A stretch of DNA of 64,000 bases. Source: Shigella phage Sf20. How positions within the stretch are numbered: position 1 is the first letter of the stretch; each line of letters begins with the position of its first letter. Position numbers and translations under genes: made by a program. The stretch lies in the sequence record MF327006; one strand, written 5' to 3'. The notes under the pieces were generated by a model. The model worked only from the letters and a program-made list of their open reading frames with translations. It did not search any database and was not told where the DNA came from. Positions 1 through 64,000 of the stretch are shown in pieces.

Positions 1-822
1 TTATGCATCCTTCCAAACTTTCCTTGCGTCGTATTTCTTGCCTTTTGACATAAACTGATATGTCGGCATATAGATAATATTGCTCCAGTCTTTCGGGCTA
101 ATCTCAACAAGTTTTGTTTTAATGTGTCCCGGTAGATATGCTTTGATCATGTGGTCACTACCACGCATACCTTTTACATCGCTCCATTTGATTTTTAAGC
201 GTGTTTTATTACTCAAGGTAGGAGTAGATGCATATTGCTTTAAAAGTGCCTCTAAAAACTGCTGACGGGCTTTAGGCGTTACATAGTGTAAGTTAAGACC
301 CAGCATTACAGTATTACCCGCCTTTGTCTTAGAATCACCCAGACAAATGATCAGCGGGAAAACATCCCAATATGGCAAAGTGTCTTTATACTTCGCATCA
401 TACATAAAGGTATAGATTCGACCTACTTGCGGTTTTACAATCTGGTGTCCCTTTATTCCCGCTTTTATTGTTTTAGTAAACCACTCCTGTGATTTTTCTT
501 TAGGACGACTCTTTGATACAGCACGCATAGACGCACGAAAATCATTAATCATCATCATTGCGCGTTGCTGCTTATTGAGACCCTTTGCACCTTTCCCTTT
601 TAGTTTTTCAACTTCTATTGCTGTTTTAATTTCGCTTGCATAACGAGACATACTTTTAGTGAAAGTCGCATAGGCTATTCCCTTAGAATCTGCAAATGCT
701 TTAGCTGTCATTCCTTTGGCTTTTGCTTTCGCAAATTCTACACCCAATTCGACCCACTGTTTAGACTTTCTTTTTTGGGGAGACGGCTTTTCGTCTTCTG
801 TGATTATTTCAAATACGCTCAT
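1..822 (-). CDS. 2: DNA end protector protein (T4 gp2-like), 273 aa
   Basis: Complete ORF ending with TAA at window position 1-3; RBS AGAGGA upstream of ATG at 822; size and position next to gene 4/53 match T4 gp2. Confidence 0.65.
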   Translation of the reverse strand: MSVFEIITEDEKPSPQKRKSKQWVELGVEFAKAKAKGMTAKAFADSKGIAYATFTKSMSRYASEIKTAIEVEKLKGKGAKGLNKQQRAMMMINDFRASMRAVSKSRPKEKSQEWFTKTIKAGIKGHQIVKPQVGRIYTFMYDAKYKDTLPYWDVFPLIICLGDSKTKAGNTVMLGLNLHYVTPKARQQFLEALLKQYASTPTLSNKTRLKIKWSDVKGMRGSDHMIKAYLPGHIKTKLVEISPKDWSNIIYMPTYQFMSKGKKYDARKVWKDA

Positions 823-833
823 AATATTATCCT

Positions 834-1307
834 CTATTTGTTAAGCCCTTTAAAGCCAAACACTTTCTTTAATGCATGTTCGGTGATGATCTTAAACTCC
901 ATGTTATGCTTTTGGCATAATTTCACGGCAGCTAACCATTTTTCAGTATTTTTTGTGTATGTCCATACTTCATGCATATATCGTTGCTTTGTCTTCGCGG
1001 TCATTCTTTTTGGCTTTTCCGGTGGCCTTGTCTCTTTAGCTGGTTTAACTTCCCATAAATGCTCCTTGCCATCATCAAACTTAACGTAAAAATCCATAAA
1101 GTATCTGTGTCTTTTTCCGTCGGTTGATGACTCATAAGGAATTACTACGGTCTCAGATCCCCATTTTGCAACTCTAGGATTGCGGTCTAGCCACTGCATG
1201 ATCCATCTTTCCCAGCTTGAACGGTATGTGATCTTACGTATATCCCCTTTATACTTTTCCTTATTCTCCGGAACATACTTTCCCTTATAAGTGTTAGATC
1301 CTCCCAT
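834..1307 (-). CDS. 4: head completion protein (T4 gp4-like), 157 aa
   Basis: ORF divergent from gene 53, size and synteny as T4 gene 4. Confidence 0.65.
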   Translation of the reverse strand: MGGSNTYKGKYVPENKEKYKGDIRKITYRSSWERWIMQWLDRNPRVAKWGSETVVIPYESSTDGKRHRYFMDFYVKFDDGKEHLWEVKPAKETRPPEKPKRMTAKTKQRYMHEVWTYTKNTEKWLAAVKLCQKHNMEFKIITEHALKKVFGFKGLNK

Positions 1308-1322
1308 TTTAGCACCCTTTAT

Positions 1323-1330
1323 TATAAATA
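1323..1330 (+). promoter_or_regulatory. T4-type late promoter core TATAAATA upstream of gene 53
   Basis: Exact TATAAATA 33 nt upstream of ATG 1363. Confidence 0.6.
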
Positions 1331-1362
1331 CATAATACTATTTATCAATTGAGGGTGCTAAA

Positions 1363-1917
1363 ATGCTCTTTTCTTTCTTCCCTGCCATTGAATACAACGG
1401 CAAGATGATTACTGACATTGTGCGCAATTACCGCGCATATTTCAACGCAATAATTTCTGATTATAACATACAAACATATTACATTCAAGGTAGTCCACGA
1501 CCGGAACAAGTTGCATATGAAGTATACGGAAACCAACAACTTTATTGGATCTTGCTGATGCTTAATGACGTATACGATCCGTTCCATGACTGGATCACCG
1601 ATCAAGAGACAGCATATGAATCAGCCGAACAACGATATGCAAACGTAGGAGGAAATCAAGTATTATACCACGTTGATATTGACGGAAACAAGTATTGGAA
1701 TCTTACCGAATATCCGAAAGGATCAAGCAATTGGTATGATAAAGGGGATATTCATCATCGTCATTTGCAGTTTCAAGGTGCATTATCGGCAGTAGACACA
1801 CTGGAAGATGCGATCCTCCGTAATGAGGAACGACGCAAGATCAAGATCATAGATCCTACACAAATTAAACAATTTATTAACGCATTCATTCGAGAAATGG
1901 AAAAGGCTGATGTGTAA
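1363..1917 (+). CDS. 53: baseplate wedge subunit gp53, 184 aa
   Basis: Size, synteny (immediately upstream of gene 5), RBS GAGGGTG. Confidence 0.75.
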   Translation: MLFSFFPAIEYNGKMITDIVRNYRAYFNAIISDYNIQTYYIQGSPRPEQVAYEVYGNQQLYWILLMLNDVYDPFHDWITDQETAYESAEQRYANVGGNQVLYHVDIDGNKYWNLTEYPKGSSNWYDKGDIHHRHLQFQGALSAVDTLEDAILRNEERRKIKIIDPTQIKQFINAFIREMEKADV

Positions 1918-1928
1918 GGTGATTAATT

Positions 1929-3728
1929 ATGCTAATGTTTAATAACTCCGTTAAATGGTTTACCGGAATTGTAGAAAACCGGGAAGACCCATTAATGCTG
2001 GGGCGTGTTCAGGTTAGGATTCATGGTATACATCCCTCGCTATCCGCACACGGTGACATTCAAGGTCTTCCAACCGAAGATCTATTATGGATTACGCCAG
2101 TACAAGATATTACAAGCGCGGCGATCTCCGGTATAGGTCAAAGCCCTACTGGTATTGTTGAAGGTTCAATGGTATTTGGTTTGGCTTTAGATGAACGTTA
2201 TTTAAACTGCGTTATTCTTGGTACTATTGCCGGACAATATACAGAGAAACCACTCACTACAGAGGGTTTTTGCGACCCTTCTGGTGCATATCCTCGTTAT
2301 ATTGGTAATGATGTTAATATTCTTGCTCGTGGCGGTATTAACCCGGAAACCGGACAAACAACAAAACCTGATAGTGTCTATATTCGAGATGAAAACACTG
2401 GAGTTGCAGTAAATCCAGACGACGAGCCATTAGACCAAATTCCGGTTGATGATAATCCTGATTTTACAATAGAAAAAATGCTGCGGGGCGATGAGGGATA
2501 TCGCGAGAAATGGTATCTTGATTCAGAAGGATATCCGACAATAGGCATCGGGCATTTGATCATTTATAAGAAAACCAGTGATCTTGGTATTATCAATAAT
2601 GAACTTTCTAAGCTGGTAGGGCGTGAAGTTACAAACGGAAGACTTACCGCCGAAGAAGTTAGTAAAGTATTTGCCGACGATATAGAAAAGACTCGTCGTG
2701 ATATGCGCAAACATCCACGAATTGCACCTGTCTATAATAAATGTAATGCCTCTCGTCGTATGGCATTAGAAAATATGGCGTTTCAAATGGGTGTTGGTGG
2801 ATTGGGTAAATTTAAGAATAGTCTTGCTGCGATGTTAGCGGAAGAATGGAAACAAGCCTATGATGGATTACGTCAATCGGTATGGGCTAACCAAACTCCA
2901 GGACGCTCCAGTCGTGTTTCTAAAATTATTTTAACTGGTAACTTAGAATCATATGGCGTAATTGCTCCAAAGAAAGAGGAATCAATTTCTGATGATCCGC
3001 GAGCACGTTTAAGAAATGCCCGTATTGCTGCCTATAAGACGCAGAGAGCAGAAGAAGACCCAGAAGCACCGTTTACCCCACAAGACACACGAATCATGTT
3101 TAAAGAGCCTAAGAGTTCGTATTCTGCGAGGTATCCTTATAACCATGTATACGAGTCAGAGAGCGGTCATATTATCGAGATTGATGATACTCCTTCTCAT
3201 GAGCGATATCATCGTAAACATCCTTCTGGTACATTTGAAGAAACCAGACCGGACGGAACGAGGGTAGAAAAGATTGAAGGCGATGATTATCTGATCGTTA
3301 AACAAGGCCGGAAAGTAAACGTCAAGGGTAATTTGCAAGTTGTTGTTGAAGGTGACGCGCAAGTTTATTATATGGGTAATGTGATGCAAACCGTTGATGG
3401 TAACGTCACTGAATTTATTCGTGGCAATGTTAATCAGACCGTTGAAGGTACTGCTAACATGCATGTTGTAGGTGATGTTACCGCTCAGCTTGACGCTAAT
3501 TTAACGGCTAATGTCAAGGGTAATGCTGAATTAATGATCGAGGGTAACACTACCGAAACAATTAAAGGTAACTATGATTTAACCGTTGAGGGTAATTTTA
3601 ATATGACCGTCAATGGCACTAAATCAGACCAGGTTAATGGTGACTGGTCCCGTAATTGTGGTGCAAGCGTTAAAGATATTGCATCTGGTACAGTTAAAAT
3701 TGATGGTAGCCGTATTGATCTTGGGTGA
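1929..3728 (+). CDS. 5: baseplate central spike / tail lysozyme gp5, 599 aa
   Basis: Lysozyme-like segment YLDSEGYPTIGIGHL and C-terminal VxGxxx beta-helix repeats (GNVNQTVEGTANMHVVGDV...). Confidence 0.9.
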   Translation: MLMFNNSVKWFTGIVENREDPLMLGRVQVRIHGIHPSLSAHGDIQGLPTEDLLWITPVQDITSAAISGIGQSPTGIVEGSMVFGLALDERYLNCVILGTIAGQYTEKPLTTEGFCDPSGAYPRYIGNDVNILARGGINPETGQTTKPDSVYIRDENTGVAVNPDDEPLDQIPVDDNPDFTIEKMLRGDEGYREKWYLDSEGYPTIGIGHLIIYKKTSDLGIINNELSKLVGREVTNGRLTAEEVSKVFADDIEKTRRDMRKHPRIAPVYNKCNASRRMALENMAFQMGVGGLGKFKNSLAAMLAEEWKQAYDGLRQSVWANQTPGRSSRVSKIILTGNLESYGVIAPKKEESISDDPRARLRNARIAAYKTQRAEEDPEAPFTPQDTRIMFKEPKSSYSARYPYNHVYESESGHIIEIDDTPSHERYHRKHPSGTFEETRPDGTRVEKIEGDDYLIVKQGRKVNVKGNLQVVVEGDAQVYYMGNVMQTVDGNVTEFIRGNVNQTVEGTANMHVVGDVTAQLDANLTANVKGNAELMIEGNTTETIKGNYDLTVEGNFNMTVNGTKSDQVNGDWSRNCGASVKDIASGTVKIDGSRIDLG

Positions 3729-3736
3729 GGTAACTA

Positions 3737-4303
3737 ATGGTTGAAATTCTTCCGATGAGTTCAAAATTGGAGGATATCAGCGAGCGAGAAATCTTTGAGG
3801 TGGTGTTCTCTTATAAAGCAACGCCACCGGATGCAAATACCACATACACGATTAAAGAGTTTAAGATCAGCGAGTATCGCCCTAATAAGGGCGTTACCGT
3901 TGAAGAAACTAAAATATCTGGTGAGTATCGGGATAGTTTTTCGCTTGGCGCGGATTCTCTTAAATATATAACGAAAGATAGAATTAAAAAATCTGCCGGA
4001 AGTTTTGATGATTTACCAGATCCAACTACCGCAGATCTATATTATTTTAACGCTCCTACACGTCTACAGGAGGTTTATACTTATAAAGTCACCCTAACCT
4101 ATATCCAATCTGTTTCAGAGTCTTCTGGTGGTTCTGGTGAAGGAAATAGTGGTGGTTCCAATAGCCGAGAGGGTGCTGGTGAAACTAATCCGCCTCCGGT
4201 AGTAACCGAACACACAATAGAGAAAGTTTATACTCAAACCGTTTTTGGAAATTGGGATGTGTGGGCGCAGCAACTAAGAGATTATGTACATAGGGGTGTT
4301 TAA
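3737..4303 (+). CDS. conserved hypothetical protein in gp5.1 position, 188 aa
   Basis: ORF with RBS GAGG between gene 5 and the PAAR gene; Gly/Ser-rich segment. Confidence 0.5.
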
Positions 4304-4596
4304 TGGCTGGATTATCCTACGATAAAGCTAAAACTACAGGGCACGGAAACTACCCACCTACGGTAATTAATGCAACTCAATCTAAGGTATTTGTTGAGGG
4401 TATCCCTGTATTAGTCGAAGGAGACCCAATTACACCACACACAAAAACAACAAAGCCTTATGATACACACGGGGGAACTACGGTCGCCAGTACCCCGAAA
4501 GTATTTGTTACCGGAAAGAAAGCAATTCAAATGGCAGATCGTATTAGCTGTGGCGATACCGTCGCTATGGCATCACCGAAGGTATTCATAAAATGA
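4303..4596 (+). CDS. 5.4: PAAR-repeat spike tip protein (gp5.4-like), 97 aa
   Basis: 97-aa ORF directly after gene 5 module; size and position as T4 gp5.4. Confidence 0.7.
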
Positions 4597-6497
4597 CAAA
4601 GCAAAAGATTACACAAATTCCTGATATTTTTAATGCTGCTACATTCGATGAAATTAAAAGCGCATTAACAGACTGGATGAGAAACCAGGAAGAATTTAAA
4701 GATTTTGATTTTAATGGTGCTGGTATTAACGTATTGATGGACTTGCTCGCATATAACACTCTGTATATTCAGCAATTCGCTAACTCCGCGCTATATGAAT
4801 CTTTTATCAGAACGGCAATTAAGCGTAGTTCAGTTGTTCAAGCCGCGCAAGATTTAGGATATTTGCCAGCAAGTAAAACTAGTGCATCGACTACAATTAT
4901 GTTGCACGTAACACATCCGCGAAATCCGGCAAGTATTCGAATCCCACGAGGAACTAAATTTATTGCAAGTGTGGATCGCCAGACGTCTTATCCGTTTGTG
5001 ACTACAGAAGACGTTGTGAGCGTTTTAGGTTCAAATGGTTTATATACGCCTATGCTTAAAGTCGCACAAGGTCGTATTGTTCGTACAGAAATGTTATTTG
5101 ATCCGAAGAAACAAATTCTGATCCGCGATCCTGATATTGACCGCGCTCAGGTTAAGTTGTGGGTAGACGGTGCTGAATGGAAAGACTGGACACGAGAAAG
5201 CATTGTTAATGCAACTGGTGCAAGCAATATTTTCTATATGCGTGAAACCGTAGACGGACATACTGAAATTTTCTTTGGTGAGGGTGAATCAACTTTATCT
5301 GCTGCTGGCGGTGCACTGGAAGCAAATTATATCGGTGGACTTAAGCCGTCAACTGGTGCTAATATTGTTATCGAATATATCAGCACTAAGGGCGCGGAAG
5401 CAAACGGTTCAGTTAATTTCACATACGCGGATACCCTTGCATCTATCTCTATTGTTAAAATTATTGAGAATCCGACAAATGATCGTGATTATGTCGGTGC
5501 AGATGGTGGTGGTGATCCTGAATCAATCGAACGTATCCGTGAACTTGCTCCGGTAATGCGTGAATCTCAGCGTCGTTGTGTTACTGCTTCTGACTATGAG
5601 GCTTTTGTGTCTAGCCGTTTTGGTAGTATTGTTCAGGCGGTACAATGTTTCACTGACCGAGAAAAACCGGGTTATGCTTTTGTTGCGGTTAAGCCTAAAT
5701 CTGGCTTGCGCTTGACAACTGTTCAAAAAGAAGATATGCGGGATTATCTGGCAAAATATAATCTTGCCCCTATCACGCCGAGCATCATTGACCCTAACTA
5801 TCTGTATATTAAACAGAATATTAAAGTTTCCTATTCAATCAATGACTTGTCAGAATCAGAGCAGTGGTTGCGCGGTGCGGTTATTGATCAGATTGATGCA
5901 TATTATACCGACGAAGTGGAAATTTTTAACCAGACCTTTAGTAAGTCTAAAATGCTTGCGCGTATTGACAAAGCTGATGTGTCTGTGATAGGTTCTAGTG
6001 CAGAAATCGAGATGGTGCGAGAGATCGACAACTTCTATAAAGCACCGATGGCTGGAATCAAGTTTTTAAACCAGTATAAGAGCGGAATCAAGTCTAGTTC
6101 ATTCAACTTCGAAAAGGACGACAAGCAATATCCAATCCATTATGTAAGTACAGAAATGAACAAAGAATCCGGTTTAGCTAAATTGCTGGTTGGACCTTTC
6201 CCTGTTGATTCTACAATCGCTTTACCGCACTATTCCGGCACTGATTTTGATAAAGAGGTTATCGACGGTGCGGACCTATACTTTGAGGTTGGAGAGGTTC
6301 AGCATTATGACGACCTTATTTCATGGGATCTGGGTAAACTGAATATCAATAGCGATCGCTTTACTGGTTCATATATTGAGTTGACAGCTAAACCGATTGC
6401 TGATAACATCTTTACTAAAGACGGTTCTTTGATCGTGTTTGAAAACGATCTCCGTCCTCAGTACACAACTATTAGTCTGGAGGCAATTGCTCAATGA
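4593..6497 (+). CDS. 6: baseplate wedge subunit gp6, 634 aa
   Basis: Size and synteny; start overlaps upstream stop (ATGA). Confidence 0.85.
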
Positions 6498-9400
6498 TTA
6501 AAGCGCCTAGTGTAACTAGCTTGACAATAGAAAAATTGTCTGCTAATCAGGCGTATATCACATGGGATGACGTAGGCGAAAACTTCTTTTATTTTGTGGA
6601 GTTAGCCGAAACCAGAACACGAGACGGGGAGATCATCCCCGTCGATGAGTTAAGCTGGGTAAACCTGGGATATACTGCCGAACAAAACTGGTTTGAGGAT
6701 AAAAACCTTTTTCCAGAATATTATTACAAGTTTCGTGTAGCAGTAGCCGCAGAAGGATTTGAACAAAGTAAATGGGTTGAGACAGAAGAGTTTCAGACAT
6801 TTAAAACAAACGCATATAATTTTTCTATGATGCGAGAGTTCAACCTTGCAAACGAGTTTATAAAGGAAAAATTTACATACGATAATCGAGAGTATGTCAA
6901 GTTTAATACCGACCTTATTCAAGCATCATTGATGAAGGAAGATTTTGTCTTTAGTCCTGAATATGCAAACATGACAAATATCTCAAACTACATTGTAGTT
7001 GATGAGAACTTTCATGAAATACAGGACCACATAGAAAAAGTTTGTACTGATATAAACCGCACTATGTTAGCGGAAATGAACGGTGTTTTGTACCTTTTCG
7101 AACGGTTCCAGCCGATCGTGAAAGTGTCAAATGATAAAGGTCAATCATGGAAAGCATACAAGGCTTTTAATGATCGTGTAGGCAATCCGGTTTCCCGCAC
7201 ATGCGTTTATCAGTCTAAAACCACTACTTACGTTTTAGGATATGACCGAATCTTTTACGGACGACAAGCTAGCGATACTCGATGGAGCGCGGACGATGTT
7301 CGATTTAGTGATGATACGATCACTTTTGCAAAGGTTGGTGACGAGAACGATTTAGGCTTTGACGTTGAGGTCTTTGGTGTATTTTCCAGATTAACAGGTG
7401 ATACCACAAAATATGCCGAAGCTATGGCGTGCAGTGATGACTATTTGTGGGTTGGTGCTAAAGATGTTATTCGCCGGATTCGTCTTAAGAATACTCCTGT
7501 TGATACCGTACAGGGTTCGCCTACGTTTGGAGAAAAAATATTCGATCCTGATGTTATCCGAGTAACAGGAAATGATAAAGCTGTCATTCAGAAAATGGAT
7601 GTGATCGACGGTAAATTACTTGTATTTGTTACGGGTGAAGTTAAACAGCGTTATCAAGATCCAACTAAACCAGAAAACGTTGTTCCGTCAGATGATGCGG
7701 GTGTATACTTAATAGGGAGTGATGGTCTGTCTTTTCAGAGAGTATTTGGCAACACTCCGCAGGAAAGGGAATATATTCAGCATGGGTTCAGTAATATGTC
7801 AACCAATGGTGATGAGGTGTTCATAAGCCATTATAATCATCACTTCGAAAGCATTTTACCTGATCCAGAAACTGCCGCGAAATATGAATTGGGCGAAGCT
7901 GTAAAATATTCTCAGGAGCCAACTTATCTAACTGATAAGAAAATACATCAAACTACTTTCAGAGCAAGTTATGATGATTTGCGTATTTGGGAGTTAGGAC
8001 CGCAAGCGTATTATAATGAGGCCGATTATACATGGATGCGTCGAAACGGTGTCCGTGTGTGGATCACAAATGATAATCGCCCGTTGGTTGTTTATCCAGA
8101 GGTTATCTATACTCAAGAAGTTGATACATCTGGCATTCTTGACCAAAATAGGATCAACCGAGAAGTTTATGATAAAGGGACCGTGACCTGTTATCTTAAC
8201 AATGTTAAATTTGAAGGATTCAAACAATATGCATCCGGTGTAATGTTCCATAAAAACACAGGAGAGATCATAGGATTCTATCAATTTAATTATCGTGTTC
8301 GTGATCAGGTTGGTGTATATTGGAAACCTACAAATGTAGCATTTGTTGCTGAATTGCAAAATCAGGTTCGAGAGGTTCCCTGGGTTCCGGTTCACTACGA
8401 TCGAGAGCAAGATCCAGATTTGCGGCCTTTACTGAATAAGATGACCCCTGATAGCTTTTTACTTGAGAACGAAAATTTCAGAAAATTCTCTGAATATTAT
8501 CTGCAATTCTTAAGCGATGGTTCAGGAACATATTATAATAAACTAAAAAATCTGATTAAAAACAAATATCCACGCGAGAAAGATGCATATGAGTATCTTT
8601 GGTCAGAGATGAACAAACGAAACATCTATGCAGATAAAAACAAGCGAGATGCGGTAGTAAGATTCTTTGAATCCCGCAAATCAGATTTTTATTCCACTAA
8701 GGGCGTGGAGGCTTCTTATAAGTTCTTGTTTAAGTTACTTTATAATGAAGATGTGGAAATTGAGGTTGAATCACAAGCCGGACTAGAGTATGATATTGTT
8801 GTTAGTTCAACGAACATTGACGAGGATATCGTAGGTCGCACGATTTATACTCCAACCGGACGGGCTAACGTGACGTATCTTGAAAGGGAATATGAAGGTG
8901 GTCGCCTACGCTGGCGAGTAACCATTCATAACCTGATCGGGCGGTTCGAAGAAGGACAAGTGATCAAATCAGAGAAAACAGCGTTTGAAGGGATGATCCT
9001 TGTTGGTGTACGTGGTAAAGAGTTGTTGAGTAGTTCAATCGACTATATCAACCGCTCACGAAGCCAATACACCATGAAGATTAAAAGTGCATTGCCAGTT
9101 TCGCGCTATGCAAATGATGTAATGCGATTCGTTCATCCTGTCGGCTTTGGGTTTATCGGTGTTACCCTGCTTACGATGTTCATTAACAGCGGGTTGAGCA
9201 TGAAGCACACCGAGACGATAATTCAATCTCTGAAAAATTATAAGTTTGACAGCGGATTGCCTAGCGTGTATCCTGATCGGGTGGCAGACCTTGACGTTGA
9301 CGGAAACATTAAGAAAGACCCGCTTACCGGAAAAGCATTATATTTGACTTCACCTTTAATCGGTGATGAATTTCCGGTTCCTCCTGAATATGATCAGGAG

Positions 9401-9580
9401 AACAGCGAATTGTTCCACGGACTTAAAGCAAGCGAACGAAGATTTGCAATGAGTCCACTGTTTGACCAGTCGGCGGTAACATTCTCTATGTTCCGTGAGC
9501 TTGTGGATAAACGGTTGAAGGATAATATAGGGAATCCACGCGATCCGAAGAATCCGACACAGAGGAAAATTAATGGCTAA
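6494..9580 (+). CDS. 7: baseplate wedge subunit gp7, 1028 aa
   Basis: Size (T4 gp7 is about 1030 aa) and synteny. Confidence 0.85.
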   Translation: MIKAPSVTSLTIEKLSANQAYITWDDVGENFFYFVELAETRTRDGEIIPVDELSWVNLGYTAEQNWFEDKNLFPEYYYKFRVAVAAEGFEQSKWVETEEFQTFKTNAYNFSMMREFNLANEFIKEKFTYDNREYVKFNTDLIQASLMKEDFVFSPEYANMTNISNYIVVDENFHEIQDHIEKVCTDINRTMLAEMNGVLYLFERFQPIVKVSNDKGQSWKAYKAFNDRVGNPVSRTCVYQSKTTTYVLGYDRIFYGRQASDTRWSADDVRFSDDTITFAKVGDENDLGFDVEVFGVFSRLTGDTTKYAEAMACSDDYLWVGAKDVIRRIRLKNTPVDTVQGSPTFGEKIFDPDVIRVTGNDKAVIQKMDVIDGKLLVFVTGEVKQRYQDPTKPENVVPSDDAGVYLIGSDGLSFQRVFGNTPQEREYIQHGFSNMSTNGDEVFISHYNHHFESILPDPETAAKYELGEAVKYSQEPTYLTDKKIHQTTFRASYDDLRIWELGPQAYYNEADYTWMRRNGVRVWITNDNRPLVVYPEVIYTQEVDTSGILDQNRINREVYDKGTVTCYLNNVKFEGFKQYASGVMFHKNTGEIIGFYQFNYRVRDQVGVYWKPTNVAFVAELQNQVREVPWVPVHYDREQDPDLRPLLNKMTPDSFLLENENFRKFSEYYLQFLSDGSGTYYNKLKNLIKNKYPREKDAYEYLWSEMNKRNIYADKNKRDAVVRFFESRKSDFYSTKGVEASYKFLFKLLYNEDVEIEVESQAGLEYDIVVSSTNIDEDIVGRTIYTPTGRANVTYLEREYEGGRLRWRVTIHNLIGRFEEGQVIKSEKTAFEGMILVGVRGKELLSSSIDYINRSRSQYTMKIKSALPVSRYANDVMRFVHPVGFGFIGVTLLTMFINSGLSMKHTETIIQSLKNYKFDSGLPSVYPDRVADLDVDGNIKKDPLTGKALYLTSPLIGDEFPVPPEYDQENSELFHGLKASERRFAMSPLFDQSAVTFSMFRELVDKRLKDNIGNPRDPKNPTQRKING

Positions 9581-10568
9581 TGAAAATAGTGTGATCTATC
9601 GCTCAATCATTACTAGTAAATTCAGAACGGAAAAACTTCTGAATTTCTATAATTCTGTAGGCGATGGGGCAAATCAAATTACAATTTATGGAACGTTTGG
9701 ACGTTCGGAGCCGTGGTCAGAAAACGAAAAAGAGGTGGGCTTTGCCCCACCTTATCCGACCGATTCAACGGCTGGTGTTGTTGACATGTGGACCCATATG
9801 ATGGGGGCGGTTAAGATTAACAAATCACTTCTTGATGCGGTTATCCCTCGTAAAGATTGGGGTGATACCGGACAGGATAACCCGCGCACATTCTTTATCA
9901 ATGACATTGTTGTTGTCAACTCAGCACCATATAACCGAACTGATGTTGGTAGCGGCTGGATGGTGTATCGCGTAACCGATGTTCCTGATCGCGGTTACTG
10001 CTCGATTTCAAGCATTGACGCTAAAGTAGAGTGTTTGAAGTTGGGCGGAAAGTGGACACCCACTCATGAATCAATTGCGCCACCTGTAGGAAAGGGCGAT
10101 TCTATTGATATGGGTGATGGGTATCGTTGGGAATATCTGTACACAATTCCACCTGATGCGGCGATCAACCGTTGCACCAATGAACATATTGTTGTACCGT
10201 TCCCCGATGAACTGCGACAAGATCCGGCGCGTTGGGGTTATGACAATGTGATCACCTGGTATAATGACTATAATCTGCTTTATCGGCTGAAAGTAGTAAC
10301 TTTGCGTTTTCAGGCTTATATGGACTCTGCGCAATTCCCAACTACCGCGTTAGTGGGTAATACTGGTTTCCGTCAGTTAAGCATTATCCTTAACCCATTG
10401 GAAAAGAAAGCACGCCCTAGCGATCCAGACGTTAAAGCGGTTGAAGATAAGTACCGACCGCAAGACTTAGAGCCACACTCAGGCGAAATGATCTACATGG
10501 AAAACCGACAACCTATCGTTCGGTCATTAGATCAAACAGAACTTGTTTCTGTATTGTTTGAGTTCTAA
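9573..10568 (+). CDS. 8: baseplate wedge subunit gp8, 331 aa
   Basis: Size and synteny. Confidence 0.8.
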   Translation: MANENSVIYRSIITSKFRTEKLLNFYNSVGDGANQITIYGTFGRSEPWSENEKEVGFAPPYPTDSTAGVVDMWTHMMGAVKINKSLLDAVIPRKDWGDTGQDNPRTFFINDIVVVNSAPYNRTDVGSGWMVYRVTDVPDRGYCSISSIDAKVECLKLGGKWTPTHESIAPPVGKGDSIDMGDGYRWEYLYTIPPDAAINRCTNEHIVVPFPDELRQDPARWGYDNVITWYNDYNLLYRLKVVTLRFQAYMDSAQFPTTALVGNTGFRQLSIILNPLEKKARPSDPDVKAVEDKYRPQDLEPHSGEMIYMENRQPIVRSLDQTELVSVLFEF

Positions 10569-10582
10569 GTGTATGATTTAAA

Positions 10583-10616
10583 AGCCAATTCGAGAGAGTT
10601 GGCTTTTTCTGTTTTT
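10583..10616 (+). terminator. rho-independent terminator after gene 8
   Basis: Hairpin AGCCAA-ttcgagagag-TTGGCT followed by TTTTTCTGTTTTT. Confidence 0.65.
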
Positions 10617-10620
10617 GGTG

Positions 10621-10648
10621 TTGACAATCTTGTCTGGTAAGGTATAAT
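10621..10648 (+). promoter_or_regulatory. sigma70-type promoter TTGACA-N16-TATAAT
   Basis: TTGACA at 10621, TATAAT at 10643, then GGAGG RBS and ATG 10678. Confidence 0.65.
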
Positions 10649-10677
10649 GCTCACATCTAAACAACGGAGGATAAATT

Positions 10678-10935
10678 ATGGCACGTCGTAAATTTACAGA
10701 TAATTGTGAAGCAATTCAGGTATCCCCTTGCGGTTGGGATGTGATCGCGAACGGTGAAAAGATCGGAGAGATCATCGATCATACTCATTCATCACTAGCC
10801 GATTACACCGATGAACTATGGGAGGGTATCAACTTCATGAATGACACTAAACGATTCAAGACTATCGACGAAGCTATCTATTTTGTGTATAATCCAACTT
10901 TCGGTATGTGGGGAACTAGAAAATGGCACGCGTAA
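10678..10935 (+). CDS. hypothetical protein, 85 aa (first gene of inserted cassette)
   Basis: ORF with RBS GGAGG; begins MAR like the next two genes. Confidence 0.5.
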   Translation: MARRKFTDNCEAIQVSPCGWDVIANGEKIGEIIDHTHSSLADYTDELWEGINFMNDTKRFKTIDEAIYFVYNPTFGMWGTRKWHA

Positions 10936-11252
10936 ACATTAAACTACACTACACAATGGGTAAACCAAAACATCCGATGCATAAAGTCTTTTGGGGATTG
11001 CGTCTTCAAGAAAAATTTTATGATAACTACTGGTTTTGTGACCATGATAAGAAGTGGCATTCTCAAGATGAAGTTAATGCGATGATGGAACAGGGTATAA
11101 AATTTAATTACTCTAATTATGACCATAGCATTACTTGTATTCGAAAATTGAAACGGTTTATTCGAAAGAATCCGCAATTTAAAAACTTTGTGTTCTTTAT
11201 GTCTCATGTTTATTTGGGGCATAGCGTTACAGTAACAGCAAAGGTTAAATAA
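10923..11252 (+). CDS. hypothetical protein, 109 aa
   Basis: ORF overlapping upstream stop by 13 nt; His/Trp-rich. Confidence 0.5.
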   Translation: MARVNIKLHYTMGKPKHPMHKVFWGLRLQEKFYDNYWFCDHDKKWHSQDEVNAMMEQGIKFNYSNYDHSITCIRKLKRFIRKNPQFKNFVFFMSHVYLGHSVTVTAKVK

Positions 11253-12091
11253 TGGCACGACTTTCTAAACAAGAACAAAAATTACACGATCGGGTGATGG
11301 AGTTGATTAATTCAGATCGCCCATTGACATATGAAGAAAAAGAATTTTGCTATAATAACTATCATGGCGATGGTCTAGGCGGTTCAGGTGCATTCTTTAC
11401 CCCAGAAGGGCTTGCATGGGATTTTACCATCGATGCACATTGCACAGGAAAAGTATTAGATCTTTGTGCTGGGATCGGTCGCTTATCTTTTTGTATGTTA
11501 CATCGTTGTAAGCCAGAAAAGATCGTATGCGTCGAACTCAATCCAGAATTTGCGCGGATTGGCAAGCGACTATTACCGGAGGCAGAATGGATCACCAGCG
11601 ATGTATTCGAATTTGAGTCAACCGAAAAATTCGATGTGGTGATCAGCAATCCACCCTTCGGGAAAATCAATACAACCGACACAAAGGATGTATTTGAGTA
11701 CACTGGTGGCGAATTTGAATTTAAGGTTATGACATTAGGCCAGAAGTTTGCCGATGTAGGTTATTTTATTGTTCCTTCTGGTTCCGCTGGTTTTGCCTAT
11801 TCCGGCAGACCTTATTATGACGGGACCATGAAGTCTAATAAATATCTAAAATGGAGCAAACAAACTGGTTTGGTGACTTATGCCGGATGTGGGATCGATA
11901 CATCAATCTATCGCGATGAATGGCATAGTACCAGCGTTTTAACAGAAGTGGTTGAGGTTCGGTATTACGAGAAAGAAGCCGTAGAAGCGCCTAAATCACG
12001 TCCTAACGAACAAATAGAAGAAAGTAAGGAGATTACCTTACCGAAACAGGAAAGCGAGTCTGGGACGCTCTCAGATTTGTTTGACATTTAA
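11252..12091 (+). CDS. SAM-dependent amino-methyltransferase (NPPF motif; putative N6-adenine or N4-cytosine DNA MTase), 279 aa
   Basis: Motif I VLDLCAGIGR and motif IV VISNPPFG in gamma-class order; start overlaps upstream stop (TAATG). Confidence 0.55.
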   Translation: MARLSKQEQKLHDRVMELINSDRPLTYEEKEFCYNNYHGDGLGGSGAFFTPEGLAWDFTIDAHCTGKVLDLCAGIGRLSFCMLHRCKPEKIVCVELNPEFARIGKRLLPEAEWITSDVFEFESTEKFDVVISNPPFGKINTTDTKDVFEYTGGEFEFKVMTLGQKFADVGYFIVPSGSAGFAYSGRPYYDGTMKSNKYLKWSKQTGLVTYAGCGIDTSIYRDEWHSTSVLTEVVEVRYYEKEAVEAPKSRPNEQIEESKEITLPKQESESGTLSDLFDI

Positions 12092-12095
12092 TTAT

Positions 12096-12123
12096 AAGCC
12101 GTCCTTGTGGGCGGCTTTTTTGT
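12096..12123 (+). terminator. rho-independent terminator after the MTase cassette
   Basis: Hairpin AAGCCGTCC-ttgt-GGGCGGCTT followed by TTTTTTG. Confidence 0.65.
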
Positions 12124-12131
12124 ATGTATTT

Positions 12132-12139
12132 TATAAATA
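12132..12139 (+). promoter_or_regulatory. T4-type late promoter core TATAAATA upstream of gene 9
   Basis: Exact TATAAATA 28 nt upstream of ATG 12167. Confidence 0.6.
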
Positions 12140-12166
12140 ATACATCATAACATGAGGAATTAAACA

Positions 12167-13021
12167 ATGGCACAAGTTCCAAAGAAAAGAATAGACACAG
12201 GTACTGTCGGCAATCCATCGACTGGCGATATCTTATATGATGGCGGTAATAAAATTAACGATAACTTTGACTCAATATATGACGCATTTGCCGATCAGCG
12301 GTTTAAAGACGTAGACCACGGCGTGGGAAGAATGGTTATTCATGCAACCGGATACTATCAGAAGCATCCACGTCAAAGCTACGCGGGTTCCGCTGTTGAG
12401 ATTGGGAGTCTACACGATATCGATACAACTCAAGGAGCACTTATTGCTATTCTACCTAAAGCAAAAGTCGGCGAGGGTGTTGTATTCATAAATAGTAACG
12501 GTAGCCTTTCAACGACGACACCGCTCAATATTCGAACTCAAGCAGGTGATTCTATTAGCGGGTATTCCGGTGATGCTACAATAACACAACCATTTTCAAA
12601 AGTCACTGTTTGGTGTACTGCCGTTGAAGGTAGTCGCGTAACATGGCGATTGGGTATCGAAAGTATGTTTACCGATACAACAACGCCATTAGATAAAACA
12701 GTTAACGTAACTGGAGTAGCAACAAACGTTGCTATTGCCGCAAAAACAGAATACGTTTCCATCAAATTATTAACTACCGCTAGCAATACATCCGGTTCAA
12801 AAATGCGTTCAAGTGAAACGCTACTGATGATTGATTCTAAAGCCGGAAAAGTTTATGCGACGGAATATGCAGTTTTGCAGAAGACAGAAGATGAACTATA
12901 CACGGTTCGTTATTTCATCGGTTCCGGCGATAAAGTATATGCAGAGTATAAGGCTACTGGCGAAAATATTCGTTTAGCAGTTAAAGCCGTAGACACTATT
13001 AAAATCGGGGTTGCTACATGA
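12167..13021 (+). CDS. 9: baseplate wedge / long tail fiber connector gp9, 284 aa
   Basis: N-terminus PKKRIDTGTVGNPSTGDILYDGGNKIN matches remembered T4 gp9 N-terminus. Confidence 0.85.
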   Translation: MAQVPKKRIDTGTVGNPSTGDILYDGGNKINDNFDSIYDAFADQRFKDVDHGVGRMVIHATGYYQKHPRQSYAGSAVEIGSLHDIDTTQGALIAILPKAKVGEGVVFINSNGSLSTTTPLNIRTQAGDSISGYSGDATITQPFSKVTVWCTAVEGSRVTWRLGIESMFTDTTTPLDKTVNVTGVATNVAIAAKTEYVSIKLLTTASNTSGSKMRSSETLLMIDSKAGKVYATEYAVLQKTEDELYTVRYFIGSGDKVYAEYKATGENIRLAVKAVDTIKIGVAT

Positions 13022-14820
13022 AACAATTAATTAATATCGGTAACGTTGTTGATGACGGTACAGGTGATTATCTAAGAAAAGGCGGTCAAAAGATTAATGA
13101 CAACTTTTCTGAACTTTATACTAAGCTGGGGGATGGTGATATCCCTCATGCATCCGGCGCGTGGAAAACTCACACACAACCAGTATTAAAACCAAATTTT
13201 GGTGATGCATGGGCGATTAATACAACGAACAACGCTGTTTCTGTTGAATTGCCTAAAGGAAGCGCGAGCGATTATAATAAAACAATTAAACTTCGTGATG
13301 TTTGGCGCTCATGGGCTGCACATAACGTAACGTTGAAGCCAGCACAAGGTGATACCATTAAGGGATCTCCAATCGACCGTGAGTTGTATAAAGATTTCAT
13401 GGATGTTGAATTGGTTTATTGTGCGCCTGGACGTTGGGAATATGTCGAAAATAAACGAGTAGATACTATCACCACTTCCGATTTAAGCACAGTCGCTAAG
13501 GAAGTTTATATTGCAACCGAAGGACAAACAGACTTCCCTAATGTGTTTGGTTCCAATACTTACAATATTCGAAATGTTGAAGTGTATTATCGCGGTAACT
13601 TGCTTTATTATGGCAAGGATTTAACCGATGATTCTAACTATGGTTCAATCGGTGAAAACGGTGATATTGTTCCTCTTGACGGTAAAAGCATTAAATTACG
13701 CTTCCCTTGTTCGGCTGGTGATACCATTCAAATCATCACTTATATGGACGGTATCGCATCCTTCCGGTCAAGCTATATTACTCATACAATCCGCGTTTAT
13801 GAAACAGGAATGACCACTTTGGAATCCATCCCCGGTGAAGTTTGGGTTGGTGAACTCGCTAATAAGAAAGAATTTACTAATGCTGAATTAGGCGTAAGTA
13901 AGCGAGATCTTATTAATCCAAATTCATTTGAATTGCTGATCAACGGCACACAAATGATTAAAGCGGGTGATGCGGATTTACCTTCCTTTATTTGTGAAGG
14001 TGCTGACGGTGAAACGGAAGAAACCTGCGTACTTGCTGGCGGTCAATGGGTGGAATCTGGGGAAGATTATTCATTGATGTTCGACGAAAACAGCGTGGTG
14101 ACTGGCATTAAATTATCTAAAGCACTAGATAACCGAGATACTATCACAATTCGCTGGTTTAATAATGATATCGGAACATTAATGGAATGGGACGGTGTAG
14201 GCGGTATTAAAGAAAAAGCAGATAAAATCTATCTTAATAACGAAGATGAAGTTACTCTGACAAATCGAATTGAATATACCGATTTCCAAAATCCAAGCCA
14301 AGCGACTAAACGCCCAATGGAAGATTATACAGGTCGTGTGATGGATATCTATTCCATATTCGATATTTTCTATCCTATAGGCACAATTTATGAAAATGCG
14401 CATAACCCAGCTAACCCAGCGACCTATATGGGATTTGGTACATGGGTACGTTATGCAGAAAAAGAATTTTTAGTTGGTTGGTCTTCTGACGCAAGCGATC
14501 AAAACTTCGCACTAAACAACAACGATCTTGATACACATGGTCAACCTACACACACCGCAGGTGGTAATGGTGGTGATGTTGCATACCAGATCAAGAAAAA
14601 TATGATTCCTGAATTACAGAGCGACGATCGAGTTCTTGTAAAAGATGATAACGGAAATATTATTATCGGTGGTTGTCAGGTAGACCCTGATGCAGTAGGT
14701 CCAGCGTTTACCAAATATCGCGAAGATAATGTTAAAGTTAATCAGGGAAATACCGACCCGTCAATGATTGGTATTCTTCCTCCATATAGAACTGTCTATC
14801 GTTGGCTAAGGGTAGGTTAA
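13018..14820 (+). CDS. 10: baseplate wedge subunit and tail pin gp10, 600 aa
   Basis: Size (T4 gp10 about 602 aa), synteny. Confidence 0.8.
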   Translation: MKQLINIGNVVDDGTGDYLRKGGQKINDNFSELYTKLGDGDIPHASGAWKTHTQPVLKPNFGDAWAINTTNNAVSVELPKGSASDYNKTIKLRDVWRSWAAHNVTLKPAQGDTIKGSPIDRELYKDFMDVELVYCAPGRWEYVENKRVDTITTSDLSTVAKEVYIATEGQTDFPNVFGSNTYNIRNVEVYYRGNLLYYGKDLTDDSNYGSIGENGDIVPLDGKSIKLRFPCSAGDTIQIITYMDGIASFRSSYITHTIRVYETGMTTLESIPGEVWVGELANKKEFTNAELGVSKRDLINPNSFELLINGTQMIKAGDADLPSFICEGADGETEETCVLAGGQWVESGEDYSLMFDENSVVTGIKLSKALDNRDTITIRWFNNDIGTLMEWDGVGGIKEKADKIYLNNEDEVTLTNRIEYTDFQNPSQATKRPMEDYTGRVMDIYSIFDIFYPIGTIYENAHNPANPATYMGFGTWVRYAEKEFLVGWSSDASDQNFALNNNDLDTHGQPTHTAGGNGGDVAYQIKKNMIPELQSDDRVLVKDDNGNIIIGGCQVDPDAVGPAFTKYREDNVKVNQGNTDPSMIGILPPYRTVYRWLRVG

Positions 14821-14821
14821 T

Positions 14822-15466
14822 ATGATTTCTAAAACACGTTCAAAAGCTAGTGTATTTTCCAGCGATGCGGCGTTTATTTCATACGATCCAGGATCGAAAG
14901 ATCCTGTTATCGGTGGTTCTCGTCCAATTGGTGGCGTTAATGTCGATCAATCAAGAAAAGGTTCCTATGTAAACAACGTTCAATCTGCAATTGATGACCT
15001 TTATTCATTGTCAATGATCCGAATTGGTGATGTGTTGGTTACAACCAACTCAACTCCACCACAAGCCGCAGGACAGATTGAAACTCTGTCATTTTCTGGT
15101 TCTGTTAACAATCAGCATAATCCAGACGCAAACAAAGTATTAATTGATGTTTTGGGTTATCCATTTATTGTTGATGTTGGGTCTTCCGGCGTTTCTCTAT
15201 GTGAGAAAGTAACGGAAAAATTTACCGAACTAATGAATAAAAACATTATGTTCAAAGAAGTAAAAAGAAAAGGAAGTAGCAACGACCAATTAGAAATTCA
15301 TTATATCGATTCTCTTGAACACCCACCAACCGATATTAACAAGTACGGAATTACAATCACAGGAAATGTTGATTCTCCTGCTCGTGTTGGTTATGGTTCA
15401 TGGTCTCGAATGGGTACAGAAGAGAAATTTGGAACTACCCTATATTATTTCAAACGTATTGCATAA
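14822..15466 (+). CDS. 11: baseplate wedge subunit gp11, 214 aa
   Basis: Size and synteny. Confidence 0.75.
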   Translation: MISKTRSKASVFSSDAAFISYDPGSKDPVIGGSRPIGGVNVDQSRKGSYVNNVQSAIDDLYSLSMIRIGDVLVTTNSTPPQAAGQIETLSFSGSVNNQHNPDANKVLIDVLGYPFIVDVGSSGVSLCEKVTEKFTELMNKNIMFKEVKRKGSSNDQLEIHYIDSLEHPPTDINKYGITITGNVDSPARVGYGSWSRMGTEEKFGTTLYYFKRIA

Positions 15467-15477
15467 GGTGATGTATA

Positions 15478-16878
15478 ATGGCAAACAATACTATTAACCA
15501 TGTAAAAGACGATGCTCAATACGTCAAGTTTAACCCTGTAAATGATTGGCCTCAAAGCATTACCAACGTACAAGCGGCTTTAGCCGCTATTAATGGCTTT
15601 GCCGTAAATGGATTACCGGACGCTACGGAAGATACAGCCGGGATCGCTGCAATCGCAACTCAGGAAGAAGTAAACGACGGCACTGTAGACAATAAGATCG
15701 TGACTCCAAAAACGCTAGCTGTTAAAATGTCACGTCCAGATGCTACAAAAGAAGTAAAAGGCATTACCCGATTTGCCACGATGGAAGAATCGCTGCAAGA
15801 GAGCAACGAGAACATGGCAATCGGTCCAGACACACTAAACCATTACTTCACCACTAAAAAGGCGTCAGAGAGCGTTCAGGGGACTATTAAGATATGTTCT
15901 CTTGAGGCGGCAAAGATTGGCAGTGATGACACAATGGCAGTAACACCGAAAAAGATGCACACTGCCATTGCACAGATTGTGCCGGGATTAATTCCAGATC
16001 AAAACACAGCAACCGAAAGCGCACAGGGTTTAGTTCAGTTAGCAACTAATGCGCAGGTTTTACAAGGCCAGATTCGAGAAGGTTTTGCAATTAGCCCTTA
16101 TGCATTTGCAAATGCTCGCGCCAATGAGAATCAGGCGGGTACTGTTAAGATCGCCAGCCAGTCACAGATGAATGCTGGTTCAGATGATACTGTAGTTGTT
16201 TCTGCTAAGAAGTTTGCAAGCACTAAGGCAACAACGTCTCAATACGGCATTGTTAAACTACGAGACACCGTAGGAAGTGAGGCTAACGCTGCACTATCAG
16301 CAAATGCTAAGGTTCTTCCTAGCACTGGCGGTACGGTAAGCGGAAACGTCTATAAAGGTTCAAACTCAGACGGCAACCAGTTTGTTACTAAAAATGAATT
16401 AGCGAATCACGCAATGCCAATTGGTGGTATTATCCTTTCTGGATTCAATGCCGATCGAGGTGACTTTCTGATCTGTAATGGTCGTTCACTGAATAAAAAT
16501 CAATATCCGCAATTATTTTCTGCGATTGGTTATACCTTTGGTGGTTCAGGTGACAATTTTAATCTTCCTGATATGCGCGGTTTAGTTGCTCGTGGTTGCG
16601 ATCATGGAAGAAACCTTGATCCAGGTCGTCGATTTGGTTCTTATCAAGAAGACGCAATGCAGAGAATTACTGGTAAATTCCCTGTAGCTGACCGCTGGCG
16701 CGGTTGGTATGGTGGCGCATTTACTGCACAGCGCGGTCAATGGAGCACGAACTATAAAAACGGTGGTGGTGATGATTGGGGTTCTACTGTTAACTTTGAT
16801 TCAGGAAGATCCGTAAGAACGGCTAACGAGACTCGCGTCAAGAGTCTGGCATTAAACTATATCATAAGGGTGCGCTAA
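15478..16878 (+). CDS. 12: short tail fiber gp12, 466 aa
   Basis: Repetitive Ala/Thr/Gly-rich fiber sequence, synteny. Confidence 0.8.
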   Translation: MANNTINHVKDDAQYVKFNPVNDWPQSITNVQAALAAINGFAVNGLPDATEDTAGIAAIATQEEVNDGTVDNKIVTPKTLAVKMSRPDATKEVKGITRFATMEESLQESNENMAIGPDTLNHYFTTKKASESVQGTIKICSLEAAKIGSDDTMAVTPKKMHTAIAQIVPGLIPDQNTATESAQGLVQLATNAQVLQGQIREGFAISPYAFANARANENQAGTVKIASQSQMNAGSDDTVVVSAKKFASTKATTSQYGIVKLRDTVGSEANAALSANAKVLPSTGGTVSGNVYKGSNSDGNQFVTKNELANHAMPIGGIILSGFNADRGDFLICNGRSLNKNQYPQLFSAIGYTFGGSGDNFNLPDMRGLVARGCDHGRNLDPGRRFGSYQEDAMQRITGKFPVADRWRGWYGGAFTAQRGQWSTNYKNGGGDDWGSTVNFDSGRSVRTANETRVKSLALNYIIRVR

Positions 16879-18647
16879 TGATTGAACAATTAAACATCCA
16901 CGAGATCCCACATGTTGACGGTGTACCAGGCGAAGGACAGCACCGTATTATTTGGATCAAGAATGGCGAATGTTTAAGCGCAGCAACGACACAGACTGGC
17001 AATGACGGGACGCTTAACCGCGCCCCGGTTGCAATTCAAGAAAACGTTGCACGCGTAAACGAAAACGCAAAATCAACCGTCGCTAAAGTTAACGAGGTTG
17101 TAACGGCGGTTAACGATATTAAAACAACTTTAGGGGTAATTTCTGACGGAAGTATCATTGATGTGGTTAACCAGACTGTCGCAAAAGTTGAATCCGTCGA
17201 AGAGAACTTAGGAGAAACAGCAAGAACTCTGCAAACAACGGTAGACGCTGTATCAGAACTTAACATCAAGATTGGTGATCGCCCCGCTGCCGATCCGAGC
17301 ACAAGAACAATCTATGATGACATTTCTTTCATCAAACAAGAAATGGGTTCTTATCCTAACTTTAATATCAATGGTTCCCCGGATGCTGGCAGTTCCGGTT
17401 CTGGCATCAAATACCGAGTTATTCAGAATACCGCAGCATTAAATGACCACGGTCGCCGAATCGTTCAGCTTGAAAACGACTGGCAAGATTCTGACGTAGG
17501 CGAGTTAACAAGACAAGTTAACAAAATGCGCAGTGAGATCGGCGACACGTCTCTTGCAACACAAGAAAATGTGTATGTTCGTCTCCGCACCAACGCAAGA
17601 AACATTGCTAACTTATCAAACGAAGTTCTAGAAGTCAAGAAAGCAATTTTGTTTGATTCAATCCCTGATATCGGGACTAAAGTCACTACGCTGGGAACTA
17701 ATTATGAACGTCTAAACAATGATGTTAATGGTGTAGATTCCGGTATTCGTCCTCGTCTTCTGGCTGTCGAGAATAAGATCGGAACGCCTCAATCGGCTGG
17801 AAGCATTGATTATCGATTAACCAACACAGAGCGAGAATTTTTAGATCTTAAACAGGTTGTTGGTGTAAGCGGTGCTGACGGTTTGCGCGGTGAAGTTGTT
17901 CGACTTTCCAATGAGATTGGCACTGACAGCGATCGACATACTCTAGCCGGACGTCTTAAAGTTGTAGAAAACACTCAGGGTCGGTTAGAAGCAAGCGTAC
18001 AGGACATGGAACAGATTGTAGGTGATCGCGAATCAGGTTTGACCGCTGGCGTTATTAAACTATCAAGTGATATCTATGGCGATGATGGTTCAGAAGATCC
18101 ATTTACTCAGAAAGGCGTGATTAAAATCGTCAAAGAGCTACAAACATCTAACGGAAACAAAGTAGATGATGTACCTGATGACGGTTTCCATTATCTGCGT
18201 AAGCGCGGAGAATGGGTGCAAGTTGCATATGCTGCTGGAGCATTTAAAAATACCGCAGATATTACGGTTGAACTTGACGAACAGGATGTTTATAAACCGA
18301 TTCCGCTTAACGACATGGCGGAAGAAGTTAATGCTCGTCAAATGGTGAAAAGTGAATCTGTTGTTACCGTTCAGGACAAAGGTTTATTCCGTTGTGTATT
18401 CCGTTGTGATGTACAAGCTCAACATAATGCAACATTCATTGTTGCGATTTTCAAAAATGGACAGATGGTACATGAAGCGAAAAATGGTCATTACGGAACA
18501 GACGAATTGATCAGCTATTCTACCAGTGCTTTCCTAAATATTGAAACGGGAGATCAGATTAACATCCGTATTAAGGGTGTATCTGCCGAAGCAGTAGCAC
18601 AGCCAGTACAAATTAAAGAGTTCCTCTTTGGGATTTCTCCGGTATAA
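16878..18647 (+). CDS. wac: fibritin (wac) with C-terminal extension domain, 589 aa
   Basis: N-terminus IPHVDGVPGEGQHRIIWIKNG like T4 fibritin; coiled-coil body; foldon-like GFHYLRKRGEWVQV followed by extra ~140 aa. Confidence 0.8.
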   Translation: MIEQLNIHEIPHVDGVPGEGQHRIIWIKNGECLSAATTQTGNDGTLNRAPVAIQENVARVNENAKSTVAKVNEVVTAVNDIKTTLGVISDGSIIDVVNQTVAKVESVEENLGETARTLQTTVDAVSELNIKIGDRPAADPSTRTIYDDISFIKQEMGSYPNFNINGSPDAGSSGSGIKYRVIQNTAALNDHGRRIVQLENDWQDSDVGELTRQVNKMRSEIGDTSLATQENVYVRLRTNARNIANLSNEVLEVKKAILFDSIPDIGTKVTTLGTNYERLNNDVNGVDSGIRPRLLAVENKIGTPQSAGSIDYRLTNTEREFLDLKQVVGVSGADGLRGEVVRLSNEIGTDSDRHTLAGRLKVVENTQGRLEASVQDMEQIVGDRESGLTAGVIKLSSDIYGDDGSEDPFTQKGVIKIVKELQTSNGNKVDDVPDDGFHYLRKRGEWVQVAYAAGAFKNTADITVELDEQDVYKPIPLNDMAEEVNARQMVKSESVVTVQDKGLFRCVFRCDVQAQHNATFIVAIFKNGQMVHEAKNGHYGTDELISYSTSAFLNIETGDQINIRIKGVSAEAVAQPVQIKEFLFGISPV

Positions 18648-18656
18648 GAAATTAAA

Positions 18657-18680
18657 GGGGCGTTAAGCCCCTTTTTCGTT
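18657..18680 (+). terminator. rho-independent terminator after wac
   Basis: Hairpin GGGGC-gttaa-GCCCC followed by TTTTT. Confidence 0.65.
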
Positions 18681-18693
18681 TATAGGTGATATT

Positions 18694-19626
18694 ATGTCAG
18701 GATATGTAACCAATAACCCAAGAGAATTAAAAGACGCTATTCTGCGTCGTTTAGGCGCACCAGTAATTAACGTAGAAGTAACAGAAGACCAGATTTACGA
18801 TTGTATTCAGAGAGCATTAGAACTCTATGGGGAATATCATTTCGATGGTGTGAATAAAGGATATAAAGTATTTCGTGTTAGTGCCGAGCAAGCGCAACAC
18901 GGGGTATTTGATTTAAGCGATTCTGGAGTATTCGCAGTAACTAAAATAATTCGAACAAACGTAGGTAGCGCGGCTACGATGGATGGTACTGCCGTTTATC
19001 CGTGGTTTACTGACTTTCTGTTGGGTTTAGCGGGTGTAAATGGCGGTTTAGGATCTGGCTGTAGTAAATTTTATGGTCCAAATGCAATGGGTGGTGATCT
19101 AGGATATTTCGAACAGCTTATGAGCTATAGAGCCACTATGCAAAATATGCTCAATCCGCTGCCAGATTATTGGTATAACAGCGCAAACGGACAACTTAAG
19201 ATAACAGGAAACTTCCGAGAAGGTGATCTCATTGTTGTTGAATTATATGTTAAAAGCTATGTAGACGTTCCTGATATGATCGGCGCGGTTGCTGGTTATG
19301 CTCATGCGGGAGGATGTTCTACCGCTGGCGGGATTAGCGCCGTTTATGATAATCCAACTGCTGGTTTAAGCGGGATTGTTGCTGGCATGGGACCGATCAG
19401 TGAGAACAAGCAGGGCGCATATAATAACCGTTGGGTTAAAGACATGGCAACCGCTTTCACTAAGGAGGTGTGGGGGTCCATCATGGCTAAACATCAAGGT
19501 CTGCAATTACCCGGCGGTGTCACTGTTGATGGTATCCGAATCATTGAAGAAGCACGCGCCGACATTGAGAAATTGCGACAAGAACTAGAATTATTAGATC
19601 CTCCGTTCGGCATCCTCATGATTTGA
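18694..19626 (+). CDS. 13: neck protein gp13, 310 aa
   Basis: Size and synteny. Confidence 0.8.
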
Positions 19627-19662
19627 TTTATTGGGGGAGTATTCCCCCATTTGGAGTAACAT

Positions 19663-20403
19663 ATGTTTAACAACACTCTTTTTGCTCGCCTTGAATCGCA
19701 AAAGGATTATGAGAATACACGACAAACCGAGATTCTCAATCCTTACGTAAATTTCAACCGTCATACAAACACCCAGACGTTAGCCGACGTTATGGTCGCC
19801 GAAGCTATTCAGATGCGAGGTGTAGAATTATATTACATCCCTCGTGAATTTGTCAAACCAGATATGATCTTTGGTGAGGATGTTCAAAGCAAATTTACTA
19901 AAGCATGGAAATTTGCGGCTTATATTAACTCATTTGATGGGTATGAAGGAGCGGGTAATTTCTTCTCTAGTTTCGGGTATCAAGCTAATGATGAATTAAC
20001 TTTTACGGTTAACCCCAACCTATTCAAGCATCAAGTAGATGATCAAGAGCCAAAATCAGGTGACTTAATTTATATTCCAATGAGTAATGATCTCTTTGAA
20101 ATCAATTACGTCGAGCCATATCAGCCGTTTTTTCAGGCTGGCAAAAATGCCATGCGTAAAATTATTGCAGAGAAATTCGTGTATAGCGGTGAGGAATTGC
20201 GACCAGAATTACAACGCAATGAGGGAATTAATGTTGATGAGTTTGCGGATCTGGATCTTGCACCGATCACTAATCTGGACGGGTTAACAGATATCAACTT
20301 AGATCAGTACAAAGAAGATAAGCAATTCAGAAGCGAAGGACAAGATTTTATTGATCCGTTTGATCCTATTAATGGCAAGGGTTCACCTTTCGCCGATTTT
20401 TGA
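19663..20403 (+). CDS. 14: neck protein gp14, 246 aa
   Basis: Size and synteny. Confidence 0.8.
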
Positions 20404-20429
20404 TAAATACTCATAAACAAGGGGGTCAA

Positions 20430-21263
20430 ATGTTCGGTTGGCACTATAATTCGTCAATTAGACGGTATATTGTATTGCTGGGTAATTTATTCTCCGGCGT
20501 ACAAATTAAAAGGGTGCGTAGTGACGGTGAGCGGTTTATTAAAGTTCCTATCACCTACGCAAAGAAAGAAAAATTCATGATGAGTCTGGACAAATATAAC
20601 AATATCTCAAGTGAGGAAGACGTAGCAAAGGTAGAAACTATTTTACCGCGTATGTGTCTTTCTTTGATTGATATGACATACGCCCAGAACTTTAAAACCA
20701 ATATTGCAAATAAGACAGTACCAAAATATACGGCTGATGGAATCAGGAGCGTAACACAATATAATCCTGTACCATATAAGTTTACTTTCGAGTTAGGGAT
20801 TTATACGCGTAACGAAGATGATATGTTTCAAATAATTGAACAGATTCTTCCTTACTTCCAGCCTCATTTTAACTGTAAGATTAAAGAACTACACGGTAAT
20901 GATGTATGGATTGATCGAGATATTCAGGTCACAATTAGTTCTATTACTCCAGATGAACAGGTAGGCGAAGATAAGTTTTCTCGTCGTCGTCTTGAGTGGA
21001 CCATTATGTTCGAATTTATCGGGTTTATATATCCTCCAGCTACCGACGTTAAGGGGGAAATCAGAACGATTTATCTTGATTTTCATGCCAATTCTCGTGA
21101 ATTGAATCCTAGCGGTAATTTTGAATCAGTGGATCACGAGGTCGTTAAACGTGACGTCGAGCAAGAAGATTGGGACGGAACTATCAAAGAATCATATTCT
21201 AGTGATATTCCAATACCAGTTGCACCGACTCCACCGGGTCCACGTAGTGTAAGAGAATTTTAA
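20430..21263 (+). CDS. 15: tail sheath stabilizer / tail completion gp15, 277 aa
   Basis: Starts MFGWHYNSSIRRY (T4 gp15 starts MFGYFYNSS as remembered); RBS AAGGGGG; ORF-track TTG extension trimmed. Confidence 0.85.
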   Translation: MFGWHYNSSIRRYIVLLGNLFSGVQIKRVRSDGERFIKVPITYAKKEKFMMSLDKYNNISSEEDVAKVETILPRMCLSLIDMTYAQNFKTNIANKTVPKYTADGIRSVTQYNPVPYKFTFELGIYTRNEDDMFQIIEQILPYFQPHFNCKIKELHGNDVWIDRDIQVTISSITPDEQVGEDKFSRRRLEWTIMFEFIGFIYPPATDVKGEIRTIYLDFHANSRELNPSGNFESVDHEVVKRDVEQEDWDGTIKESYSSDIPIPVAPTPPGPRSVREF

Positions 21264-21276
21264 GAGGTAATTTATT

Positions 21277-23594
<2,318 letters not shown>

Positions 23595-23628
23595 ATACGA
23601 TAATGCATAAAAAGATGAGGAAATTCTA

Positions 23629-25632
23629 ATGACTCTATTATCACCGGGTTTCGAAACGAAAGAAACTACTCTCTCCACTACCATTGTGCAATCTGCGACT
23701 GGTCGCGCTGCACTGGTAGGTAAATTCCAATGGGGTCCAGCTTTCCAGATTATTCAAGTAACTAATGAAGTTGAATTAGTTAATAAATTTGGTCAGCCGG
23801 ATAATAACACCGCAGACTATTTCATGAGCGGGGCTAACTTCCTCCAGTATGGCAATGACCTGCGTGTTGTTCGTGTATTGAATAAAGAAAAAGCGAAAAA
23901 CGCAACTGCCCTAGCTGGTAACGTCGAGTTTGAAATCACAAACGAAGGTTCAAACTATGAAGTAGGCGATACCATCAAGATTAAACATAACCGTCAAGAT
24001 ATTGAAACGGCTGGTAAAGTAACTAAAGTTGATGGTGATGGTAAAGTTAAGGGCGTATTTATCCCAACTGGTAAAATTATCGCTCACGCTAAAGCAATCG
24101 GTGTATATCCAGAACTTGATGGCGGTTGGACGGCAGAGTTCACTTCTTCGTCAGGTAACGGTAGTGCGGCGCTGTCAGTAACTAAAATTGTTACTGATTC
24201 CGGTCTTCTGTTAACGGATCTGGAAACTTCCCGCGCCAATATCACAAATCAGACTTTCTTGACTAAACTCCAGAAGTATGATATGCCAGCGGTAAGCGCG
24301 ATCTATGCTGGTGAGATTGGCAACTCGCTGGAAGTTGAAATTCTGGCACGTAGCGCGTTCAGTGGCGCGGTAGCACCTGAATTAACTATGTATCCGTTCG
24401 GCGGAACTCGTGCCGCAGCACGCAACCTGATTCCATATGCACCGCAGAATGATAATCAATATGCATTTATTGTTCGTCGCGATGGTGTTGTGGTAGAATC
24501 CTATGTACTGTCTACTCTGAAAGGGGATAAAGACGTATACGGCAATTCTATCTACATGGACGACTTCTTTGCTCGTGGTTCTAGCCAGTACATCTATGCA
24601 ACCGCTCAAGGGTGGGTAGATGGTTTCAGTGGTATTATCTCTCTTGCTGGTGGTGTTTCTGCTAACGAAGCAACGACTGGTGGAGTTGGTGCTGATCCGT
24701 TCATCGGTGCGATGATGCAAGGTTGGGATCTGTTTGCTGAACGAGAATCTATTCACGTAAACCTGTTGATCGCTGGTGCATGTGCTGGCGAAGGCGATGC
24801 GTTCTCTACCGTACAGAAACATGCTGTTTCCATCGGTGATGAGCGTCAGGATTGCTTAGTAATGGTTTCTCCGCCGCGTAGCACTGTTGTTAATATTCCG
24901 GTGACTACCGCAATTGATAACCTGATTGCATGGCGCGAAGGTTCAGGAAACTATAATGAAAACAACATGAACATTAATACCACTTACGCTGTTATTGATG
25001 GTAACTACAAATATCAGTATGACAAATACAACGACGTAAACCGTTGGGTTCCGTTGGCTGCTGATATTGCTGGTTTGTGCGCTCGTACTGATGCTGTATC
25101 CCAACCGTGGATGAGTCCGGCAGGTTATAACCGTGGTCAGATCATGAACGTGGTTAAACTGGCAATTGAGCCTCGCAAGGCGCACCGCGATCGTCTGTAT
25201 CAGGCCGCAATTAACCCGGTAATCGGTGCTGGTGGTGAAGGTTTTATCCTGATGGGTGATAAAACCGCTACGACTGTTCCTAGCCCGTTTGACCGCATTA
25301 ACGTTCGTCGTCTGTTTAACATGCTGAAAAAGAATATCGGCGATTCAAGCAAATACAAACTGTTTGAAAACAACGATAACTTTACTCGCGCTTCCTTCCG
25401 TATGGAGGTTTCGCAATATCTCAGCACGATTCGCTCTCTGGGTGGCATTTATGACTTCCGAGTACAATGCGACACCACGAATAACACGCCGGATGTAATT
25501 GATCGTAACGAATTTGTTGCTAGTATGTTCATCAAACCAGCAAAATCGATCAACTATATCATGCTCAATTTCACTGCTGTTGCAACTGGTTCTGATTTTG
25601 ACGAAATTATCGGTCCAGCTAACCAGGCATAA
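23629..25632 (+). CDS. 18: tail sheath protein gp18, 667 aa
   Basis: Size and synteny. Confidence 0.9.
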   Translation: MTLLSPGFETKETTLSTTIVQSATGRAALVGKFQWGPAFQIIQVTNEVELVNKFGQPDNNTADYFMSGANFLQYGNDLRVVRVLNKEKAKNATALAGNVEFEITNEGSNYEVGDTIKIKHNRQDIETAGKVTKVDGDGKVKGVFIPTGKIIAHAKAIGVYPELDGGWTAEFTSSSGNGSAALSVTKIVTDSGLLLTDLETSRANITNQTFLTKLQKYDMPAVSAIYAGEIGNSLEVEILARSAFSGAVAPELTMYPFGGTRAAARNLIPYAPQNDNQYAFIVRRDGVVVESYVLSTLKGDKDVYGNSIYMDDFFARGSSQYIYATAQGWVDGFSGIISLAGGVSANEATTGGVGADPFIGAMMQGWDLFAERESIHVNLLIAGACAGEGDAFSTVQKHAVSIGDERQDCLVMVSPPRSTVVNIPVTTAIDNLIAWREGSGNYNENNMNINTTYAVIDGNYKYQYDKYNDVNRWVPLAADIAGLCARTDAVSQPWMSPAGYNRGQIMNVVKLAIEPRKAHRDRLYQAAINPVIGAGGEGFILMGDKTATTVPSPFDRINVRRLFNMLKKNIGDSSKYKLFENNDNFTRASFRMEVSQYLSTIRSLGGIYDFRVQCDTTNNTPDVIDRNEFVASMFIKPAKSINYIMLNFTAVATGSDFDEIIGPANQA

Positions 25633-25705
25633 TCAGTAAATTAGCATAGATTAAAAGTTAAATCAAGCGGGGAGAAAATCCCCGCTCTATTAAGGAATAT
25701 CAATT

Positions 25706-26200
25706 ATGGCACTCGATTTGAATGATATTACACGCGGTTTCGAGTCTGGCGATTTTGCTCGTCCTAACCTGTTTGAAGTTGAGATCCCGTATCTGGGGCA
25801 AAACTTTAAGCTGATGTGTAAGGCTGCGACTGTCCCGGCTGCTACCGTAGAAAAAATTGCTATAGGCTATCAAAACCGTAAAATTAACATCGCTGGCGAC
25901 CGTGTATACGACGACTGGACCATCACTGTATTCAACGATGACGCACACAAGATCCGTGATGCTATCGTTGCATGGAGCGATCAGACACACGGCACTGGTT
26001 CGGCGATCACGGGTGCAACTCCTGCACAATATAAGAAACAAGCTATTGTTCGTCAACTTAACCGTAACACCGAATCAACTAGCGAAAAAACATTGTACGG
26101 TATTTTCCCGACCAACGTTGGTGAAGTAACCCTCGATTGGGAACAAAACAACGAAGTTGAAACGTTTGAAGTTACTTTTGCTATCGATTGGGTAGAATAA
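25706..26200 (+). CDS. 19: tail tube protein gp19, 164 aa
   Basis: Size and synteny. Confidence 0.85.
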   Translation: MALDLNDITRGFESGDFARPNLFEVEIPYLGQNFKLMCKAATVPAATVEKIAIGYQNRKINIAGDRVYDDWTITVFNDDAHKIRDAIVAWSDQTHGTGSAITGATPAQYKKQAIVRQLNRNTESTSEKTLYGIFPTNVGEVTLDWEQNNEVETFEVTFAIDWVE

Positions 26201-26258
26201 ATATATTATCATGCGGGGAGAAGTTCCCCGCCTAATTTCTCCCAATTCGAGGTGAATA

Positions 26259-27824
26259 ATGTTTAGTAGATTAAAAATGCTTGCGCGTTGGGCTGATTTT
26301 GACAACGACAAATACGAAGAACAAATTAAAGATAAAGCAGAGTCTATCGCCGCACCTAAAAACAATGATGGTGCTACGGAAGTAGAAATTAACGATAATT
26401 CACCTGCTAGCTCGTGGAACTCTCTTACCCAGCAATTTTACAGCACCGACCAGAAAATCAGCACAACTAAGCAATTAGTTAACACATATCGCGGTTTGAT
26501 GAATAACCATGAAGTCGAAAACGCTGTACAAAATATCGTTAACGATGCGATTGTATTTGAAGAAGGTCATGAAGTTGTTTCATTAAATCTTGAGGCGACT
26601 GGCTTTAGTGAATCTGTAAAAGAGCGCATTCATGAAGAATTTAAAGATCTTTTAAACACTATCCAGTTTGATAGGCGCGGTCAGGATATGTTCCGTCGCT
26701 GGTATGTCGATTCGCGTATTTTCTTCCATAAAATCATCGGCAAAAATCCAAAAGACGGTATCGTAGAATTACGCCAGCTTGACCCACGTAATCTTGAATA
26801 TGTTCGCGAGATCATTACAGAAGACACACCGGAAGGTAAAATTTATAAAGCAACGAAAGAATATTTCATTTACACCGTAGGCAATAGTTCTTATTGCGCG
26901 GGTGGTCAAGTATTCTCTCCTAATAGTCGCGTTAAAATCCCGCGTAGTGCTATTACATACGCTCACAGCGGCTTGATGGATTGCGATGATAAATATATCA
27001 TTGGTTATTTGCATCGGGCTGTTAAGCCAGCAAACCAGCTTAAATTGTTGGAAGACGCAATGGTCGTTTATCGTATCACGCGTGCACCGGAACGCCGAGT
27101 GTTCTTTATTGATACCGGAAACATGAACAACCGCAAGGCTGCACAGCACATGAACTCAGTGGCACAGTCTTTTAAAAACCGCGTTGTTTATGATGCATCG
27201 ACTGGTAAACTTAAAAACCAGCAAGCAAATCTATCAATGACAGAGGACTACTGGTTACAGCGTCGAGATGGTAAAGCAATCACCGACGTTACTACTTTAC
27301 CCGGTGCATCCGGTATGAGTGATATCGATGATATTCGCTACTTTAACCGTAAATTGTATGAAGCGTTGCGTGTGCCATTGTCACGTAGCAATCTCTCCGA
27401 TGCTAATATGGTGATCGGTGGTGACGGTTCAGAAATTACTCGCGATGAGTTGGAATTTTCGAAATTCATTAGAACTCTGCAATCACAGTTTTCGGAAGTA
27501 TTGCGCGATCCTCTGAAATATAATCTGATTCTCAAAAATGTAATTACGGAAGACGATTGGGATCGTGAAATAAATAATATCAAGGTGGTTTTCCATCGGG
27601 ACTCTTACTATACAGAAGTTAAAGACGCGGAAATTTTAGAACGTCGAATCGGTCTAATCGAACGTATTACACCTTACATTGGTAAATATTTCTCTAACCA
27701 GACAGTGATGCGTGACATTCTGAAATATACCGATGACCAGATGGACACCGAGAAGAAACAGATCGAAGAAGAAGCGAACGATCCGCGCTTTAAACAAACT
27801 CCCGATGAAATAGAGGATTTTTAA
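26259..27824 (+). CDS. 20: portal vertex protein gp20, 521 aa
   Basis: Size and synteny. Confidence 0.9.
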   Translation: MFSRLKMLARWADFDNDKYEEQIKDKAESIAAPKNNDGATEVEINDNSPASSWNSLTQQFYSTDQKISTTKQLVNTYRGLMNNHEVENAVQNIVNDAIVFEEGHEVVSLNLEATGFSESVKERIHEEFKDLLNTIQFDRRGQDMFRRWYVDSRIFFHKIIGKNPKDGIVELRQLDPRNLEYVREIITEDTPEGKIYKATKEYFIYTVGNSSYCAGGQVFSPNSRVKIPRSAITYAHSGLMDCDDKYIIGYLHRAVKPANQLKLLEDAMVVYRITRAPERRVFFIDTGNMNNRKAAQHMNSVAQSFKNRVVYDASTGKLKNQQANLSMTEDYWLQRRDGKAITDVTTLPGASGMSDIDDIRYFNRKLYEALRVPLSRSNLSDANMVIGGDGSEITRDELEFSKFIRTLQSQFSEVLRDPLKYNLILKNVITEDDWDREINNIKVVFHRDSYYTEVKDAEILERRIGLIERITPYIGKYFSNQTVMRDILKYTDDQMDTEKKQIEEEANDPRFKQTPDEIEDF

Positions 27825-28064
27825 ATGAAACAATTTATCGAAGCAATTAAAACTCGCGATCTAACGCTGATCGAAAAAGAATTTGATAAGATCATGGAGG
27901 CTAAAAAAGCCCAGATCATCGAATCTCAGCGTGTCGAAATCGCATCCAGTATCATGATCGAAGGTGAAGAAGAAAAAGACCGCGATGATGAAGATATGGA
28001 TTATGAGGACGACGAAGACGAAGATCGCAAAGACGATAAAAAAGATAAAGAAGACGACGAATAA
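27825..28064 (+). CDS. 67: prohead core protein gp67, 79 aa
   Basis: Small ORF with extremely acidic C-terminus between 20 and 68. Confidence 0.7.
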   Translation: MKQFIEAIKTRDLTLIEKEFDKIMEAKKAQIIESQRVEIASSIMIEGEEEKDRDDEDMDYEDDEDEDRKDDKKDKEDDE

Positions 28065-28076
28065 TAGGAAGCCAAC

Positions 28077-28484
28077 ATGATTAAAGATTTTACTCCTAAA
28101 GCTGACTTAGAAACTTTTCTGCCGGAAGCACAGGAAAAATTGGACATGTTGGCTATGTTTGAGTCAGAAGAACTATTGAAAATCGTTGAAGGTATCTCCG
28201 AGGATGAGCCGGAACTGGCGGTAGCAATGCTGTCTATCATCGACGGAATTACTGTAAATGAAGCAATGGTTAAACATGTAAACGCACGCGGGGAAGTTGC
28301 ACGTAAGAAAGATCGCAAAACCCGTGAGCGTAATGCTTACATGACTACTGGCCTAAGCAAAGCTAAACGCCGTCAAATTGCCCGTCGTGCTGCAAAAACC
28401 AAACGTGCAAATCCATCTATCGAACGTCATGCGGAACGTAAGCGCAAAAAAGCAATGCGTAAACGTAAGGCGTTAGGATTATAA
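28077..28484 (+). CDS. 68: prohead core protein gp68, 135 aa
   Basis: Basic C-terminus, synteny. Confidence 0.7.
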   Translation: MIKDFTPKADLETFLPEAQEKLDMLAMFESEELLKIVEGISEDEPELAVAMLSIIDGITVNEAMVKHVNARGEVARKKDRKTRERNAYMTTGLSKAKRRQIARRAAKTKRANPSIERHAERKRKKAMRKRKALGL

Positions 28485-28495
28485 CAGGAAACAAC

Positions 28496-29191
28496 ATGGA
28501 AAAGAACGAATTACTGATCGAACAATGGGGCGTTCCTTGTGCTCGCGGTAGTTCGTCATTGCTTGAATCATTTGATGATAAGGCTACAGGAAATCTCTAT
28601 ATTCAAGGGATTTTCCTGCAAGCCGAAACGGTAAACCGCAATAAACGCTGGTATCCTCGCAGTGTTCTAGAAAATGCGGTTACTAAATACATACATGAAC
28701 AAGTTGAGACACATCAAGCTCTAGGCGAACTTAATCACCCAGCAAGAGCAATGCCAGATCCATCTAATGCTTGCATCATAATTGAAAAATTATGGTGGGA
28801 AGGTAATAACGTGATGGGTAAAGCCCGTGTTATTGAAGGGGATAAAGGCGCAGGTGATAAACTTGCTGCACTGATTCGCGCTGGCTGGATTCCTGGCGTT
28901 TCCTCCCGTGGGTTGGGTCGGTTGAAAGACTCTGGTCGCGGATACAATATTGTACAGGAAGGTTTTGTGTTGACGGTTGGTGTTGATGTTGTATGGGGTC
29001 CGAGCGCACCGGATGCGTGGGTAACTCCGGTGGTTGAGTCAACGGATAGCGATTCTAGCGCGTCAGACGCACCAGAAATCGATAAAACCGAAAAAGTGAC
29101 TAACCCTACAGCCTCACAACAAAACATCGTAGAATCGAATAATAGCGCGTTTATGGCGCTCGCAGAAGCGTTATCTAAACGCTATAAATAA
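28496..29191 (+). CDS. 21: prohead core protease gp21, 231 aa
   Basis: Size and synteny between 68 and 22. Confidence 0.8.
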   Translation: MEKNELLIEQWGVPCARGSSSLLESFDDKATGNLYIQGIFLQAETVNRNKRWYPRSVLENAVTKYIHEQVETHQALGELNHPARAMPDPSNACIIIEKLWWEGNNVMGKARVIEGDKGAGDKLAALIRAGWIPGVSSRGLGRLKDSGRGYNIVQEGFVLTVGVDVVWGPSAPDAWVTPVVESTDSDSSASDAPEIDKTEKVTNPTASQQNIVESNNSAFMALAEALSKRYK

Positions 29192-29222
29192 TAACGTCGT
29201 TATCAACAAGAAGGTTATAACC

Positions 29223-30017
29223 ATGCTTAAAGAAATGCTGCTCGAAGAAGCAAAACAGATCACCGTAGACGTTGCTCTCGATGACCTGTTTGAATCCGTC
29301 GAACTGTCGCCGGAAGTAAAAGAAAATTTTGGTACTATCTACGCTCAAGCGGTAAAAGCTAATGCTGTTGCTCTGGCAGAAAGCCACATTGAAAAAATCG
29401 CCGCTAAAGCCGATGAACTGGTAGAATCAAAGGTCGAAGAAGCACGCACCGAGATTGAAACCAAACTGTACGAAGATGCAGATAAATTCCTGAATCACTT
29501 AGGCGCTAAATGGCTGGCAGAAAATAAAGAAGCCGTTACCCGTAATATTAAAGCGGATCTGTGCGAATCCCTGATTGGTTCTCTGAAAGATGTTTTCGTT
29601 ACTCACAATGTTGTAGTACCGGAAGAATCTGTAGACGTTGTTGCTGAACTTGACGAAGCACTCAAAGAAGAAAAAGAAAAAACCTCTGAACTCTTTGATG
29701 CCAAACTGCAACTTGAAAGCGAAATTCGTGGCATGAAGCGCGAACAAGCGATCAATGAAAGCACTCGTGATCTTTCCGATACTCAGAAAGAAAAAGTAAC
29801 CGCGCTGATTGAAGGTCTGGAATATAGCGAAACTTTCGATAAGAAATTAACTGCAATTGTCGAAATGGTTGCTAAGAAAGAAGACAAACCAGCGAAGATT
29901 GAAGAATCACTAAATACTGATGCCGACAAGCTGAATGTTATTGCAGAAGCTGTCGAAGAATCAGAGAAAAAGGCAACTGTAGATTCCGGCGTATCCCGCT
30001 ACCTGAATTTCATCTAA
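29223..30017 (+). CDS. 22: prohead core scaffold protein gp22, 264 aa
   Basis: Charged alpha-helical scaffold-like sequence, synteny. Confidence 0.8.
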   Translation: MLKEMLLEEAKQITVDVALDDLFESVELSPEVKENFGTIYAQAVKANAVALAESHIEKIAAKADELVESKVEEARTEIETKLYEDADKFLNHLGAKWLAENKEAVTRNIKADLCESLIGSLKDVFVTHNVVVPEESVDVVAELDEALKEEKEKTSELFDAKLQLESEIRGMKREQAINESTRDLSDTQKEKVTALIEGLEYSETFDKKLTAIVEMVAKKEDKPAKIEESLNTDADKLNVIAEAVEESEKKATVDSGVSRYLNFI

Positions 30018-30035
30018 TGTAATTCAAATCTACTT

Positions 30036-30043
30036 TATAAATA
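30036..30043 (+). promoter_or_regulatory. T4-type late promoter core TATAAATA upstream of gene 23
   Basis: Exact TATAAATA 34 nt upstream of ATG 30077. Confidence 0.65.
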
Positions 30044-30076
30044 CTTTAGGTTAACAACAAACAAGGTTTAAAGAAC

Positions 30077-31675
30077 ATGAAAACTACCAAAGAACTGATG
30101 GAAAAATGGTCCCCGCTGCTGGAGAACGAAAAACTGCCGGAAATCGCAACTGCGTCTAAGCAGAAACTGGTTGCTAAAATTCTGGAATCTCAGGAAGCGG
30201 ATTTTGCTGTAGACCCGATCTATAAGGATGAAAAAGTTGTTGAAGCATTCGGTGGCTTTATCGCAGAAGCCGAAGTTGCTGGCGACCACGGTTATGACGC
30301 ATCTCAGATCGCGGCTGGTCAGACTACTGGCGCAATCACTAACGTAGGTCCGGCTGTTATCGGTATGGTTCGCCGTGCTATCCCTAACCTGATCGCATTT
30401 GATATTTGTGGCGTTCAGCCGATGAGCACTCCGACTAGCCAGATCTTTGCAATCCGTTCTGTATACGGTCCAGATCCGCTGGCAGGTGGCAATGCTCAGA
30501 ATGTTCGTGAAGCATTCCATCCGATGTATGCGCCAGATGCTTTCCATAGCTCTCTTGCTGCTAAAGGTGCAACTGTAGGTTCACCAACTGGTACTGCATT
30601 CGCTAAACTAACTCTCAGCACTCCGATTGATGCAGGTGATATTGTACACCACACCTTCGCAGAAACTGGCATTGCATATCTGCAAAACGTTACCGCAGGA
30701 CAAGTAACCCCGACCAAAGCTGGTAGCGAGTCAGATGATGAAGTTGTCATGAAGCTGATTGAAGAAGGTAAACTGGCTGAAATCGCTTTCGGTATGGCTA
30801 CTTCCATTGCCGAAATTCAGGAAGGCTTTAACGGTTCCAGCAATAACCCGTGGGCTGAAATGTCAATGCGTATTGACAAACAGGTTGTTGAAGCGAAATC
30901 TCGCCAACTGAAAGCCCGTTATTCTATCGAAGTTGCGCAGGATCTGCGTGCTGTACACGGTATGGATGCTGATGCCGAACTGAATGCTATCCTGGCTAAC
31001 GAAGTTCTGCTGGAAATCAACCGTGAAATCGTTGACGTCATCAACTTTACCGCTCAGGTTGGTAAGACTGGTATGACTCAGACCGTTGGTTCTAAAGCTG
31101 GTGTATTTGACCTGCAAGACCCGATCGATACTCGCGGTGCTCGTTGGGCTGGTGAATCCTTCAAATCTCTGATCTACCAGATCGACAAAGAAGCTGCTGA
31201 AATCGCTCGTCAGACTGGTCGCGGTGCGGGTAACTTTGTTATCGCTTCCCGTAACGTTGTAAACATTCTGGCTTCTGCTGATCAGGGTATCAGTCTTGCT
31301 ATGCAGGGTGCTGCAAAAGGTCTGAATACCGACACCACTAAAGCTGTTTTCGCTGGTGTTCTGGCTGGTAAGTACAAAGTGTTCATCGACCAGTATGCTC
31401 GTCAAGACTACTTCACCGTAGGTTACAAAGGCGACAACGAAATGGATGCTGGTATCTACTATGCTCCGTATGTTGCTCTGACTCCGCTGCGTGCAACTGA
31501 CCCGCAGTCTTTCCACCCGGTTCTGGGCTTCAAGACTCGCTATGGCATCGGTATTAACCCGTTTGCAGACAGCAAATCCCAGGCACCGTCCGCTCGCATC
31601 ACCTCCGGTATGTTGAGCAAAGACAGCGTAGGTAAAAACGCATACTTCCGTCGTGTATGGGTTAAAGGTTGCTAA
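30077..31675 (+). CDS. 23: major capsid protein gp23, 532 aa
   Basis: Size, codon usage typical of highly expressed gene, flanked by late promoter and strong terminator. Confidence 0.95.
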   Translation: MKTTKELMEKWSPLLENEKLPEIATASKQKLVAKILESQEADFAVDPIYKDEKVVEAFGGFIAEAEVAGDHGYDASQIAAGQTTGAITNVGPAVIGMVRRAIPNLIAFDICGVQPMSTPTSQIFAIRSVYGPDPLAGGNAQNVREAFHPMYAPDAFHSSLAAKGATVGSPTGTAFAKLTLSTPIDAGDIVHHTFAETGIAYLQNVTAGQVTPTKAGSESDDEVVMKLIEEGKLAEIAFGMATSIAEIQEGFNGSSNNPWAEMSMRIDKQVVEAKSRQLKARYSIEVAQDLRAVHGMDADAELNAILANEVLLEINREIVDVINFTAQVGKTGMTQTVGSKAGVFDLQDPIDTRGARWAGESFKSLIYQIDKEAAEIARQTGRGAGNFVIASRNVVNILASADQGISLAMQGAAKGLNTDTTKAVFAGVLAGKYKVFIDQYARQDYFTVGYKGDNEMDAGIYYAPYVALTPLRATDPQSFHPVLGFKTRYGIGINPFADSKSQAPSARITSGMLSKDSVGKNAYFRRVWVKGC

Positions 31676-31760
31676 TATAAGCCATTCCTGAAAAACTCCG
31701 GTCGGGTGCAATACCCGACTTATCATAAACCTTATGACAGTGTAAAGTGTTAATTCCAAA

Positions 31761-31790
31761 GGGAAGACTCGAAAGGGTCTTCCCTTTTTG
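31761..31790 (+). terminator. rho-independent terminator after gene 23
   Basis: Hairpin GGGAAGACTC-gaaa-GGGTCTTCCC followed by TTTTTG. Confidence 0.75.
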
Positions 31791-31805
31791 CGTATTATAA
31801 CCCGT

Positions 31806-31813
31806 TATAAATA
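31806..31813 (+). promoter_or_regulatory. T4-type late promoter core TATAAATA
   Basis: Exact TATAAATA in 23-24 intergenic region. Confidence 0.5.
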
Positions 31814-32174
31814 AGGTTGCAAGCCTATATTCTATTGGGAGCGAAAATCGATACACACAACAAAGACAGGAAGATGCGGAACATCGGTGGGTTGCTAGCC
31901 TAAATCCGGTGGATATGATATGTGATTTCTTTTGATGCTGGATTTATTAAAACACAACAAACAATTCCACCAATTTTCGTAGTAACTGCATGGCAAAGGG
32001 ACCAATGAATGAAATGAGCGTTCATGTTGATATTGGGTCGGATAGATTTGGTAGATATACAGATCTGGTGTATGCCGACCTTGTTATGACATTCCAGCGT
32101 GACGCTAGCAGTAATTTTTGGTTTTGGTACGCTGTTCCCTGAATTAACCCAAAATTCTCCATAAGGAGGAATGC

Positions 32175-32327
32175 ATGAGTAAGAAAGAAAACAGCTATGT
32201 TATGACTCGTAAGGAATACAACGAATTGATGTTAGCATTAGCTTATGCCATTATTCGTTCTGATCATGCAATTAATCTGGTAAACAAAGTTAACCGTAGC
32301 GTTGATAATGTTTCTAGGAAGAAGTAA
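32175..32327 (+). CDS. small hypothetical protein, 50 aa
   Basis: ATG 4 nt after strong RBS AGGAGGA; followed by terminator hairpin; below ORF-track size cutoff. Confidence 0.45.
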   Translation: MSKKENSYVMTRKEYNELMLALAYAIIRSDHAINLVNKVNRSVDNVSRKK

Positions 32328-32336
32328 GTTTATTTT

Positions 32337-32365
32337 GGAATCCTTCGGATTCCTTTTTCTTTTTG
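32337..32365 (+). terminator. rho-independent terminator
   Basis: Hairpin GGAATCC-ttc-GGATTCC followed by TTTTTCTTTTT. Confidence 0.6.
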
Positions 32366-32373
32366 TATAAATA
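32366..32373 (+). promoter_or_regulatory. T4-type late promoter core TATAAATA upstream of gene 24
   Basis: Exact TATAAATA 45 nt upstream of ATG 32411. Confidence 0.65.
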
Positions 32374-32410
32374 TGATATATCCATTAAGGCAAATACAGG
32401 ATTCATAAAC

Positions 32411-33652
32411 ATGACTCATATTTTTACTGAACTGTTGCGGGAATCTACTTCCTCAGTAGCTAACCAGACAGCGCGACCGCAACTATTATCATTAACTCGC
32501 GCGGTAAACAACCTGATTTTCTCTGACCTGGTAGCAATCCAGCCAACGGATCAACCAGTATCTGCATTGTACGGACTACGTTATCTTAATCGTGATGGTC
32601 AGATGACTTTCCGAACTGCTGCGACCTACGGTGGCGCGGCTGGTGATCGCACAGAGATTGAAGAGTTTTCAAAAGAAAAATCTTATGACGAAGGCGCACT
32701 GTTCAAATCAGGCGATGTTGTATACGAAGTTGTGACCGCTGGTACAGTCGGTGAAGATGCCGAAACTCCAGAATCTGCAATCTTTAAAGGCGTAATGACA
32801 AACAAAATTCGTTTCTATAGCGATTGTGCATCGGTAGAATACTTTGAAGATAAAAACACCGAAATTTCGTCTACCTCTATGCAGTTTGACAAGTGGCAAG
32901 TTAATGTAGGTTCTCGTAAACTGAAAACCTCGTTCACGACCGAATTGATGCAGGATCTTGAGGCAAGCCAAATCAACTCTGAAAACTCTGTAATTGATCT
33001 TCTGGCTACTGTTGCTTCCGAAGAGATCAACAAAGATATTATTCAGAAGTTGATCACTGTATCATCTCGCTATAAAATTAAAGGGATCACTCCTGATGGC
33101 GTACTTTCTCTCGTTAGCGTTCAGGATGCACCAACACAAGCGCGTGAACTTTACCGCTATGCTTGCGAAATGAGCAATCAAATGTTGCGGACTTCCTCCT
33201 TTGCTGGTACATACGTTTTGGCGTCTTCTCGCGTGGTTGGCCTCCTGCAATCTTCCGGTTGGATGGAAGAAACCGACAATGCTCTAAGCGAAGGTCGTCT
33301 ACGTTGCGGTCTGGAAGTGTACGCAGACACGACAACACCTTTCGATTATATGCTCGTTGGTTGTAAGCACATGATCGGTGATATGGAGAGTGTAGGTTCT
33401 CTGTTCTACTCCCCATATACAGAAGCCGACGGCGCTGGCGCGTATAAGAGCGTAATTGACCCTAATAGCTTCCAGCATCATGTAGCTATTATGAATCGTT
33501 ATTCACTCTCTGTCAACCCATACACATCAAAAGTTGATCAGGAAGAACACCAGGTCATCAAGGGTGACGATTGGGGTAAAATGGCTGGACGTTCAGAAAT
33601 GTCCTACATTTTAGGAATCGAACTGCCACCGCTTGAGATTGACAACGCTTAA
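32411..33652 (+). CDS. 24: head vertex protein gp24, 413 aa
   Basis: Starts MTHIFTELLRESTSS (T4 gp24 ..NELLRESTT.. as remembered); ORF-track TTG extension overlapping the late promoter trimmed. Confidence 0.9.
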   Translation: MTHIFTELLRESTSSVANQTARPQLLSLTRAVNNLIFSDLVAIQPTDQPVSALYGLRYLNRDGQMTFRTAATYGGAAGDRTEIEEFSKEKSYDEGALFKSGDVVYEVVTAGTVGEDAETPESAIFKGVMTNKIRFYSDCASVEYFEDKNTEISSTSMQFDKWQVNVGSRKLKTSFTTELMQDLEASQINSENSVIDLLATVASEEINKDIIQKLITVSSRYKIKGITPDGVLSLVSVQDAPTQARELYRYACEMSNQMLRTSSFAGTYVLASSRVVGLLQSSGWMEETDNALSEGRLRCGLEVYADTTTPFDYMLVGCKHMIGDMESVGSLFYSPYTEADGAGAYKSVIDPNSFQHHVAIMNRYSLSVNPYTSKVDQEEHQVIKGDDWGKMAGRSEMSYILGIELPPLEIDNA

Positions 33653-34240
33653 CTAAATATCTAACCAAGACAAGTCAGATCCGCCCAAGATTTTTTCGAC
33701 GGCGGATCTATTTTCTTGATGATATAAGTTAAAACATGGTATCCCATGTCTACGGGCAACATAAACAGCAATTCGAGTTCCTCCCGAAACGATTCCATTA
33801 ACTTCTTTCGCCCAAAATATCACACAATCTACAGGGTCATCAAGTGTCTCACCTAAGACTTGAGCAACATTTCTGGAAAACAGATTTTGCATGTATAGCG
33901 GTATAGAACGAGGATTATCATAAACGTGTTCTAATTCATCCATCGCCAGATTCTTTTGTTCTAAGGTTTGCCATGCAATAACATCATGACCGTTATGCTT
34001 GTGGTCATAAAACTTCCAATTTGGAATGAAAATTTTTCTATAATCTGGATCGTAATACTTCATGAAAGCATTGTCCATACCGTAAGCCCCTCCAGAATGC
34101 GCTACAACGCGATTTTCTGACAATACCCTCCCAATGGTACTAGCCATTATCAAAATGTCGCTAGGCGCTTTTCTAGAGCCGATTAAAGCACATCTACGAA
34201 GTGGTTTTACTCCAAATAGATCTTGTAACTGGTCAAACAT
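33653..34240 (-). CDS. Rossmann-fold DprA/SLOG-like nucleotide-binding protein, 195 aa
   Basis: Segment ALIGSRKAPSDILIMASTIGRVLSENRVVAHSGGAYGMDNAF resembles the DprA/Smf-type Rossmann motif; convergent with gene 24. Confidence 0.4.
   Translation of the reverse strand: MFDQLQDLFGVKPLRRCALIGSRKAPSDILIMASTIGRVLSENRVVAHSGGAYGMDNAFMKYYDPDYRKIFIPNWKFYDHKHNGHDVIAWQTLEQKNLAMDELEHVYDNPRSIPLYMQNLFSRNVAQVLGETLDDPVDCVIFWAKEVNGIVSGGTRIAVYVARRHGIPCFNLYHQENRSAVEKILGGSDLSWLDI
33677..33718 (+). terminator. putative terminator after gene 24 (overlaps 3-prime end of convergent gene)
   Basis: Hairpin AGATCCGCC-15 nt-GGCGGATCT followed by ATTTTCTTG. Confidence 0.4.
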
Positions 34241-34392
34241 AATATTTCCTCCATAGAAAGCAATATCATACTACAAGTTAATAACAAATACAAGTATCCG
34301 CGTAGCGGAAGCGAGCACAGCGAGCAATAAAACACTTCCAGTAATTGACTAATAAATGTTCGAAACAAATTTTTATTATTCTATAAGATAAG

Positions 34393-34567
34393 TCTTCGTT
34401 TTGATCATAATTTAATCATACATGTAAAAACTACACAAAAGGATATCGCTTCGCGAACTCCTACGGAGTATAACATTTGTGTTACAATATGTAGTGATTA
34501 ATAATTAACCAAAGATACATTTTCTATGTTCTAAAGATCTTTCTTCGTTTTGATCATAATTTAATCA
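34393..34567. repeat. two 26-bp direct repeats (TCTTCGTTTTGATCATAATTTAATCA) 149 bp apart in AT-rich intergenic region
   Basis: Exact copies at 34393-34418 and 34542-34567 in the 413-bp non-coding gap upstream of the DprA-like gene. Confidence 0.7.
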
Positions 34568-34620
34568 AACAGTATTAATATTGTGCACATGTAAACTAAA
34601 ATTATGTTAATAACAGATAC

Positions 34621-34647
34621 AAAAAAGCCGCCCCGAAGGACGGCTAA
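34621..34647 (-). terminator. rho-independent terminator (minus strand)
   Basis: Minus-strand hairpin AGCCGTCC-ttcg-GGGCGGCT followed by TTTTTT, just downstream of stop at 34654. Confidence 0.65.
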
Positions 34648-34653
34648 TGTTAA

Positions 34654-35091
34654 TTATTTGTTGATAACGATCTGATTTCGGCGAATGGTAACATTACTCT
34701 TAGAGATGATCAGATCATCCGGCACTACGTTAGTTTTGTATGGCTGGAAGCGAACAAGCATCTGATTGCGTTTAGACCCTTCCTTAATCTTGATTTCCAT
34801 CTGGATATTGTTGCCTACGTGAGCAACCGCAATTTCACCTTTATTCTCATAGACCCACTTGCTGGTAACGTCTCCTGCAAAAGCCTTAATAACTTGCAAT
34901 GCTTCGTCGTATGCGGTAGAGCTGTGAACTTTCAGAAGGCCAGCCGTAGCAAGACGGGAGCAGGTGATCGCCGGAGATTGCCAAACATCAACATTAATTT
35001 GCTCAATCAGAGTAACACCGCCCGGATCAACTGCTTTGAATGCTTCGAACATTGCCTTTTTCATTGCTACGTGGTTTTTACGGAATTTCAT
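34654..35091 (-). CDS. hypothetical protein, 145 aa
   Basis: ORF between terminator and upstream coupled gene pair. Confidence 0.5.
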   Translation of the reverse strand: MKFRKNHVAMKKAMFEAFKAVDPGGVTLIEQINVDVWQSPAITCSRLATAGLLKVHSSTAYDEALQVIKAFAGDVTSKWVYENKGEIAVAHVGNNIQMEIKIKEGSKRNQMLVRFQPYKTNVVPDDLIISKSNVTIRRNQIVINK

Positions 35092-35137
35092 AATTAGTCA
35101 CCTCTATTGATTAGTTATTCAGAATATTAATTACAAA

Positions 35138-35413
35138 TCAGGACATTGCCCGTTTGAATGCGTCCATTATAACAGTGTTATTTGGCTTGTCAACACGTTT
35201 TTGAACTTTATTTTTAAATTTTTTGTTGATGTGGTGTTTACGATAAACAACCTTTTCACGGTTGGCGTAAGCCTCGCGTGCGTCTTTTACCATCAACCAT
35301 GCCTTAGCCGCATCTTGTCCGCTGATCCCGCCAATCTTCTTAGCAATATCAACAAAATTAAGACCGTGGTCTTCGCGTAGCATGTAAACCATTAACGCTG
35401 TTTTCTTGTCCAT
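35138..35413 (-). CDS. hypothetical HTH-like protein, 91 aa
   Basis: Starts at internal ATG of the 127-aa track ORF; that ATG overlaps the stop of the upstream small gene (TGATG); helix-turn-helix-like LNFVDIAKKIGGISGQDAAKAW. Confidence 0.45.
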   Translation of the reverse strand: MDKKTALMVYMLREDHGLNFVDIAKKIGGISGQDAAKAWLMVKDAREAYANREKVVYRKHHINKKFKNKVQKRVDKPNNTVIMDAFKRAMS

Positions 35414-35610
35414 CACTTCGCCCCATTGACGATTAACAGGATAGTGATCAGTACCGGAAACTGGATCATGACAGTGCCAAAAAACCGGATAAACGCATTT
35501 TCTGATTTCCATACATGACATGCGACTAGCTGATAGACCATTGTTGCAACCAAAGCCAGAAAATACATCTCGATTGGTGTTTCTTTGATCAATCGTACAA
35601 TCTCATTCAT
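35413..35610 (-). CDS. small hydrophobic (membrane-like) protein, 65 aa
   Basis: Strong RBS GAGGTGA before ATG 35610; hydrophobic stretch MYFLALVATMVYQLVA; translationally coupled to downstream gene. Confidence 0.5.
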   Translation of the reverse strand: MNEIVRLIKETPIEMYFLALVATMVYQLVACHVWKSENAFIRFFGTVMIQFPVLITILLIVNGAK

Positions 35611-35737
35611 ACTTCACCTCATACATTCATAAACACAACAACGAATAATACAGTAACAGTTATCAACGCCATTTTCAACCCCATATTCATAATATTTTCT
35701 TCGCCTCACTATGGACAGTAGCATGTCGATGCGTGCC

Positions 35738-35765
35738 ATTATAGGCATCTAAATCGCTCTGTCAA
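35738..35765 (-). promoter_or_regulatory. sigma70-type promoter TTGACA-N16-TATAAT (minus strand)
   Basis: Plus-strand attata at 35738 and tgtcaa at 35760, immediately downstream of the hoc terminator. Confidence 0.6.
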
Positions 35766-35769
35766 GCAC

Positions 35770-35801
35770 TAAAAACAAAAAAGCCACCCCGAAGGATGGC
35801 T
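35770..35801 (-). terminator. rho-independent terminator after hoc
   Basis: Minus-strand hairpin AGCCATCC-ttcg-GGGTGGCT followed by TTTTTTGTTTTT. Confidence 0.7.
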
Positions 35802-35812
35802 GATAGATTTAA

Positions 35813-37039
35813 TTAAGCAGGATGCGTTTCACGAATGCATAGAACTCGCTCTAACGTATCTCGGTCCAGTTTATGTAAATCTTTGGAATGATACATGAAA
35901 CCATTGCGAGATTCCATGCAAGTGCAATCACTATATTTTTCTTCCGCTGCCGCGATTGTCTCCAGATCTTTGGCGTACTTGCTGGTAGAATAAACTTCTC
36001 GGTCACGCCACTCTAACCCAGCCTCATTGAATTTAACAATCTCGTCAAATACCCACCATCCAATGTAGATAAATGAAGTTTTGCGCCACGGGATCGGGTG
36101 TACGTAACGAAACATTTTATGAAGAGATTCAACAACTTCCATTGAACATTTTCTGCTTGTACTTGATGCAACTTCTACTGTTTCCTCTTCGATCTGTTGA
36201 TATAGTTTAGCAACACACCAGAATTTGGCTGTGTCATCGTAAGTAGCACTCTCTTTGAACAGATGACCGTCTGGCATGATAGAAAATCCTTCCTGTGCTT
36301 CGCCGACCTCACTACCGATCAGAGTCGGTGAGAGTTGCCCCTCGCGCTGCAAATACCAGTTATATTTGATCGTCAAATTAGGCATACCGCTAGAATCGCC
36401 TACAATGTCCTCTGACACAACATAATTAAGTAAAATCTCATTACCTAGTGCCACGGTCTTTGATTCCGCCACATCCTGATCTACGTTCATTGTTGCCAGC
36501 ATGATTTTAGTCGATGCGCTATCGGCTGAATCTTCCGACTCACCCCACACTTTTACAGTATACACGCCGTTTTTATCTGCTGTAAATTCTTTGATTGTAA
36601 TATTCTGTTTTGTGTCTATAACTTCTTCGCCCTTACTCCAACTATAATGTAGTTCATAGTTGTCTGCTGGAGTCTTCCCACCCGAAAATTTTACTGTTGC
36701 ATGTAATTCTACGTCTTTTTGTGATGATACGTAGAAATGCGGCGGTTCGGTGATATTTACGATTAATTCAGCTTCTTCCATGAGGAAAACGTCAGATTCT
36801 ACTGATGTCGTCGTATCGGTATCTTGTACCGTTACTTTATAGCTACCCGCATTTTCACTTGTTGCGTCTGCTACAGTTAGCGTAGCTGTGCTATTTTCAT
36901 GCGGTTGGTCGTCTTTTGTCCATGTATATGTCAAATTGCTGGGTAATGGTTCGTCACCCGTTACAGTCGCCGTTAAGGTGAAACCATCGCCAGCAAGAAA
37001 ACATCTTTTGTCAGATTTAATTGATACTGTGAAAGCCAT
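35813..37039 (-). CDS. hoc: outer capsid decoration protein Hoc, 408 aa
   Basis: Ig-like repeat signatures (GSYKVTV, GVYTVKV) and C-terminal capsid-binding segment YVHPIPWRKTSFIYIGWWVFDEI matching remembered T4 Hoc. Confidence 0.8.
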   Translation of the reverse strand: MAFTVSIKSDKRCFLAGDGFTLTATVTGDEPLPSNLTYTWTKDDQPHENSTATLTVADATSENAGSYKVTVQDTDTTTSVESDVFLMEEAELIVNITEPPHFYVSSQKDVELHATVKFSGGKTPADNYELHYSWSKGEEVIDTKQNITIKEFTADKNGVYTVKVWGESEDSADSASTKIMLATMNVDQDVAESKTVALGNEILLNYVVSEDIVGDSSGMPNLTIKYNWYLQREGQLSPTLIGSEVGEAQEGFSIMPDGHLFKESATYDDTAKFWCVAKLYQQIEEETVEVASSTSRKCSMEVVESLHKMFRYVHPIPWRKTSFIYIGWWVFDEIVKFNEAGLEWRDREVYSTSKYAKDLETIAAAEEKYSDCTCMESRNGFMYHSKDLHKLDRDTLERVLCIRETHPA

Positions 37040-37208
37040 ATAAAGCCACTCCCATAGAAAATCCGAATTTAATTAATTGAAATAGTTGATTGCCATCAAC
37101 CAGATAACCATTGCGAGATTCCAATACATGAGTATTAGAATAGTGATGCAACGAGGCCGAAATAGTATCGATCTCGTCTGGGTATTTGTTCTGTTTGATG
37201 TAATACAT
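37017..37208 (-). CDS. small ORF, 63 aa, overlapping hoc start; possible remnant
   Basis: No RBS; shares an 18-bp segment (AACCATTGCGAGATTCCA, peptide ESRNG) with the hoc 3-prime end. Confidence 0.2.
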   Translation of the reverse strand: MYYIKQNKYPDEIDTISASLHHYSNTHVLESRNGYLVDGNQLFQLIKFGFSMGVALYGFHSIN

Positions 37209-37304
37209 TGATTTTGTTAGACATGTAGTATCCTCTTTTTAATTGCATAACGGAACTACAATTAAAATTATAACAAATATTTCACAACTTTTATCACCCA
37301 AAAA

Positions 37305-38030
37305 TTACTTGAGTGTGTGGAATTGGCTATGTTTAGTCTCTCGCACCTTGACAGACCCATCGCGTTTGATATAATAGATCAGTGACTTGAGGGTGTCGTG
37401 TACATACGCGTGCGGGAAACGCTCTGGATACTTCTTCCAATCTGGAGTATTAACGATCCAGTCGAAAATCCACCACGGGCAGGAGTAGTAACCACGACCG
37501 CCACCGATCAAGCAAATGGTCGGACGGAAGCCAGTAAGATCGCAAAATGAATCAGTGTCATGTGCTGGGGAACGATGCTCTGCTTCGTTAGAGAAAATGT
37601 TGGCTACCGGAGATTCCACTTTAACTTCCGGTGCTTCTTCAACATCTGACTTAACTTCTTCGACCACTGGTTCAACTGCTGGAGATTCTTCTTTTGTTTC
37701 TTCAATGGCGATCTCAGGTTCTTTCATTGCTTCAACCAGAGACGGATCAACTTCGTCGAATACCACTTTATCATCTGCGGTGTCTGCTGCCAGAATAAGA
37801 TCGTTAATACTGGTTCCTTCTGCCGGAGTTTCTTCTTCCATTTCGGAAGCCAGTTTAGTTAATTCGGTTTCTACGAACTCGATCATGTTCTCTAGTGATA
37901 AAGTCTTTTTGACCTTAATATCAAATTGTTTTGCGTAGTCAGCTAATTCTGTTTTAGCTGTTTTCTGTGCTTCTTTGTCGTCGGACGCCGCAATAGCGCG
38001 GAGTTCTTCGAAATATTCTTTATCAAACAT
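37305..38030 (-). CDS. inh: Inh-like protein (position of T4 prohead protease inhibitor), 241 aa
   Basis: Synteny between hoc and uvsW; acidic N-terminal half; C-terminal W-rich segment CPWWIFDWIV resembling Hoc tail GWWVFDEIV; RBS GGAGAA. Confidence 0.5.
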   Translation of the reverse strand: MFDKEYFEELRAIAASDDKEAQKTAKTELADYAKQFDIKVKKTLSLENMIEFVETELTKLASEMEEETPAEGTSINDLILAADTADDKVVFDEVDPSLVEAMKEPEIAIEETKEESPAVEPVVEEVKSDVEEAPEVKVESPVANIFSNEAEHRSPAHDTDSFCDLTGFRPTICLIGGGRGYYSCPWWIFDWIVNTPDWKKYPERFPHAYVHDTLKSLIYYIKRDGSVKVRETKHSQFHTLK

Positions 38031-38056
38031 GTTATTCTCCTGATTGGGGGTGTTTG

Positions 38057-38064
38057 TATAAATA
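38057..38064 (+). promoter_or_regulatory. T4-type late promoter core TATAAATA upstream of uvsW
   Basis: Exact TATAAATA 36 nt upstream of ATG 38101. Confidence 0.6.
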
Positions 38065-38100
38065 TTTGTATACTGTATTTATTGAGTGAGGCTATTCGCT

Positions 38101-39603
38101 ATGCAAGATATTAAAATTCACTTTCTGAACTACTCCCATGTTCAAATTGAATGTAGCGATTCAATTTTATTAGAAATGCGAGATTATTTTAGTTTTGAAG
38201 TCGAGGGAGCGCGGTTTCAAAAAAGATTTAAGTATGGTGGATGGGATGGGCGTATTCGTCTTTTAGATTACAACGGAAAGCTGCCAATCGGCCTAACTAA
38301 AACCGTGGGAATCTTCGCTAAAAATATGGGCTATAGCGTATGGGTAGATCCTCGCTTATTCGAAAAAGAACAAGTTACAGAAGAAGAAATTACAAAATGG
38401 TGTAATGACTTAGAATTATATTCCGGTGCTAACAGGATCACCCCGCATTGGTATCAATCAAAGGCTGTCTTTGAAGGTATCCATCATAAACGCCGTATGT
38501 TAGTTTTGCCTACGTCCGCTGGTAAATCTGCGATTGCTTGTATGTTGTCTCGCTGGTACTTAGAGAACTACGAAGGGAAAGTGCTGATCATCGTTCCTAC
38601 CACGTCGCTAGTGCTGCAAATGCGTGATGATTTTGTTGATTATCGCCAGTTTCCGTATGAAGCAATTCATACTATCATGAGCGGTACTAGTAAACACGTA
38701 GGTGATCGCCTGATCGTTGTTAGTACGTGGCAATCAGCATGTAAACAGCCTCGTGAGTGGTTCCAACAATTTGGGATGGTAATTGTTGATGAATGTCACA
38801 AAGCCACTGCTAAAAACCTGCTAAACATCGTTACTGATATGGCTCATTGCCAATTTAAGATCGGCATGACTGGTTCCCCTCGTGACGGGAAAGCTAACAT
38901 GATGCAGTATGTCGGGCTTTTCGGTGATATTTCCAAGATCGTGAGTATTGACCGCCTGATGGAAGAAGGGCAGGTGACAAAACTGAAAATTAACTGTCTT
39001 TTCCTTCGTTATACCGATGAGGAATGTAGCGCGGTTAAGGGGCGAGAATATGCGGAAGAGATCAAGTATATTACGTCTAACCCACGACGAAATAAGTTTG
39101 CTTGTAATTTGGCGCTAAAACTCGCTAAGAAGGGCGAAAACGTATTCCTTATGTTCCGCAATACTAAGCACGGAAAACTTATGTATGACGCGTTACAGAA
39201 GGTACACGACAAGGTTTATTATATTGACGGTGGAGTTAAGACAGAAGAACGTGATGAATTTAAGAAAATGGCGGAGGGTGACACCGGGATCATTTGTGTT
39301 GCGTCTTATGGTGTATTCTCTACTGGTGTTTCAATTAAGAATTTGCATCATGTTATTTTCGGTCATCCAGTGAAGGAATCAACTATCGTTCGTCAGAGTA
39401 TCGGTCGTGCATTGCGTAAACATGGTTCGAAAGACATTGCAACGGTCTGGGATCTTATAGATCATCTGGCGGTGAAGACAAAGAGCAAGAATGCTAAGAA
39501 ACAGTTTAGCCACCTTAATTATGCTCTTAAACATGCGCTTGAAAGAATAAAAATTTATAACACCGATCGATTCGAATATGTCACGAAAACAATCGAGATT
39601 TAA
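38101..39603 (+). CDS. uvsW: UvsW DNA/RNA helicase, 500 aa
   Basis: Starts MQDIKIHF (T4 MDIKVHF as remembered); Walker A LPTSAGKS and DECH box VDECHKAT; ORF-track GTG extension trimmed. Confidence 0.9.
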   Translation: MQDIKIHFLNYSHVQIECSDSILLEMRDYFSFEVEGARFQKRFKYGGWDGRIRLLDYNGKLPIGLTKTVGIFAKNMGYSVWVDPRLFEKEQVTEEEITKWCNDLELYSGANRITPHWYQSKAVFEGIHHKRRMLVLPTSAGKSAIACMLSRWYLENYEGKVLIIVPTTSLVLQMRDDFVDYRQFPYEAIHTIMSGTSKHVGDRLIVVSTWQSACKQPREWFQQFGMVIVDECHKATAKNLLNIVTDMAHCQFKIGMTGSPRDGKANMMQYVGLFGDISKIVSIDRLMEEGQVTKLKINCLFLRYTDEECSAVKGREYAEEIKYITSNPRRNKFACNLALKLAKKGENVFLMFRNTKHGKLMYDALQKVHDKVYYIDGGVKTEERDEFKKMAEGDTGIICVASYGVFSTGVSIKNLHHVIFGHPVKESTIVRQSIGRALRKHGSKDIATVWDLIDHLAVKTKSKNAKKQFSHLNYALKHALERIKIYNTDRFEYVTKTIEI

Positions 39604-39646
39604 TAAATAGGGGCTTTAATGCCCCTTTATTCTACGGAGATTAAAA

Positions 39647-39883
39647 ATGATTAGCTTTAAACGTTTTTTGGTTGAGGCCGCTATTGACGGTTTCATGCGT
39701 AAGATTTATTCTTGTAATACTATCGAGGGATTAAATGAACTTGAGGCATATTATGAGAAGCGCAAGAAAGAAACAGAATTGAAACCTGCTGATGATATTT
39801 CGATCCGTGATGCCATCGCCGGACGCCGTAAGCAATTGGAAGCGGACAACGAGCCAGAAGATGAGCCGGAAGAGGATTTTTAA
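39647..39883 (+). CDS. uvsW.1: UvsW.1-like small protein, 78 aa
   Basis: Small ORF directly after uvsW with RBS ACGGAGA; acidic C-terminus. Confidence 0.6.
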   Translation: MISFKRFLVEAAIDGFMRKIYSCNTIEGLNELEAYYEKRKKETELKPADDISIRDAIAGRRKQLEADNEPEDEPEEDF

Positions 39884-39885
39884 GA

Positions 39886-39913
39886 TATAAAAAAGCCCCA
39901 TCATTGATGGGGC
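39886..39913 (-). terminator. rho-independent terminator (minus strand; hairpin palindromic)
   Basis: Palindrome GCCCCATCA-t-TGATGGGGC flanked by A-run (plus) / T-run (minus). Confidence 0.6.
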
Positions 39914-39946
39914 AAAATAAACCAATTAAAATCGGTTATCAACAAA

Positions 39947-40123
39947 TTACATTAACAGCATTGTTTGCTCTACGAGTTGTTCTTGTTCTTCGCCGTTCGC
40001 ATCTTCACTAATCGAACGTTCTGTTACTAGCTGTAAGCAGTAGCCAGTGTGAACAACGCCGTTTTCTGTCTGGACGGATAACGCATCCTCGACAGGTTGT
40101 TTACAACAAATACAGATTTTCAT
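39947..40123 (-). CDS. small Cys-rich protein in uvsY.-2 position, 58 aa
   Basis: ATG preceded by RBS AGGAGG; MKICICCKQP N-terminus; below ORF-track size cutoff. Confidence 0.5.
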   Translation of the reverse strand: MKICICCKQPVEDALSVQTENGVVHTGYCLQLVTERSISEDANGEEQEQLVEQTMLLM

Positions 40124-40144
40124 AAAAATTCCTCCTGCATGTAT

Positions 40145-40552
40145 TTAGCGTCCAGATTCCAGCATACGCAATTCTATAGCATTCTTGATCGCAAATCCAC
40201 GAGATTTAACGATATCAAGTGCGCGACCAGCAAAATCCATTACCATCTGGTAATATGCAATTTTCGTATCAAGCGGTAAGATCTCGTCGTCTGCTGCCAT
40301 GACAACTTTCAATTCTGATTTCTCATATTCAGCGCGACACCAGTCATCACTGCGGTTAGTGTAAAAATCAAGACGATTTTTCATAGCCTTTTTCTTTTTA
40401 GCCTCAAGTGCAATCGTCTCTCTTTTCGCCTCGCTGTAAATCCTTAACCACTTTGAGTATACTACCGGATTATTCAGCGCCTCCCATTGCAACTTAGTCG
40501 CATCGATCTTCATGTCAGCTTCTAATTGTTCTTTCAAATCGTTTAGGTCCAT
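40145..40552 (-). CDS. uvsY: recombination mediator UvsY, 135 aa
   Basis: DLKEQLEADMKIDATKLQWEALNN and C-terminal KSRGFAIK match remembered T4 UvsY. Confidence 0.85.
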   Translation of the reverse strand: MDLNDLKEQLEADMKIDATKLQWEALNNPVVYSKWLRIYSEAKRETIALEAKKKKAMKNRLDFYTNRSDDWCRAEYEKSELKVVMAADDEILPLDTKIAYYQMVMDFAGRALDIVKSRGFAIKNAIELRMLESGR

Positions 40553-40599
40553 AATATCCCCTTATTCACACTAAGACCTATATCATATCACACACAAAA

Positions 40600-40986
40600 T
40601 CACTTTGCAAGTCTTATGCGTAGTTGTTCAAGATCATCTGGGTTGTCTATTACTGAAAAGTAGATTGATACTATGATTGAGTTATCGTCGTACTGCGGAG
40701 TTACTTCTACTGTCAGGTTTCGGACCCGTGGTTCATAGTTTCGGATCGCCTCATTGATGTTTTTTGATAAGGTATCCACTGTCAGTGGGTTCATGTTCTC
40801 AAACAGTGATTTATTGAGATCGCATCCAAACAGTGGATCAAATGGACGAGATCCCTTGCGAGTAGTCACGATCAGTAGAATAGAATCCTTAACCGCTTTA
40901 ATCCCTATGTTCTTTTTAACGTCGTTATTCCACGATCTGGATATATTGAGATCCAAATCAGTATACATCTGATTAATAGTTGCCAT
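40600..40986 (-). CDS. 25: baseplate wedge subunit gp25, 128 aa
   Basis: TTRKGSRPFDPLFGCDL and FSVIDNPDDLEQL match remembered T4 gp25; ORF-track TTG extension trimmed to ATG 40986. Confidence 0.9.
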   Translation of the reverse strand: MATINQMYTDLDLNISRSWNNDVKKNIGIKAVKDSILLIVTTRKGSRPFDPLFGCDLNKSLFENMNPLTVDTLSKNINEAIRNYEPRVRNLTVEVTPQYDDNSIIVSIYFSVIDNPDDLEQLRIRLAK

Positions 40987-40994
40987 GTTATACC

Positions 40995-41624
40995 TCAAAG
41001 AATTTTAAGGAAACTGGATAGACCTGATAATGAATATACACCAGATTCCCCGCATTCGCACTTGATCGGTACTGCCAGCGTGATTTGATTTCTTGTTAGC
41101 TCGTCGATCACTTCTTCCACTTTATCCGTGGTAAGCATATCCAGCACGCGGTCAAAGTCCTGTGCGTTCAGGTCGTCTATATTGAATTGCTGATCTCCGA
41201 TCACGATATATTCGATACATGCAATTACCATCTGCATAATATCAACATCTTCTGTAAACTTAGGTTGACGAAATTTGATTTTTACTTGCCCTAAGTCCAG
41301 AATATACGGTTCAACTTCTGGTATCTGTGTGCGTGAAACATCAAGAGAGTATACTTTCTCTTTATTGCATACACCACACACCCAAGTAGCATCAAATTTC
41401 ATCTTATTGAGGCTGTGACACCATAAGAGAAGAAAAATATATTCTGCTTCGCATTTCTCTAGCTCTAATGCATTGATCCCCGTACATTCATGTATGGTCT
41501 CTATAACAACCTCTGACAGCTTGCCAGTCTCTTTTGCTGCTACCAGTTTTTGAAATTCGCCGAAGGTGAAAGCACGGGCGTGTATCAACTTTTCGCCTAA
41601 TTGGATCTTGAACAAGTATTGCAT
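40995..41624 (-). CDS. 26: baseplate hub subunit gp26, 209 aa
   Basis: Size and synteny upstream of gene 25. Confidence 0.8.
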   Translation of the reverse strand: MQYLFKIQLGEKLIHARAFTFGEFQKLVAAKETGKLSEVVIETIHECTGINALELEKCEAEYIFLLLWCHSLNKMKFDATWVCGVCNKEKVYSLDVSRTQIPEVEPYILDLGQVKIKFRQPKFTEDVDIMQMVIACIEYIVIGDQQFNIDDLNAQDFDRVLDMLTTDKVEEVIDELTRNQITLAVPIKCECGESGVYSLSGLSSFLKIL

Positions 41625-41666
41625 AATAAAACACCCTTTATAAACACATAGAATTATTTAGTATTT

Positions 41667-41674
41667 TATAAATA
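41667..41674 (+). promoter_or_regulatory. T4-type late promoter core TATAAATA upstream of gene 51
   Basis: Exact TATAAATA 21 nt upstream of ATG 41695. Confidence 0.6.
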
Positions 41675-41694
41675 CCCGAAAGGGGGATTATACC

Positions 41695-42465
41695 ATGAAT
41701 ATTATCCGAATAAAACTACCGGAAGGTGTGCAGAGATTTAAACCATTCACGGTAAAAGATTATAGAGATTTCCTTCTGGTGTCAACTGAAATTAAGATGA
41801 ATCCAGAAGAAGAACAAACGATTCTTGATGAGCTATTAGAAGAAATATATCCAGACGTAGATCCGGCATTTCGTGAATATATTTTCCTGAATGTCTTTAC
41901 TAGTTCAATTGGTAAAACTAAGATACCGCTTTGTTTTACTTGCCCGACTTGCAACAAAGAAAGAAGAATGTTGCTTAACTTACAGGTTGAAGCCCTAAAA
42001 CCAATCGTTCTAGAGGCCGCAGGGCTTAAAATAACTTTCCGGTATGTTAAACCATCAACCGACTATGCAAAAACGTTTCTGGATGCGATAGAGCGTGTAT
42101 CTGATGGTATTAATGATTATCTATGGACTGAATTACCGGAAGAAGTTAGAGAACAGGTTATCGATTCAATCTCATTTGCTGAATTTGAAGAAGTTGTCAA
42201 GCAGATGCACACAATCAAGATCGAACAAAAGATATCTTGTTGTGAAAGTCATGACCTGAAATACATAGGTCTTCTTCCATTATTCAAATTGTTGTTGAAT
42301 CCAGATGAGTTATTCATCTTTTATCGAATAAACCATCTATTGGCAAAATCAAATTATTCTATCAGTGATCTTATGGATATGTTACCCGTCGAGAGAAACA
42401 TTGCACTGACACTGGTCGAGAAAGACGTAAAAGAGGCAAATAATGCAAAGAACGGGGTTTCCTAA
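41695..42465 (+). CDS. 51: baseplate hub assembly catalyst gp51, 256 aa
   Basis: Size and synteny (divergent from 26, upstream of 27). Confidence 0.75.
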   Translation: MNIIRIKLPEGVQRFKPFTVKDYRDFLLVSTEIKMNPEEEQTILDELLEEIYPDVDPAFREYIFLNVFTSSIGKTKIPLCFTCPTCNKERRMLLNLQVEALKPIVLEAAGLKITFRYVKPSTDYAKTFLDAIERVSDGINDYLWTELPEEVREQVIDSISFAEFEEVVKQMHTIKIEQKISCCESHDLKYIGLLPLFKLLLNPDELFIFYRINHLLAKSNYSISDLMDMLPVERNIALTLVEKDVKEANNAKNGVS

Positions 42466-43552
42466 TGTCTCAATAAAACTTTATCAGGATTATGAGGCAT
42501 TTCTAAATCATCGCTTTATAGAATTGGGCGCTACCTTTGTTACAATGACTCTGCGTGATTCGATTCGTGGGGTGAACGAAGGATTGTTGCAATTCTATGA
42601 TAATAAGGCGATGCATACAAAATTAAACGGGAGAGAGATCATTCAGATTTCGCTATCCACTGCTAATACAGATGAAGTGTTTAACCGAATCTATGGGATC
42701 TCTCATAGTAATGTAACAATTGACCAAAAATCCGACAACATTTTAACATTCCAGTTAAAGAGCTATCACGAATCATTAAACCTTAAATTTTCTCGCTCAT
42801 TGACAAATAACGCGGTTAATAACGTAACTAGCATGATTGATGCCATCTATAAGGAAGTTCCTTTATGGAAACCTACTATAAAGGGTGATAACGTTGTTAT
42901 TCCTCGTTGTCCGTGGGTTAGTACCATAAATGACTATATGGATTTTGTGAGGGCATACGGGCAAAGCGTAGAAACCGAGTCTTTCGTGTATTGCTGGGAA
43001 GATTTTGATGGTATAACGATCGCTGGACACGATACAATATTAAAAAATGAGCCAATACCAGCTATAATCTGTGAGCCTAGACTCATGGGGCAGTTTATTG
43101 ATATGTCGCCTAATCTGATGGTTTTTAATTTCGAGTGGCAGACTAAGAGCAATGCTAAAGTTAAAAATTCATTTAGCAATGTGACATACACAACTATTGA
43201 TTTTGTTACTAAGCAGTATAATAAAATTATTGTTGGTAATGGGGATAATATTGCACACTTTGCTCATGGTGGCGCTTATGGCGATTTAACTTATAAGAAT
43301 GCGTTTTTGGAAGGTTCTAAACTTGCCACAATAGAACAATATGATTCATATGCTACCGCCGTGTGTCACGGTAATTTTTCGTTGCGCCCCGGCATGGTTA
43401 TTCGATTCTTTGATGAGAAGCAACAAGCACGCAATGATTTTATTGTTGACGAAGTGGTGCATGAAATTAGCCGAGAGCAATCATTAACTCACCTGTATAT
43501 GATCGGTAATAGCGAAGAATTACAGGAAGTCAAATTTGAAGGTAAGATATAA
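42443..43552 (+). CDS. 27: baseplate hub subunit gp27, 369 aa
   Basis: Size and synteny. Confidence 0.8.
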   Translation: MQRTGFPNVSIKLYQDYEAFLNHRFIELGATFVTMTLRDSIRGVNEGLLQFYDNKAMHTKLNGREIIQISLSTANTDEVFNRIYGISHSNVTIDQKSDNILTFQLKSYHESLNLKFSRSLTNNAVNNVTSMIDAIYKEVPLWKPTIKGDNVVIPRCPWVSTINDYMDFVRAYGQSVETESFVYCWEDFDGITIAGHDTILKNEPIPAIICEPRLMGQFIDMSPNLMVFNFEWQTKSNAKVKNSFSNVTYTTIDFVTKQYNKIIVGNGDNIAHFAHGGAYGDLTYKNAFLEGSKLATIEQYDSYATAVCHGNFSLRPGMVIRFFDEKQQARNDFIVDEVVHEISREQSLTHLYMIGNSEELQEVKFEGKI

Positions 43553-44070
43553 TGACAGAAACTAAACCTATGTTAAAATTTGTTGTTCCTGTAAAAAAAT
43601 TAGAGATAAACGGGAAACATATCAAGATCCCAAAAATGGGGATTAAGCAACATCGATTATTAAAAGATGTTCGTAGCTGTGATGAAACATTAAAGATTCT
43701 TCTTGATTCAATCTGTCCTGGGTTAAACGCTGCCGAGTCTGAATTGGTTATGCTTAACCTTTGTGCGTTTAATGGTAAGTGTCTGGAAGAAAAAGATGGT
43801 CTTAAGCTGTCTGATGTGTATATTTGTACAGAGACTGAATTTACTTTAAATGGTAAAGTCTTTAAATTTAAAAATCCAATGTATACTTCTGACCCCATTA
43901 TCGATGACGCTGATTTCTTGAGTCATCATTATCACGATCCTAGCGTAGACTTCCATGATTTCCCAGCTTTTATTATGGATTGGGCTACAGGATTAAGAAA
44001 AACTATTGCACTGGATACACCGGAAGGTACTATCTATGGTGGAATTAACATATTGGATCGCCTATCATGA
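43552..44070 (+). CDS. 28: baseplate hub distal subunit gp28, 172 aa
   Basis: Size and synteny. Confidence 0.75.
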   Translation: MTETKPMLKFVVPVKKLEINGKHIKIPKMGIKQHRLLKDVRSCDETLKILLDSICPGLNAAESELVMLNLCAFNGKCLEEKDGLKLSDVYICTETEFTLNGKVFKFKNPMYTSDPIIDDADFLSHHYHDPSVDFHDFPAFIMDWATGLRKTIALDTPEGTIYGGINILDRLS

Positions 44071-45800
44071 ATGACGCATTAACATCATTTCGCGGGATGC
44101 GCAAGGAAGCGGAAGAAAACCCGATTGATAAACTTAACAAATTAGATAAACTTGATTCTATTGATAATTTGCAAGCCGCTACCGAATTGGTGGCTGAGAC
44201 AGTGGAACAAAAATCTAATGAAGTTGTTGGTGCGGTAGAGGATAACACCGCAGCCAATGAATTGACGGCAGAAAATACACAATCTACCGCTGGCAATACC
44301 CAAAAAACTTATGAAGAATTGCAAAAACTCAATAATTTCTCTTCTCAGATGAATGAGAAATTACGTGGTTTTGGTGTTATGATGGAACGTAGATTTGGTG
44401 TTGTCAGTAAAATGGCTAGCGGTATTGGTGCGATTGAAGAAGCATTGAAAAAACCGGAACAACCGCAAACAATGCCATCACCTCAGCCAGTTTTGCCTAC
44501 TGTGCCGGAACAGCCTAATAATGACAACTATCAAGGTCTTCCAAAGAAAAAACCAGATGTTGAGGAACGGAAGAAAAAGAACGCCACAGATAAGCGTAAT
44601 GCAGATTCTATGGAAAATCTTCTTAAAGTTGTTCGTGGAGGATTTAAAGAAACCATAGGTATCTCTAATAAGGTCTTAGGGATGTTATTTAAGATCACTT
44701 TGACCGCTATGGCAGAAGCCGCAAAATGGGGTGCTATTTTGATGGGTATTGTTTTTGTCATTGATACCCTGATGGTTCATTTCAGATATTGGAGCGATTT
44801 ATTCGAGACAAAGTTCAGTGAATTTATGGATAAGGCCGGAGAATGGGCTGGTCCTATTAGCGATATTTTAACTACTGTTCGTCAGGTTCGAGATTATTGG
44901 TCTAAAGGCGAATATGGGGAGTTAATTAAATCTCTTGTTATGGGTATTGGTGATGCATTCTATAAAACCTTTATCCAACTTGATCGAATTATCACTACTG
45001 GTATTGCTAAAATTCTTCGCATGATCCCTGGTATGGGTGATTATGCCGATAAGTTAGAATATGGTGCTTTAAAATCTGCTGTCGCTCAAGGCTATACGCC
45101 AAATGAAAGAGAACTCGAATTAATGGATAAGATCGAGTCTGAACACGAAGAAGACAAATATGGAGAGCGCACAGGATGGACAGGAAAAGCCCGTGATATT
45201 GGCGAAGCTATTGGGGATTCTATTAAGGATAAAGTTAACGAAGGTCTTGTTAGTCTGGGCTGGAGAGATCAAAAGGATGTTGACGCAGAGAAACGACAAG
45301 AAGAATTAAAACGCGGGGAATATAAGTCTGTTTCTGCTGAACAACGATCTGCTAGTCGTAAACTTAGAATTAAAAGCGAGGGCGCGATCAATAATATTAA
45401 TGAAGTTATGGAGAATTTGAGCGGTGACTATGACAAAGAAAGAATGGGAGAGTTGAAAAAGGATATTGATGTTTACCGTGAGCAAGTTCAAGATCCTACA
45501 TTAGTTGAAAGTGATCGTTCTCAGTTAGAGCGTCTTATTGAAAAATTTGATGAGATGTATGCTGATAAAACTAAGGGTGTGGTTCCAACTAATCCTGTTC
45601 CTGCAACTGAAACGGAAACAGCAAAACAAGCGGAACGTACTGAACAAATGCAGAAACAAGCTGCAATCCAGCAACAAACGACAAATCAGACCTCAAACGT
45701 AAATAATACACAAATTGTAACAAACAATAGAACTATTAAACAGGGTGCACCAACAACTAGAATTGATGCTCCCGGTACAATTAATATGGGGAACTTTTAA
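44067..45800 (+). CDS. 29: baseplate hub / tail length determinator gp29, 577 aa
   Basis: Size and synteny; extended helical sequence. Confidence 0.8.
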   Translation: MNDALTSFRGMRKEAEENPIDKLNKLDKLDSIDNLQAATELVAETVEQKSNEVVGAVEDNTAANELTAENTQSTAGNTQKTYEELQKLNNFSSQMNEKLRGFGVMMERRFGVVSKMASGIGAIEEALKKPEQPQTMPSPQPVLPTVPEQPNNDNYQGLPKKKPDVEERKKKNATDKRNADSMENLLKVVRGGFKETIGISNKVLGMLFKITLTAMAEAAKWGAILMGIVFVIDTLMVHFRYWSDLFETKFSEFMDKAGEWAGPISDILTTVRQVRDYWSKGEYGELIKSLVMGIGDAFYKTFIQLDRIITTGIAKILRMIPGMGDYADKLEYGALKSAVAQGYTPNERELELMDKIESEHEEDKYGERTGWTGKARDIGEAIGDSIKDKVNEGLVSLGWRDQKDVDAEKRQEELKRGEYKSVSAEQRSASRKLRIKSEGAINNINEVMENLSGDYDKERMGELKKDIDVYREQVQDPTLVESDRSQLERLIEKFDEMYADKTKGVVPTNPVPATETETAKQAERTEQMQKQAAIQQQTTNQTSNVNNTQIVTNNRTIKQGAPTTRIDAPGTINMGNF

Positions 45801-46858
45801 TGAAAATTAGTGTTATCAATGATGCCGTTGATAGCTTTAAAGCGGGGGTTAAAACCTCCGCTGGTTTTACCTCAAAAAATAAAGGGAAAACATTAACCGC
45901 TCAATTCCCCGCTGAACGTGCTAGCGGTAATGATGCTAGCGGTTATTATATCAACGACTTATATAATAATGGTCTGTTATTCACTGCATACGATTATACA
46001 TCTCGTACTACTGGTTCGTTGCGTGATTTCAGGAAAAAGAAAAATGTTGCTAGCGGTTTTGGCGGTAGCGTTAATATCGCTGGTTTTGATTTAAATTTGG
46101 GTGGGAGAAATGCTGCATTTGACCGAGAGGCAATTGCTAATATTCTTCTTCCTCGTAGTCAATCTGACGTTGACGCTGCCAGCCATAAGTTTAATGATGT
46201 TGGTGAATCTGTTATTTCTCGCGGCGGTGGTACTTTAGGCGGTGCTCTTTCTAATATGGCATCTACTGCCGTTTTTGGTGGTATCGAAAGTATTACTGGT
46301 GGATACCTTGCCGATCACGGTGAACAGATTTATAATACTGCGCGAAGCATGTATGCGGGTGCTGACGCACGAACGAAAAACTACGTATGGCATCTAACCC
46401 CACGTAGTATTGAAGACCTTCGCAATATTCTGATCATATACGAAACGTTTTTAGAATTGTCTTATGGTTCTAGTGGTATTTCCAGCACCGCAAAAGAATT
46501 AAAAGCGGAAGTTGATGCGTGGTATAAAAATACACTATTGAGAAAATCCACTCCAGAGGAAGCGAAGAGAAATGATACTATGTTTGAAGGGATCACCGAT
46601 TTTCTATCAAACGTAATTACTGTATCTAACCCGACAATATGGATGATCTCTAACTTCGGCAAGCGTACATCGTTTGAAGGGCGTAGCGATGCATTTGGTC
46701 CCGCTCAGATCTCAAGTGTACGTCTGGACAAGTCGCCTGATGGTAAGTTTAATGGCCTTGCTATTTCTCCTAACTTGCCGAGTACCTTTGTTCTGGAAGT
46801 AACATTTAGAGAGATCTTGACACTTTCCCGTGGTACTATATTTGGGAGTGCGGCATAA
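45800..46858 (+). CDS. 48: baseplate tail tube cap gp48, 352 aa
   Basis: Size and synteny. Confidence 0.8.
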   Translation: MKISVINDAVDSFKAGVKTSAGFTSKNKGKTLTAQFPAERASGNDASGYYINDLYNNGLLFTAYDYTSRTTGSLRDFRKKKNVASGFGGSVNIAGFDLNLGGRNAAFDREAIANILLPRSQSDVDAASHKFNDVGESVISRGGGTLGGALSNMASTAVFGGIESITGGYLADHGEQIYNTARSMYAGADARTKNYVWHLTPRSIEDLRNILIIYETFLELSYGSSGISSTAKELKAEVDAWYKNTLLRKSTPEEAKRNDTMFEGITDFLSNVITVSNPTIWMISNFGKRTSFEGRSDAFGPAQISSVRLDKSPDGKFNGLAISPNLPSTFVLEVTFREILTLSRGTIFGSAA

Positions 46859-47790
46859 TGTTTGATTTAAATGACTTTAACGAACAAGCCGCTAACCTTG
46901 ACTTTCAGCGATCTAACTTATTCAGCGTGGCATTTGCCACCACTCCAAGTAATAAGACACAAGCGATCCTAGAAAGTATGGGTGGTGCGGTATATGATAT
47001 TATACCAAATGCATTAAATGACTATTTCGGGATTACTCGTGGTGATTATACTGACGCATTAACAAATCTTGCTGTACAGGGTGTTAGGCGTGCTGTTGAT
47101 TCATCTGGTGTCAAAAAGTATCTTTTAGGTGCAATGTCATCCCGCGTAGTTCAATCTCTTCTGGGGCAATTTGATGTTGGTACGTATGCTCTTGACTGGT
47201 TCAATATGGCATATAAGACAAGCGGTCTTCTGGTGTATGCTGTTAAGGTTCCAGAAAACAGATTGAATTATGAAATGGACCGTAACCACAATGCGCCAAA
47301 CATTCGAATTACCGGACGTGATTTTGATCCGCTTGTATTGAGCTTTAGAATGGACTCTAGCGCATCAAACTATAGAGCAATGCAGGATTGGGTTAACTCA
47401 GTAGAAGACCCCGTTACAGGGCTTCGTGCGCTTCCTGTTGACGTTGAAGCAGATATTCAGGTCAACTTACATAACCGAATGGGAGTTCCTCACACGATCA
47501 TGATGTTTAATGGTTGTGTTCCTGTTGGTGTGAGTGCACCGGAATTAAACTATGAAAACAACAACGAAATCACAACATTCGATGTTACTTTCGCATATCG
47601 TTCTATGCAAACTGGTGCTGTAGGAGAGCAAGCCGCGCGAGAATGGATTGAGGATAAGGCAATAAACGCAATAACAAACACTTTCGGCAATAATTTACTT
47701 GATAGTGGGTTATCTGCTGCTGGTAATGCTTTATCGCGTCTAAATGGCGTTGGTGGGCGTGTGGTGAATACTGTCACTAACTGGTTCTGA
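46858..47790 (+). CDS. 54: baseplate tail tube initiator gp54, 310 aa
   Basis: Size and synteny. Confidence 0.8.
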   Translation: MFDLNDFNEQAANLDFQRSNLFSVAFATTPSNKTQAILESMGGAVYDIIPNALNDYFGITRGDYTDALTNLAVQGVRRAVDSSGVKKYLLGAMSSRVVQSLLGQFDVGTYALDWFNMAYKTSGLLVYAVKVPENRLNYEMDRNHNAPNIRITGRDFDPLVLSFRMDSSASNYRAMQDWVNSVEDPVTGLRALPVDVEADIQVNLHNRMGVPHTIMMFNGCVPVGVSAPELNYENNNEITTFDVTFAYRSMQTGAVGEQAAREWIEDKAINAITNTFGNNLLDSGLSAAGNALSRLNGVGGRVVNTVTNWF

Positions 47791-47798
47791 TAAGCGAA

Positions 47799-47830
47799 AG
47801 GCGGGGATTATCCCCCGCCTTTTTATTTTG
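47799..47830 (+). terminator. terminator hairpin between convergent genes 54 and lipoprotein gene
   Basis: Hairpin AGGCGGGG-attatc-CCCCGCCT followed by TTTTATTTTG. Confidence 0.65.
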
Positions 47831-48308
47831 CTAAATCATTGCAATATTTTAGTGCCTTAGTTTGAAATTCTGCGCTGTTAAGTTCTTCATAACGGTCATA
47901 ATCACCGTTTAATGCTGCCTTTCTTGCTTCTTGCTCTATCTGCATGTCAGACATGATAATACAGCGATCCCGTGCTTTCATCTTCTCAAGTTGTATAGAC
48001 TCTTCTTTCTGCTTGCGCAATTCTTCTTGACGCTTCTTTTCTTCTTGTGCTTTCTCTTCCCGCGCTTCTTTGATTGCATCCTTGAACATCTGCGTTTGTG
48101 GTGCTAAACCAACTTTAACGCGATCCACGTCTCGACGTTCCATTTTAGAAATAAAGCACGATTCGATCTGATCATCACTTGCATATGCTGCTTTACATTC
48201 ACGAAGCAAGAAAACCGGATCTGATTTAGCATTCATCATAGCTTCCATGTTGGCACAACCAGTAAGCATGAATGCAGCCGCAAGACCAATCAGTTTAATC
48301 ATTTTCAT
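47823..48308 (-). CDS. putative lipoprotein, 161 aa
   Basis: Signal peptide with lipobox (AAFMLTGC); Lys/Glu-rich coiled region; RBS GAGGTGA. Confidence 0.55.
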   Translation of the reverse strand: MKMIKLIGLAAAFMLTGCANMEAMMNAKSDPVFLLRECKAAYASDDQIESCFISKMERRDVDRVKVGLAPQTQMFKDAIKEAREEKAQEEKKRQEELRKQKEESIQLEKMKARDRCIIMSDMQIEQEARKAALNGDYDRYEELNSAEFQTKALKYCNDLAK

Positions 48309-49129
48309 TTAGTCACCTCACCGAAAATTGTAAATTGTCTACGATTCTCATCGCCGAAAGATTCTACTACGTCGTTTACCTTGACGCAAGTCCCGCGCGG
48401 TAAAATTACTTCACATTCGCAAGGGTTCCATGCAATTGACCCAACAACAAAACCTTTATGATCTTTTACGTCAATTACCCATGATACATTACAAGAATGT
48501 TGCATCTTTCCGGTCATTGATTCATATCGATTCTCACAATAAAGGCTAGTGCTGTTTGATAGCCATCCTCCAAAGATGATCGGTGTCATGCTGGTCGATA
48601 CAAAGTTTTTAAAGGTAAACTCCTTATCTTCAATGATGCGCTCTATTGTCTGAATGTCAAGATGTTGACCGCGATAAAGAGTACCGTTTAACTTTTCGGT
48701 TTTATCCATGACACAATCCATCAAATCAACAATCTCTGATATCTCATCGGTCATGTCTTCTTCCCCTAAGAGAGCACCATTTACCCATTCGTATTGCTCA
48801 GACACATAATCACATATTGCATTATATTCTGCTGGGGTTATGTTGTTATGTTTGTAATGTTTGAATACATTATCTCCAAAGTCTTCGGAGTGTACTTCAT
48901 ACATCACATTAATGATTTTCTTGACAAATCCATAATCTTGTGTCTCACGCTCAAGGAAGCGGATAACCTTCACATAATCATCAAAGTTAATCTGATCGCT
49001 GATCATCTCAGTGATCATGTAACCATTAATCCCCTCAATGTCATATGTTTCGATGTAATTATCCATACGTTCCATCATTGATTCGCGTGATTCTTCTGAA
49101 AGACGAAAATCCTGTAATTTCTTGAACAT
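48305..49129 (-). CDS. Alt-like mono-ADP-ribosyltransferase paralog, 274 aa
   Basis: R-S-E catalytic triad signature: LYRGQ, FVSTS, ECEVILP. Confidence 0.6.
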   Translation of the reverse strand: MFKKLQDFRLSEESRESMMERMDNYIETYDIEGINGYMITEMISDQINFDDYVKVIRFLERETQDYGFVKKIINVMYEVHSEDFGDNVFKHYKHNNITPAEYNAICDYVSEQYEWVNGALLGEEDMTDEISEIVDLMDCVMDKTEKLNGTLYRGQHLDIQTIERIIEDKEFTFKNFVSTSMTPIIFGGWLSNSTSLYCENRYESMTGKMQHSCNVSWVIDVKDHKGFVVGSIAWNPCECEVILPRGTCVKVNDVVESFGDENRRQFTIFGEVTK

Positions 49130-49150
49130 TTTAAGCCTCCCATATAACAG

Positions 49151-49190
49151 AAAACGGGGCTAGTATAAAACTAGTCCCCGTTTGAGTCAA
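49151..49190 (-). terminator. rho-independent terminator downstream of alt (minus strand)
   Basis: Minus-strand stem-loop (CGGGGACTAG..CTAGCCCCG) followed by TTTTCTGTT. Confidence 0.55.
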
Positions 49191-49207
49191 CCATTATTTC
49201 TTAAAAA

Positions 49208-51333
49208 TTACATTTTAAATTTATCTGGCATTGCGTCTACAGATACCAGGTCAGCGATAAGCTGACGTAGAGTTGCCTTATCTGCTTTCTTACGTTCGGT
49301 TTTAGCTTCGCTAATGAAGCTGGAGAAAGACAGGTCAGAAGCAGGTTTAACAACACCTTCACGGATGAATGCATCACCGTCCGCGATCATCTCGCCAGAT
49401 TCTTGTAATGCTGCCAGTTCATTTTTGTTCATAATATGTGCCTCAATGTAATAAGTTTCTTGTGAATCCGTCGATGCCGTAGCACGAGTTACCGTATCAA
49501 AGGATAACACAACACCGCGAGGAAGTAAAATCTCGCATTCTTTGTAAGCAAATGCTTTGTTACCTACTGGCAAGACAGGGATGTTTTCCGCGCCAGCAAT
49601 GGAGAAAGCAACATTAGCGCCACCTTCACCGCGAGAGCCAGCCATAGAATCAACACCAGCAACGGCACTAGCCACGTTTGCATTCCAGCCGCCAAAAATT
49701 CACCGCGAGAGCCAGCCATAGAATCAACACCAGCAACGGCACTAGCCACGTTTGCATTCCAGCCGCCAAAAATGTTAGGTGCAAGGGAAGTGCTCACATA
49801 GTTTTTAAAGTAAAACGCTTTTTGCTTACGTGCAGTTTCCCACATTTGCGACCGGAAGTCCATACCACGATACAGAATAGTACCCGGATCAAGTTTAACA
49901 CCATAGTTAGAGAAGGCATTATCCAGTGCATCGCACATCTTGACCAATTCTTCTGGATCTGCGATTCCCTCAAACTCTTCCAGCTTACGATCAGTTAGGA
50001 AGTTGTTCATATTGATGTATGCTGCATCGGCATATTCGCTCAACACAAAACCTTCCGCGCCTGGCAGATCAAGATCAATATCTGCCATCATTTCACCCAT
50101 GTTGCTAGCAATTGCTTCAAACATACCGGAGGCAACATTACGTAGGGCATCGGTTTTAATCTGGGTGATATGACTACGCAGCATTTCAGCTTTTACATCT
50201 GCTGGCATAGACTGGTCTACTCGATCCATTGCCAAGGCGGTGATCTTGTTTTCGAATACTTCCTCGCTCATGATTTCTTTTAAGCGTTTGACCGAGGCTG
50301 CGATAACTTCCGCAGACAATGGGTCATATTGATCCTGAACTTTTACCAGTTCGCTTACTGCGTATTTTGCATCGGCTTCGCTTTCAAAAATAGTACGCAT
50401 GAAACCATAGCGAGTGATAATATCACTTGTCCAGTCATTCAGAGAACGGGCGGTTGAACGTTCTAAGGCTTGACGGTCAATCAGAGTATTAAACTGTTTC
50501 TTAGGTTCTGCTTCGGTGATATCTTCTTCCGGTTTAAGATTAATTTTTTCTGGATGATTCACATAGTCGCTGTTATAGGTCGCTTGAGTTTTCAGCATTT
50601 CTTCTTTAGTCAAACGAGATTTAGCCGCTACGCGTTGTTCTGCTTCCGCGTTTCGTTCTTCTTCTGACACAAGACTAGCCGCATACGCCTCATCTTTAGT
50701 CAGAGATTCACCAGTAGCCTTAGATACCCAGCGATCACCTAAATCACTTTCTACTTTAGTGAACAAGGATTCATCAAGTTTAATCCCTTTAATCTTATCA
50801 ATCGCCATCCCGCGACGCTTGACAACAACTAAAGCGATCTTTTTGCTGGTCATTACTTCCTGCTGGAATACTTCAAACTTCGGTGTACGACGCACCAAAC
50901 GCTCTATAACGCGCTTAACCAGTTCGGTCTTACCTTTCATGCGGGATACGTTAAAACGGAACATAACAGCGTCTAATTGAGCTTTACGGGCTGTTTCCAT
51001 AACCACATCAAAAGCACTTGCCATAACTGCAATCGGGTTATCGCCTAGACCATTTTTAAGCTGTATAATACGACCGCTTTTGTTCATTTCGCACAGTACA
51101 ACATGTGCGGTCTTGTCACCCATACGAATGATTTTAGGTGTTTTGTTGGTGAAGTTGCAAAGACGGACAATCACATCTTTATCGCGTGTCTGTACTGCAA
51201 AAAGCTGTTTAGGATTCTGCTTAGGCTTTAAGCACTGTACAGGAGCAATACTGCCAAAGTTTTCTTCCTCTTCCGTCAACAGCCATTTCTCGAAAGATTC
51301 AATCATTAGATCGTCGATTTCTAAGTTAAACAT
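49208..51333 (-). pseudogene. alt: alt (ADP-ribosyltransferase) disrupted by 74-bp tandem duplication frameshift
   Basis: 589-aa ORF (49564-51333) carries LYRG and YVSTS; 155-aa ORF (49208-49675) carries the ExE motif KECEIL; both encode ASAVAGVDSMAGSRGE from the duplicated segment; removing one copy gives a single ORF of about 683 aa (T4 Alt is about 682 aa). Confidence 0.75.
49625..49772. repeat. perfect tandem direct duplication, 2 x 74 bp
   Basis: 49625-49698 is identical to 49699-49772 (TTCACCGCGAGAGCCAGCCATAGAATCAACACCAGCAACGGCACTAGCCACGTTTGCATTCCAGCCGCCAAAAA). Confidence 0.9.
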
Positions 51334-51375
51334 TTTATATCCTCTAGTTGATAACCTATAAACCTATATTTATGA

Positions 51376-51400
51376 AAACGGGGCTTAACGCCCCCTTTTT
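51376..51400 (-). terminator. terminator-like hairpin GGGGC-ttaac-GCCCC between small gene and alt
   Basis: Hairpin at 51380-51394 flanked by A-run and T-run; same hairpin sequence recurs at 55644. Confidence 0.5.
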
Positions 51401-51401
51401 A

Positions 51402-51614
51402 TTATAATGCACCATCAAGCAATTGCTCTAAGGTGTATCCTGAATAGTCTTTTTCAATCAGGATATATTTTCCTACTCGTTTAATACAACCACGCATTTC
51501 AACGTATTCTGCGTAGTTGATGGTACGAGTTGTTCCATCTTCCAGTAATGCAGTACCGATTTCGTTAATGCGGTCATAAGTTACGTCGGTAATGATGATT
51601 TCGATGTTAGCCAT
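51402..51614 (-). CDS. hypothetical protein, 70 aa (starts MANIE)
   Basis: ATG 51614 with RBS AAGGAG; ORF-track GTG extension would overlap the promoter cassette. Confidence 0.5.
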   Translation of the reverse strand: MANIEIIITDVTYDRINEIGTALLEDGTTRTINYAEYVEMRGCIKRVGKYILIEKDYSGYTLEQLLDGAL

Positions 51615-51650
51615 TTGATACTCCTTAGTAGTTCGTTTCGGTATGTGTGC

Positions 51651-51679
51651 ATTATAGGGGATCACCGATCCCCTGTCAA
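51651..51679 (-). promoter_or_regulatory. PeSL-like cassette promoter 1: TTGACA - GGGGATCGGTGATCCCC - TATAAT
   Basis: Plus attata 51651-56, 17-nt hairpin spacer, tgtcaa 51674-79. Confidence 0.6.
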
Positions 51680-51686
51680 CAACTTT

Positions 51687-52205
51687 TTAGTTATTTTTTA
51701 ATTGTTCATCTTGCAATAATGCAATCACATGCTGGCGATGTTCTTCCGATTGAGGTACACCGAAAAAGTTTGTTTTGTAGAAATACTCTAATCGGTCTTC
51801 TCGTGTGCTCTCTTCCATCATGATCGCGGGTAGTCCGAGATTTCGGAAACGTCGCTTTTCTGCTGGCGTAAAATCACTGTAATACAACATAGAATCATCA
51901 TTACAAGCAATGCTAAACTCATCCTTCATAAAGGAGAATATTGCGTTTAAACGCTGTTTACCGTCCACGATTTCGATCTCATAGCGAGAGCCATCATCAA
52001 TCTTAGCCATTGCGATAGCACCAACCGGAAAATCATTAATCAGGTTTTCAATAAACATACGTTTGTTTTCGGTGTCCCATACTAAAGGACGCTGATAATC
52101 TGGGTTCATGTTGATATAGCCATCTTCTAACCATGCTTCGTAAACAGAGATAACAAAGTTTTTAGTATTGGTATAGTAGCGGCGTTTAGGCGTTAAACGG
52201 TTCAT
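51687..52205 (-). CDS. DUF262 / ParB-like nuclease-domain protein, 172 aa
   Basis: Motifs DYQRPLVW and DGKQRL; ATG 52205 one nt after upstream stop, RBS AGGAG. Confidence 0.55.
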   Translation of the reverse strand: MNRLTPKRRYYTNTKNFVISVYEAWLEDGYINMNPDYQRPLVWDTENKRMFIENLINDFPVGAIAMAKIDDGSRYEIEIVDGKQRLNAIFSFMKDEFSIACNDDSMLYYSDFTPAEKRRFRNLGLPAIMMEESTREDRLEYFYKTNFFGVPQSEEHRQHVIALLQDEQLKNN

Positions 52206-52206
52206 G

Positions 52207-52536
52207 TTATAGTCTCCTGAATGGGTCATCACGTAAATCAATATCTTTTAAGAACTCATCCCATGAATGGCGGATATTGTTCTTAATTCTCCAGATGAGC
52301 GCAGGGATTGAACGCTCTCCCATCTGGAAGTATGGATCATATGATCCGTATGCCCAATATGCTACTACAATTCCACAATCAGAGCAATAGTATTCTATTT
52401 CACTTGCTGGCGACCAAAGTCCATCAATATGATCGGTGATCTTGCTTTCGATGTTATGGCTATGACAATCAGGGCAACGGATGCAATGACCTTGTTTATC
52501 GTAATTTGACGTTAGCGAATACTTAAACAATCTCAT
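52207..52536 (-). CDS. zinc-ribbon protein, 109 aa
   Basis: Cys clusters CIRCPDC and CSDCG; start overlaps upstream stop (TAATG). Confidence 0.55.
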   Translation of the reverse strand: MRLFKYSLTSNYDKQGHCIRCPDCHSHNIESKITDHIDGLWSPASEIEYYCSDCGIVVAYWAYGSYDPYFQMGERSIPALIWRIKNNIRHSWDEFLKDIDLRDDPFRRL

Positions 52537-53252
52537 TATAGATCCTTATTTGCTTCAAATACTGCCTTTGCGAATCCTCGCGGGGTAAGTGACCTTATAG
52601 TCTTTGTTTTCGTTCCTTTCCCGCCTAGCTTAGAATGCTGTTTACTGTACCCTTTATTAATCTGCAACGGTTTCTTTTCTGGCATTATAAAGCCTTGTCC
52701 GGTCCATAAGCAAGTCTTTTTTGGGTACATATCACGGGCGGCAATATACTCAGGAAACGTAGGATGCTTATCATCTTCCGGCAAATAACCGCCATATTCC
52801 CACGGATGGAACATATAATCAGGCTTACGCCACATGCTAGAGATAACGCTTACAGGATTCTCTATCATGTAGGGAACTCCTAGCCATTCACCCAAATAAG
52901 CGGTTATTTTAGCTGCCCGTACATCATGAACTTGAATCAATGGTCCTTGTTCTCGTTTCTTTCGTTCAAAGTGCGCAGCGCCACTAACAGCTAAATTGGT
53001 GCACGGTGGGAATGCAAAGATAATATCCGGTTTCCCCCATTCAAGGTCCATTGCTCTTTCCAGCCAGTTCAAATCAATCCATGTGTTTACATAGGTAATG
53101 TTTGGATGTTCAAATCTGGTATTATACTTTTTGTATGTGCCGTGGTCGCCATCATCAGCATTAAAGCAGATCACCTTATGACCTGCTTTAGCCCATTCTA
53201 GCCCCATTATCCCCGATCCGTCAAAGTTACAGAATATTAATTTTTGTTTCAT
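52536..53252 (-). CDS. C5-cytosine methyltransferase-like protein lacking a target-recognition domain, 238 aa
   Basis: Motif I FCNFDGSG, FNADD, motif IV FPPCTNLAVSGA (PC), motif VI MIENPV; RBS AAAGGGG. Confidence 0.5.
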   Translation of the reverse strand: MKQKLIFCNFDGSGIMGLEWAKAGHKVICFNADDGDHGTYKKYNTRFEHPNITYVNTWIDLNWLERAMDLEWGKPDIIFAFPPCTNLAVSGAAHFERKKREQGPLIQVHDVRAAKITAYLGEWLGVPYMIENPVSVISSMWRKPDYMFHPWEYGGYLPEDDKHPTFPEYIAARDMYPKKTCLWTGQGFIMPEKKPLQINKGYSKQHSKLGGKGTKTKTIRSLTPRGFAKAVFEANKDL

Positions 53253-53494
53253 ATACGCCCCTTTAATCCAACACAGATTTTAGAAGGTTCTTTGCCGTGC
53301 CACATTAAGTAAAGTCCGTTAATGCGGCCTTGTTTTGTATATGATTCTTTTCTGATCTTCTTATAGTGTCGTGTTTCCTCAGCCGATTGTTTAGAATACC
53401 AATCATAAAGGAAGATGAACAAAGGCCACCCATTAGCGGCCTTAATGCAGTTATTCAAAAATTCCTTATTGCGTTTAATTAATTTTCTTTTCAC
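53249..53494 (-). CDS. hypothetical protein, 81 aa (GTG start)
   Basis: GTG start overlaps upstream stop (GTGA); no internal ATG near the start. Confidence 0.4.
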   Translation of the reverse strand: MKRKLIKRNKEFLNNCIKAANGWPLFIFLYDWYSKQSAEETRHYKKIRKESYTKQGRINGLYLMWHGKEPSKICVGLKGRI

Positions 53495-53742
53495 GCTGCC
53501 CCCATTGGTTTGATAGTAACAGAATCTAAAAGACCTTTGTTAGCCAGTTCGCGGCAAGTTTTCAGATCCGCAACTTCCCAACCAGCCGCAATCAGGTTAT
53601 CAATCAGGCTGTTAGCAACTTCTTCGCTCATGAAAGAGCACTGTTTGCCGATGGTGTAGCGTACACGCTGTAATTTCAGTTTACGGAAGCCTTTAACGTT
53701 CAGGTCTTTAGCGATTTTCTTTGCGGTTTCGATGTTAGCCAT
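53491..53742 (-). CDS. hypothetical protein, 83 aa (starts MANIE)
   Basis: First gene after cassette promoter 2; RBS AGGAGA; first 16 nt of CDS identical to the 70-aa gene at 51614. Confidence 0.5.
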   Translation of the reverse strand: MANIETAKKIAKDLNVKGFRKLKLQRVRYTIGKQCSFMSEEVANSLIDNLIAAGWEVADLKTCRELANKGLLDSVTIKPMGAA

Positions 53743-53782
53743 TGTTTGATTCTCCTAAGTGGTATCTCGTCTTGATGGTTGT

Positions 53783-53811
53783 ATTGTAGGGGAGTTATCC
53801 TCCCCTGTCAA
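53783..53811 (-). promoter_or_regulatory. PeSL-like cassette promoter 2: TTGACA - GGGGAGGATAACTCCCC - TACAAT
   Basis: Plus attgta 53783-88, 17-nt hairpin spacer, tgtcaa 53806-11. Confidence 0.55.
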
Positions 53812-53825
53812 CACTTTTTATAAAA

Positions 53826-53993
53826 TTATTTGTTAATTTCTGGTGCGTTGCTAGGATAGTAACCTTCTTTAACACCCAGATATTTTGCAACCATCCCTAC
53901 AATCTTCTGTGCTACTACAATGTCAAATTTCAGATAATCTTCGCCGTGGGTTTCAATGATATATGCTTCACATGCTGCTTTAGTCTCGAACAT
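53826..53993 (-). CDS. small hypothetical protein, 55 aa (paralog copy A)
   Basis: MFETKAACEAYIIETHGEDYLKFDIVVAQK..; about 85 percent nt identity by eye to copy at 57593-57760. Confidence 0.55.
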   Translation of the reverse strand: MFETKAACEAYIIETHGEDYLKFDIVVAQKIVGMVAKYLGVKEGYYPSNAPEINK

Positions 53994-54026
53994 TTTGATT
54001 CTCCTATTTCGTTTCGTTATGTGTGT

Positions 54027-54055
54027 ATTATAGGGGATCTCCCGATCCCCGTCAA
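54027..54055 (-). promoter_or_regulatory. PeSL-like cassette promoter 3: TTGACG - hairpin GGGATCGGGAGATCCCC - TATAAT
   Basis: Plus attata 54027-32, 17-nt hairpin spacer, cgtcaa 54050-55. Confidence 0.55.
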
Positions 54056-54069
54056 CAACTTTTTTAAAA

Positions 54070-54351
54070 TTATTCGTGATTAGTTTCGATGTTGTGCATT
54101 TTGCACCAGTTCAGCCAATCACCCAGATCCTGATAGTTAATGCTTTTATCTGCTGCCATCGTTTTTGTCTTGATACCCATATGTGCGTTATGAGTAAGCA
54201 TTTTTACAGTGAACTCAATTTTATCACCTTTAGCTTTAACATCAACCAGTTTGGTCCACTGGCTACCAGCGCCGCGAATGTTCATACCAACGATGTTTCC
54301 GATGTATGCTTCTTTGTTTTTCAGGATTTCGGTTGCTTTGATGAATTTCAT
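54070..54351 (-). CDS. hypothetical protein, 93 aa
   Basis: ORF starting directly downstream of cassette promoter 4 and conserved leader. Confidence 0.5.
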   Translation of the reverse strand: MKFIKATEILKNKEAYIGNIVGMNIRGAGSQWTKLVDVKAKGDKIEFTVKMLTHNAHMGIKTKTMAADKSINYQDLGDWLNWCKMHNIETNHE

Positions 54352-54384
54352 TTTTGATTCTCCAGTTCGTTTCGGTATGTGTGT

Positions 54385-54413
54385 ATTATGCTATGTTCTT
54401 ACTTTGGTGTCAA
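54385..54413 (-). promoter_or_regulatory. PeSL-like cassette promoter 4 (degenerate): TTGACA - N17 - CATAAT
   Basis: Plus attatg 54385-90, tgtcaa 54408-13; spacer not palindromic. Confidence 0.45.
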
Positions 54414-54421
54414 CAACTTTT

Positions 54422-54691
54422 TTAGATATTTTCAGAAATAAATTTTAAAACTTGACGTAAATGTTTCTCATCTTTGATAGTCGCCGGAAGTTCTTCTTTT
54501 ACTTCCTGTGCAAGATAGATATTTCCGTTCCAAGTGAAAGATCCGTCTTCGTTTACGCGATAGCTGAACATCCACTCGCAATCATTTTCGATTTCATATA
54601 CACACAGAAGGGTGTAATCGTTAAAGCTATTGATTTCAAGGTCGAAGCCGTGACGTTTTGCAAAGTTGGTAGTGGTTTTAGTCAGAGCCAT
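54422..54691 (-). CDS. hypothetical protein, 89 aa
   Basis: ORF downstream of cassette promoter 5. Confidence 0.5.
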   Translation of the reverse strand: MALTKTTTNFAKRHGFDLEINSFNDYTLLCVYEIENDCEWMFSYRVNEDGSFTWNGNIYLAQEVKEELPATIKDEKHLRQVLKFISENI

Positions 54692-54731
54692 TGTTTGATT
54701 CTCCTAAATGGTATCTCGTTTCGATGGGTGT

Positions 54732-54760
54732 ATTATGCTATAGGCCGGATCTGGTGTCAA
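54732..54760 (-). promoter_or_regulatory. PeSL-like cassette promoter 5: TTGACA - CCAGATCCGGCCTATAG - CATAAT
   Basis: Plus attatg 54732-37, 17-nt spacer, tgtcaa 54755-60. Confidence 0.5.
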
Positions 54761-54770
54761 TGCCTTTTTT

Positions 54771-54801
54771 AAAAAAGCCGACACTAAGGTCGGCACATTT
54801 T
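54771..54801 (-). terminator. terminator hairpin GCCGACACTAAGGTCGGC
   Basis: Hairpin 54777-54794 flanked by A/T runs, just downstream of stop at 54800; identical hairpin at 55279. Confidence 0.6.
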
Positions 54802-55111
54802 AAAAATTCTTGCTATATATGCAAGCCTCATAATCTAGAGGATGACCGCCAATCCTACCCGGCTTAATATTCCAACCGCATCGATATTTGCTGACCATGC
54901 TAACAGTTTCGGTTCTTAGAGCATTTCTTTGCAAATCATACCCCCTAAATTCTTGTCTATAAGGACAGTCCGCTTTGCAAGTTGGCGGTTCTACGTCATT
55001 TAGAGGGTCGGAAGCAGTTGGCTTTATTATCAATTCTTTGTTTGCAATAATCATAAGCACATCCCATTGAAGACAATTTAACATCTTCGCAATAAGTGTT
55101 GAATCCGTCAA
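54800..55111 (-). CDS. hypothetical Cys-containing protein; start uncertain (TTG at 55111, ATG at 55084 or 55054)
   Basis: 103-codon ORF whose 5-prime part overlaps the 63-aa ORF in another frame; possible frameshift or overlapping gene. Confidence 0.35.
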   Translation of the reverse strand: MTDSTLIAKMLNCLQWDVLMIIANKELIIKPTASDPLNDVEPPTCKADCPYRQEFRGYDLQRNALRTETVSMVSKYRCGWNIKPGRIGGHPLDYEACIYSKNF

Positions 55112-55187
55112 ACACGATCACTTCGTATTTGACTCCATCAGCGATAGCTTTTACTTTATACCATCCATGCTTGTATAAAATCTTCAT
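54996..55187 (-). CDS. small Cys-rich protein, 63 aa
   Basis: ATG 55187 with GAGGA RBS downstream of cassette promoter 6. Confidence 0.45.
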   Translation of the reverse strand: MKILYKHGWYKVKAIADGVKYEVIVFDGFNTYCEDVKLSSMGCAYDYCKQRIDNKANCFRPSK

Positions 55188-55219
55188 CTTTATTTCCTCG
55201 ATCTCGTTTCGATGGGTGT

Positions 55220-55249
55220 ATTATGCTATAGGCTAGACCAGGTTGTCAA
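55220..55249 (-). promoter_or_regulatory. PeSL-like cassette promoter 6: TTGACA - N18 - CATAAT
   Basis: Plus attatg 55220-25, tgtcaa 55244-49. Confidence 0.5.
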
Positions 55250-55271
55250 CAACTTTTTTAATTTTTTGGAA

Positions 55272-55300
55272 ATAAAAAGCCGACACTAAGGTCGGCTAAT
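55272..55300 (-). terminator. terminator hairpin GCCGACACTAAGGTCGGC (second exact copy)
   Basis: Hairpin 55279-55296 followed on minus strand by TTTTTATTT. Confidence 0.6.
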
Positions 55301-55304
55301 AAAA

Positions 55305-55613
55305 TCATTTAGACAAGTAATCATTCTGTGCAATACGGTCGGCGTATGCTGGTGTTATGTCAATCGCCAGCACTTTAACGCGTGCTTTCTTGCGACCTGG
55401 GTTTTCTCGTAACCAGTGCTCATGACCGTGAACATTTTTATACTTTGATGCTTCTTCAAATGTACGGATCGGACCTGGGTAATCAGCGTAAAGGATCTCT
55501 AGGTCTTCGGTGATGTAAAAATATACATCGTAATTACTGTTCTCTAGTTTAAGCAGAGAGTTGCGAAATTGTGGTAAATTCTCGCGGGTAAATTCAACTA
55601 CAAGATTTTTCAT
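55305..55613 (-). CDS. HxHW-family small protein, paralog A, 102 aa
   Basis: Signature YDVYFYITEDL ... HGHEHW ... VLAIDI; RBS GAGGA. Confidence 0.55.
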   Translation of the reverse strand: MKNLVVEFTRENLPQFRNSLLKLENSNYDVYFYITEDLEILYADYPGPIRTFEEASKYKNVHGHEHWLRENPGRKKARVKVLAIDITPAYADRIAQNDYLSK

Positions 55614-55639
55614 AGTGATATCCTCATTCAGATAGATTA

Positions 55640-55660
55640 AAAGGGGGCTTAACGCCCCGT
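55640..55660 (-). terminator. terminator-like hairpin GGGGC-ttaac-GCCCC
   Basis: Hairpin 55644-55658 downstream of stop at 55664. Confidence 0.5.
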
Positions 55661-55663
55661 ATA

Positions 55664-55951
55664 TTAAAACAGTCCTTCCTGTACACCGTAGTAGAGTTCA
55701 TCGCTGATAATTTCATTAATGCGACGGTGTGCATATTCCTGATTTGCGAAGTTATCAGCAAGTTCTACTTTAGTTTCGCCGTCATGAGTCCATTTAGTGA
55801 TAACTTTACCATCTGCAAATTTGAAGTTGAACTCTTTAGCTACTGCATCGCGTACCAGACGTGCGAACTTGTTGTTACGGATTGCATTATCGGTTTCGTG
55901 TGCAGCGTGAGCGAATTTGTTAACTTTCAGAGTGATAGTAATGTATGCCAT
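55664..55951 (-). CDS. hypothetical protein, 95 aa (paralog of the gene at 58978-59289)
   Basis: Shared segment LVRDAVAKEFNFKF vs EVRKALAKEFNTKI. Confidence 0.5.
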   Translation of the reverse strand: MAYITITLKVNKFAHAAHETDNAIRNNKFARLVRDAVAKEFNFKFADGKVITKWTHDGETKVELADNFANQEYAHRRINEIISDELYYGVQEGLF

Positions 55952-55997
55952 AATTTGATTCTCCTAGTTAGAAAGTGTATCTCGTTTCGATGGGGAT

Positions 55998-56026
55998 ATT
56001 ATGCTATATCCCCGATCCGGTGTCAA
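55998..56026 (-). promoter_or_regulatory. PeSL-like cassette promoter 7: TTGACA - CCGGATCGGGGATATAG - CATAAT
   Basis: Plus attatg 55998-56003, 17-nt spacer, tgtcaa 56021-26. Confidence 0.5.
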
Positions 56027-56032
56027 CACTTT

Positions 56033-56311
56033 TTATAAAATAATTTTTTGATATTTTTCTATGATGTTCGTGTAAGTCACATCAACCGCTAGCACCGTTG
56101 CTTCGAATCCACCGTTTAGCCAATGGCTATGATCATGATCGTGAAAGAAACCTAGACCAGTACGAAGACCTTCTTTATATTCTGCGCGTACATTCAGTTT
56201 GTCGTCGATAAACAGATAAAACCATGAATTTTTACTAGGATTGATGATACAACCTTTCAGATTAGGGAGAATATCACGACTAAGAATAAACTTATCACCT
56301 ACTTTGAGCAT
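56033..56311 (-). CDS. HxHW-family small protein, paralog B, 92 aa
   Basis: Signature WFYLFIDDKL ... HDHSHW ... VLAVDV; start at ATG 56311 with RBS GAGGAAAA (ORF-track extension trimmed). Confidence 0.5.
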   Translation of the reverse strand: MLKVGDKFILSRDILPNLKGCIINPSKNSWFYLFIDDKLNVRAEYKEGLRTGLGFFHDHDHSHWLNGGFEATVLAVDVTYTNIIEKYQKIIL

Positions 56312-56325
56312 AATATTTTCCTCAC

Positions 56326-56634
56326 TTATAAAGTTTGACCGTTGTTTTTCGCGTAATGCTGAATGCGTGCTTGATCTGCTTCCGCTGGTGATAGATTCCA
56401 TGCGATCACTACAACTTCTGACGCATCATGATCATTATCACTTACCCAATGATTATGATTCATACAATTGTTTGCTATCGCGTGAGCAAATGATCTCATT
56501 ACCGGAGACGTATAATCATAGTAACGGATTTTCAGATTTTCATCAACGTACAAGTAGATCGTATACGGCTTATATTCAGTAACCAGTAACAGACAGTTAC
56601 GCAATTCTGGGAAAATCTTTTTAGTTAATTTCAT
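56326..56634 (-). CDS. HxHW-family small protein, paralog C, 102 aa
   Basis: Signature YTIYLYVDENL ... HNHW ... VIAWNL; start at ATG 56634 (N-terminus MKLTKKIFPEL parallels paralog A). Confidence 0.5.
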   Translation of the reverse strand: MKLTKKIFPELRNCLLLVTEYKPYTIYLYVDENLKIRYYDYTSPVMRSFAHAIANNCMNHNHWVSDNDHDASEVVVIAWNLSPAEADQARIQHYAKNNGQTL

Positions 56635-56635
56635 T

Positions 56636-56866
56636 TTATAATCCTCGGTCGCGGCTATAGTAAACGGTACGCCATACAATTTCATGTTTCGTGTCGCTCC
56701 AGCACACGATCTCATTTACTCTTAAATCTTTGTTATCAACAAAAGATGAACATTGTGACGCTTCTTTCATCATTTTATCTGCTGTTTTCTCATCAAATAC
56801 AGCACAGATTTCTTTATACACTCGATAATCTTTGAATTGACTCTGAATACCCATAATTAACACCAT
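56636..56866 (-). CDS. hypothetical protein, about 76 aa (paralog of the gene at 56814-57077); start uncertain
   Basis: Shared segment FKDYRVYKEICAVFDEKTADKMMKEASQC vs FKEYKAYQQILRVYAPEFAEKMMEDASKC. Confidence 0.4.
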   Translation of the reverse strand: MVLIMGIQSQFKDYRVYKEICAVFDEKTADKMMKEASQCSSFVDNKDLRVNEIVCWSDTKHEIVWRTVYYSRDRGL

Positions 56867-57077
56867 TCCAACCAATTGTTTTTGAGAAAACGTTTATCCA
56901 CTGTTGAGTGTAACATGTTTCTTTCCATGATACAATACGAGTAGAATAATGGTTTTTGTTTCCAGAAAAGGACGGGCATTTTGATGCATCTTCCATCATC
57001 TTTTCGGCGAACTCTGGTGCGTATACTCGCAGGATCTGTTGATATGCTTTGTATTCTTTAAATTTGCTCATAATCAT
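56814..57077 (-). CDS. hypothetical protein, 87 aa
   Basis: ATG 57077; 3-prime end overlaps the start of the downstream paralog in another frame. Confidence 0.45.
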   Translation of the reverse strand: MIMSKFKEYKAYQQILRVYAPEFAEKMMEDASKCPSFSGNKNHYSTRIVSWKETCYTQQWINVFSKTIGWNGVNYGYSESIQRLSSV

Positions 57078-57336
57078 TCACTACCTTATCAGCTTCTTTT
57101 GTTGTTTTTACATCAACTGCGATAACTCGTAAAGGTTCGTCATGGTTCCACCAGTGGTCATGAATATCAGCTTGTGATTTATCACCAAAGGAATCACGAA
57201 TATCATTTTTACATTTATAGCTAATGTGACCTTCATAGTCAACATAAAGGTAATTATCGAAAATCGGCGTTTTTAAGATCATACCGAAAAATCTTTCTTT
57301 GTGTGTCTTATCCAGCGTTGCAGTAATTCGCATCAT
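57058..57336 (-). CDS. HxHW-family small protein, paralog D, 92 aa
   Basis: Signature NYLYVDYEGH ... IHDHWW ... VIAVDV; RBS AAGAGGA. Confidence 0.55.
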   Translation of the reverse strand: MMRITATLDKTHKERFFGMILKTPIFDNYLYVDYEGHISYKCKNDIRDSFGDKSQADIHDHWWNHDEPLRVIAVDVKTTKEADKVVNDYEQI

Positions 57337-57348
57337 AATATATTCCTC

Positions 57349-57528
57349 TTAGAAAGGGATGGTCATTTCTTGAGCTTGTACGTTCTCGTTAGGATTAAAC
57401 TTCATCCAGCCGATATTGTCTACCAGCATATGCACATTTTTATCATATCCTACGTGGGTAGTCAATACTGTATGTGCTTTACCTTCAATGATGAGTTCCA
57501 TGTACTTCTGAACTTCGATAGCTTTCAT
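57349..57528 (-). CDS. small hypothetical protein, 59 aa
   Basis: ATG directly after conserved cassette leader (GGAGAATCAAA-ATG); below ORF-track size cutoff. Confidence 0.45.
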   Translation of the reverse strand: MKAIEVQKYMELIIEGKAHTVLTTHVGYDKNVHMLVDNIGWMKFNPNENVQAQEMTIPF

Positions 57529-57560
57529 TTTGATTCTCCGTTTGTTGTCTTGATGGGAGT

Positions 57561-57589
57561 ATCTTACTACTCCCTTTAATCATTGTCAA
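57561..57589 (-). promoter_or_regulatory. PeSL-like cassette promoter 8: TTGACA - N17 - TAAGAT
   Basis: Plus atctta 57561-66, tgtcaa 57584-89; GGGAGTA..TACTCCC hairpin in leader. Confidence 0.45.
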
Positions 57590-57592
57590 CTA

Positions 57593-57760
57593 TTATTTGT
57601 TAATTTCTGGTGCGTTGCTCGGATAGTAACCTTCTTTAACACCAAGATATTTTGCAACCATTCCGGTGATCTTCTGTGCTACTACGATATCGAATTTCAG
57701 GTAGTCTTCACCGTGGTTTGCTACAATGTACGCTTCGCATTCTGCTTTAGTCTGGAACAT
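57593..57760 (-). CDS. small hypothetical protein, 55 aa (paralog copy B)
   Basis: MFQTKAECEAYIVANHGEDYLKFDIVVAQK..; ORF-track TTG extension trimmed. Confidence 0.55.
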   Translation of the reverse strand: MFQTKAECEAYIVANHGEDYLKFDIVVAQKITGMVAKYLGVKEGYYPSNAPEINK

Positions 57761-57794
57761 TTTTGATTCTCCTATATCTCGTTGGTATGTGTGC

Positions 57795-57823
57795 ATTATA
57801 GGGGATCGGTGATCCCCTGTCAA
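57795..57823 (-). promoter_or_regulatory. PeSL-like cassette promoter 9: TTGACA - GGGGATCACCGATCCCC - TATAAT
   Basis: Plus attata 57795-800, 17-nt hairpin spacer, tgtcaa 57818-23. Confidence 0.6.
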
Positions 57824-57828
57824 CAACT

Positions 57829-58122
57829 TTATAATGCTTTATATGCGTATTTCATAAATTTGTCTGCCACTTCATTGGCATGTTCAGATTCTACGCCTGA
57901 TTCGAGAACAATAGCTAGGTCGGTTTCGTCATTCCCGCCGTACCAATGATTTGATGTTCGATTTTTTTCAATTGGAAAGTGGTCACTTTTATCTGTGCGA
58001 CAAAATACATCTAAATGCTCGTCGATGTAAAAGATCCAATCTTCATAAAGAATAACGGTATTAGCAAGATTTTTATTGCCTTCAACGAAAGGTTCGGCTA
58101 CAAACAAATTAGTATGTTCCAT
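57829..58122 (-). CDS. HxHW-family small protein, paralog E, 97 aa
   Basis: Signature DWIFYIDEHL ... SNHW ... AIVLES; start at ATG 58122 with RBS GAGGAAA. Confidence 0.45.
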   Translation of the reverse strand: MEHTNLFVAEPFVEGNKNLANTVILYEDWIFYIDEHLDVFCRTDKSDHFPIEKNRTSNHWYGGNDETDLAIVLESGVESEHANEVADKFMKYAYKAL

Positions 58123-58138
58123 AGTATTTTCCTCAAAA

Positions 58139-58330
58139 TTATACAGCTTCGTAAACTTCCCAATGTCCAACACCAGCACGCTTAACGAAAAGGTTTTCTT
58201 TGATGTTATTCATAAACGTCTGGATGGATTTAATGCGGTTTGAAGGTTTCCATTCTTCGTTGGCATTGCGTCGATACATCATAACATTACCAGTTCGCTT
58301 ATATTCAGCAACCATTTTAAGACCACACAT
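58139..58330 (-). CDS. hypothetical protein, 63 aa
   Basis: ATG 58330 with RBS GAGGA. Confidence 0.45.
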   Translation of the reverse strand: MCGLKMVAEYKRTGNVMMYRRNANEEWKPSNRIKSIQTFMNNIKENLFVKRAGVGHWEVYEAV

Positions 58331-58387
58331 AATATTATCCTCAATTTGTGGGAGAGTATTACCCCTCCCAATGATTGTTATGTTATA

Positions 58388-58708
58388 TCACACAAAATGG
58401 CGTGTCAATGCTTCTTTTGCGGTTCCGCTAAGACTTTCGATCTCGCCTGGCATAACATCAACCGCCAGAACTTCTACAACATCCTCGGACCCTAACCAGT
58501 GAGTATGACCTTTGTAGAACTTGATAACCAGACTACCTTCCTCGTCCCATTTAACGCTATCGCTAGCCCACCACACATCACAGTCGATAAAGTTGATGTA
58601 AAGCACACTACGCCACATTGAATTAATTACTTTCAATATTGCGCCTTTCATCTCTTCCACGGTATGGTCTTCCATTTTGAAGACCTCACCTACCTGAACT
58701 TTTGCCAT
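58388..58708 (-). CDS. HxHW-family small protein, paralog F, 106 aa
   Basis: Signature VLYINFIDCDV ... GHTHW ... VLAVDV; RBS GAGGTGA. Confidence 0.55.
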   Translation of the reverse strand: MAKVQVGEVFKMEDHTVEEMKGAILKVINSMWRSVLYINFIDCDVWWASDSVKWDEEGSLVIKFYKGHTHWLGSEDVVEVLAVDVMPGEIESLSGTAKEALTRHFV

Positions 58709-58725
58709 TTAGTCACCTCTCTTTA

Positions 58726-58905
58726 TTACATAACAATCACGCCAGCCGTTGAAAGTTGATGTTTCAACTGAGCATTTTCTGCTACCGTCAAATCAATGAT
58801 TTCTTGTGACGCTGCAATCATATAGCCATTGGTGATATTGTTTTGCATCAGTTCAATGGTTTCTTCGTTGTAGCGGATTTTAGCGATGATTTCGTTGAAG
58901 TTCAT
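58726..58905 (-). CDS. small hypothetical protein, 59 aa
   Basis: ATG after conserved cassette leader; below ORF-track size cutoff. Confidence 0.45.
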   Translation of the reverse strand: MNFNEIIAKIRYNEETIELMQNNITNGYMIAASQEIIDLTVAENAQLKHQLSTAGVIVM

Positions 58906-58939
58906 AATTGATTCTCCTAGTTCGTTTCGGTATGTGTGT

Positions 58940-58969
58940 AGTATAGGGGAGTTTAACCTCCCCTGTCAA
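58940..58969 (-). promoter_or_regulatory. PeSL-like cassette promoter 10: TTGACA - GGGGAGGTTAAACTCCCC - TATACT
   Basis: Plus agtata 58940-45, 18-nt hairpin spacer, tgtcaa 58964-69. Confidence 0.5.
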
Positions 58970-58977
58970 CAACTTTT

Positions 58978-59289
58978 TTAAAGTTTTTCCATGATAACGG
59001 TCATAATTACATCTTCTGCGCGAGCGGTCAGATTATCAGCGTCAGCATGTGGGCGGTTGGTTGTTACAGAGATAACACCGTTGCGCACTGGTTTGATATT
59101 GATATCAAGATGATCCGCGAAACGTTCGCCAGTTACAGAATGAATTTTGGTGTTAAATTCTTTTGCCAGTGCCTTGCGAACTTCACGAATCAGGATAGCG
59201 TTTTTCAGTTGGTTCTCCGCGCTCATGGTCTTCTGGGTGTTCATGGTTCCGTCGAAGTCAATCATTGGCAGCGTTACGATGTATTTCAT
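58978..59289 (-). CDS. hypothetical protein, 103 aa (paralog of the gene at 55664-55951)
   Basis: ATG after conserved cassette leader; shared KEFN segment. Confidence 0.5.
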   Translation of the reverse strand: MKYIVTLPMIDFDGTMNTQKTMSAENQLKNAILIREVRKALAKEFNTKIHSVTGERFADHLDINIKPVRNGVISVTTNRPHADADNLTARAEDVIMTVIMEKL

Positions 59290-59334
59290 TTTTGATTCTC
59301 CGTTTAAGAAAGTGTGTTTCGTTTTGATGTGTGT

Positions 59335-59363
59335 AGTATAGGGGATACGTGATCCCCTGTCAA
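59335..59363 (-). promoter_or_regulatory. PeSL-like cassette promoter 11: TTGACA - GGGGATCACGTATCCCC - TATACT
   Basis: Plus agtata 59335-40, 17-nt hairpin spacer, tgtcaa 59358-63. Confidence 0.55.
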
Positions 59364-59376
59364 CAACTTTTTTGAA

Positions 59377-59721
59377 TTATTTTTTCATGAGCTTAATGGC
59401 TTCTTCCATAGCCAGCACATTTCGATAGTTAGGGTATCGTGTTAGATCGTCATACATTCGCTTAAGGGTGGAAACTTCCTCAAACTCTGGGTTTTCTAGA
59501 TACAGTTGAACAAATTGTTTCTCTACCATCTCTGCTTTTAGCTTGTCTGCTTGTTCCTGTTCATATGATTTCGTTGGACCCAACACCAACAAAATGATAA
59601 AGGTGATCAACGGGCTAATGATCAATGATAGGATAACATAACCGATAACGCTACGGTTTAAACGGCTTGCATACATGCCTACCAGGAAAACAAAAAGGAT
59701 ATAGATAAACAGAAAGAACAT
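59377..59721 (-). CDS. small membrane protein, 114 aa
   Basis: Two N-terminal hydrophobic helices (FFLFIYILFVFLVGMY; YVILSLIISPLITFIILLVL). Confidence 0.55.
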   Translation of the reverse strand: MFFLFIYILFVFLVGMYASRLNRSVIGYVILSLIISPLITFIILLVLGPTKSYEQEQADKLKAEMVEKQFVQLYLENPEFEEVSTLKRMYDDLTRYPNYRNVLAMEEAIKLMKK

Positions 59722-59728
59722 ATAATGG

Positions 59729-60202
59729 TTACTCCTTATTTTCGCGCTCGTACTTTTCGAAATAAAATTCTACTGGCTGGTCATTAATTGACAGCAATCC
59801 AAAGCGTTTAGCCGCTCGCAATCCCATATTGCGCTGAATGTACTTCTGGAAGTTCTCGCGTATACACTTACGCCAGTATTCTAAGCCCATACAGCTTTTA
59901 TAAAGATTGCATTGCACACACGCCGGATTCATGTTATCAAGTATATCATGTTCCGGTTTATGCATTCCTACAACCTTATACTTCCACGATCCATCATCAT
60001 TACGGGCAATTCGTCCATTTTCATCATAGACTACCTTTGAGCGTCGCAATACTGGTTTGATGTGGTCTGCGTGCCAGCGATCCCCTAGTTCCTCGCCACA
60101 ATAGGCACAACGTCCACCATATTTCATTTTCAGGATCTGTCGTTGCTCTTTCTTTGACAATTTTTTAGGTTTAGGGGCTTTCGCCCCTTCATTATCACAC
60201 AT
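59729..60202 (-). CDS. HNH endonuclease, 157 aa
   Basis: HNH signature CAYCG ... HADHIKP ... N ... CVQCN; RBS AAGAGGT. Confidence 0.65.
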   Translation of the reverse strand: MCDNEGAKAPKPKKLSKKEQRQILKMKYGGRCAYCGEELGDRWHADHIKPVLRRSKVVYDENGRIARNDDGSWKYKVVGMHKPEHDILDNMNPACVQCNLYKSCMGLEYWRKCIRENFQKYIQRNMGLRAAKRFGLLSINDQPVEFYFEKYERENKE

Positions 60203-61691
60203 CGAATACCTCTTTTACTGTATTTGCAGTGGTCTTGTCGTAGCGAATACGTTTGATGATTGGGAGAAATAAAGAGAACTCCGGTTCATCTTCTTTACGT
60301 GATTTGCTGCGAATGTACCCGTTGCATGTCATCTCAATGACTTTTCCAATCAGGTTATGACGGTCAGCCCATAACATTTCTCGGTCGAGTTCATTTCGAC
60401 GATCGAACGGAATTACACGTTCAGTACCATCATCACCTTTTTCGGTTGTAGTGTCGGTTAATCCCGATCCGGTGTTAGTCATCATTCGTCCGCACGCACT
60501 ACGGACAGTAAAACCGCCTACCTTATTGGGGTCTTTACTATGCGGATATACATCAACAATTTCCGCGTCGAAGTCAATCACTTCTTTAAATTTAACCTGA
60601 TCTTTACTACGGCGATCTTCAAATACACCATGTAAATTTTTAAGGATAATACCTTCTAAGCCCATGTTTACATAGCGATGATATACTTCGCGAGCTTCAT
60701 CTATATTGTTAACTACAGTGTTTTCGATTATCTGAACACGAGGATCGTTAAGTTCTTCAACAATCTGTTTTAGTTCTTCGAATCGATCTTTATATTGCTT
60801 CGTTGCTTTCTCGTTTCCGTAATACACATCACGGTCGATAACATCCCAGACAGTGTAAACAATACATTGGGCTTCTTCTTTTGGAATAGTTCCTTTCAGT
60901 GATTTGTTGAGGATACCATTTCCGGTCTGACGATCTGCAACAACGGATTCTTTTACTGCTTCCGCTACTGGCGTTAATGGCATTTCCTCTTCTTCAAATA
61001 TCCATGACAGAGTACCATCATAAACGCTTTCAACGAAGTTCTGCGCTGGTGTTTGCGAAAGGGTAGGCATATATACCAATTCCCCATCTAGAACAATTCC
61101 ACGGCCTCGTAGACGCTCTAGAACAGCAAACAAATCATCAAGTCCCTGATAGGTATTACCTGAACGGGTATAGATTGCTAATGTTTCCCCGTCAATATCA
61201 GCCATCCCACGAGCGCCATCGCTTTTAAGTTGTGCATACGCCGGATACTTGATATTAGCAATAGTCTTATCAGAACATGACGATGCAAGGTGGCACGGTT
61301 GCTGAGGGATCAGTTTCTTCCATACCTTGTTTGCAGTGGTAGCGGAACAACCACATTCCAGATCACGATTCAGGACCATCATTGCAACTTTAGCATCATC
61401 CTCTGACAAGCAAGTCAGAGTATCGGTAACTAGCTGTAATGCTGCATTACCAGTTACTTGACGCGTGGCAAGTTTATTTTTAAAGACCTGTAATGCACCG
61501 GATAAAGACAATACAGACGAATAGCGAGATGGTTTATCGTATTTCTTTACGCCAAACGTAACCTGTTTGCAATATGCCAGATAAAAGCATTCTTTCAGCG
61601 TTTCATTGCTTGCTGATTCTTTCAGAATCTTTTCTTTCAGCGATGTTTTGTCTGTTGCTGCAAGCTGATTAATGATATTAAGAATTGACAT
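60195..61691 (-). CDS. 30: ATP-dependent DNA ligase gp30, 498 aa
   Basis: Adenylation motif KSDGAR; N-terminus SILNIINQLA resembles remembered T4 ligase N-terminus; ORF-track GTG extension trimmed. Confidence 0.9.
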   Translation of the reverse strand: MSILNIINQLAATDKTSLKEKILKESASNETLKECFYLAYCKQVTFGVKKYDKPSRYSSVLSLSGALQVFKNKLATRQVTGNAALQLVTDTLTCLSEDDAKVAMMVLNRDLECGCSATTANKVWKKLIPQQPCHLASSCSDKTIANIKYPAYAQLKSDGARGMADIDGETLAIYTRSGNTYQGLDDLFAVLERLRGRGIVLDGELVYMPTLSQTPAQNFVESVYDGTLSWIFEEEEMPLTPVAEAVKESVVADRQTGNGILNKSLKGTIPKEEAQCIVYTVWDVIDRDVYYGNEKATKQYKDRFEELKQIVEELNDPRVQIIENTVVNNIDEAREVYHRYVNMGLEGIILKNLHGVFEDRRSKDQVKFKEVIDFDAEIVDVYPHSKDPNKVGGFTVRSACGRMMTNTGSGLTDTTTEKGDDGTERVIPFDRRNELDREMLWADRHNLIGKVIEMTCNGYIRSKSRKEDEPEFSLFLPIIKRIRYDKTTANTVKEVFDV

Positions 61692-62157
61692 TTTCACCTC
61701 GTTTTGTTAAACGTTCACGAATATCATTGAGGATACTACAAAATTCCGATTCAGTCAATATAGTCTTTAACGGATCAGTTCCACCTATACTATGACGTAA
61801 TTTCTTATTTCCGGTAGAGAGTAATGCTTTACAAAATTCTGGGTTATTCCGTGCCATCGTAACAAATGCCAGATGTACCAGTCTGTAATAATGCTCACTC
61901 ATTCGATGAATAGGGCGACCCTGAAAATATAACATGTGATTCTCAATCTTTTCAGTTCTTCCGGTTCTTTTTGCTTTGCCACCGTGCATCAAAAAGATTT
62001 CTCTTTGTCTCTGAGGGTTCTTAAATCTTAGCCCCTGTAAAAATCCTTCTGTGCTGTTAATATCGCAACCAAATAGACGGAATGGTCTTTTATTGAAATT
62101 ACTCAATTCACCCGATGGATAAGGTCCACCCGCATAGATATCAATTTCAGAAGTCAT
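61678..62157 (-). CDS. NADAR (YbiA-like) domain protein, 159 aa
   Basis: IDIYAGGPYPSGELSNF ... STEGFLQGLRF ... LLSTGNKKL resemble NADAR/YbiA conserved segments. Confidence 0.55.
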   Translation of the reverse strand: MTSEIDIYAGGPYPSGELSNFNKRPFRLFGCDINSTEGFLQGLRFKNPQRQREIFLMHGGKAKRTGRTEKIENHMLYFQGRPIHRMSEHYYRLVHLAFVTMARNNPEFCKALLSTGNKKLRHSIGGTDPLKTILTESEFCSILNDIRERLTKRGENVNS

Positions 62158-62311
62158 TGAAACTAATCTCGCTAATCAGAGAGAACGGATCATAATCGTC
62201 ATTAGGAATATCGATAGTAATCGAATGAGGATTTACCCATACACCAAACTGGTCTTCTTCGGTGAATACTTCGGTATGGATTTCGTGGATGTTTACATTC
62301 ATAGTTTTCAT
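62147..62311 (-). CDS. small hypothetical protein, 54 aa
   Basis: ATG 62311 with RBS AAGGA; 3-prime end overlaps NADAR start by 11 nt; below ORF-track size cutoff. Confidence 0.4.
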   Translation of the reverse strand: MKTMNVNIHEIHTEVFTEEDQFGVWVNPHSITIDIPNDDYDPFSLISEISFNDF

Positions 62312-62393
62312 AATAAAATTCCTTAATAATCAATAACTTACAAAATCATATAGCCAAAATATAGGCGGGATTATTTCCCGCCGTTTAAAATCA

Positions 62394-62717
62394 TTAACCG
62401 TAAACTACCACAATATTCTGTTTGTGCGTTACAGTCCATTTCAGGTCGATCTCTTCTTCCTTCTTAACGCCGTTAATAACGTCTGGATGAGGAACTTTAT
62501 TCATCTTGCCATGTGGCAGTAGAACAGTTTTACCCAGCAATTCTTTATCTACCGTCTCGCCAATATCAATAATCTTACCTACCAGCGGAATCTCGCCCAT
62601 AGTGCGCTTTTGCTCAATAATGATTCCCATAGAGCTTTTTACTTCGGTCCCTGCGCTTTCTGCTTTAGCTTCGATAATTACATAATCACCAAGTGCTTTA
62701 GGAGTTTTAACGGTCAT
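62394..62717 (-). CDS. 31: GroES-like head assembly co-chaperonin gp31, 107 aa
   Basis: GDYVIIEAK and KVPHPDV match remembered T4 gp31 (GEYVILVSE, NVPHPFV); RBS AGAGGT. Confidence 0.8.
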   Translation of the reverse strand: MTVKTPKALGDYVIIEAKAESAGTEVKSSMGIIIEQKRTMGEIPLVGKIIDIGETVDKELLGKTVLLPHGKMNKVPHPDVINGVKKEEEIDLKWTVTHKQNIVVVYG

Positions 62718-62758
62718 AATTTTATTACCTCTTCAAATCAATACAGTTTAATGATGAA

Positions 62759-63079
62759 TTATTTATAAATTTCGACGATCTGCGCTGGAGTCAGCCCGTC
62801 TACATTAATCAGACTATCAAGCCCAAAACTACGGAAACCTTCAACTGCAATTTCATATACTGGCAAAGATGTTTCTGATTCTTTACGCGGTTTTTCAACA
62901 TTAGGAACTAACCACTTTTCGTATGTTTCAAACGGCATCAGTGCCGGATCTCGCGTGGCGATCATCTCACGGACAGTACCATCTTTCTTAGTAAACTGCA
63001 AAGAGTGAGTACCGACCGAAAACATTTTCTTTAGTGCTTCACGAAGTGCGATATTATCAACTTGTTCAGTCATTATCAA
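62759..63079 (-). CDS. hypothetical protein, 106 aa
   Basis: ORF between gene 31 and cd, as T4 31.x genes. Confidence 0.5.
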   Translation of the reverse strand: MIMTEQVDNIALREALKKMFSVGTHSLQFTKKDGTVREMIATRDPALMPFETYEKWLVPNVEKPRKESETSLPVYEIAVEGFRSFGLDSLINVDGLTPAQIVEIYK

Positions 63080-63572
63080 TACCCTTCAAATCAGTCAATA
63101 ATGCTTTTGGAATACGCGTGATCGTAATATCTGCATTATTCAGAATATCAGCCCAATCACGCCCACCATTTCGGTCATATGTGTCGCAATAGTATAAATG
63201 TTTAATTCCACTGTTTGCAATTGCTTTAGCGCAATCTGGACACGGTGAAGCAGTACACCACATACTAGCGCCTTCAATCGATACCCCGCTACGGGCAGCA
63301 AACAAAATAGCATTTAATTCAGCGTGGATCTCGTTTTTCTGTGACCATGCACTATGCTCTGGTCGTTTTTCTGGGATCATTTTGCCGTCATCATCCAGCC
63401 AACCGTTTTTATGTGCATGACAGCTACAATTTACTTGCCCTGCTGGAGTTCCGTTAAATCCAGTAGAAATGATTCGCCCGTCTTTTTCGATCAGTGCGCC
63501 TACCTTCCACGAAACACATTTAGAGTTCTTTGCGATCAGATAGGCGATCTGCATGTAAGTTTGTGACAACAT
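63066..63572 (-). CDS. cd: dCMP deaminase, 168 aa
   Basis: Zinc-binding deaminase motifs HAELNAILFAA and SPCPDCAKAI; N-terminus QIAYLIAKNSKCVSWKVGALIEK matches remembered T4 Cd. Confidence 0.9.
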   Translation of the reverse strand: MLSQTYMQIAYLIAKNSKCVSWKVGALIEKDGRIISTGFNGTPAGQVNCSCHAHKNGWLDDDGKMIPEKRPEHSAWSQKNEIHAELNAILFAARSGVSIEGASMWCTASPCPDCAKAIANSGIKHLYYCDTYDRNGGRDWADILNNADITITRIPKALLTDLKGIDND

Positions 63573-63593
63573 AATATAATCCTCACATAGTAA

Positions 63594-63797
63594 TTAACCG
63601 TATACGCGAAAGTATTCTACTGATCCGTCGCTATACTGTTTTACATTGAATGTATTCACACCATGATTATTTCTCATGATGACATATACACTGCGACGTT
63701 CATCGCTAAACGGCATAACTGGCGCTGGTTCAATATCAACACTAAAACCACGTTTAGCAAGTGCTTCGCCTAATTGCTTGAGTTTATCGGTAAACAT
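63594..63797 (-). CDS. hypothetical protein, 67 aa
   Basis: ORF with RBS GGAGAC downstream of cd, as T4 cd.x genes. Confidence 0.45.
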   Translation of the reverse strand: MFTDKLKQLGEALAKRGFSVDIEPAPVMPFSDERRSVYVIMRNNHGVNTFNVKQYSDGSVEYFRVYG

Positions 63798-63799
63798 TA

Positions 63800-64000
<201 letters not shown>

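Follow-up and report, generated by a model that had tools for sequence, protein, structure and literature searches.

The five tightly packed genes of the block described here (g1 to g5), which lies in a stretch of 64,000 nucleotides from Shigella phage Sf20 (MF327006; the window), probably have separate origins and share a single PeSL cassette, in which g3 would be an orphan mini-Dcm and g4 and g5 would have functions of their own. According to this explanation, the block would be a PeSL-bounded, early-transcribed accessory cassette in a hyperplastic region of Krischvirus RB49, its stop-to-start packing would be that usual for T4-type early regions, and g3 would be its sole enzyme of predictable activity. 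The small putative zinc-ribbon protein encoded by g4 and the bare nucleotide-binding domain encoded by g5 are both maintained by selection and are likely to be separate accessory functions with no requirement for g3.

The block consists of five ORFs (Table 1) that are chained, in gene order, by the junctions GTGA (-4), ATGA (-4), TAATG (-1) and TAAcATG (+1), exactly as reported in a first-pass annotation of this DNA. A Shine-Dalgarno sequence (GGAG/GGGG/AGGA) precedes each of the five starts, and g5 begins at the ATG that follows TAAc, the program-called TTG ORF of 184 aa starting further upstream. The ORFs are real genes, as judged from their dN/dS ratios among Krischviruses (~0-0.07 for g1, 0.18-0.37 for g2, 0.03-0.05 for g3, 0.05-0.14 for g4 and 0.015-0.06 for g5). 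Stop/start chaining of this kind is unexceptional for this genome: in a 9.7-kb RB49 stretch 7 of the 19 non-block junctions overlap or are at most 4 nt apart, and p199-p203 constitute another five-gene chain. The promoter previously placed upstream of the block was recovered as a strong sigma-70-type promoter before g1, the 17-nt spacer of which itself forms a GGGGAG/CTCCCC stem-loop. Both elements flanking the block fit the definition of a PeSL, namely sigma-70 -35 and -10 hexamers split by a GC stem-loop, an architecture described by Arbiol et al. (2010; PMC2839356), and the downstream element is at once the end of the five-gene unit and the promoter for the next cassette.

Table 1. Features of the five-gene block (positions 51687-53742) and of the neighbouring promoter elements.
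Feature	Position	Strand	Characteristics	RB49 counterpart and description
g1	53742..53491	minus	83 aa, ATG start	RB49p190
g2	53494..53249	minus	81 aa, GTG start	RB49p189.1
g3	53252..52536	minus	238 aa	RB49p189; predicted mini Dcm-like C5 methyltransferase, catalytic core only
g4	52536..52207	minus	109 aa	RB49p188; small putative zinc-ribbon protein (CxxCxxC...CxxC)
g5	52205..51687	minus	172 aa	RB49p187; predicted stand-alone ParB/DUF262 NTP-binding-type domain
Upstream PeSL	53811..53783	minus	TTGACA-GGGGAGGATAACTCCCC-TACAAT; promoter scan 11/12	
Downstream PeSL	51679..51651	minus	TTGACA, GGGGATC/GATCCCC stem-loop, TATAAT; promoter scan 12/12	
Third promoter	54055..54027		PeSL architecture	

The g3 product matches phrog_757 (E=2.1e-90, residues 1-237), with 1,458 phage records covering at least 80% of the query; its homologues are 219-259 aa long, and it fits a single-domain architecture of ~225-250 aa. 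The C5-methyltransferase motifs formerly read in this protein are all present, with key residues invariant in 68 homologues: motif I is FDGSG (residues 10-14), in which F10, G12, S13 and G14 do not vary, FPPC...SGA is found, and motif IV (P82-P83-C84-T85) and motif VI (E131-N132-P133) are invariant, as are K178, R220, S221 and R225, which belong to the YPKKT and RSLTPRG motifs. Residue K177 is replaced by L, I or R in some homologues. The fold of the catalytic domain agrees with those of solved C5-methyltransferases. Of the two Pfam families proposed earlier, DUF262 is matched above threshold by g5, whereas PF00145 matches g3 below its cut-off (E=0.027, 14.4 bits versus 22) and over residues 10-100 only; a few homologues of g3 have a precomputed PF00145 match. 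An NCBIfam search with g3 gave no match, PDB sequence searches with the single sequence and with a 68-sequence profile returned nothing relevant, and Foldseek against the PDB retrieved generic Rossmann methyltransferases only. As anticipated from its length, g3 contains no separate variable TRD; just ~85 residues run from ENP to RSLTPRG, and the TRD-equivalent stretch (~141-215), which is mostly ordered coil in the model, is conserved across the phrog_757 family (mean 0.74). Judged from its sequence, g3 is an orphan mini-Dcm that retains just the catalytic core; the phage methyltransferase family of which it is a new member is already known and very common.

The Dcm-like C5 cytosine methyltransferase of the Drexlerviridae phage K42/KarlJaspers (Bas06), which triggers the retron Ec86/Eco1, also belongs to phrog_757, is similar in length (236 versus 238 aa), displays 55-56% identity to g3 over the full length and likewise possesses no separate TRD. 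Its catalytic and DNA-binding residues C82/E128/K175/K176 correspond to C84/E131/K177/K178 of g3, and the K175/K176 numbering recurs in Drexlerviridae members. Alone in E. coli, K42 Dcm is active, with 5mC being formed in vivo (LC-MS on msDNA), and a quadruple mutant with C82 and E128 among the altered residues is inactive. The adenine methyltransferase of the PLoS Biol retron paper was set aside, as it differs from the mini-Dcm family. By analogy with a homologue that is ~55% identical, g3 is probably an active DNA cytosine methyltransferase, which would use SAM, with Cys84 (PPC) as the nucleophile and Glu131 (ENP) as the proton donor. The family-wide conserved stretch at ~141-215 would stand in for a variable TRD, and its conservation makes it probable that all members of the family share one target; g3 would thus most likely methylate, early in infection, a DNA target that is fixed throughout the family and for which the K42 work alone suggests a CCWGG-like sequence. 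Its likely role would be to protect against host nucleases or to interfere with them, rather than to modify virion DNA in bulk.

No bulk cytosine modification of virion DNA is seen in the two phages for which published data are considered here. Krischvirus TB34 encodes an intact g3, HPLC/MS detected no modified nucleosides in its virion DNA, and the phage is immune to BrxU, a cutter of 5mC DNA (PMC13390438); HpaII and NheI both digest RB49 DNA (PMC4041780). Any methylation is therefore expected to be site-specific or off-virion, and the protection of virion DNA, if any, to be limited to rare sites. In the window, CCWGG is ~2-fold rarer than expected (26 versus 53.8 +/- 8.2), which runs counter to the prediction of full CCWGG protection. 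RB49 is routinely propagated on E. coli B, a lineage with the Dcm-triggered retron Ec86, so the RB49 enzyme may have another target or may be counteracted.

The same observations bear on an alternative in which g3 never acts on the phage genome, its substrate being host DNA, single-stranded or hairpin DNA or another nucleic acid at takeover, such that g3 would be a host-manipulation or counter-defence enzyme and not a self-protecting methylase. The unmodified TB34 DNA and the cleavable RB49 DNA are compatible with this alternative, as are the early expression of g3 from a sigma-70 promoter, the ability of the K42 enzyme to raise 5mC on the msDNA hairpin in dcm+ MG1655, where host Dcm left little, and the finding of the BASEL study that these methyltransferase genes are not tied to restriction resistance (PMC8594841). 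However, HPLC/UV-MS is probably blind to a few hundred methylated sites per genome and the restriction data probe two sites only, and we regard an exclusively non-phage substrate as doubtful.

With respect to the block as a whole, the genomic context looks like that of an ordinary mosaic PeSL cassette of independently acquired accessory genes. As in the PeSL cassettes of RB49 and phi1 (Arbiol et al., 2010; Comeau et al., 2014), canonical PeSLs flank the block, and nearby single-gene cassettes (RB49p186, ORFan192) are present in some RB49 isolates and absent from others, the limits of the variation lying precisely at the PeSLs. It differs from most PeSL cassettes of this region, which hold one ORFan, in containing five genes. 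The block is fixed in Krischvirus, except for g2 and the 5' portion of g1 in one Krischvirus contig (L012), where g1 directly adjoins g3. Outside this genus the five genes differ in distribution. Homologues of g3 occur in more than 1,500 phages that have neither g4 nor g5; unrelated genes adjoin the g4 homologues of Nonagvirus and Felixounavirus and the g5 homologues of Slopekvirus, Pseudotevenvirus and ST64B; and, when 5 kb of flanking sequence was examined, a partner was found at none of 79 methyltransferase loci (homologues at least ~51% identical) and none of 45 DUF262 loci outside Krischvirus.

The small genes are equally heterogeneous in their relationships. The g1 product matches phrog_14908 (E=5e-59) and is confined to Krischvirus in tblastn searches (56 records, none from other genera); it also weakly matches a segment of RT_UG35 (PADLOC, E=2.6e-5). 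The g2 product matches phrog_7065 and occurs in 172 phage records, other T4-like and T5-like phages among them; g2 is the least constrained of the five genes and is dispensable. The 70-aa overlapping genes ahead of the g3 homologues of T1-like JMPW1 and of 9NA, considered as a conserved small partner, are not g2 homologues. The g4 product matches phrog_2993 (E=7e-34), with homologues in 285 phage records, chiefly Felixounavirus and Nonagvirus. The zinc ribbon earlier attributed to it is a putative one: the CxxC...CxxC pattern is present and its elements CIRCPDC and CSDC are kept in the Nonagvirus JenP1 homologue, and the best Pfam match, Zn_Ribbon_TF (E=4.7e-4), reaches 20.1 bits under a cut-off of 29. 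In Slopekvirus and Pseudotevenvirus a ~108-aa gene precedes the g5 homologue; it was ruled out as a g4 homologue, as only the JenP1 protein aligns.

The first-pass annotation had interpreted the chaining as a sign of co-translation and a probable complex, whereby g3, g4 and g5, and perhaps g1 and g2 as well, would be subunits of one DNA- or nucleotide-modification or anti-restriction machine and g3 would depend on its zinc-ribbon and ParB/DUF262 partners for target recognition or regulation. Besides the coupled junctions and the single promoter, the missing TRD of g3 argues for such a machine, as does the joint retention of g3-g5 under purifying selection in all of the ~56 Krischvirus records examined, which independent functions would not require; moreover, ParB-like domains lie near methyltransferases in other phages, 9NA gp81 being encoded ~400 bp downstream of a g3 homologue. 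This interpretation nevertheless fares poorly against the lack of partners outside Krischvirus, the deletion of g2 in L012 and the generic nature of tight junctions in this genome. In addition, the K42 homologue is active on its own, and the high conservation of the TRD-equivalent region within g3 gives no reason to invoke a specificity subunit from outside. A single machine of this kind is consequently considered unlikely.

The DUF262 signature assigned to the last gene was upheld: the g5 product contains the motifs YQR..VW and DGKQRL (of the DGQQR type), together with a family-specific C-terminal NFxGVPQSEEH, and its match to PF03235 exceeds the Pfam threshold. It ends at residue 172 after DUF262, with no second Pfam domain and no C-terminal DUF1524/HNH nuclease, the GmrD portion on which the type IV restriction activity of GmrSD depends. 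Its match to PADLOC NsnA spans just profile positions 47-187 of 385, and the ParBDB DNA-binding helical domain that follows DUF262 in Menshen NsnA, DndB and SspE, an architecture defined in PMC12065111, is missing. Relatives were collected by an exhaustive HMM search, which was used in place of a word-indexed protein search that gave 7 matches; the closest are of 160-190 aa, or of ~280 aa with an N-terminal, not C-terminal, extension in which no Pfam domain was found. From its sequence alone, g5 is a bare ParB/DUF262 domain, devoid of nuclease or DNA-binding extension.

One role that could be envisaged for g5, maybe together with g4, is that of a decoy poisoning DUF262-based host sensors (GmrSD/BrxU, SspE, Menshen NsnA, PD-T4-2), either by co-oligomerizing with them or by competition for the nucleotide or DNA that they bind. 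A Dcm-like enzyme would be a liability because 5mC draws type IV enzymes of the GmrSD/BrxU type and methylated msDNA fires Ec86, and the adjacency of g3 and g5 may thus be functional inside Krischvirus without being ancient. If correct, this proposal would account for the growth of RB49 on Ec86-bearing E. coli B and for the escape of TB34 from BrxU; we hold it to be a long shot.

Finally, it is barely credible that the block is the missing glucosyl-5-hydroxymethylcytosine pathway of Krischvirus SAP, with the C5-methyltransferase-like enzyme installing the hydroxymethyl group: although SAP is reported to contain 5-hmdC and glucosylated 5-hmdC and to encode no known synthase or glucosyltransferase (PMC13390438), and a 79-bp extra PeSL just downstream of g5 is the sole difference other than single-base indels between SAP and TB34 in a 6-kb region, the five genes are identical in modified SAP and unmodified TB34, g3 carries the same three substitutions in both, no glycosyltransferase is encoded in the block, replacement of every cytosine is unlikely for a post-replicative enzyme whose mini-TRD is fixed, and the SAP data may be explicable by a mixed phage stock.

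Among genes annotated as 'DNA methyltransferase' in phages of E. coli and Klebsiella, the mini-Dcm family is one of the most frequent, and it is a known trigger of retron defence; RB49, being T4-like and genetically tractable, would offer a convenient system in which to settle the target of these enzymes and their benefit to the phage. Antagonism of DUF262-based defences by g5, if true, would represent a new anti-defence principle, and the stand-alone DUF262 proteins of Slopekvirus, Pseudotevenvirus and prophage ST64B a new anti-defence class. Otherwise, the locus is a textbook case of PeSL-mediated mosaicism, and nothing in it points to a new modification pathway.

Compared with the classical C5-methyltransferases of PF00145 (M.HhaI, M.HaeIII, E. 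coli Dcm and DNMT3A/B), g3 is ~90-250 aa shorter, scores below the threshold of that family, has no cognate restriction enzyme and displays a short, conserved motif VI-IX region where those enzymes have a variable TRD. It resides in an early PeSL cassette of a T4-like myovirus, whereas its siphovirus homologues are found beside replication genes or at the genome end. With the DUF262/ParB-type domains of the defence proteins GmrSD/BrxU, SspE, DndB, Menshen NsnA and PD-T4-2 A, g5 shares the ParB/Srx fold and the YQR and DG(Q/K)QR motifs, and its profile matches are significant; in contrast to these proteins of host defence islands, g5 is a ~170-aa domain alone, encoded by a lytic phage.

The five-gene block of the window (g1–g5; see the table) is probably best accounted for as an early cassette driven by a promoter-early stem-loop (PeSL), comprising an orphan mini-Dcm (g3) and two separate accessory functions (g4 and g5). 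The PeSL promoter would drive early expression of all five genes, and g3 would, in the early phase of infection, methylate DNA at a fixed target.

Every junction of the chain listed in the first-pass annotation was verified in the sequence. The region is 99.7% identical to RB49 (OZ035808.1) and matches about 56 further Krischvirus genomes at 97–99% identity, its GC content is no different from that of the window, and each gene has its own Shine–Dalgarno sequence at the start codon, which for g5 is the annotated ATG at 52205 and not the TTG further upstream at which the mechanical ORF starts. The low dN/dS ratios among Krischviruses (g3, 0.03–0.05; g5, 0.015–0.06; g4, 0.05–0.14; g1, about 0–0.07; g2, 0.18–0.37) identify all five as real genes. 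The block is bounded on both sides by sigma-70 promoters with stem-loop spacers, which are PeSLs of the type that Arbiol et al. (PMC2839356) described in RB49 and phi1 cassettes. Such tight chaining is not unusual for the RB49 genome: in an annotated 9.7-kb stretch, 7 of 19 junctions outside the block overlap or are at most 4 nt apart, and p199–p203 form a second five-gene chain. A hairpin within g2 or a promoter just within the 5' end of g3 could uncouple the expression of g3–g5 from that of g1–g2, or both may be chance matches. Residues 12–75 of g1 weakly match (PADLOC, E=2.6e-5) positions 722–785 of the 938-position RT_UG35 (DRT) profile.

Features of the five-gene block and its surroundings (window coordinates; records are those of the phage collection)
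Feature	Position	Strand	RB49 gene	Junction to next gene	Records or description
Upstream PeSL	53811..53783	minus			near-consensus sigma-70 promoter, 17-nt spacer = GC stem-loop
g1	53491-53742	minus	RB49p190	GTGA	56; Krischvirus only
g2		minus	p189.1	ATGA	172; includes other T4-like and T5-like phages
g3		minus	p189	TAATG	1,581; Drexlerviridae, Dhillonvirus, Vequintavirinae, Klebsiella Webervirus, 9NA and jumbo phages among them
g4		minus	p188	TAAcATG	285; mainly Felixounavirus and Nonagvirus
g5		minus	p187		326; mainly Slopekvirus, Pseudotevenvirus and temperate phages such as ST64B
PeSL after g5	51679..51651	minus			near-consensus sigma-70 promoter, 17-nt spacer = GC stem-loop
Hairpin within g2	53422-53443	minus			9 bp, GC-rich, weak T tract
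Promoter within g3	53195-53224				sigma-70-like, 10/12, TTGACG-18-TAGAAT
Cassette gap	~51655				RB49 reference (L001) 3355-3577
Cassette gap	~54070				RB49 reference (L001) 6020-6556
alt ORF	49564..51333	minus			Alt-like ADP-ribosyltransferase
Duplication in alt	49625-49698				74-nt tandem duplication

The 238-residue g3 had been read as a C5-methyltransferase too short to contain a target-recognition domain (TRD). Its match to the Pfam C5-methylase model (residues 10–100, E=0.027) reaches 14.4 bits, below the threshold of 22 bits, an NCBIfam search gave no match and PDB sequence searches were empty, but the assignment is upheld by the motifs and by a firm placement in phrog_757 'DNA methyltransferase' of PHROGs (2e-90). 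Among 68 aligned homologues, FDGSG (10–14), PPCT (82–85), SG (90–91), ENP (131–133), K178, LGG (209–211) and R220/S221/R225 of a motif IX-like 'RSLTPRGFA' are invariant, and K177 is kept in most. The protein is essentially a catalytic domain. Motifs VI and IX are separated by ~85 residues that form an ordered, largely non-regular stretch. In contrast to the variable TRD of classical enzymes, this stretch has a higher mean column identity (0.74) across the family than the linkers of the N-terminal half (0.54–0.57), which suggests to us one target common to the whole family. Nearly all of the homologues in phage records (tblastn) are full length, at about 225–250 residues, and relatives in a large protein database number 7,310; the short length is the family norm. 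In 9NA (L007 3498-5323) the homologue lies ~400 bp upstream of a 254-residue 'ParB-like partition protein' that the DUF262 profile did not pick up; this neighbour of the methyltransferase family is a ParB-family protein of another kind.

As a new member of the known mini-Dcm family, g3 is credited with activity by analogy with a ~55%-identical homologue. In K42, a KarlJaspers-like Drexlerviridae phage, a 711-bp 'dcm' was mutated in all retron-Ec86 escapers; its product, expressed alone, was toxic only when Ec86 was present and by LC-MS raised 5-methylcytosine on msDNA, which a C82A/E128A/K175A/K176A mutant did not (bioRxiv 10.1101/2023.08.16.553469). KarlJaspers (MZ501090) encodes a 236-residue 'Dcm-like C5 cytosine methyltransferase' numbered exactly as the K42 mutant; it belongs to the same family as RB49 g3 (55–56% identity), in which C84, E131, K177 and K178 correspond to the four mutated residues. 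A CCWGG specificity was proposed from mutating one msDNA site and should therefore be regarded as no more than a lead, the more so since host Dcm in MG1655 left msDNA poorly methylated (10.1101/2023.08.16.553469).

RB49 DNA is sensitive to HpaII and NheI (PMC4041780). The Krischvirus TB34 has an intact g3 differing at three non-invariant positions; HPLC/MS detected no modified nucleosides in its DNA, and the phage is immune to BrxU, which cleaves 5mC DNA (PMC13390438). These data exclude that g3 methylates the packaged genome in bulk or with relaxed specificity; a rare motif, host DNA or hairpin/ssDNA may still be methylated. The Dcm/EcoRII site CCWGG occurs 26 times in the window against 53.8 +/- 8.2 expected from 100 dinucleotide-preserving shuffles, all with at least 26 sites, and this roughly two-fold under-representation is at odds with full protection of CCWGG sites. 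A variant of the main account, in which g3 acts only on host or hairpin DNA and not on the phage genome, appears rather unlikely.

The proposal that coupling reflects a complex or module was not borne out. The distributions of all five genes differ, and in eight unrelated phages the annotation around the homologues of g3, g4 and g5 showed none of the other block genes. Two candidate 'conserved partners' were rejected as not homologous. Among IMG/VR loci with 5-kb flanks (80 around g3 homologues of at least about 51% identity, 47 around g5 homologues), only Krischvirus contigs held more than one block gene; outside the genus, tblastn and profile HMMs detected co-occurrence at 0/79 g3 and 0/45 g5 loci. 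Nor is the block immutable within the genus, since g2 is precisely absent from a 150-kb Krischvirus-like metagenomic contig (L012 4774-5717), where the g1 stop (GTGA) runs into g3, supplying its GTG start, and where other sequence stands in place of the 5' third of g1; g2 was probably lost by recombination at similar 5' ends (microhomology between g2 MKRKLI and g3 MKQKLI). Together with the K42 homologue working alone, these observations argue for a genus-specific mosaic of putatively independent accessory genes, coupled through genome compaction and not for stoichiometric assembly, and make a genuine g3–g4–g5 machine improbable.

The single-gene PeSL cassettes RB49p186 and ORFan192 of the RB49 reference are missing from the window, both deletions ending exactly at the PeSLs flanking the block; ORFan192 forms PeSL mini-circles (Arbiol et al., PMC2839356). 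The duplication in alt relative to RB49 (NC_005066), seen as two BLAST matches to L001 positions 1400-1474, causes a frameshift, leaving a 589-residue ORF with an aberrant hydrophobic tail against the 683-residue Alt.

The DUF262 assignment of the 172-residue g5 is correct, YQR and DGKQR being retained. Because the protein stops after a family-specific NFxGVPQSEEH motif, it is devoid of both the ParBDB DNA-binding domain and the nuclease effector of characterised DUF262 proteins (PMC12065111). Its close relatives in an exhaustive profile search are stand-alone (~160–190 residues) or carry an unannotated N-terminal extension of ~110–140 residues. A GmrSD enzyme was rejected for g5, which ends after the DUF262 domain with no nuclease effector. 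There is a slim chance that g5 serves DUF262-based host sensors as a decoy and so offsets the liabilities of carrying a Dcm, namely restriction by type IV enzymes and triggering of retron Ec86; RB49 is propagated on E. coli B, the Ec86-carrying lineage. A zinc ribbon is a candidate assignment for g4, which has a conserved CxxCxxC...CxxC pattern common to a Nonagvirus protein and zinc-ribbon profile scores that stay sub-threshold.

Glucosyl-hmC DNA has been reported in the Krischvirus SAP and canonical DNA in TB34, with no leads from SNP analysis (PMC13390438); that the block is its source is very hard to sustain, as the identical block is present in unmodified TB34. Across a 6-kb region SAP differs from TB34 only in four or five single-base indels and an extra, non-identical 79-bp PeSL copy directly downstream of g5 (SAP, L003 2069-2147; TB34, L002 2068), which creates a 117-nt ORF.

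The first-pass annotation was thus correct in its observation and largely so in its domain calls, but the locus is an ordinary one: it adds one member to an already known methyltransferase family, is a mosaic cassette of a known type and includes one uncharacterised bare DUF262 protein.

Follow-up and report, generated by a model that had tools for sequence, protein, structure and literature searches.

The window, a stretch of 64,000 nucleotides from Shigella phage Sf20 (MF327006), belongs by its sequence to a Krischvirus, an RB49/phi1-like T4-type coliphage. Its part from 53.7 to 59.4 kb is the ORF190–ORF211 hyperplastic region, in which small early genes lie on the minus strand, most of them behind their own PeSL, a cassette made up of sigma-70 promoter, stem-loop and a conserved leader that includes a Shine-Dalgarno sequence. 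The gene order matches RB49p190–p212 one for one, and nucleotide identity reaches 97% to RB49 (116354–123931) and 99.4% to vB_Eco_SAP. PeSL cassettes and mini-circles were already described for this locus (Arbiol 2010, PMC2839356; Comeau et al. 2014, PMC4122927), and mini-circles of the ORF192 and ORF210 cassettes were detected by inverse PCR in RB49/phi1 infections and sequenced (PMC2839356). When the two papers and the Petrov 2010 review of T4-related genomes were searched by term, neither gene duplication nor paralogues nor gene conversion turned out to be discussed in them. Three gene pairs, ORF191/ORF205, ORF198/ORF210 and ORF201/ORF202, are listed in the table together with the cassettes around them.

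Table. Paralogous genes, PeSLs and a hairpin in the hyperplastic region (positions in the window)
Feature	Position	Strand	Remarks
PeSL of ORF190, downstream of ORF191	53740..53823	minus	
ORF191 homologue (copy A)	53826..53993	minus	55 aa, phrog_8009
PeSL of ORF191	53991..54067	minus	TTGACG-17-TATAAT, stem GGGGATC/GATCCCC, leader, Shine-Dalgarno GGAGAATC
Terminator-like hairpin just downstream of ORF198	55644..55658	minus	GGGGCGTTAAGCCCC followed by a T-run
ORF198 homologue	55664..55951	minus	95 aa, phrog_7474; predicted beta-alpha-beta-beta-alpha fold
PeSL of ORF198	55949..56038	minus	TTGACA-17-CATAAT; stem GGGGATAT/ATATCCCC around -10; leader element ACACTTTCT
ORF201 homologue (downstream tandem copy)	56636..56854	minus	72 aa, phrog_8471; 76 aa from alternative start 56866
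ORF202 homologue (upstream tandem copy)	56814..57077	minus	87 aa, phrog_8471
Atypical PeSL of ORF204–ORF199 block, downstream of ORF205	57526..57596	minus	TTGACA-17-TAAGAT, stem-loop overlaps -10
ORF205 homologue (copy B)	57593..57760	minus	55 aa, phrog_8009
PeSL of ORF205	57758..57835	minus	TTGACA-17-TATAAT, 12/12 consensus, G4/C4 stem-loop
PeSL of ORF209, downstream of ORF210	58903..58981	minus	second recombination partner for ORF210 excision
ORF210 homologue	58978..59289	minus	103 aa, phrog_7474; same cassette formed mini-circles in RB49/phi1 (PMC2839356)
PeSL of ORF210	59287..59375	minus	TTGACA-17-TATACT, G4/C4 stem-loop; leader element ACACTTTCT

A promoter scan gave matches of 11–12/12 upstream of ORF191, ORF205, ORF198 and ORF210, and no near-consensus site upstream of ORF201 or ORF202. 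On the minus strand, all 12 sites with at least 10/12 consensus positions are located at intergenic PeSLs, and none lies between ORF203, ORF202, ORF201, ORF200 and ORF199. Both 55-aa ORFs are preceded by a near-consensus sigma-70 promoter and a G4...C4 stem-loop, and each thus has the cassette promoter of its own that an initial annotation had assigned to it. These two PeSLs are 86% alike, and PeSLs in general up to 87%; as they are no closer to each other than other PeSLs are, joint copying of promoter and gene is not proven by them. The ORF190 PeSL and the atypical PeSL have the leader CCATCAAGAC in common. The leader element of the ORF198 and ORF210 PeSLs is unique to these two and travels with the genes, which fits a common cassette ancestor within the PeSL system. 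Terminator activity has been published for PeSL211/210. When the nucleotides from 51 to 60 kb were compared with themselves, similarity outside the PeSLs and terminator hairpins did appear off the diagonal, namely ORF191/ORF205 as a direct repeat of 172 nt (87%), besides a few chance-like repeats of 18–32 nt (66–83%).

The initial annotation had proposed three duplicated gene families, and in each of the three the similarity greatly exceeds what chance would give. For the 55-aa ORF its estimate of about 85% nucleotide identity comes close to the 86.3% found over 168 nt. ORF191 and ORF205 are identical at 49 of 55 amino acids (89%, E 1e-37), both match phrog_8009 (E about 1e-38), and each is the closest known relative of the other, any further sequence reaching 83% at most. 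Among these are ORF191-like genes of the siphoviruses swi2, SeSz-2, D10, Pu29 and Bas81 (70–72% amino acid identity). A Ka/Ks estimate resulted in an omega of 0.07 (dS 0.75, dN 0.055), and the differences are unevenly distributed: 21 of 99 nucleotides differ in codons 1–33 (dS about 1.95, near saturation), as against 2 of 69 in codons 34–55 (dS 0.165; Fisher p = 5e-4). The 3' end may owe part of its low divergence to constraint; the motif KEGYYPSNA is also conserved in the siphovirus homologues. The family was found in 121 places in 70 matching records, of which 58 are RB49-like, and most Krischvirus records hold two copies. Orthologues of ORF191 are 98–100% identical in nine of 12 relatives and missing from Brandy, JK32 and MIZ4.

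ORF198 and ORF210 both contain the motif VR.A.AKEFN.K by which a pair of about 100 aa had been recognised. Default BLASTP returned no alignment between them, and without composition correction just a 24-aa local match was obtained (E 6.6e-4, 27-sequence database), as would be expected if two unrelated ORFans shared the motif by chance. This is extremely improbable and was refuted by several results. Each of the two proteins matches phrog_7474 from end to end (E about 1e-43), and SP18gp146 of a Gaprivervirus bridges ORF198 (E 3e-15) and ORF210 (E 6e-13), covering about 90% of each. Out of 1.84 billion representative proteins, a profile search retrieved exactly three subfamilies, ORF198, ORF210 and SP18gp146, which are confined to two genera of T4-type phages of E. 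coli. The BFVD model of RB49 ORF210 resembles the predicted ORF198 model (TM 0.67, prob 0.99), and the shared leader element points the same way. The Smith-Waterman score of 55 compares with a shuffle mean of 26.2 +/- 4.7 and was reached in 0 of 1000 shuffles. Homology of this pair is thus confirmed. SP18gp146 is 45% identical to ORF198, and ORF210 about 33% in a MAFFT alignment, so the two copies may have split before Krischvirus arose, or one of them may be a separate acquisition.

ORF201 and ORF202 are adjacent and overlapping, the last 17 codons of ORF202 extending across the start of ORF201. The shared motif FK.Y..Y..I....KMM.(E/D)AS.C of an approximately 80-aa pair is present in both, 25 of 63 amino acids are identical (40%, E 9e-17), and both match phrog_8471. 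Nucleotide identity is just 53%, so a DNA dot-plot would miss this pair. The family occupies 117 places in 64 records, two in most Krischvirus records. ORF201 exists as two alleles 62% apart in amino acids among the relatives and is missing from JSE and KMB43. No PeSL was found between or beside the two genes, which lie inside a polycistronic block, and the pair therefore represents a plain tandem duplication. Recombination between promoter modules, initially named as the likely route of duplication, does not explain this pair. The members of the other two pairs are single-gene units with their own PeSL, and exchange between PeSLs demonstrably adds or removes such units.

Scars of recombination are found among the relatives. 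According to the synteny table, indels bordered by PeSLs with chimeric junctions occur in Brandy, JK32, MIZ4, Cognac and FL04. In Brandy and JK32, the 5' half of the ORF191 PeSL is joined to the 3' half and leader of the ORF190 PeSL (ORF193>ORF190), and the 5' half of the ORF210 PeSL to the ORF209 leader (ORF212>ORF209), with ORF210 missing from both genomes. MIZ4 has a chimeric PeSL at ORF193>ORF186 and lacks ORF191. From such a scar alone, loss and gain look the same. In the deposited assemblies of Cognac and FL04, ORF206 is followed by a single A-type copy and then ORF190, and ORF205 is gone together with ORF193–204. These are two independent deletions of 3.77 kb between the ORF205 and ORF191 cassettes, with the ORF205 PeSL as crossover partner in both; the crossover point falls between the B-type leader and nt 7 of the gene in Cognac, and within the stem-loop in FL04. 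Gene conversion between the two copies is visible as well: in Brandy_B six diagnostic sites in a row (nt 51–75) show the A state, as do three in KMB43_B (nt 69–75), and A and B copies share polymorphisms at nt 141 and 153. Highly divergent alleles (57–73% aa) of ORF201, ORF203, ORF206 and ORF200 exist in genomes otherwise about 95% identical, which shows that allelic replacement is frequent.

All three pairs are genuine paralogue families that are old on the scale of the genus; purifying selection maintains them, and in most relatives their positions are fixed. As both copies of each pair are under purifying selection, the ORFans are arguably functional. It was initially suggested that cassettes are being copied now, which would make the pairs young duplicates that are still diverging. 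The nearly identical 3' third of ORF191/ORF205 and the measurable frequency of PeSL mini-circles in infections (PMC2839356) would agree with this, but it is very unlikely and is contradicted for all three pairs. The dS of ORF191/ORF205 is 8–40 times that of the orthologues (0.02–0.10 in 12 relatives), even before codons 1–33 are taken by themselves; the synonymous sites of ORF201/ORF202 are saturated (pS 0.84), and the second and third pairs are down to 25–40% amino acid identity. The same two copies occupy the same positions in most of 58 relatives, and ORF191–ORF205 identity within one genome is constant at 87–91%. No third ORF191/ORF205 copy was present in the 58 matching RB49-like records, and neither a new, extra or near-identical copy of any pair nor an 'empty' PeSL at the ORF205 site was found in any genome compared.

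A more serious, though still unlikely, alternative is that the copies are xenologues, each a related cassette taken up on its own from another phage through PeSL-mediated exchange in co-infection. These families do move between phages, as the siphovirus genes show, ORF198 is more similar to SP18gp146 than to ORF210, allelic replacement is frequent, and dS in the 5' part of ORF191/ORF205 is near saturation. However, ORF191 and ORF205 are mutual closest relatives, the ORF198 and ORF210 PeSLs share a leader found in no other PeSL, and ORF201/ORF202 are in tandem. The reading of three old, conserved paralogue pairs in a PeSL-shuffling region, with deletion and conversion between copies ongoing rather than fresh copying, is considered likely.

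Under this preferred reading, the ORF191/ORF205 and ORF198/ORF210 pairs most likely go back to a cassette that was excised long ago as a mini-circle by recombination of two PeSLs and re-inserted at another PeSL, or alternatively to unequal crossing-over between PeSLs, and ORF201/ORF202 to a simple tandem duplication in the PeSL-free polycistronic block. Today, as the comparison with relatives shows, exchange between PeSLs removes or adds the ORF191 and ORF210 cassettes and leaves chimeric PeSLs, and recombination of the ORF205 and ORF191 cassettes deletes the intervening segment, which has happened twice with different junctions. Gene conversion homogenises the 3' third of ORF191/ORF205 and moves short tracts between the copies.

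The locus has the genus, position and anatomy (TTGACA-17-TATAAT, G4/C4 stem-loop, leader, Shine-Dalgarno) in common with the PeSLs of RB49/phi1, where PeSL-flanked indels likewise occur and the reported crossover zones (from the Shine-Dalgarno sequence to -10, and inside the stem-loop) are those deduced here. Unlike in these accounts, the repeats in the window include coding sequence (ORF191/ORF205), which offers extra homology for deletion or conversion, and one pair (ORF201/ORF202) is independent of PeSLs. PeSL exchange appears to rely on the general homologous recombination of the phage, as discussed in PMC2839356; for recombination in T4, homology shorter than 50 bp suffices (Singer et al. 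1982, as cited in PMC2839356). The Cognac and FL04 deletions and the Brandy_B and KMB43_B tracts are textbook outcomes of direct-repeat deletion and ectopic conversion at 86%-identical repeats; except that the repeats are composite, combining a regulatory cassette with an ORF, nothing fundamental distinguishes them from ordinary direct-repeat recombination. Integron cassettes are similarly small, mostly single-gene and dependent on promoter context; they leave as excised circles and insert again at a recurring site, and paralogous cassettes are frequent in their arrays as at this locus. However, the window has neither an integrase nor attC/attI sites, and every PeSL cassette has its own promoter.

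DinI is the DNA-damage-inducible protein I of E. coli, a modulator of RecA filaments. The AF2 model of ORF198 (pLDDT 81.6) has a beta-alpha-beta-beta-alpha topology and may be superposable on DinI (1ghh/7ywa); it was built from a 5-sequence alignment, and MIF/tautomerase folds follow closely behind DinI in the fold comparison. Membership in the DinI family was not borne out by sequence: the ORF198 family had no match among Pfam profiles up to E 10 or in sequence and profile searches of the PDB, and hhalign against DinI gave E 0.16 over 10 columns. A DinI-like fold of the ORF198/ORF210 family is a weak side lead from modelling. It is a speculative and rather improbable idea that ORF198, ORF210 and SP18gp146 might be putative, very divergent DinI-like modulators of host RecA or phage UvsX filaments in early infection, present as two diverged paralogues on excisable promoter cassettes, and that the 3.8-kb ORF191–ORF205 block might be a facultative module flipping out at appreciable frequency in nature.

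PeSL-cassette shuffling at this locus was already known, and the pairs add detail to the published model. They fit modular shuffling by PeSLs in T4-type phages and leave the current picture unchanged, as confirmation rather than discovery. For one ORFan family, the DinI-like fold would be a cheap experimental lead. The scars that the laboratory mini-circle experiments predict are present in natural isolates, Brandy and JK32 lacking the same ORF210 cassette, and the substrates of recombination are coding paralogues as well as promoter modules, with 3.8-kb deletions and gene conversion as the outcome.

The three gene pairs of the hyperplastic region (see the table) had been described in the initial annotation as duplicated families, and this was borne out by BLASTP, PHROGs, a bridging homologue, and profile and model evidence. 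The copies of pair 1, ORF191 (copy A) and ORF205 (copy B), are identical at 49 of 55 amino acids (E 1e-37), share 86.3% nucleotide identity over 168 nt, form a 172-nt direct repeat (87%) and both match phrog_8009. In pair 3, ORF201 and ORF202 show 40% amino acid identity over 63 residues (E 9e-17) and both match phrog_8471, with a nucleotide identity of only 53%. For pair 2, no alignment between ORF198 and ORF210 was obtained with default BLASTP, and a local match of 24 amino acids appeared with composition correction off; the Smith-Waterman score was 55 versus 26.2 +/- 4.7 for shuffles, of which 0/1000 reached 55. Four independent results establish that this weak pair nevertheless consists of full-length homologues. 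Each protein aligns with phrog_7474 over its whole length (E ~1e-43), and tblastn with either one led to the same Gaprivervirus gene, SP18gp146, which aligns over ~90% of length with ORF198 (E 3e-15, 45% identity) and ORF210 (E 6e-13, 32%). A profile search with the pair 2 alignment, run exhaustively against 1.84 billion representatives, found as subfamilies only the ORF198-type, ORF210-type and Gaprivervirus-type clusters; the other hits were a variant with a frameshift and one repetitive protein that is probably spurious. Finally, among predicted structures, the BFVD model of RB49 ORF210 matched the ORF198 model made here (TM 0.67, probability 0.99). A DNA dot-plot of the region, in which similarity beyond the promoter cassettes had been anticipated, would display only pair 1 beyond these cassettes and the terminator hairpins; pairs 2 and 3 would stay invisible at this level.

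Coordinates of genes and sequence elements in the window
Feature	Position	Strand
ORF191, pair 1	53826-53993	minus
ORF205, pair 1	57593-57760	minus
ORF198, pair 2	55664-55951	minus
ORF210, pair 2	58978-59289	minus
ORF201, pair 3	56636-56854 or -56866	minus
ORF202, pair 3	56814-57077	minus
ORF202 read-through across the ORF201 start	56814-56866	minus
ORF197, H.HW family	55305-55613	minus
ORF199, H.HW family	56033-56311	minus
ORF200, H.HW family	56326-56634	minus
ORF203, H.HW family	57058-57336	minus
ORF206, H.HW family	57829-58122	minus
ORF208, H.HW family	58388-58708	minus
PeSL of ORF198	55949-56038	
PeSL of ORF210	59287-59375	
Atypical PeSL ahead of ORF204	57526-57596	
Possible degenerate PeSL	58380-58408	
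PeSL copies with AAAAAGCCGACACTAAGGTCGGC hairpin	54711-54794 and 55199-55296	
ORF195/196-like cassette	54800-55187	
GGGGCGTTAAGCCCC hairpin downstream of alt/ORF186	51380-51394	
GGGGCGTTAAGCCCC hairpin downstream of ORF198	55644-55658	
Block with very divergent alleles	56033-58122	

The pairs are old duplicates held by purifying selection. In pair 1, 16 synonymous and 7 non-synonymous changes make up 23 nucleotide differences (dS 0.75, dN 0.055, omega 0.07), whereas orthologue dS against 12 relatives ranges from 0.02 to 0.10 for nine concatenated genes of the region. The differences are very unevenly spread along the gene (Fisher's test, p = 5e-4), with 21 in the first 99 nt (codons 1-33, dS 1.95) and 2 in the last 69 nt (codons 34-55, dS 0.165). 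Synonymous sites of pair 3 are saturated (pS 0.84, dN 0.55), and amino acid identity in pair 2 is ~25-33%. Two places each for pair 1 and pair 3 occur in most Krischvirus records. In 12 fetched loci, the copies lie at the same positions, with 96-100% identity among orthologues and a constant 87-91% between paralogues. No extra or near-identical copy was detected in any genome compared. The proposed ongoing copying of cassettes is contradicted by these dS values, by the shared positions and by the missing recent copies.

At 53.0-60.0 kb, the window shows 97.1% identity to Escherichia phage RB49 (116354-123931) and 99.4% to vB_Eco_SAP, and the 58 phage records that matched belong to RB49-like (Krischvirus) phages, both coliphages and Shigella phages. 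RB49p190-p211 are annotated in RB49 as a run of small hypothetical genes that share a strand, with alt on one side and the HNH endonuclease/DNA ligase gene 30 on the other; in the window, the minus strand carries every gene of the region, ORF192 is missing as in phi1, and ORF211 is present as in RB49. Promoter-early stem-loops (PeSLs), consisting of a sigma-70 promoter and a stem-loop, were defined in hyperplastic regions including this locus by Arbiol et al. 2010 (PMC2839356), and inverse PCR identified mini-circles with ORF191-194, ORF192-193 or ORF210 that were made by recombination between PeSLs (PMC2839356).

A consensus scan of the minus strand found 12 promoters with at least 10/12 consensus positions, every one in an intergenic PeSL. 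Class 1 PeSLs (TTGACA, a GGGG...CCCC stem-loop and TATAAT) precede ORF186, 190, 191, 205, 209 and 210, and class 2 PeSLs (TTGACACC...TAGCATAAT) precede ORF193, 194, 196 and 198; in both classes, a conserved leader and the Shine-Dalgarno sequence GGAGAATCAAA-ATG follow downstream. A single atypical PeSL precedes ORF204, 203, 202, 201, 200 and 199, which make up one block with no promoter cassettes between its genes. The two PeSLs located downstream of ORF191 and ORF205 have the leader variant CCATCAAGAC in common. In PeSL-to-PeSL comparison, the PeSLs ahead of ORF191 and ORF205 are not clearly each other's nearest neighbours (ORF191/ORF205 86% versus ORF191/ORF209 87%), so a joint duplication of promoter and gene cannot be proven from the similarity of PeSLs alone. 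Of the PeSLs, those of ORF198 and ORF210 alone contain the leader element ACACTTTCT; in 12/12 relatives, element and respective gene are either both present or both absent, and the element thus belongs to the cassette. It is absent upstream of SP18gp146, where a T4-type early promoter context is found. As it is conserved between genes whose proteins are only ~30% identical, the leader may be functional, with a possible role in translation or mRNA stability. Additionally, the 3' end of ORF208, upstream of ORF207, holds what may be a degenerate PeSL, made up of a promoter-like TTGACA-17-TAACAT and then the stem-loop GGGAGGGGTAATACTCTCCC.

Comparison of relatives indicates that recombination is ongoing in other forms, namely loss and gain of cassettes with chimeric PeSLs, deletion between paralogous cassettes, and gene conversion. 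ORF191 is absent in Brandy and JK32; in their single PeSL between ORF193 and ORF190, the ORF191 PeSL supplies the 5' half and the ORF190 PeSL the leader. ORF210 is also absent in both phages, with the 5' half of its PeSL fused to the ORF209 leader, mirroring the ORF210 mini-circle sequenced by Arbiol et al. (PMC2839356). In MIZ4, ORF193 is joined to the ORF186 PeSL, and ORF187-191 are missing. Cognac and FL04 have lost ORF193-ORF205 (3767 bp) and carry ORF206, then one ORF191-type copy, then ORF190. The Cognac junction has an ORF205-type PeSL and leader up to the Shine-Dalgarno sequence and an ORF191-type gene from nt 7, whereas in FL04 the switch lies inside the stem-loop; the different junctions suggest two independent deletion events, and the crossover zones agree with those reported for PeSL mini-circles (PMC2839356). 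At six diagnostic sites in a row (nt 51-75), ORF205 of Brandy shows the ORF191 state, yet this phage has no ORF191; ORF205 of KMB43 shows it at three sites (nt 69-75). Together with polymorphisms common to the A and B copies (nt 141 and 153) and a 12-fold lower dS in the 3' third of pair 1, these tracts point to recurrent exchange between ORF191 and ORF205.

As to how the pairs arose, the members of pairs 1 and 2 lie apart from each other as single-gene units, and every one of them has a PeSL of its own. An excised PeSL cassette re-inserted at another PeSL would give such dispersed copies, and unequal exchange between PeSLs might be an alternative route. For pair 1, a foreign circle integrating at ORF191 by a Campbell-type event was also considered and rejected, as this leaves unexplained the near-identical 3' third, which gene conversion accounts for. 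SP18gp146 is nearer to ORF198 than ORF210 is; the split of pair 2 may therefore be older than the genus, or one copy may have been acquired separately. No PeSL adjoins either ORF201 or ORF202, and pair 3 is best explained as an ordinary tandem duplication. Recombination between promoter modules, which had been put forward for all pairs, can thus be retained as the process moving the units of pairs 1 and 2, but pair 3 is independent of PeSLs.

The pair 3 junction is unstable. ORF201 exists as two alleles (62% at the amino acid level) and is absent in JSE and KMB43. The stop of ORF202 used in Phi1 and JSE (…KTLEWC*) is missing in the window, RB49 and SAP, where ORF202 runs on for 17 more codons, past the ORF201 start and in a different frame from it. 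This ORF202/ORF201 overlap is a junction of recombinant origin, linked to the ORF201 allele that diverges. Very divergent alleles were seen for several genes of the surrounding block against loci L008, L009, L011 and L013, including ORF203 (57% amino acid identity; Phi1, GEC-3S), ORF206 (69-73%) and ORF200 (53%; JSE, KMB43). As these genomes are otherwise ~95% identical, this indicates that the ORF200, 201, 203 and 206 alleles were replaced by exchange with unsampled relatives.

Other repeats were noted in the region. ORF197, 199, 200, 203, 206 and 208 form a six-member paralogue family with a common C-terminal H.HW...(V/I)LA(V/I)D motif and pairwise E values from 3e-15 (197/200) to ~1e-2, which PHROGs divides into five families. 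Two PeSL copies (91% identical), together with the exact 23-nt terminator hairpin AAAAAGCCGACACTAAGGTCGGC, flank an ORF195/196-like cassette that is absent in Phi1, JSE, G2494 and GEC-3S and is another repeat-bounded indel. The hairpin GGGGCGTTAAGCCCC occurs at two sites in inverted orientation, and its copy downstream of alt has T-runs on both sides and is terminator-like in both directions.

For none of the six paired proteins was a significant family found in Pfam or NCBIfam, and phrog_8009, phrog_7474 and phrog_8471 are of unknown function. A word-indexed search of a large database returned only 1-4 close relatives per query; with the pair 2 profile search, this leaves no sequence route to a named family. 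As all six lie behind early sigma-70-type promoters, they are presumably early accessory proteins. The AF2 model of ORF191 was poor (pLDDT 61.6, pTM 0.32) and was kept out of the fold search; at this low confidence, it would be a helical hairpin with a disordered tail that is strongly conserved. Unrelated siphoviruses, swi2 and SeSz-2 among them, have ORF191/205-like proteins (70-72% amino acid identity), and this gene family moves among unrelated phages, both coliphages and Salmonella phages. The 51-aa homologue in swi2 (L014 2001-2156; 72% over residues 1-50) stands alone at a divergent promoter region beside the terminase gene and conserves the C-terminal KEGYYPSNA motif. Within RB49 ORF210 (L001 9038-9367), 18 nt are duplicated in tandem and in frame (ERFADH ERFADH); this duplication is missing from ORF210 of the window and of other relatives.

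The region carries a system of a kind already known, namely the PeSL cassettes published for this very type locus, and the paralogy of the pairs is implicit in PHROGs. Gene duplication, paralogues and gene conversion were not mentioned in PMC2839356, PMC4122927 or the Petrov 2010 review of T4-related genomes, according to a term search. The present comparison puts numbers on how old the duplicates are, and it adds scars from natural phages, in the form of chimeric PeSLs at ORF191 and ORF210, two naturally occurring deletions between the cassettes of ORF191 and ORF205, and conversion tracts between these two genes.

Follow-up and report, generated by a model that had tools for sequence, protein, structure and literature searches.

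The 30.3 locus and its surroundings

The window considered here, a stretch of 64,000 nucleotides from Shigella phage Sf20 (sequence record MF327006), comes from a Krischvirus, an RB49/JSE-like coliphage of the T4 type, and the 2 kb that hold the gene of interest are 98.4-98.8% identical in nucleotide sequence to 59 Krischvirus genomes. Nested between a 54-aa ORF and the DNA ligase gene, with gp31 and an HNH endonuclease also among its neighbors, is a reading frame for a protein of 159 residues (Table 1). This frame is clearly a coding gene, not a chance ORF. Pfam PF08010 (Phage_30_3) matches the protein with E = 6.5e-38 and 130.1 bits (cut-off 36), residues 13-148 lying on positions 2-138 of the 138-position profile so that the full domain is present, and phrog_652 matches with E = 9e-45; tblastn with the 159-aa query finds 1509 phage records, 1501 of them with at least 80% coverage of the protein, from phages of Escherichia, Klebsiella, Aeromonas, Acinetobacter, Vibrio, and other hosts; and 967 cluster representatives (50% identity) match at E <= 1e-3. 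NCBIfam holds no model for this protein, for the 54-aa ORF upstream, or for the second ADP-ribosyltransferase discussed below.

Table 1. Features of the window at and around the 30.3 locus
Feature	Position	Strand	Description
Gene assigned as adfN / gene 30.3 ortholog	61678..62157	(-)	159 aa, ATG to TAA; phage-type NADAR, predicted core YbiA fold, without N-terminal extension
Codon Glu37	62047..62049	(-)	Aligned with catalytic E36 of T4 AdfN, E43 of Phytophthora NADAR, and E88 of E. coli C7 DarG1
Codon Arg44	62026..62028	(-)	Position of the phosphate-coordinating Lys (T4 K43, Phytophthora K50, C7 K95); spacing E-x6-K
Codon His122	61792..61794	(-)	Last-strand residue defining phage (gp30.3-type) NADARs; aligned with T4 H123
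C-terminal alpha-helix, about residues 136-158	61681..61752	(-)	Predicted in the AF2 model; intact
Gene 30, ATP-dependent DNA ligase	60195..61691	(-)	Downstream neighbor; Pfam DNA_ligase_A_M, E = 2.8e-22; JSE annotation
14-nt overlap of 30.3 end and ligase ATG	61678..61691	(-)	Sequence ...GAGGTGAAAATGTCAATTCTTAA; JSE starts ligase at the same ATG
54-aa ORF	62147..62311	(-)	Directly upstream; stop overlaps 30.3 start by 11 nt; phrog_15277, E = 3.7e-42
Putative terminator-like hairpin	62364..62382	(-)	GGCGGGAAATAATCCCGCC followed by T-rich tail, after gene 31; from a consensus scan only
274-aa ADP-ribosyltransferase paralog	48305..49129		Pfam ADPrib_exo_Tox, E = 4e-16; YRG / STS / ECE motifs

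The earlier note, made from the sequence alone, had located the gene where T4 has its 30.x ORFs. The location is right but understates the relationship: judged by sequence and gene order, the gene is orthologous to T4 30.3 specifically. BLASTP aligns the protein with T4 gp30.3 (NP_049816, 152 aa) over the full length at 38% identity (E = 6e-30); the annotation of phage JSE already labels the corresponding gene "30.3"; and the order cd-31.1-31-...-30.3-...-30-...-alt is common to the window, JSE, T4, and an Acinetobacter T4-like phage. Outside Krischvirus, the named relative that comes closest, at 48% identity, is that of Acinetobacter phage MD-2021a. An ortholog in an Aeromonas phage adjoins a ribose-phosphate pyrophosphokinase gene. 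The gene is named "hypothetical protein" in all but one of the 59 Krischvirus records and likewise in most of the other matches.

The overlap with the start of DNA ligase that the earlier note had pointed out is present and measures 14 nt. Ligase most likely begins at the ATG at 61691, which is preceded, at a distance of 5 nt, by the Shine-Dalgarno sequence GAGG; were it to begin at the GTG given by the ORF finder, the overlap would be 20 nt instead. Since the neighboring genes overlap likewise, by 11 nt upstream of 30.3 and by 8 nt between ligase and the HNH endonuclease gene downstream of it, the 30.3/ligase overlap is the ordinary tight packing of T4-type early and middle operons and has no special meaning. 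The hairpin that follows gene 31 may mark the upstream limit of a unit composed of the 54-aa ORF, 30.3, 30, and the HNH gene, whereas a promoter scan found nine candidates versus 11.5 expected from shuffled sequence, a yield not above chance.

A NADAR fold with a phage-type active site

The earlier note had called the product a NADAR protein from short motifs, and the motifs, the PF08010 match, and the predicted fold all agree with it: GELSNF occupies residues 16-21 of the translation, STEGF residues 35-39, and LLSTGNKKL residues 112-120. The relation to NADAR proteins of known structure becomes visible only with a family profile and in the structural comparison. Taken singly, the sequence matches the Pfam NADAR model (PF08719) weakly, with E = 0.02 and 15.6 bits where the gathering score is 35.1, and its search of the PDB sequences recovers no NADAR; the DltA match in that search (E = 7e-4) is spurious. 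A profile of 79 family members, in contrast, finds E. coli YbiA (2b3w) with E = 3.7e-4 and, next in rank, the Phytophthora NADAR (8bau), so that profile searches do recover NADAR. The same holds for modeling: a single-sequence AlphaFold model with a pLDDT of 45 was unusable and was discarded, whereas AlphaFold2 supplied with the 79-sequence alignment returned a model with a pLDDT of 95.9 and a pTM of 0.90, in which a five-helix core lies between two small sheets and superposes on solved NADARs, YbiA and the ADP-ribose-bound Phytophthora NADAR being tied as the best structural match. The model thus supports a NADAR-fold enzyme.

The residues that would carry catalysis are retained with one exception. 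The statistics that follow come from an exhaustive search of the representatives, a word-indexed homolog search having returned only seven proteins. Glu37, in the motif STEGFLQ, is Glu in 156 of 162 aligned family rows; Gln41, the conserved Gln, is kept and is nearly invariant across the family; and His122, within KLRHSIG, is His in 155 of the 162 rows and does not vary in two further alignments. This last-strand residue is His in phage NADARs, Glu in the YbiA family, and Asp in the DarG1/BC4488 family (PMC11125620, PMC11543638). The alignment with T4 gp30.3 extends to the last T4 residue, so the C-terminal helix is kept. What the protein does not have is the phosphate-coordinating Lys, which is replaced by Arg44. 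Among the top representatives together with T4, this column holds Lys in 145, Arg in 11, and another residue in 4, with Arg the state of 11 of the 158 representatives, and the ortholog of Acinetobacter phage MD-2021a carries Arg here too. Because Arg occurs in intact orthologs from several lineages, we regard it as a recurrent natural variant that is apparently tolerated. The change is conservative, and it bears on activity, not on family membership.

Probable removal of guanine-ADP-ribose as counter-defense

The statement in the earlier note that NADARs take ADP-ribose off nucleic acids is borne out for their bases by Schuller et al. (Mol Cell 2023; PMC11543638), who reported that NADARs reverse the guanine ADP-ribosylation by DarT1. 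A paper in Toxins in 2024 calls the phage clade "gp30.3 proteins" and found that the tested NADARs, T4's included, hydrolyze guanine- and not thymine-ADP-ribose, T4 gp30.3 doing so in vitro (PMC11125620); in a further Toxins paper, of 2026, the T4 protein is the one chosen to represent the "phage NADAR" type (PMC12945103). Johannesman et al. (bioRxiv 2024; Nat Commun 2025) mapped the DarTG1 resistance of T-even phages to gene 30.3, which was renamed adfN (PMC11257639, PMC11825919), for "anti-DarT factor NADAR," and described its product as a DNA guanine ADP-ribosylglycohydrolase (PMC11825919). T4 AdfN is necessary and sufficient against DarTG1, the purified protein strips ADP-ribose from DarT1-modified DNA, and it does not bind DarT1 stably (PMC11257639, PMC11825919). 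Its E36A and K43A variants are inactive, E36A abolishes the counter-defense, and in the RB69 allele a frameshift that removes the last 15 residues leaves a nonfunctional protein and a DarTG1-sensitive phage (PMC11257639). A role in countering host ADP-ribosylating defenses, which the earlier note had offered as one option, has therefore been demonstrated experimentally for the T4 ortholog against DarTG1 (PMC11825919, PMC11125620), and the plating of a deletion mutant on DarTG-like hosts that it had proposed is essentially the published T4 experiment (PMC11825919).

We consider it quite probable that the Sf20 gene, as the Krischvirus ortholog of T4 30.3 (AdfN), encodes a NADAR N-glycosidase that counters DarTG1 by removing guanine-ADP-ribose. 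A small, single-domain enzyme of the NADAR fold would be produced during infection and would split ADP-ribose from the N2 of guanines in phage DNA; the mark placed by DarT1, the toxin of the host's DarTG1 toxin-antitoxin defense, would be reversed, and phage DNA replication could continue. Such a protein would act as an "orphan antitoxin" whose target is the damaged DNA, without binding to the toxin. Our own analysis contributes the orthology to T4 gp30.3, the NADAR fold, and the conservation of Glu37, Gln41, His122, and the C-terminal helix, while the chemistry and the phenotype, that is, guanine-ADP-ribose hydrolysis, DarTG1 counter-defense, and the lack of stable DarT1 binding, were shown for the T4 protein only (PMC11825919, PMC11125620). 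We infer that this role is also played in vivo by the Krischvirus protein, in which Arg takes the place of the phosphate-binding Lys.

The same fold leaves room for a different substrate, namely low-molecular-weight ADP-ribose derivatives such as host immune signals or toxins, or N-glycosides of the riboflavin pathway as for YbiA. The tie between YbiA and the ADP-ribose-bound Phytophthora protein in the structural comparison fits such a small-molecule hydrolase, as does the pyrophosphokinase gene beside the Aeromonas ortholog, and the comparative-genomics survey of Iyer et al. in 2022 predicted small, diffusible ADP-ribose derivatives, and not macromolecules, as the substrates of most phage NADARs (PMC9503650). 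However, the T4 ortholog acts on guanine-ADP-ribose in DNA both in vitro and in vivo (PMC11257639, PMC11125620), the last-strand residue of the Sf20 protein is of the phage type, not the Glu of YbiA, and the window holds no NAD or riboflavin pathway genes as neighbors of 30.3; we therefore rate this reading as unlikely.

The earlier note had also stressed that the window encodes Alt and a second ADP-ribosyltransferase paralog, and both are there: Alt is recognized by phrog_802 (E = 9e-145), and the intact 274-aa paralog retains the R, STS, and ExE motifs. From their presence the note had suggested a module that writes ADP-ribosylation and possibly erases it; in such a module the NADAR protein would remove the marks that the phage's own transferases place on protein arginine or RNA. 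The product of Alt is protein arginine-ADP-ribose. Arginine-ADP-ribose hydrolysis by a NADAR was not found in the literature examined, and the activities reported there for NADARs are N-glycosidic, on ADP-ribosylated bases (guanine, and cytidine in some families) and on a riboflavin intermediate. NADARs have also been reported to take guanine-ADP-ribose off RNA (PMC12945103), which would suit the module, but the phenotype of the T4 adfN deletion is specific to DarTG1 hosts (PMC11825919). Nor does the map argue for it: 30.3 and alt lie about 10 kb apart, with some 25 small ORFs between them, and because their proximity is T4-type gene order inherited across genera, the suggestion is left unsupported. 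Moreover, alt is frameshifted in the window, whereas 30.3 is intact. In the sequence as recorded, an exact tandem duplication of 74 nt (49625-49698 = 49699-49772) splits the alt frame into ORFs of 589 and 155 aa, with the break between the STS and the catalytic ExE motifs, and removal of one copy restores a 683-aa Alt ORF; in the best-matching Krischvirus relatives listed (58 records matched), about 2226 nt correspond to the 2300-nt alt stretch of the window, and these relatives are therefore without the duplication. We hold the module to be very unlikely.

For the preferred reading, a guanine-ADP-ribose hydrolase directed against DarTG1, the one real doubt concerns how well the Arg form works in vivo. 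Identity to T4 AdfN is only 38%, and the essential Lys is Arg, a replacement for which there is a precedent: the K95R variant of the C7 NADAR (DarG1) hydrolyzes guanine-ADP-ribose in vitro but does not rescue cells from DarT1 toxicity (PMC11543638). In addition, the effect of T4 AdfN is tied to T-even infection, and Krischvirus, according to the taxonomy line of the JSE record, lies outside the subfamily Tevenvirinae. T4 AdfN is fully effective only in T-even infection, where it seems to need a further phage factor (PMC11825919). The preprint suggestion that T4 AdfN needs hydroxymethylcytosine DNA (PMC11257639), which would have set apart a Krischvirus ortholog with cytosine DNA, was dropped because the published version shows that T4-GT7, a phage without DNA modifications, still relies on AdfN (PMC11825919). 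In the literature on Krischvirus or RB49 together with DarTG or DarTG1, we found nothing relevant.

An alternative is that the substitution has weakened or re-specialized the enzyme, which would then give no protection from a C7-type DarTG1; the protein would be a relic, or it would serve against another toxin that ADP-ribosylates guanine or on another substrate. Arg44 occupies the position at which Ala in place of Lys inactivates the T4 protein (PMC11257639), the corresponding Arg mutant of DarG1 fails in vivo (PMC11543638), and Arg is the minority state. Against this stand the charge that Arg retains and the hydrolysis that it supports in vitro in DarG1 (PMC11543638), the retention of all the remaining catalytic positions, and the state of the gene, which is unbroken in essentially every one of the 59 Krischvirus records as well as in the Acinetobacter phage with the same Arg and thus appears to be under selection for function. 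Loss or diversion of this kind strikes us as unlikely. We allow a small chance that the Arg-bearing AdfN branch of Krischvirus and the Acinetobacter phage, outside Tevenvirinae, is a functionally shifted variant, perhaps suited to RNA adducts or to a guanine-ADP-ribosylating toxin other than DarT1. Alternatively, such a variant may be independent of the T-even "potentiating factor" that T4 AdfN needs, in which case a comparison with T4 AdfN could help to pin that factor down.

The identification is correct but not new, since family and function are both published: the recognition of the gp30.3 clade as phage NADARs with a last-strand His is cited in papers from 2023-2024, and the DNA de-ADP-ribosylase role of its T4 member followed in 2024-2025. 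Its practical value lies in annotation, where "hypothetical protein" entries could become AdfN-like NADAR, and the Lys-to-Arg change and the non-Tevenvirinae background may alter efficacy or specificity.

Relation to known NADAR systems

Among characterized NADARs, YbiA (2b3w) shares with the Sf20 protein a bare NADAR core and a similar size and is its best profile match, yet it has Glu in the last strand in place of His122, and its gene lies on the chromosome within an operon under LexA control and encodes a protein with a role as a riboflavin-intermediate N-glycosidase (PMC11125620, PMC11543638). DarG1, the DarTG1 antitoxin of the BC4488 family (Geobacter lovleyi, 8bat; the E. coli C7 NADAR), has a last-strand Asp and an N-terminal extension where the Sf20 protein has His122 and only the core, and the DarT1 gene adjoins it, whereas none lies beside 30.3 in the window. 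Phages that are not T4-like carry their own orphan NADARs against DarTG1, NADAR-Bas32 and NADAR-Bas60, which derive from other branches of the NADAR tree by independent acquisition and group apart from gp30.3; unlike T4 AdfN, they are effective in uninfected cells and also serve unrelated phages, whereas T4 AdfN is unable to replace DarG1 in uninfected cells (PMC11825919).

The closest counterpart is T4 gp30.3/AdfN, which belongs to the same Pfam family (PF08010), occupies the same slot upstream of ligase, consists of the core NADAR domain only, and is of the same size class, with 152 residues versus 159. The differences concern the surroundings and a single active-site position: in T4, 30.1 and 30.2 lie between 30.3 and ligase, whereas in the window 30.3 adjoins ligase directly; the upstream neighbor is unrelated to T4 30.4, BLASTP giving no alignment between the 54-aa ORF product and gp30.4; the Sf20 protein comes from a genus outside Tevenvirinae; and Lys43 of T4 AdfN corresponds to Arg44. 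Both proteins share the Glu, the Gln, the last-strand His, and an intact C-terminal helix.

Disruption of alt by a tandem duplication

In the window sequence, alt is frameshifted by an exact 74-nt tandem duplication, which leaves the STS motif on one side of the split and the catalytic ExE motif (KECEILLPRG) on the other. When one copy is removed in silico, an Alt of 683 aa is recovered. The best Krischvirus relatives among the matches listed lack the duplication, which is either genuine, and the phage an alt-null variant, or an artefact of assembly. The second ADP-ribosyltransferase, which adjoins alt on its downstream side, carries the motifs LYRG, VSTSM and ECEVILPRG.

Features of the alt and 30.3-ligase regions and of the gp30.3 locus of Aeromonas phage AS-sw (L005)
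Feature	Coordinates	Strand	Remarks
Second ADP-ribosyltransferase	48305..49129	-	Intact, 274 aa; Pfam ADPrib_exo_Tox E=4e-16; phrog_15144
alt	49208..51333	-	Whole span, both ORF pieces included
Downstream alt piece	49208..49675	-	155-aa ORF
Upstream alt piece	49564..51333	-	589-aa ORF
74-nt tandem duplication within alt	49625-49772		Two head-to-tail copies, 100% identical
184-aa ORF	51687..52241	-	TTG start; N-terminal domain GmrSD_N/DUF262-type, Pfam PF03235 E=6e-20
DNA methyltransferase gene	52536..53252		Follows the 184-aa ORF
HNH endonuclease gene	59729..60202	-	Pfam HNH E=5e-6; phrog_2118 E=5e-54
54-aa ORF	62147..62311	-	phrog_15277; translational overlap with 30.3 start
AS-sw gp30.3 ortholog	2492-2941		L005
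AS-sw ribose-phosphate pyrophosphokinase gene	3336-4133		L005, after the gp30.3 ortholog

A short GmrSD_N-type ORF

The 184-aa ORF aligns only to positions 1-183 of the 417 in phrog_1583. Since other Krischvirus genomes have the identical arrangement, its shortness is not a lesion of the window.

Comparison with T4 and other settings of gp30.3

The slot held by the second ADP-ribosyltransferase is occupied in T4 by alt.-1, alt.-2 and alt.-3; in the T4 record these three are annotated as what remains of an old, partial duplication of alt. Directly downstream of ligase, whose end it overlaps by 8 nt, lies the HNH gene; T4 has alt.1 at that site, and the HNH gene is therefore probably a mobile homing-type insertion. 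On the other side of 30.3, the position of the 54-aa ORF corresponds to that of T4 30.4; the two are unrelated. In some gp30.3 representatives, of 250-540 aa, the gp30.3 domain forms part of a fusion with other regions, and one such fusion protein contains PF05164. In the T4-like Aeromonas phage AS-sw, what comes after the gp30.3 ortholog is not ligase but, beyond a gap, a gene for ribose-phosphate pyrophosphokinase.
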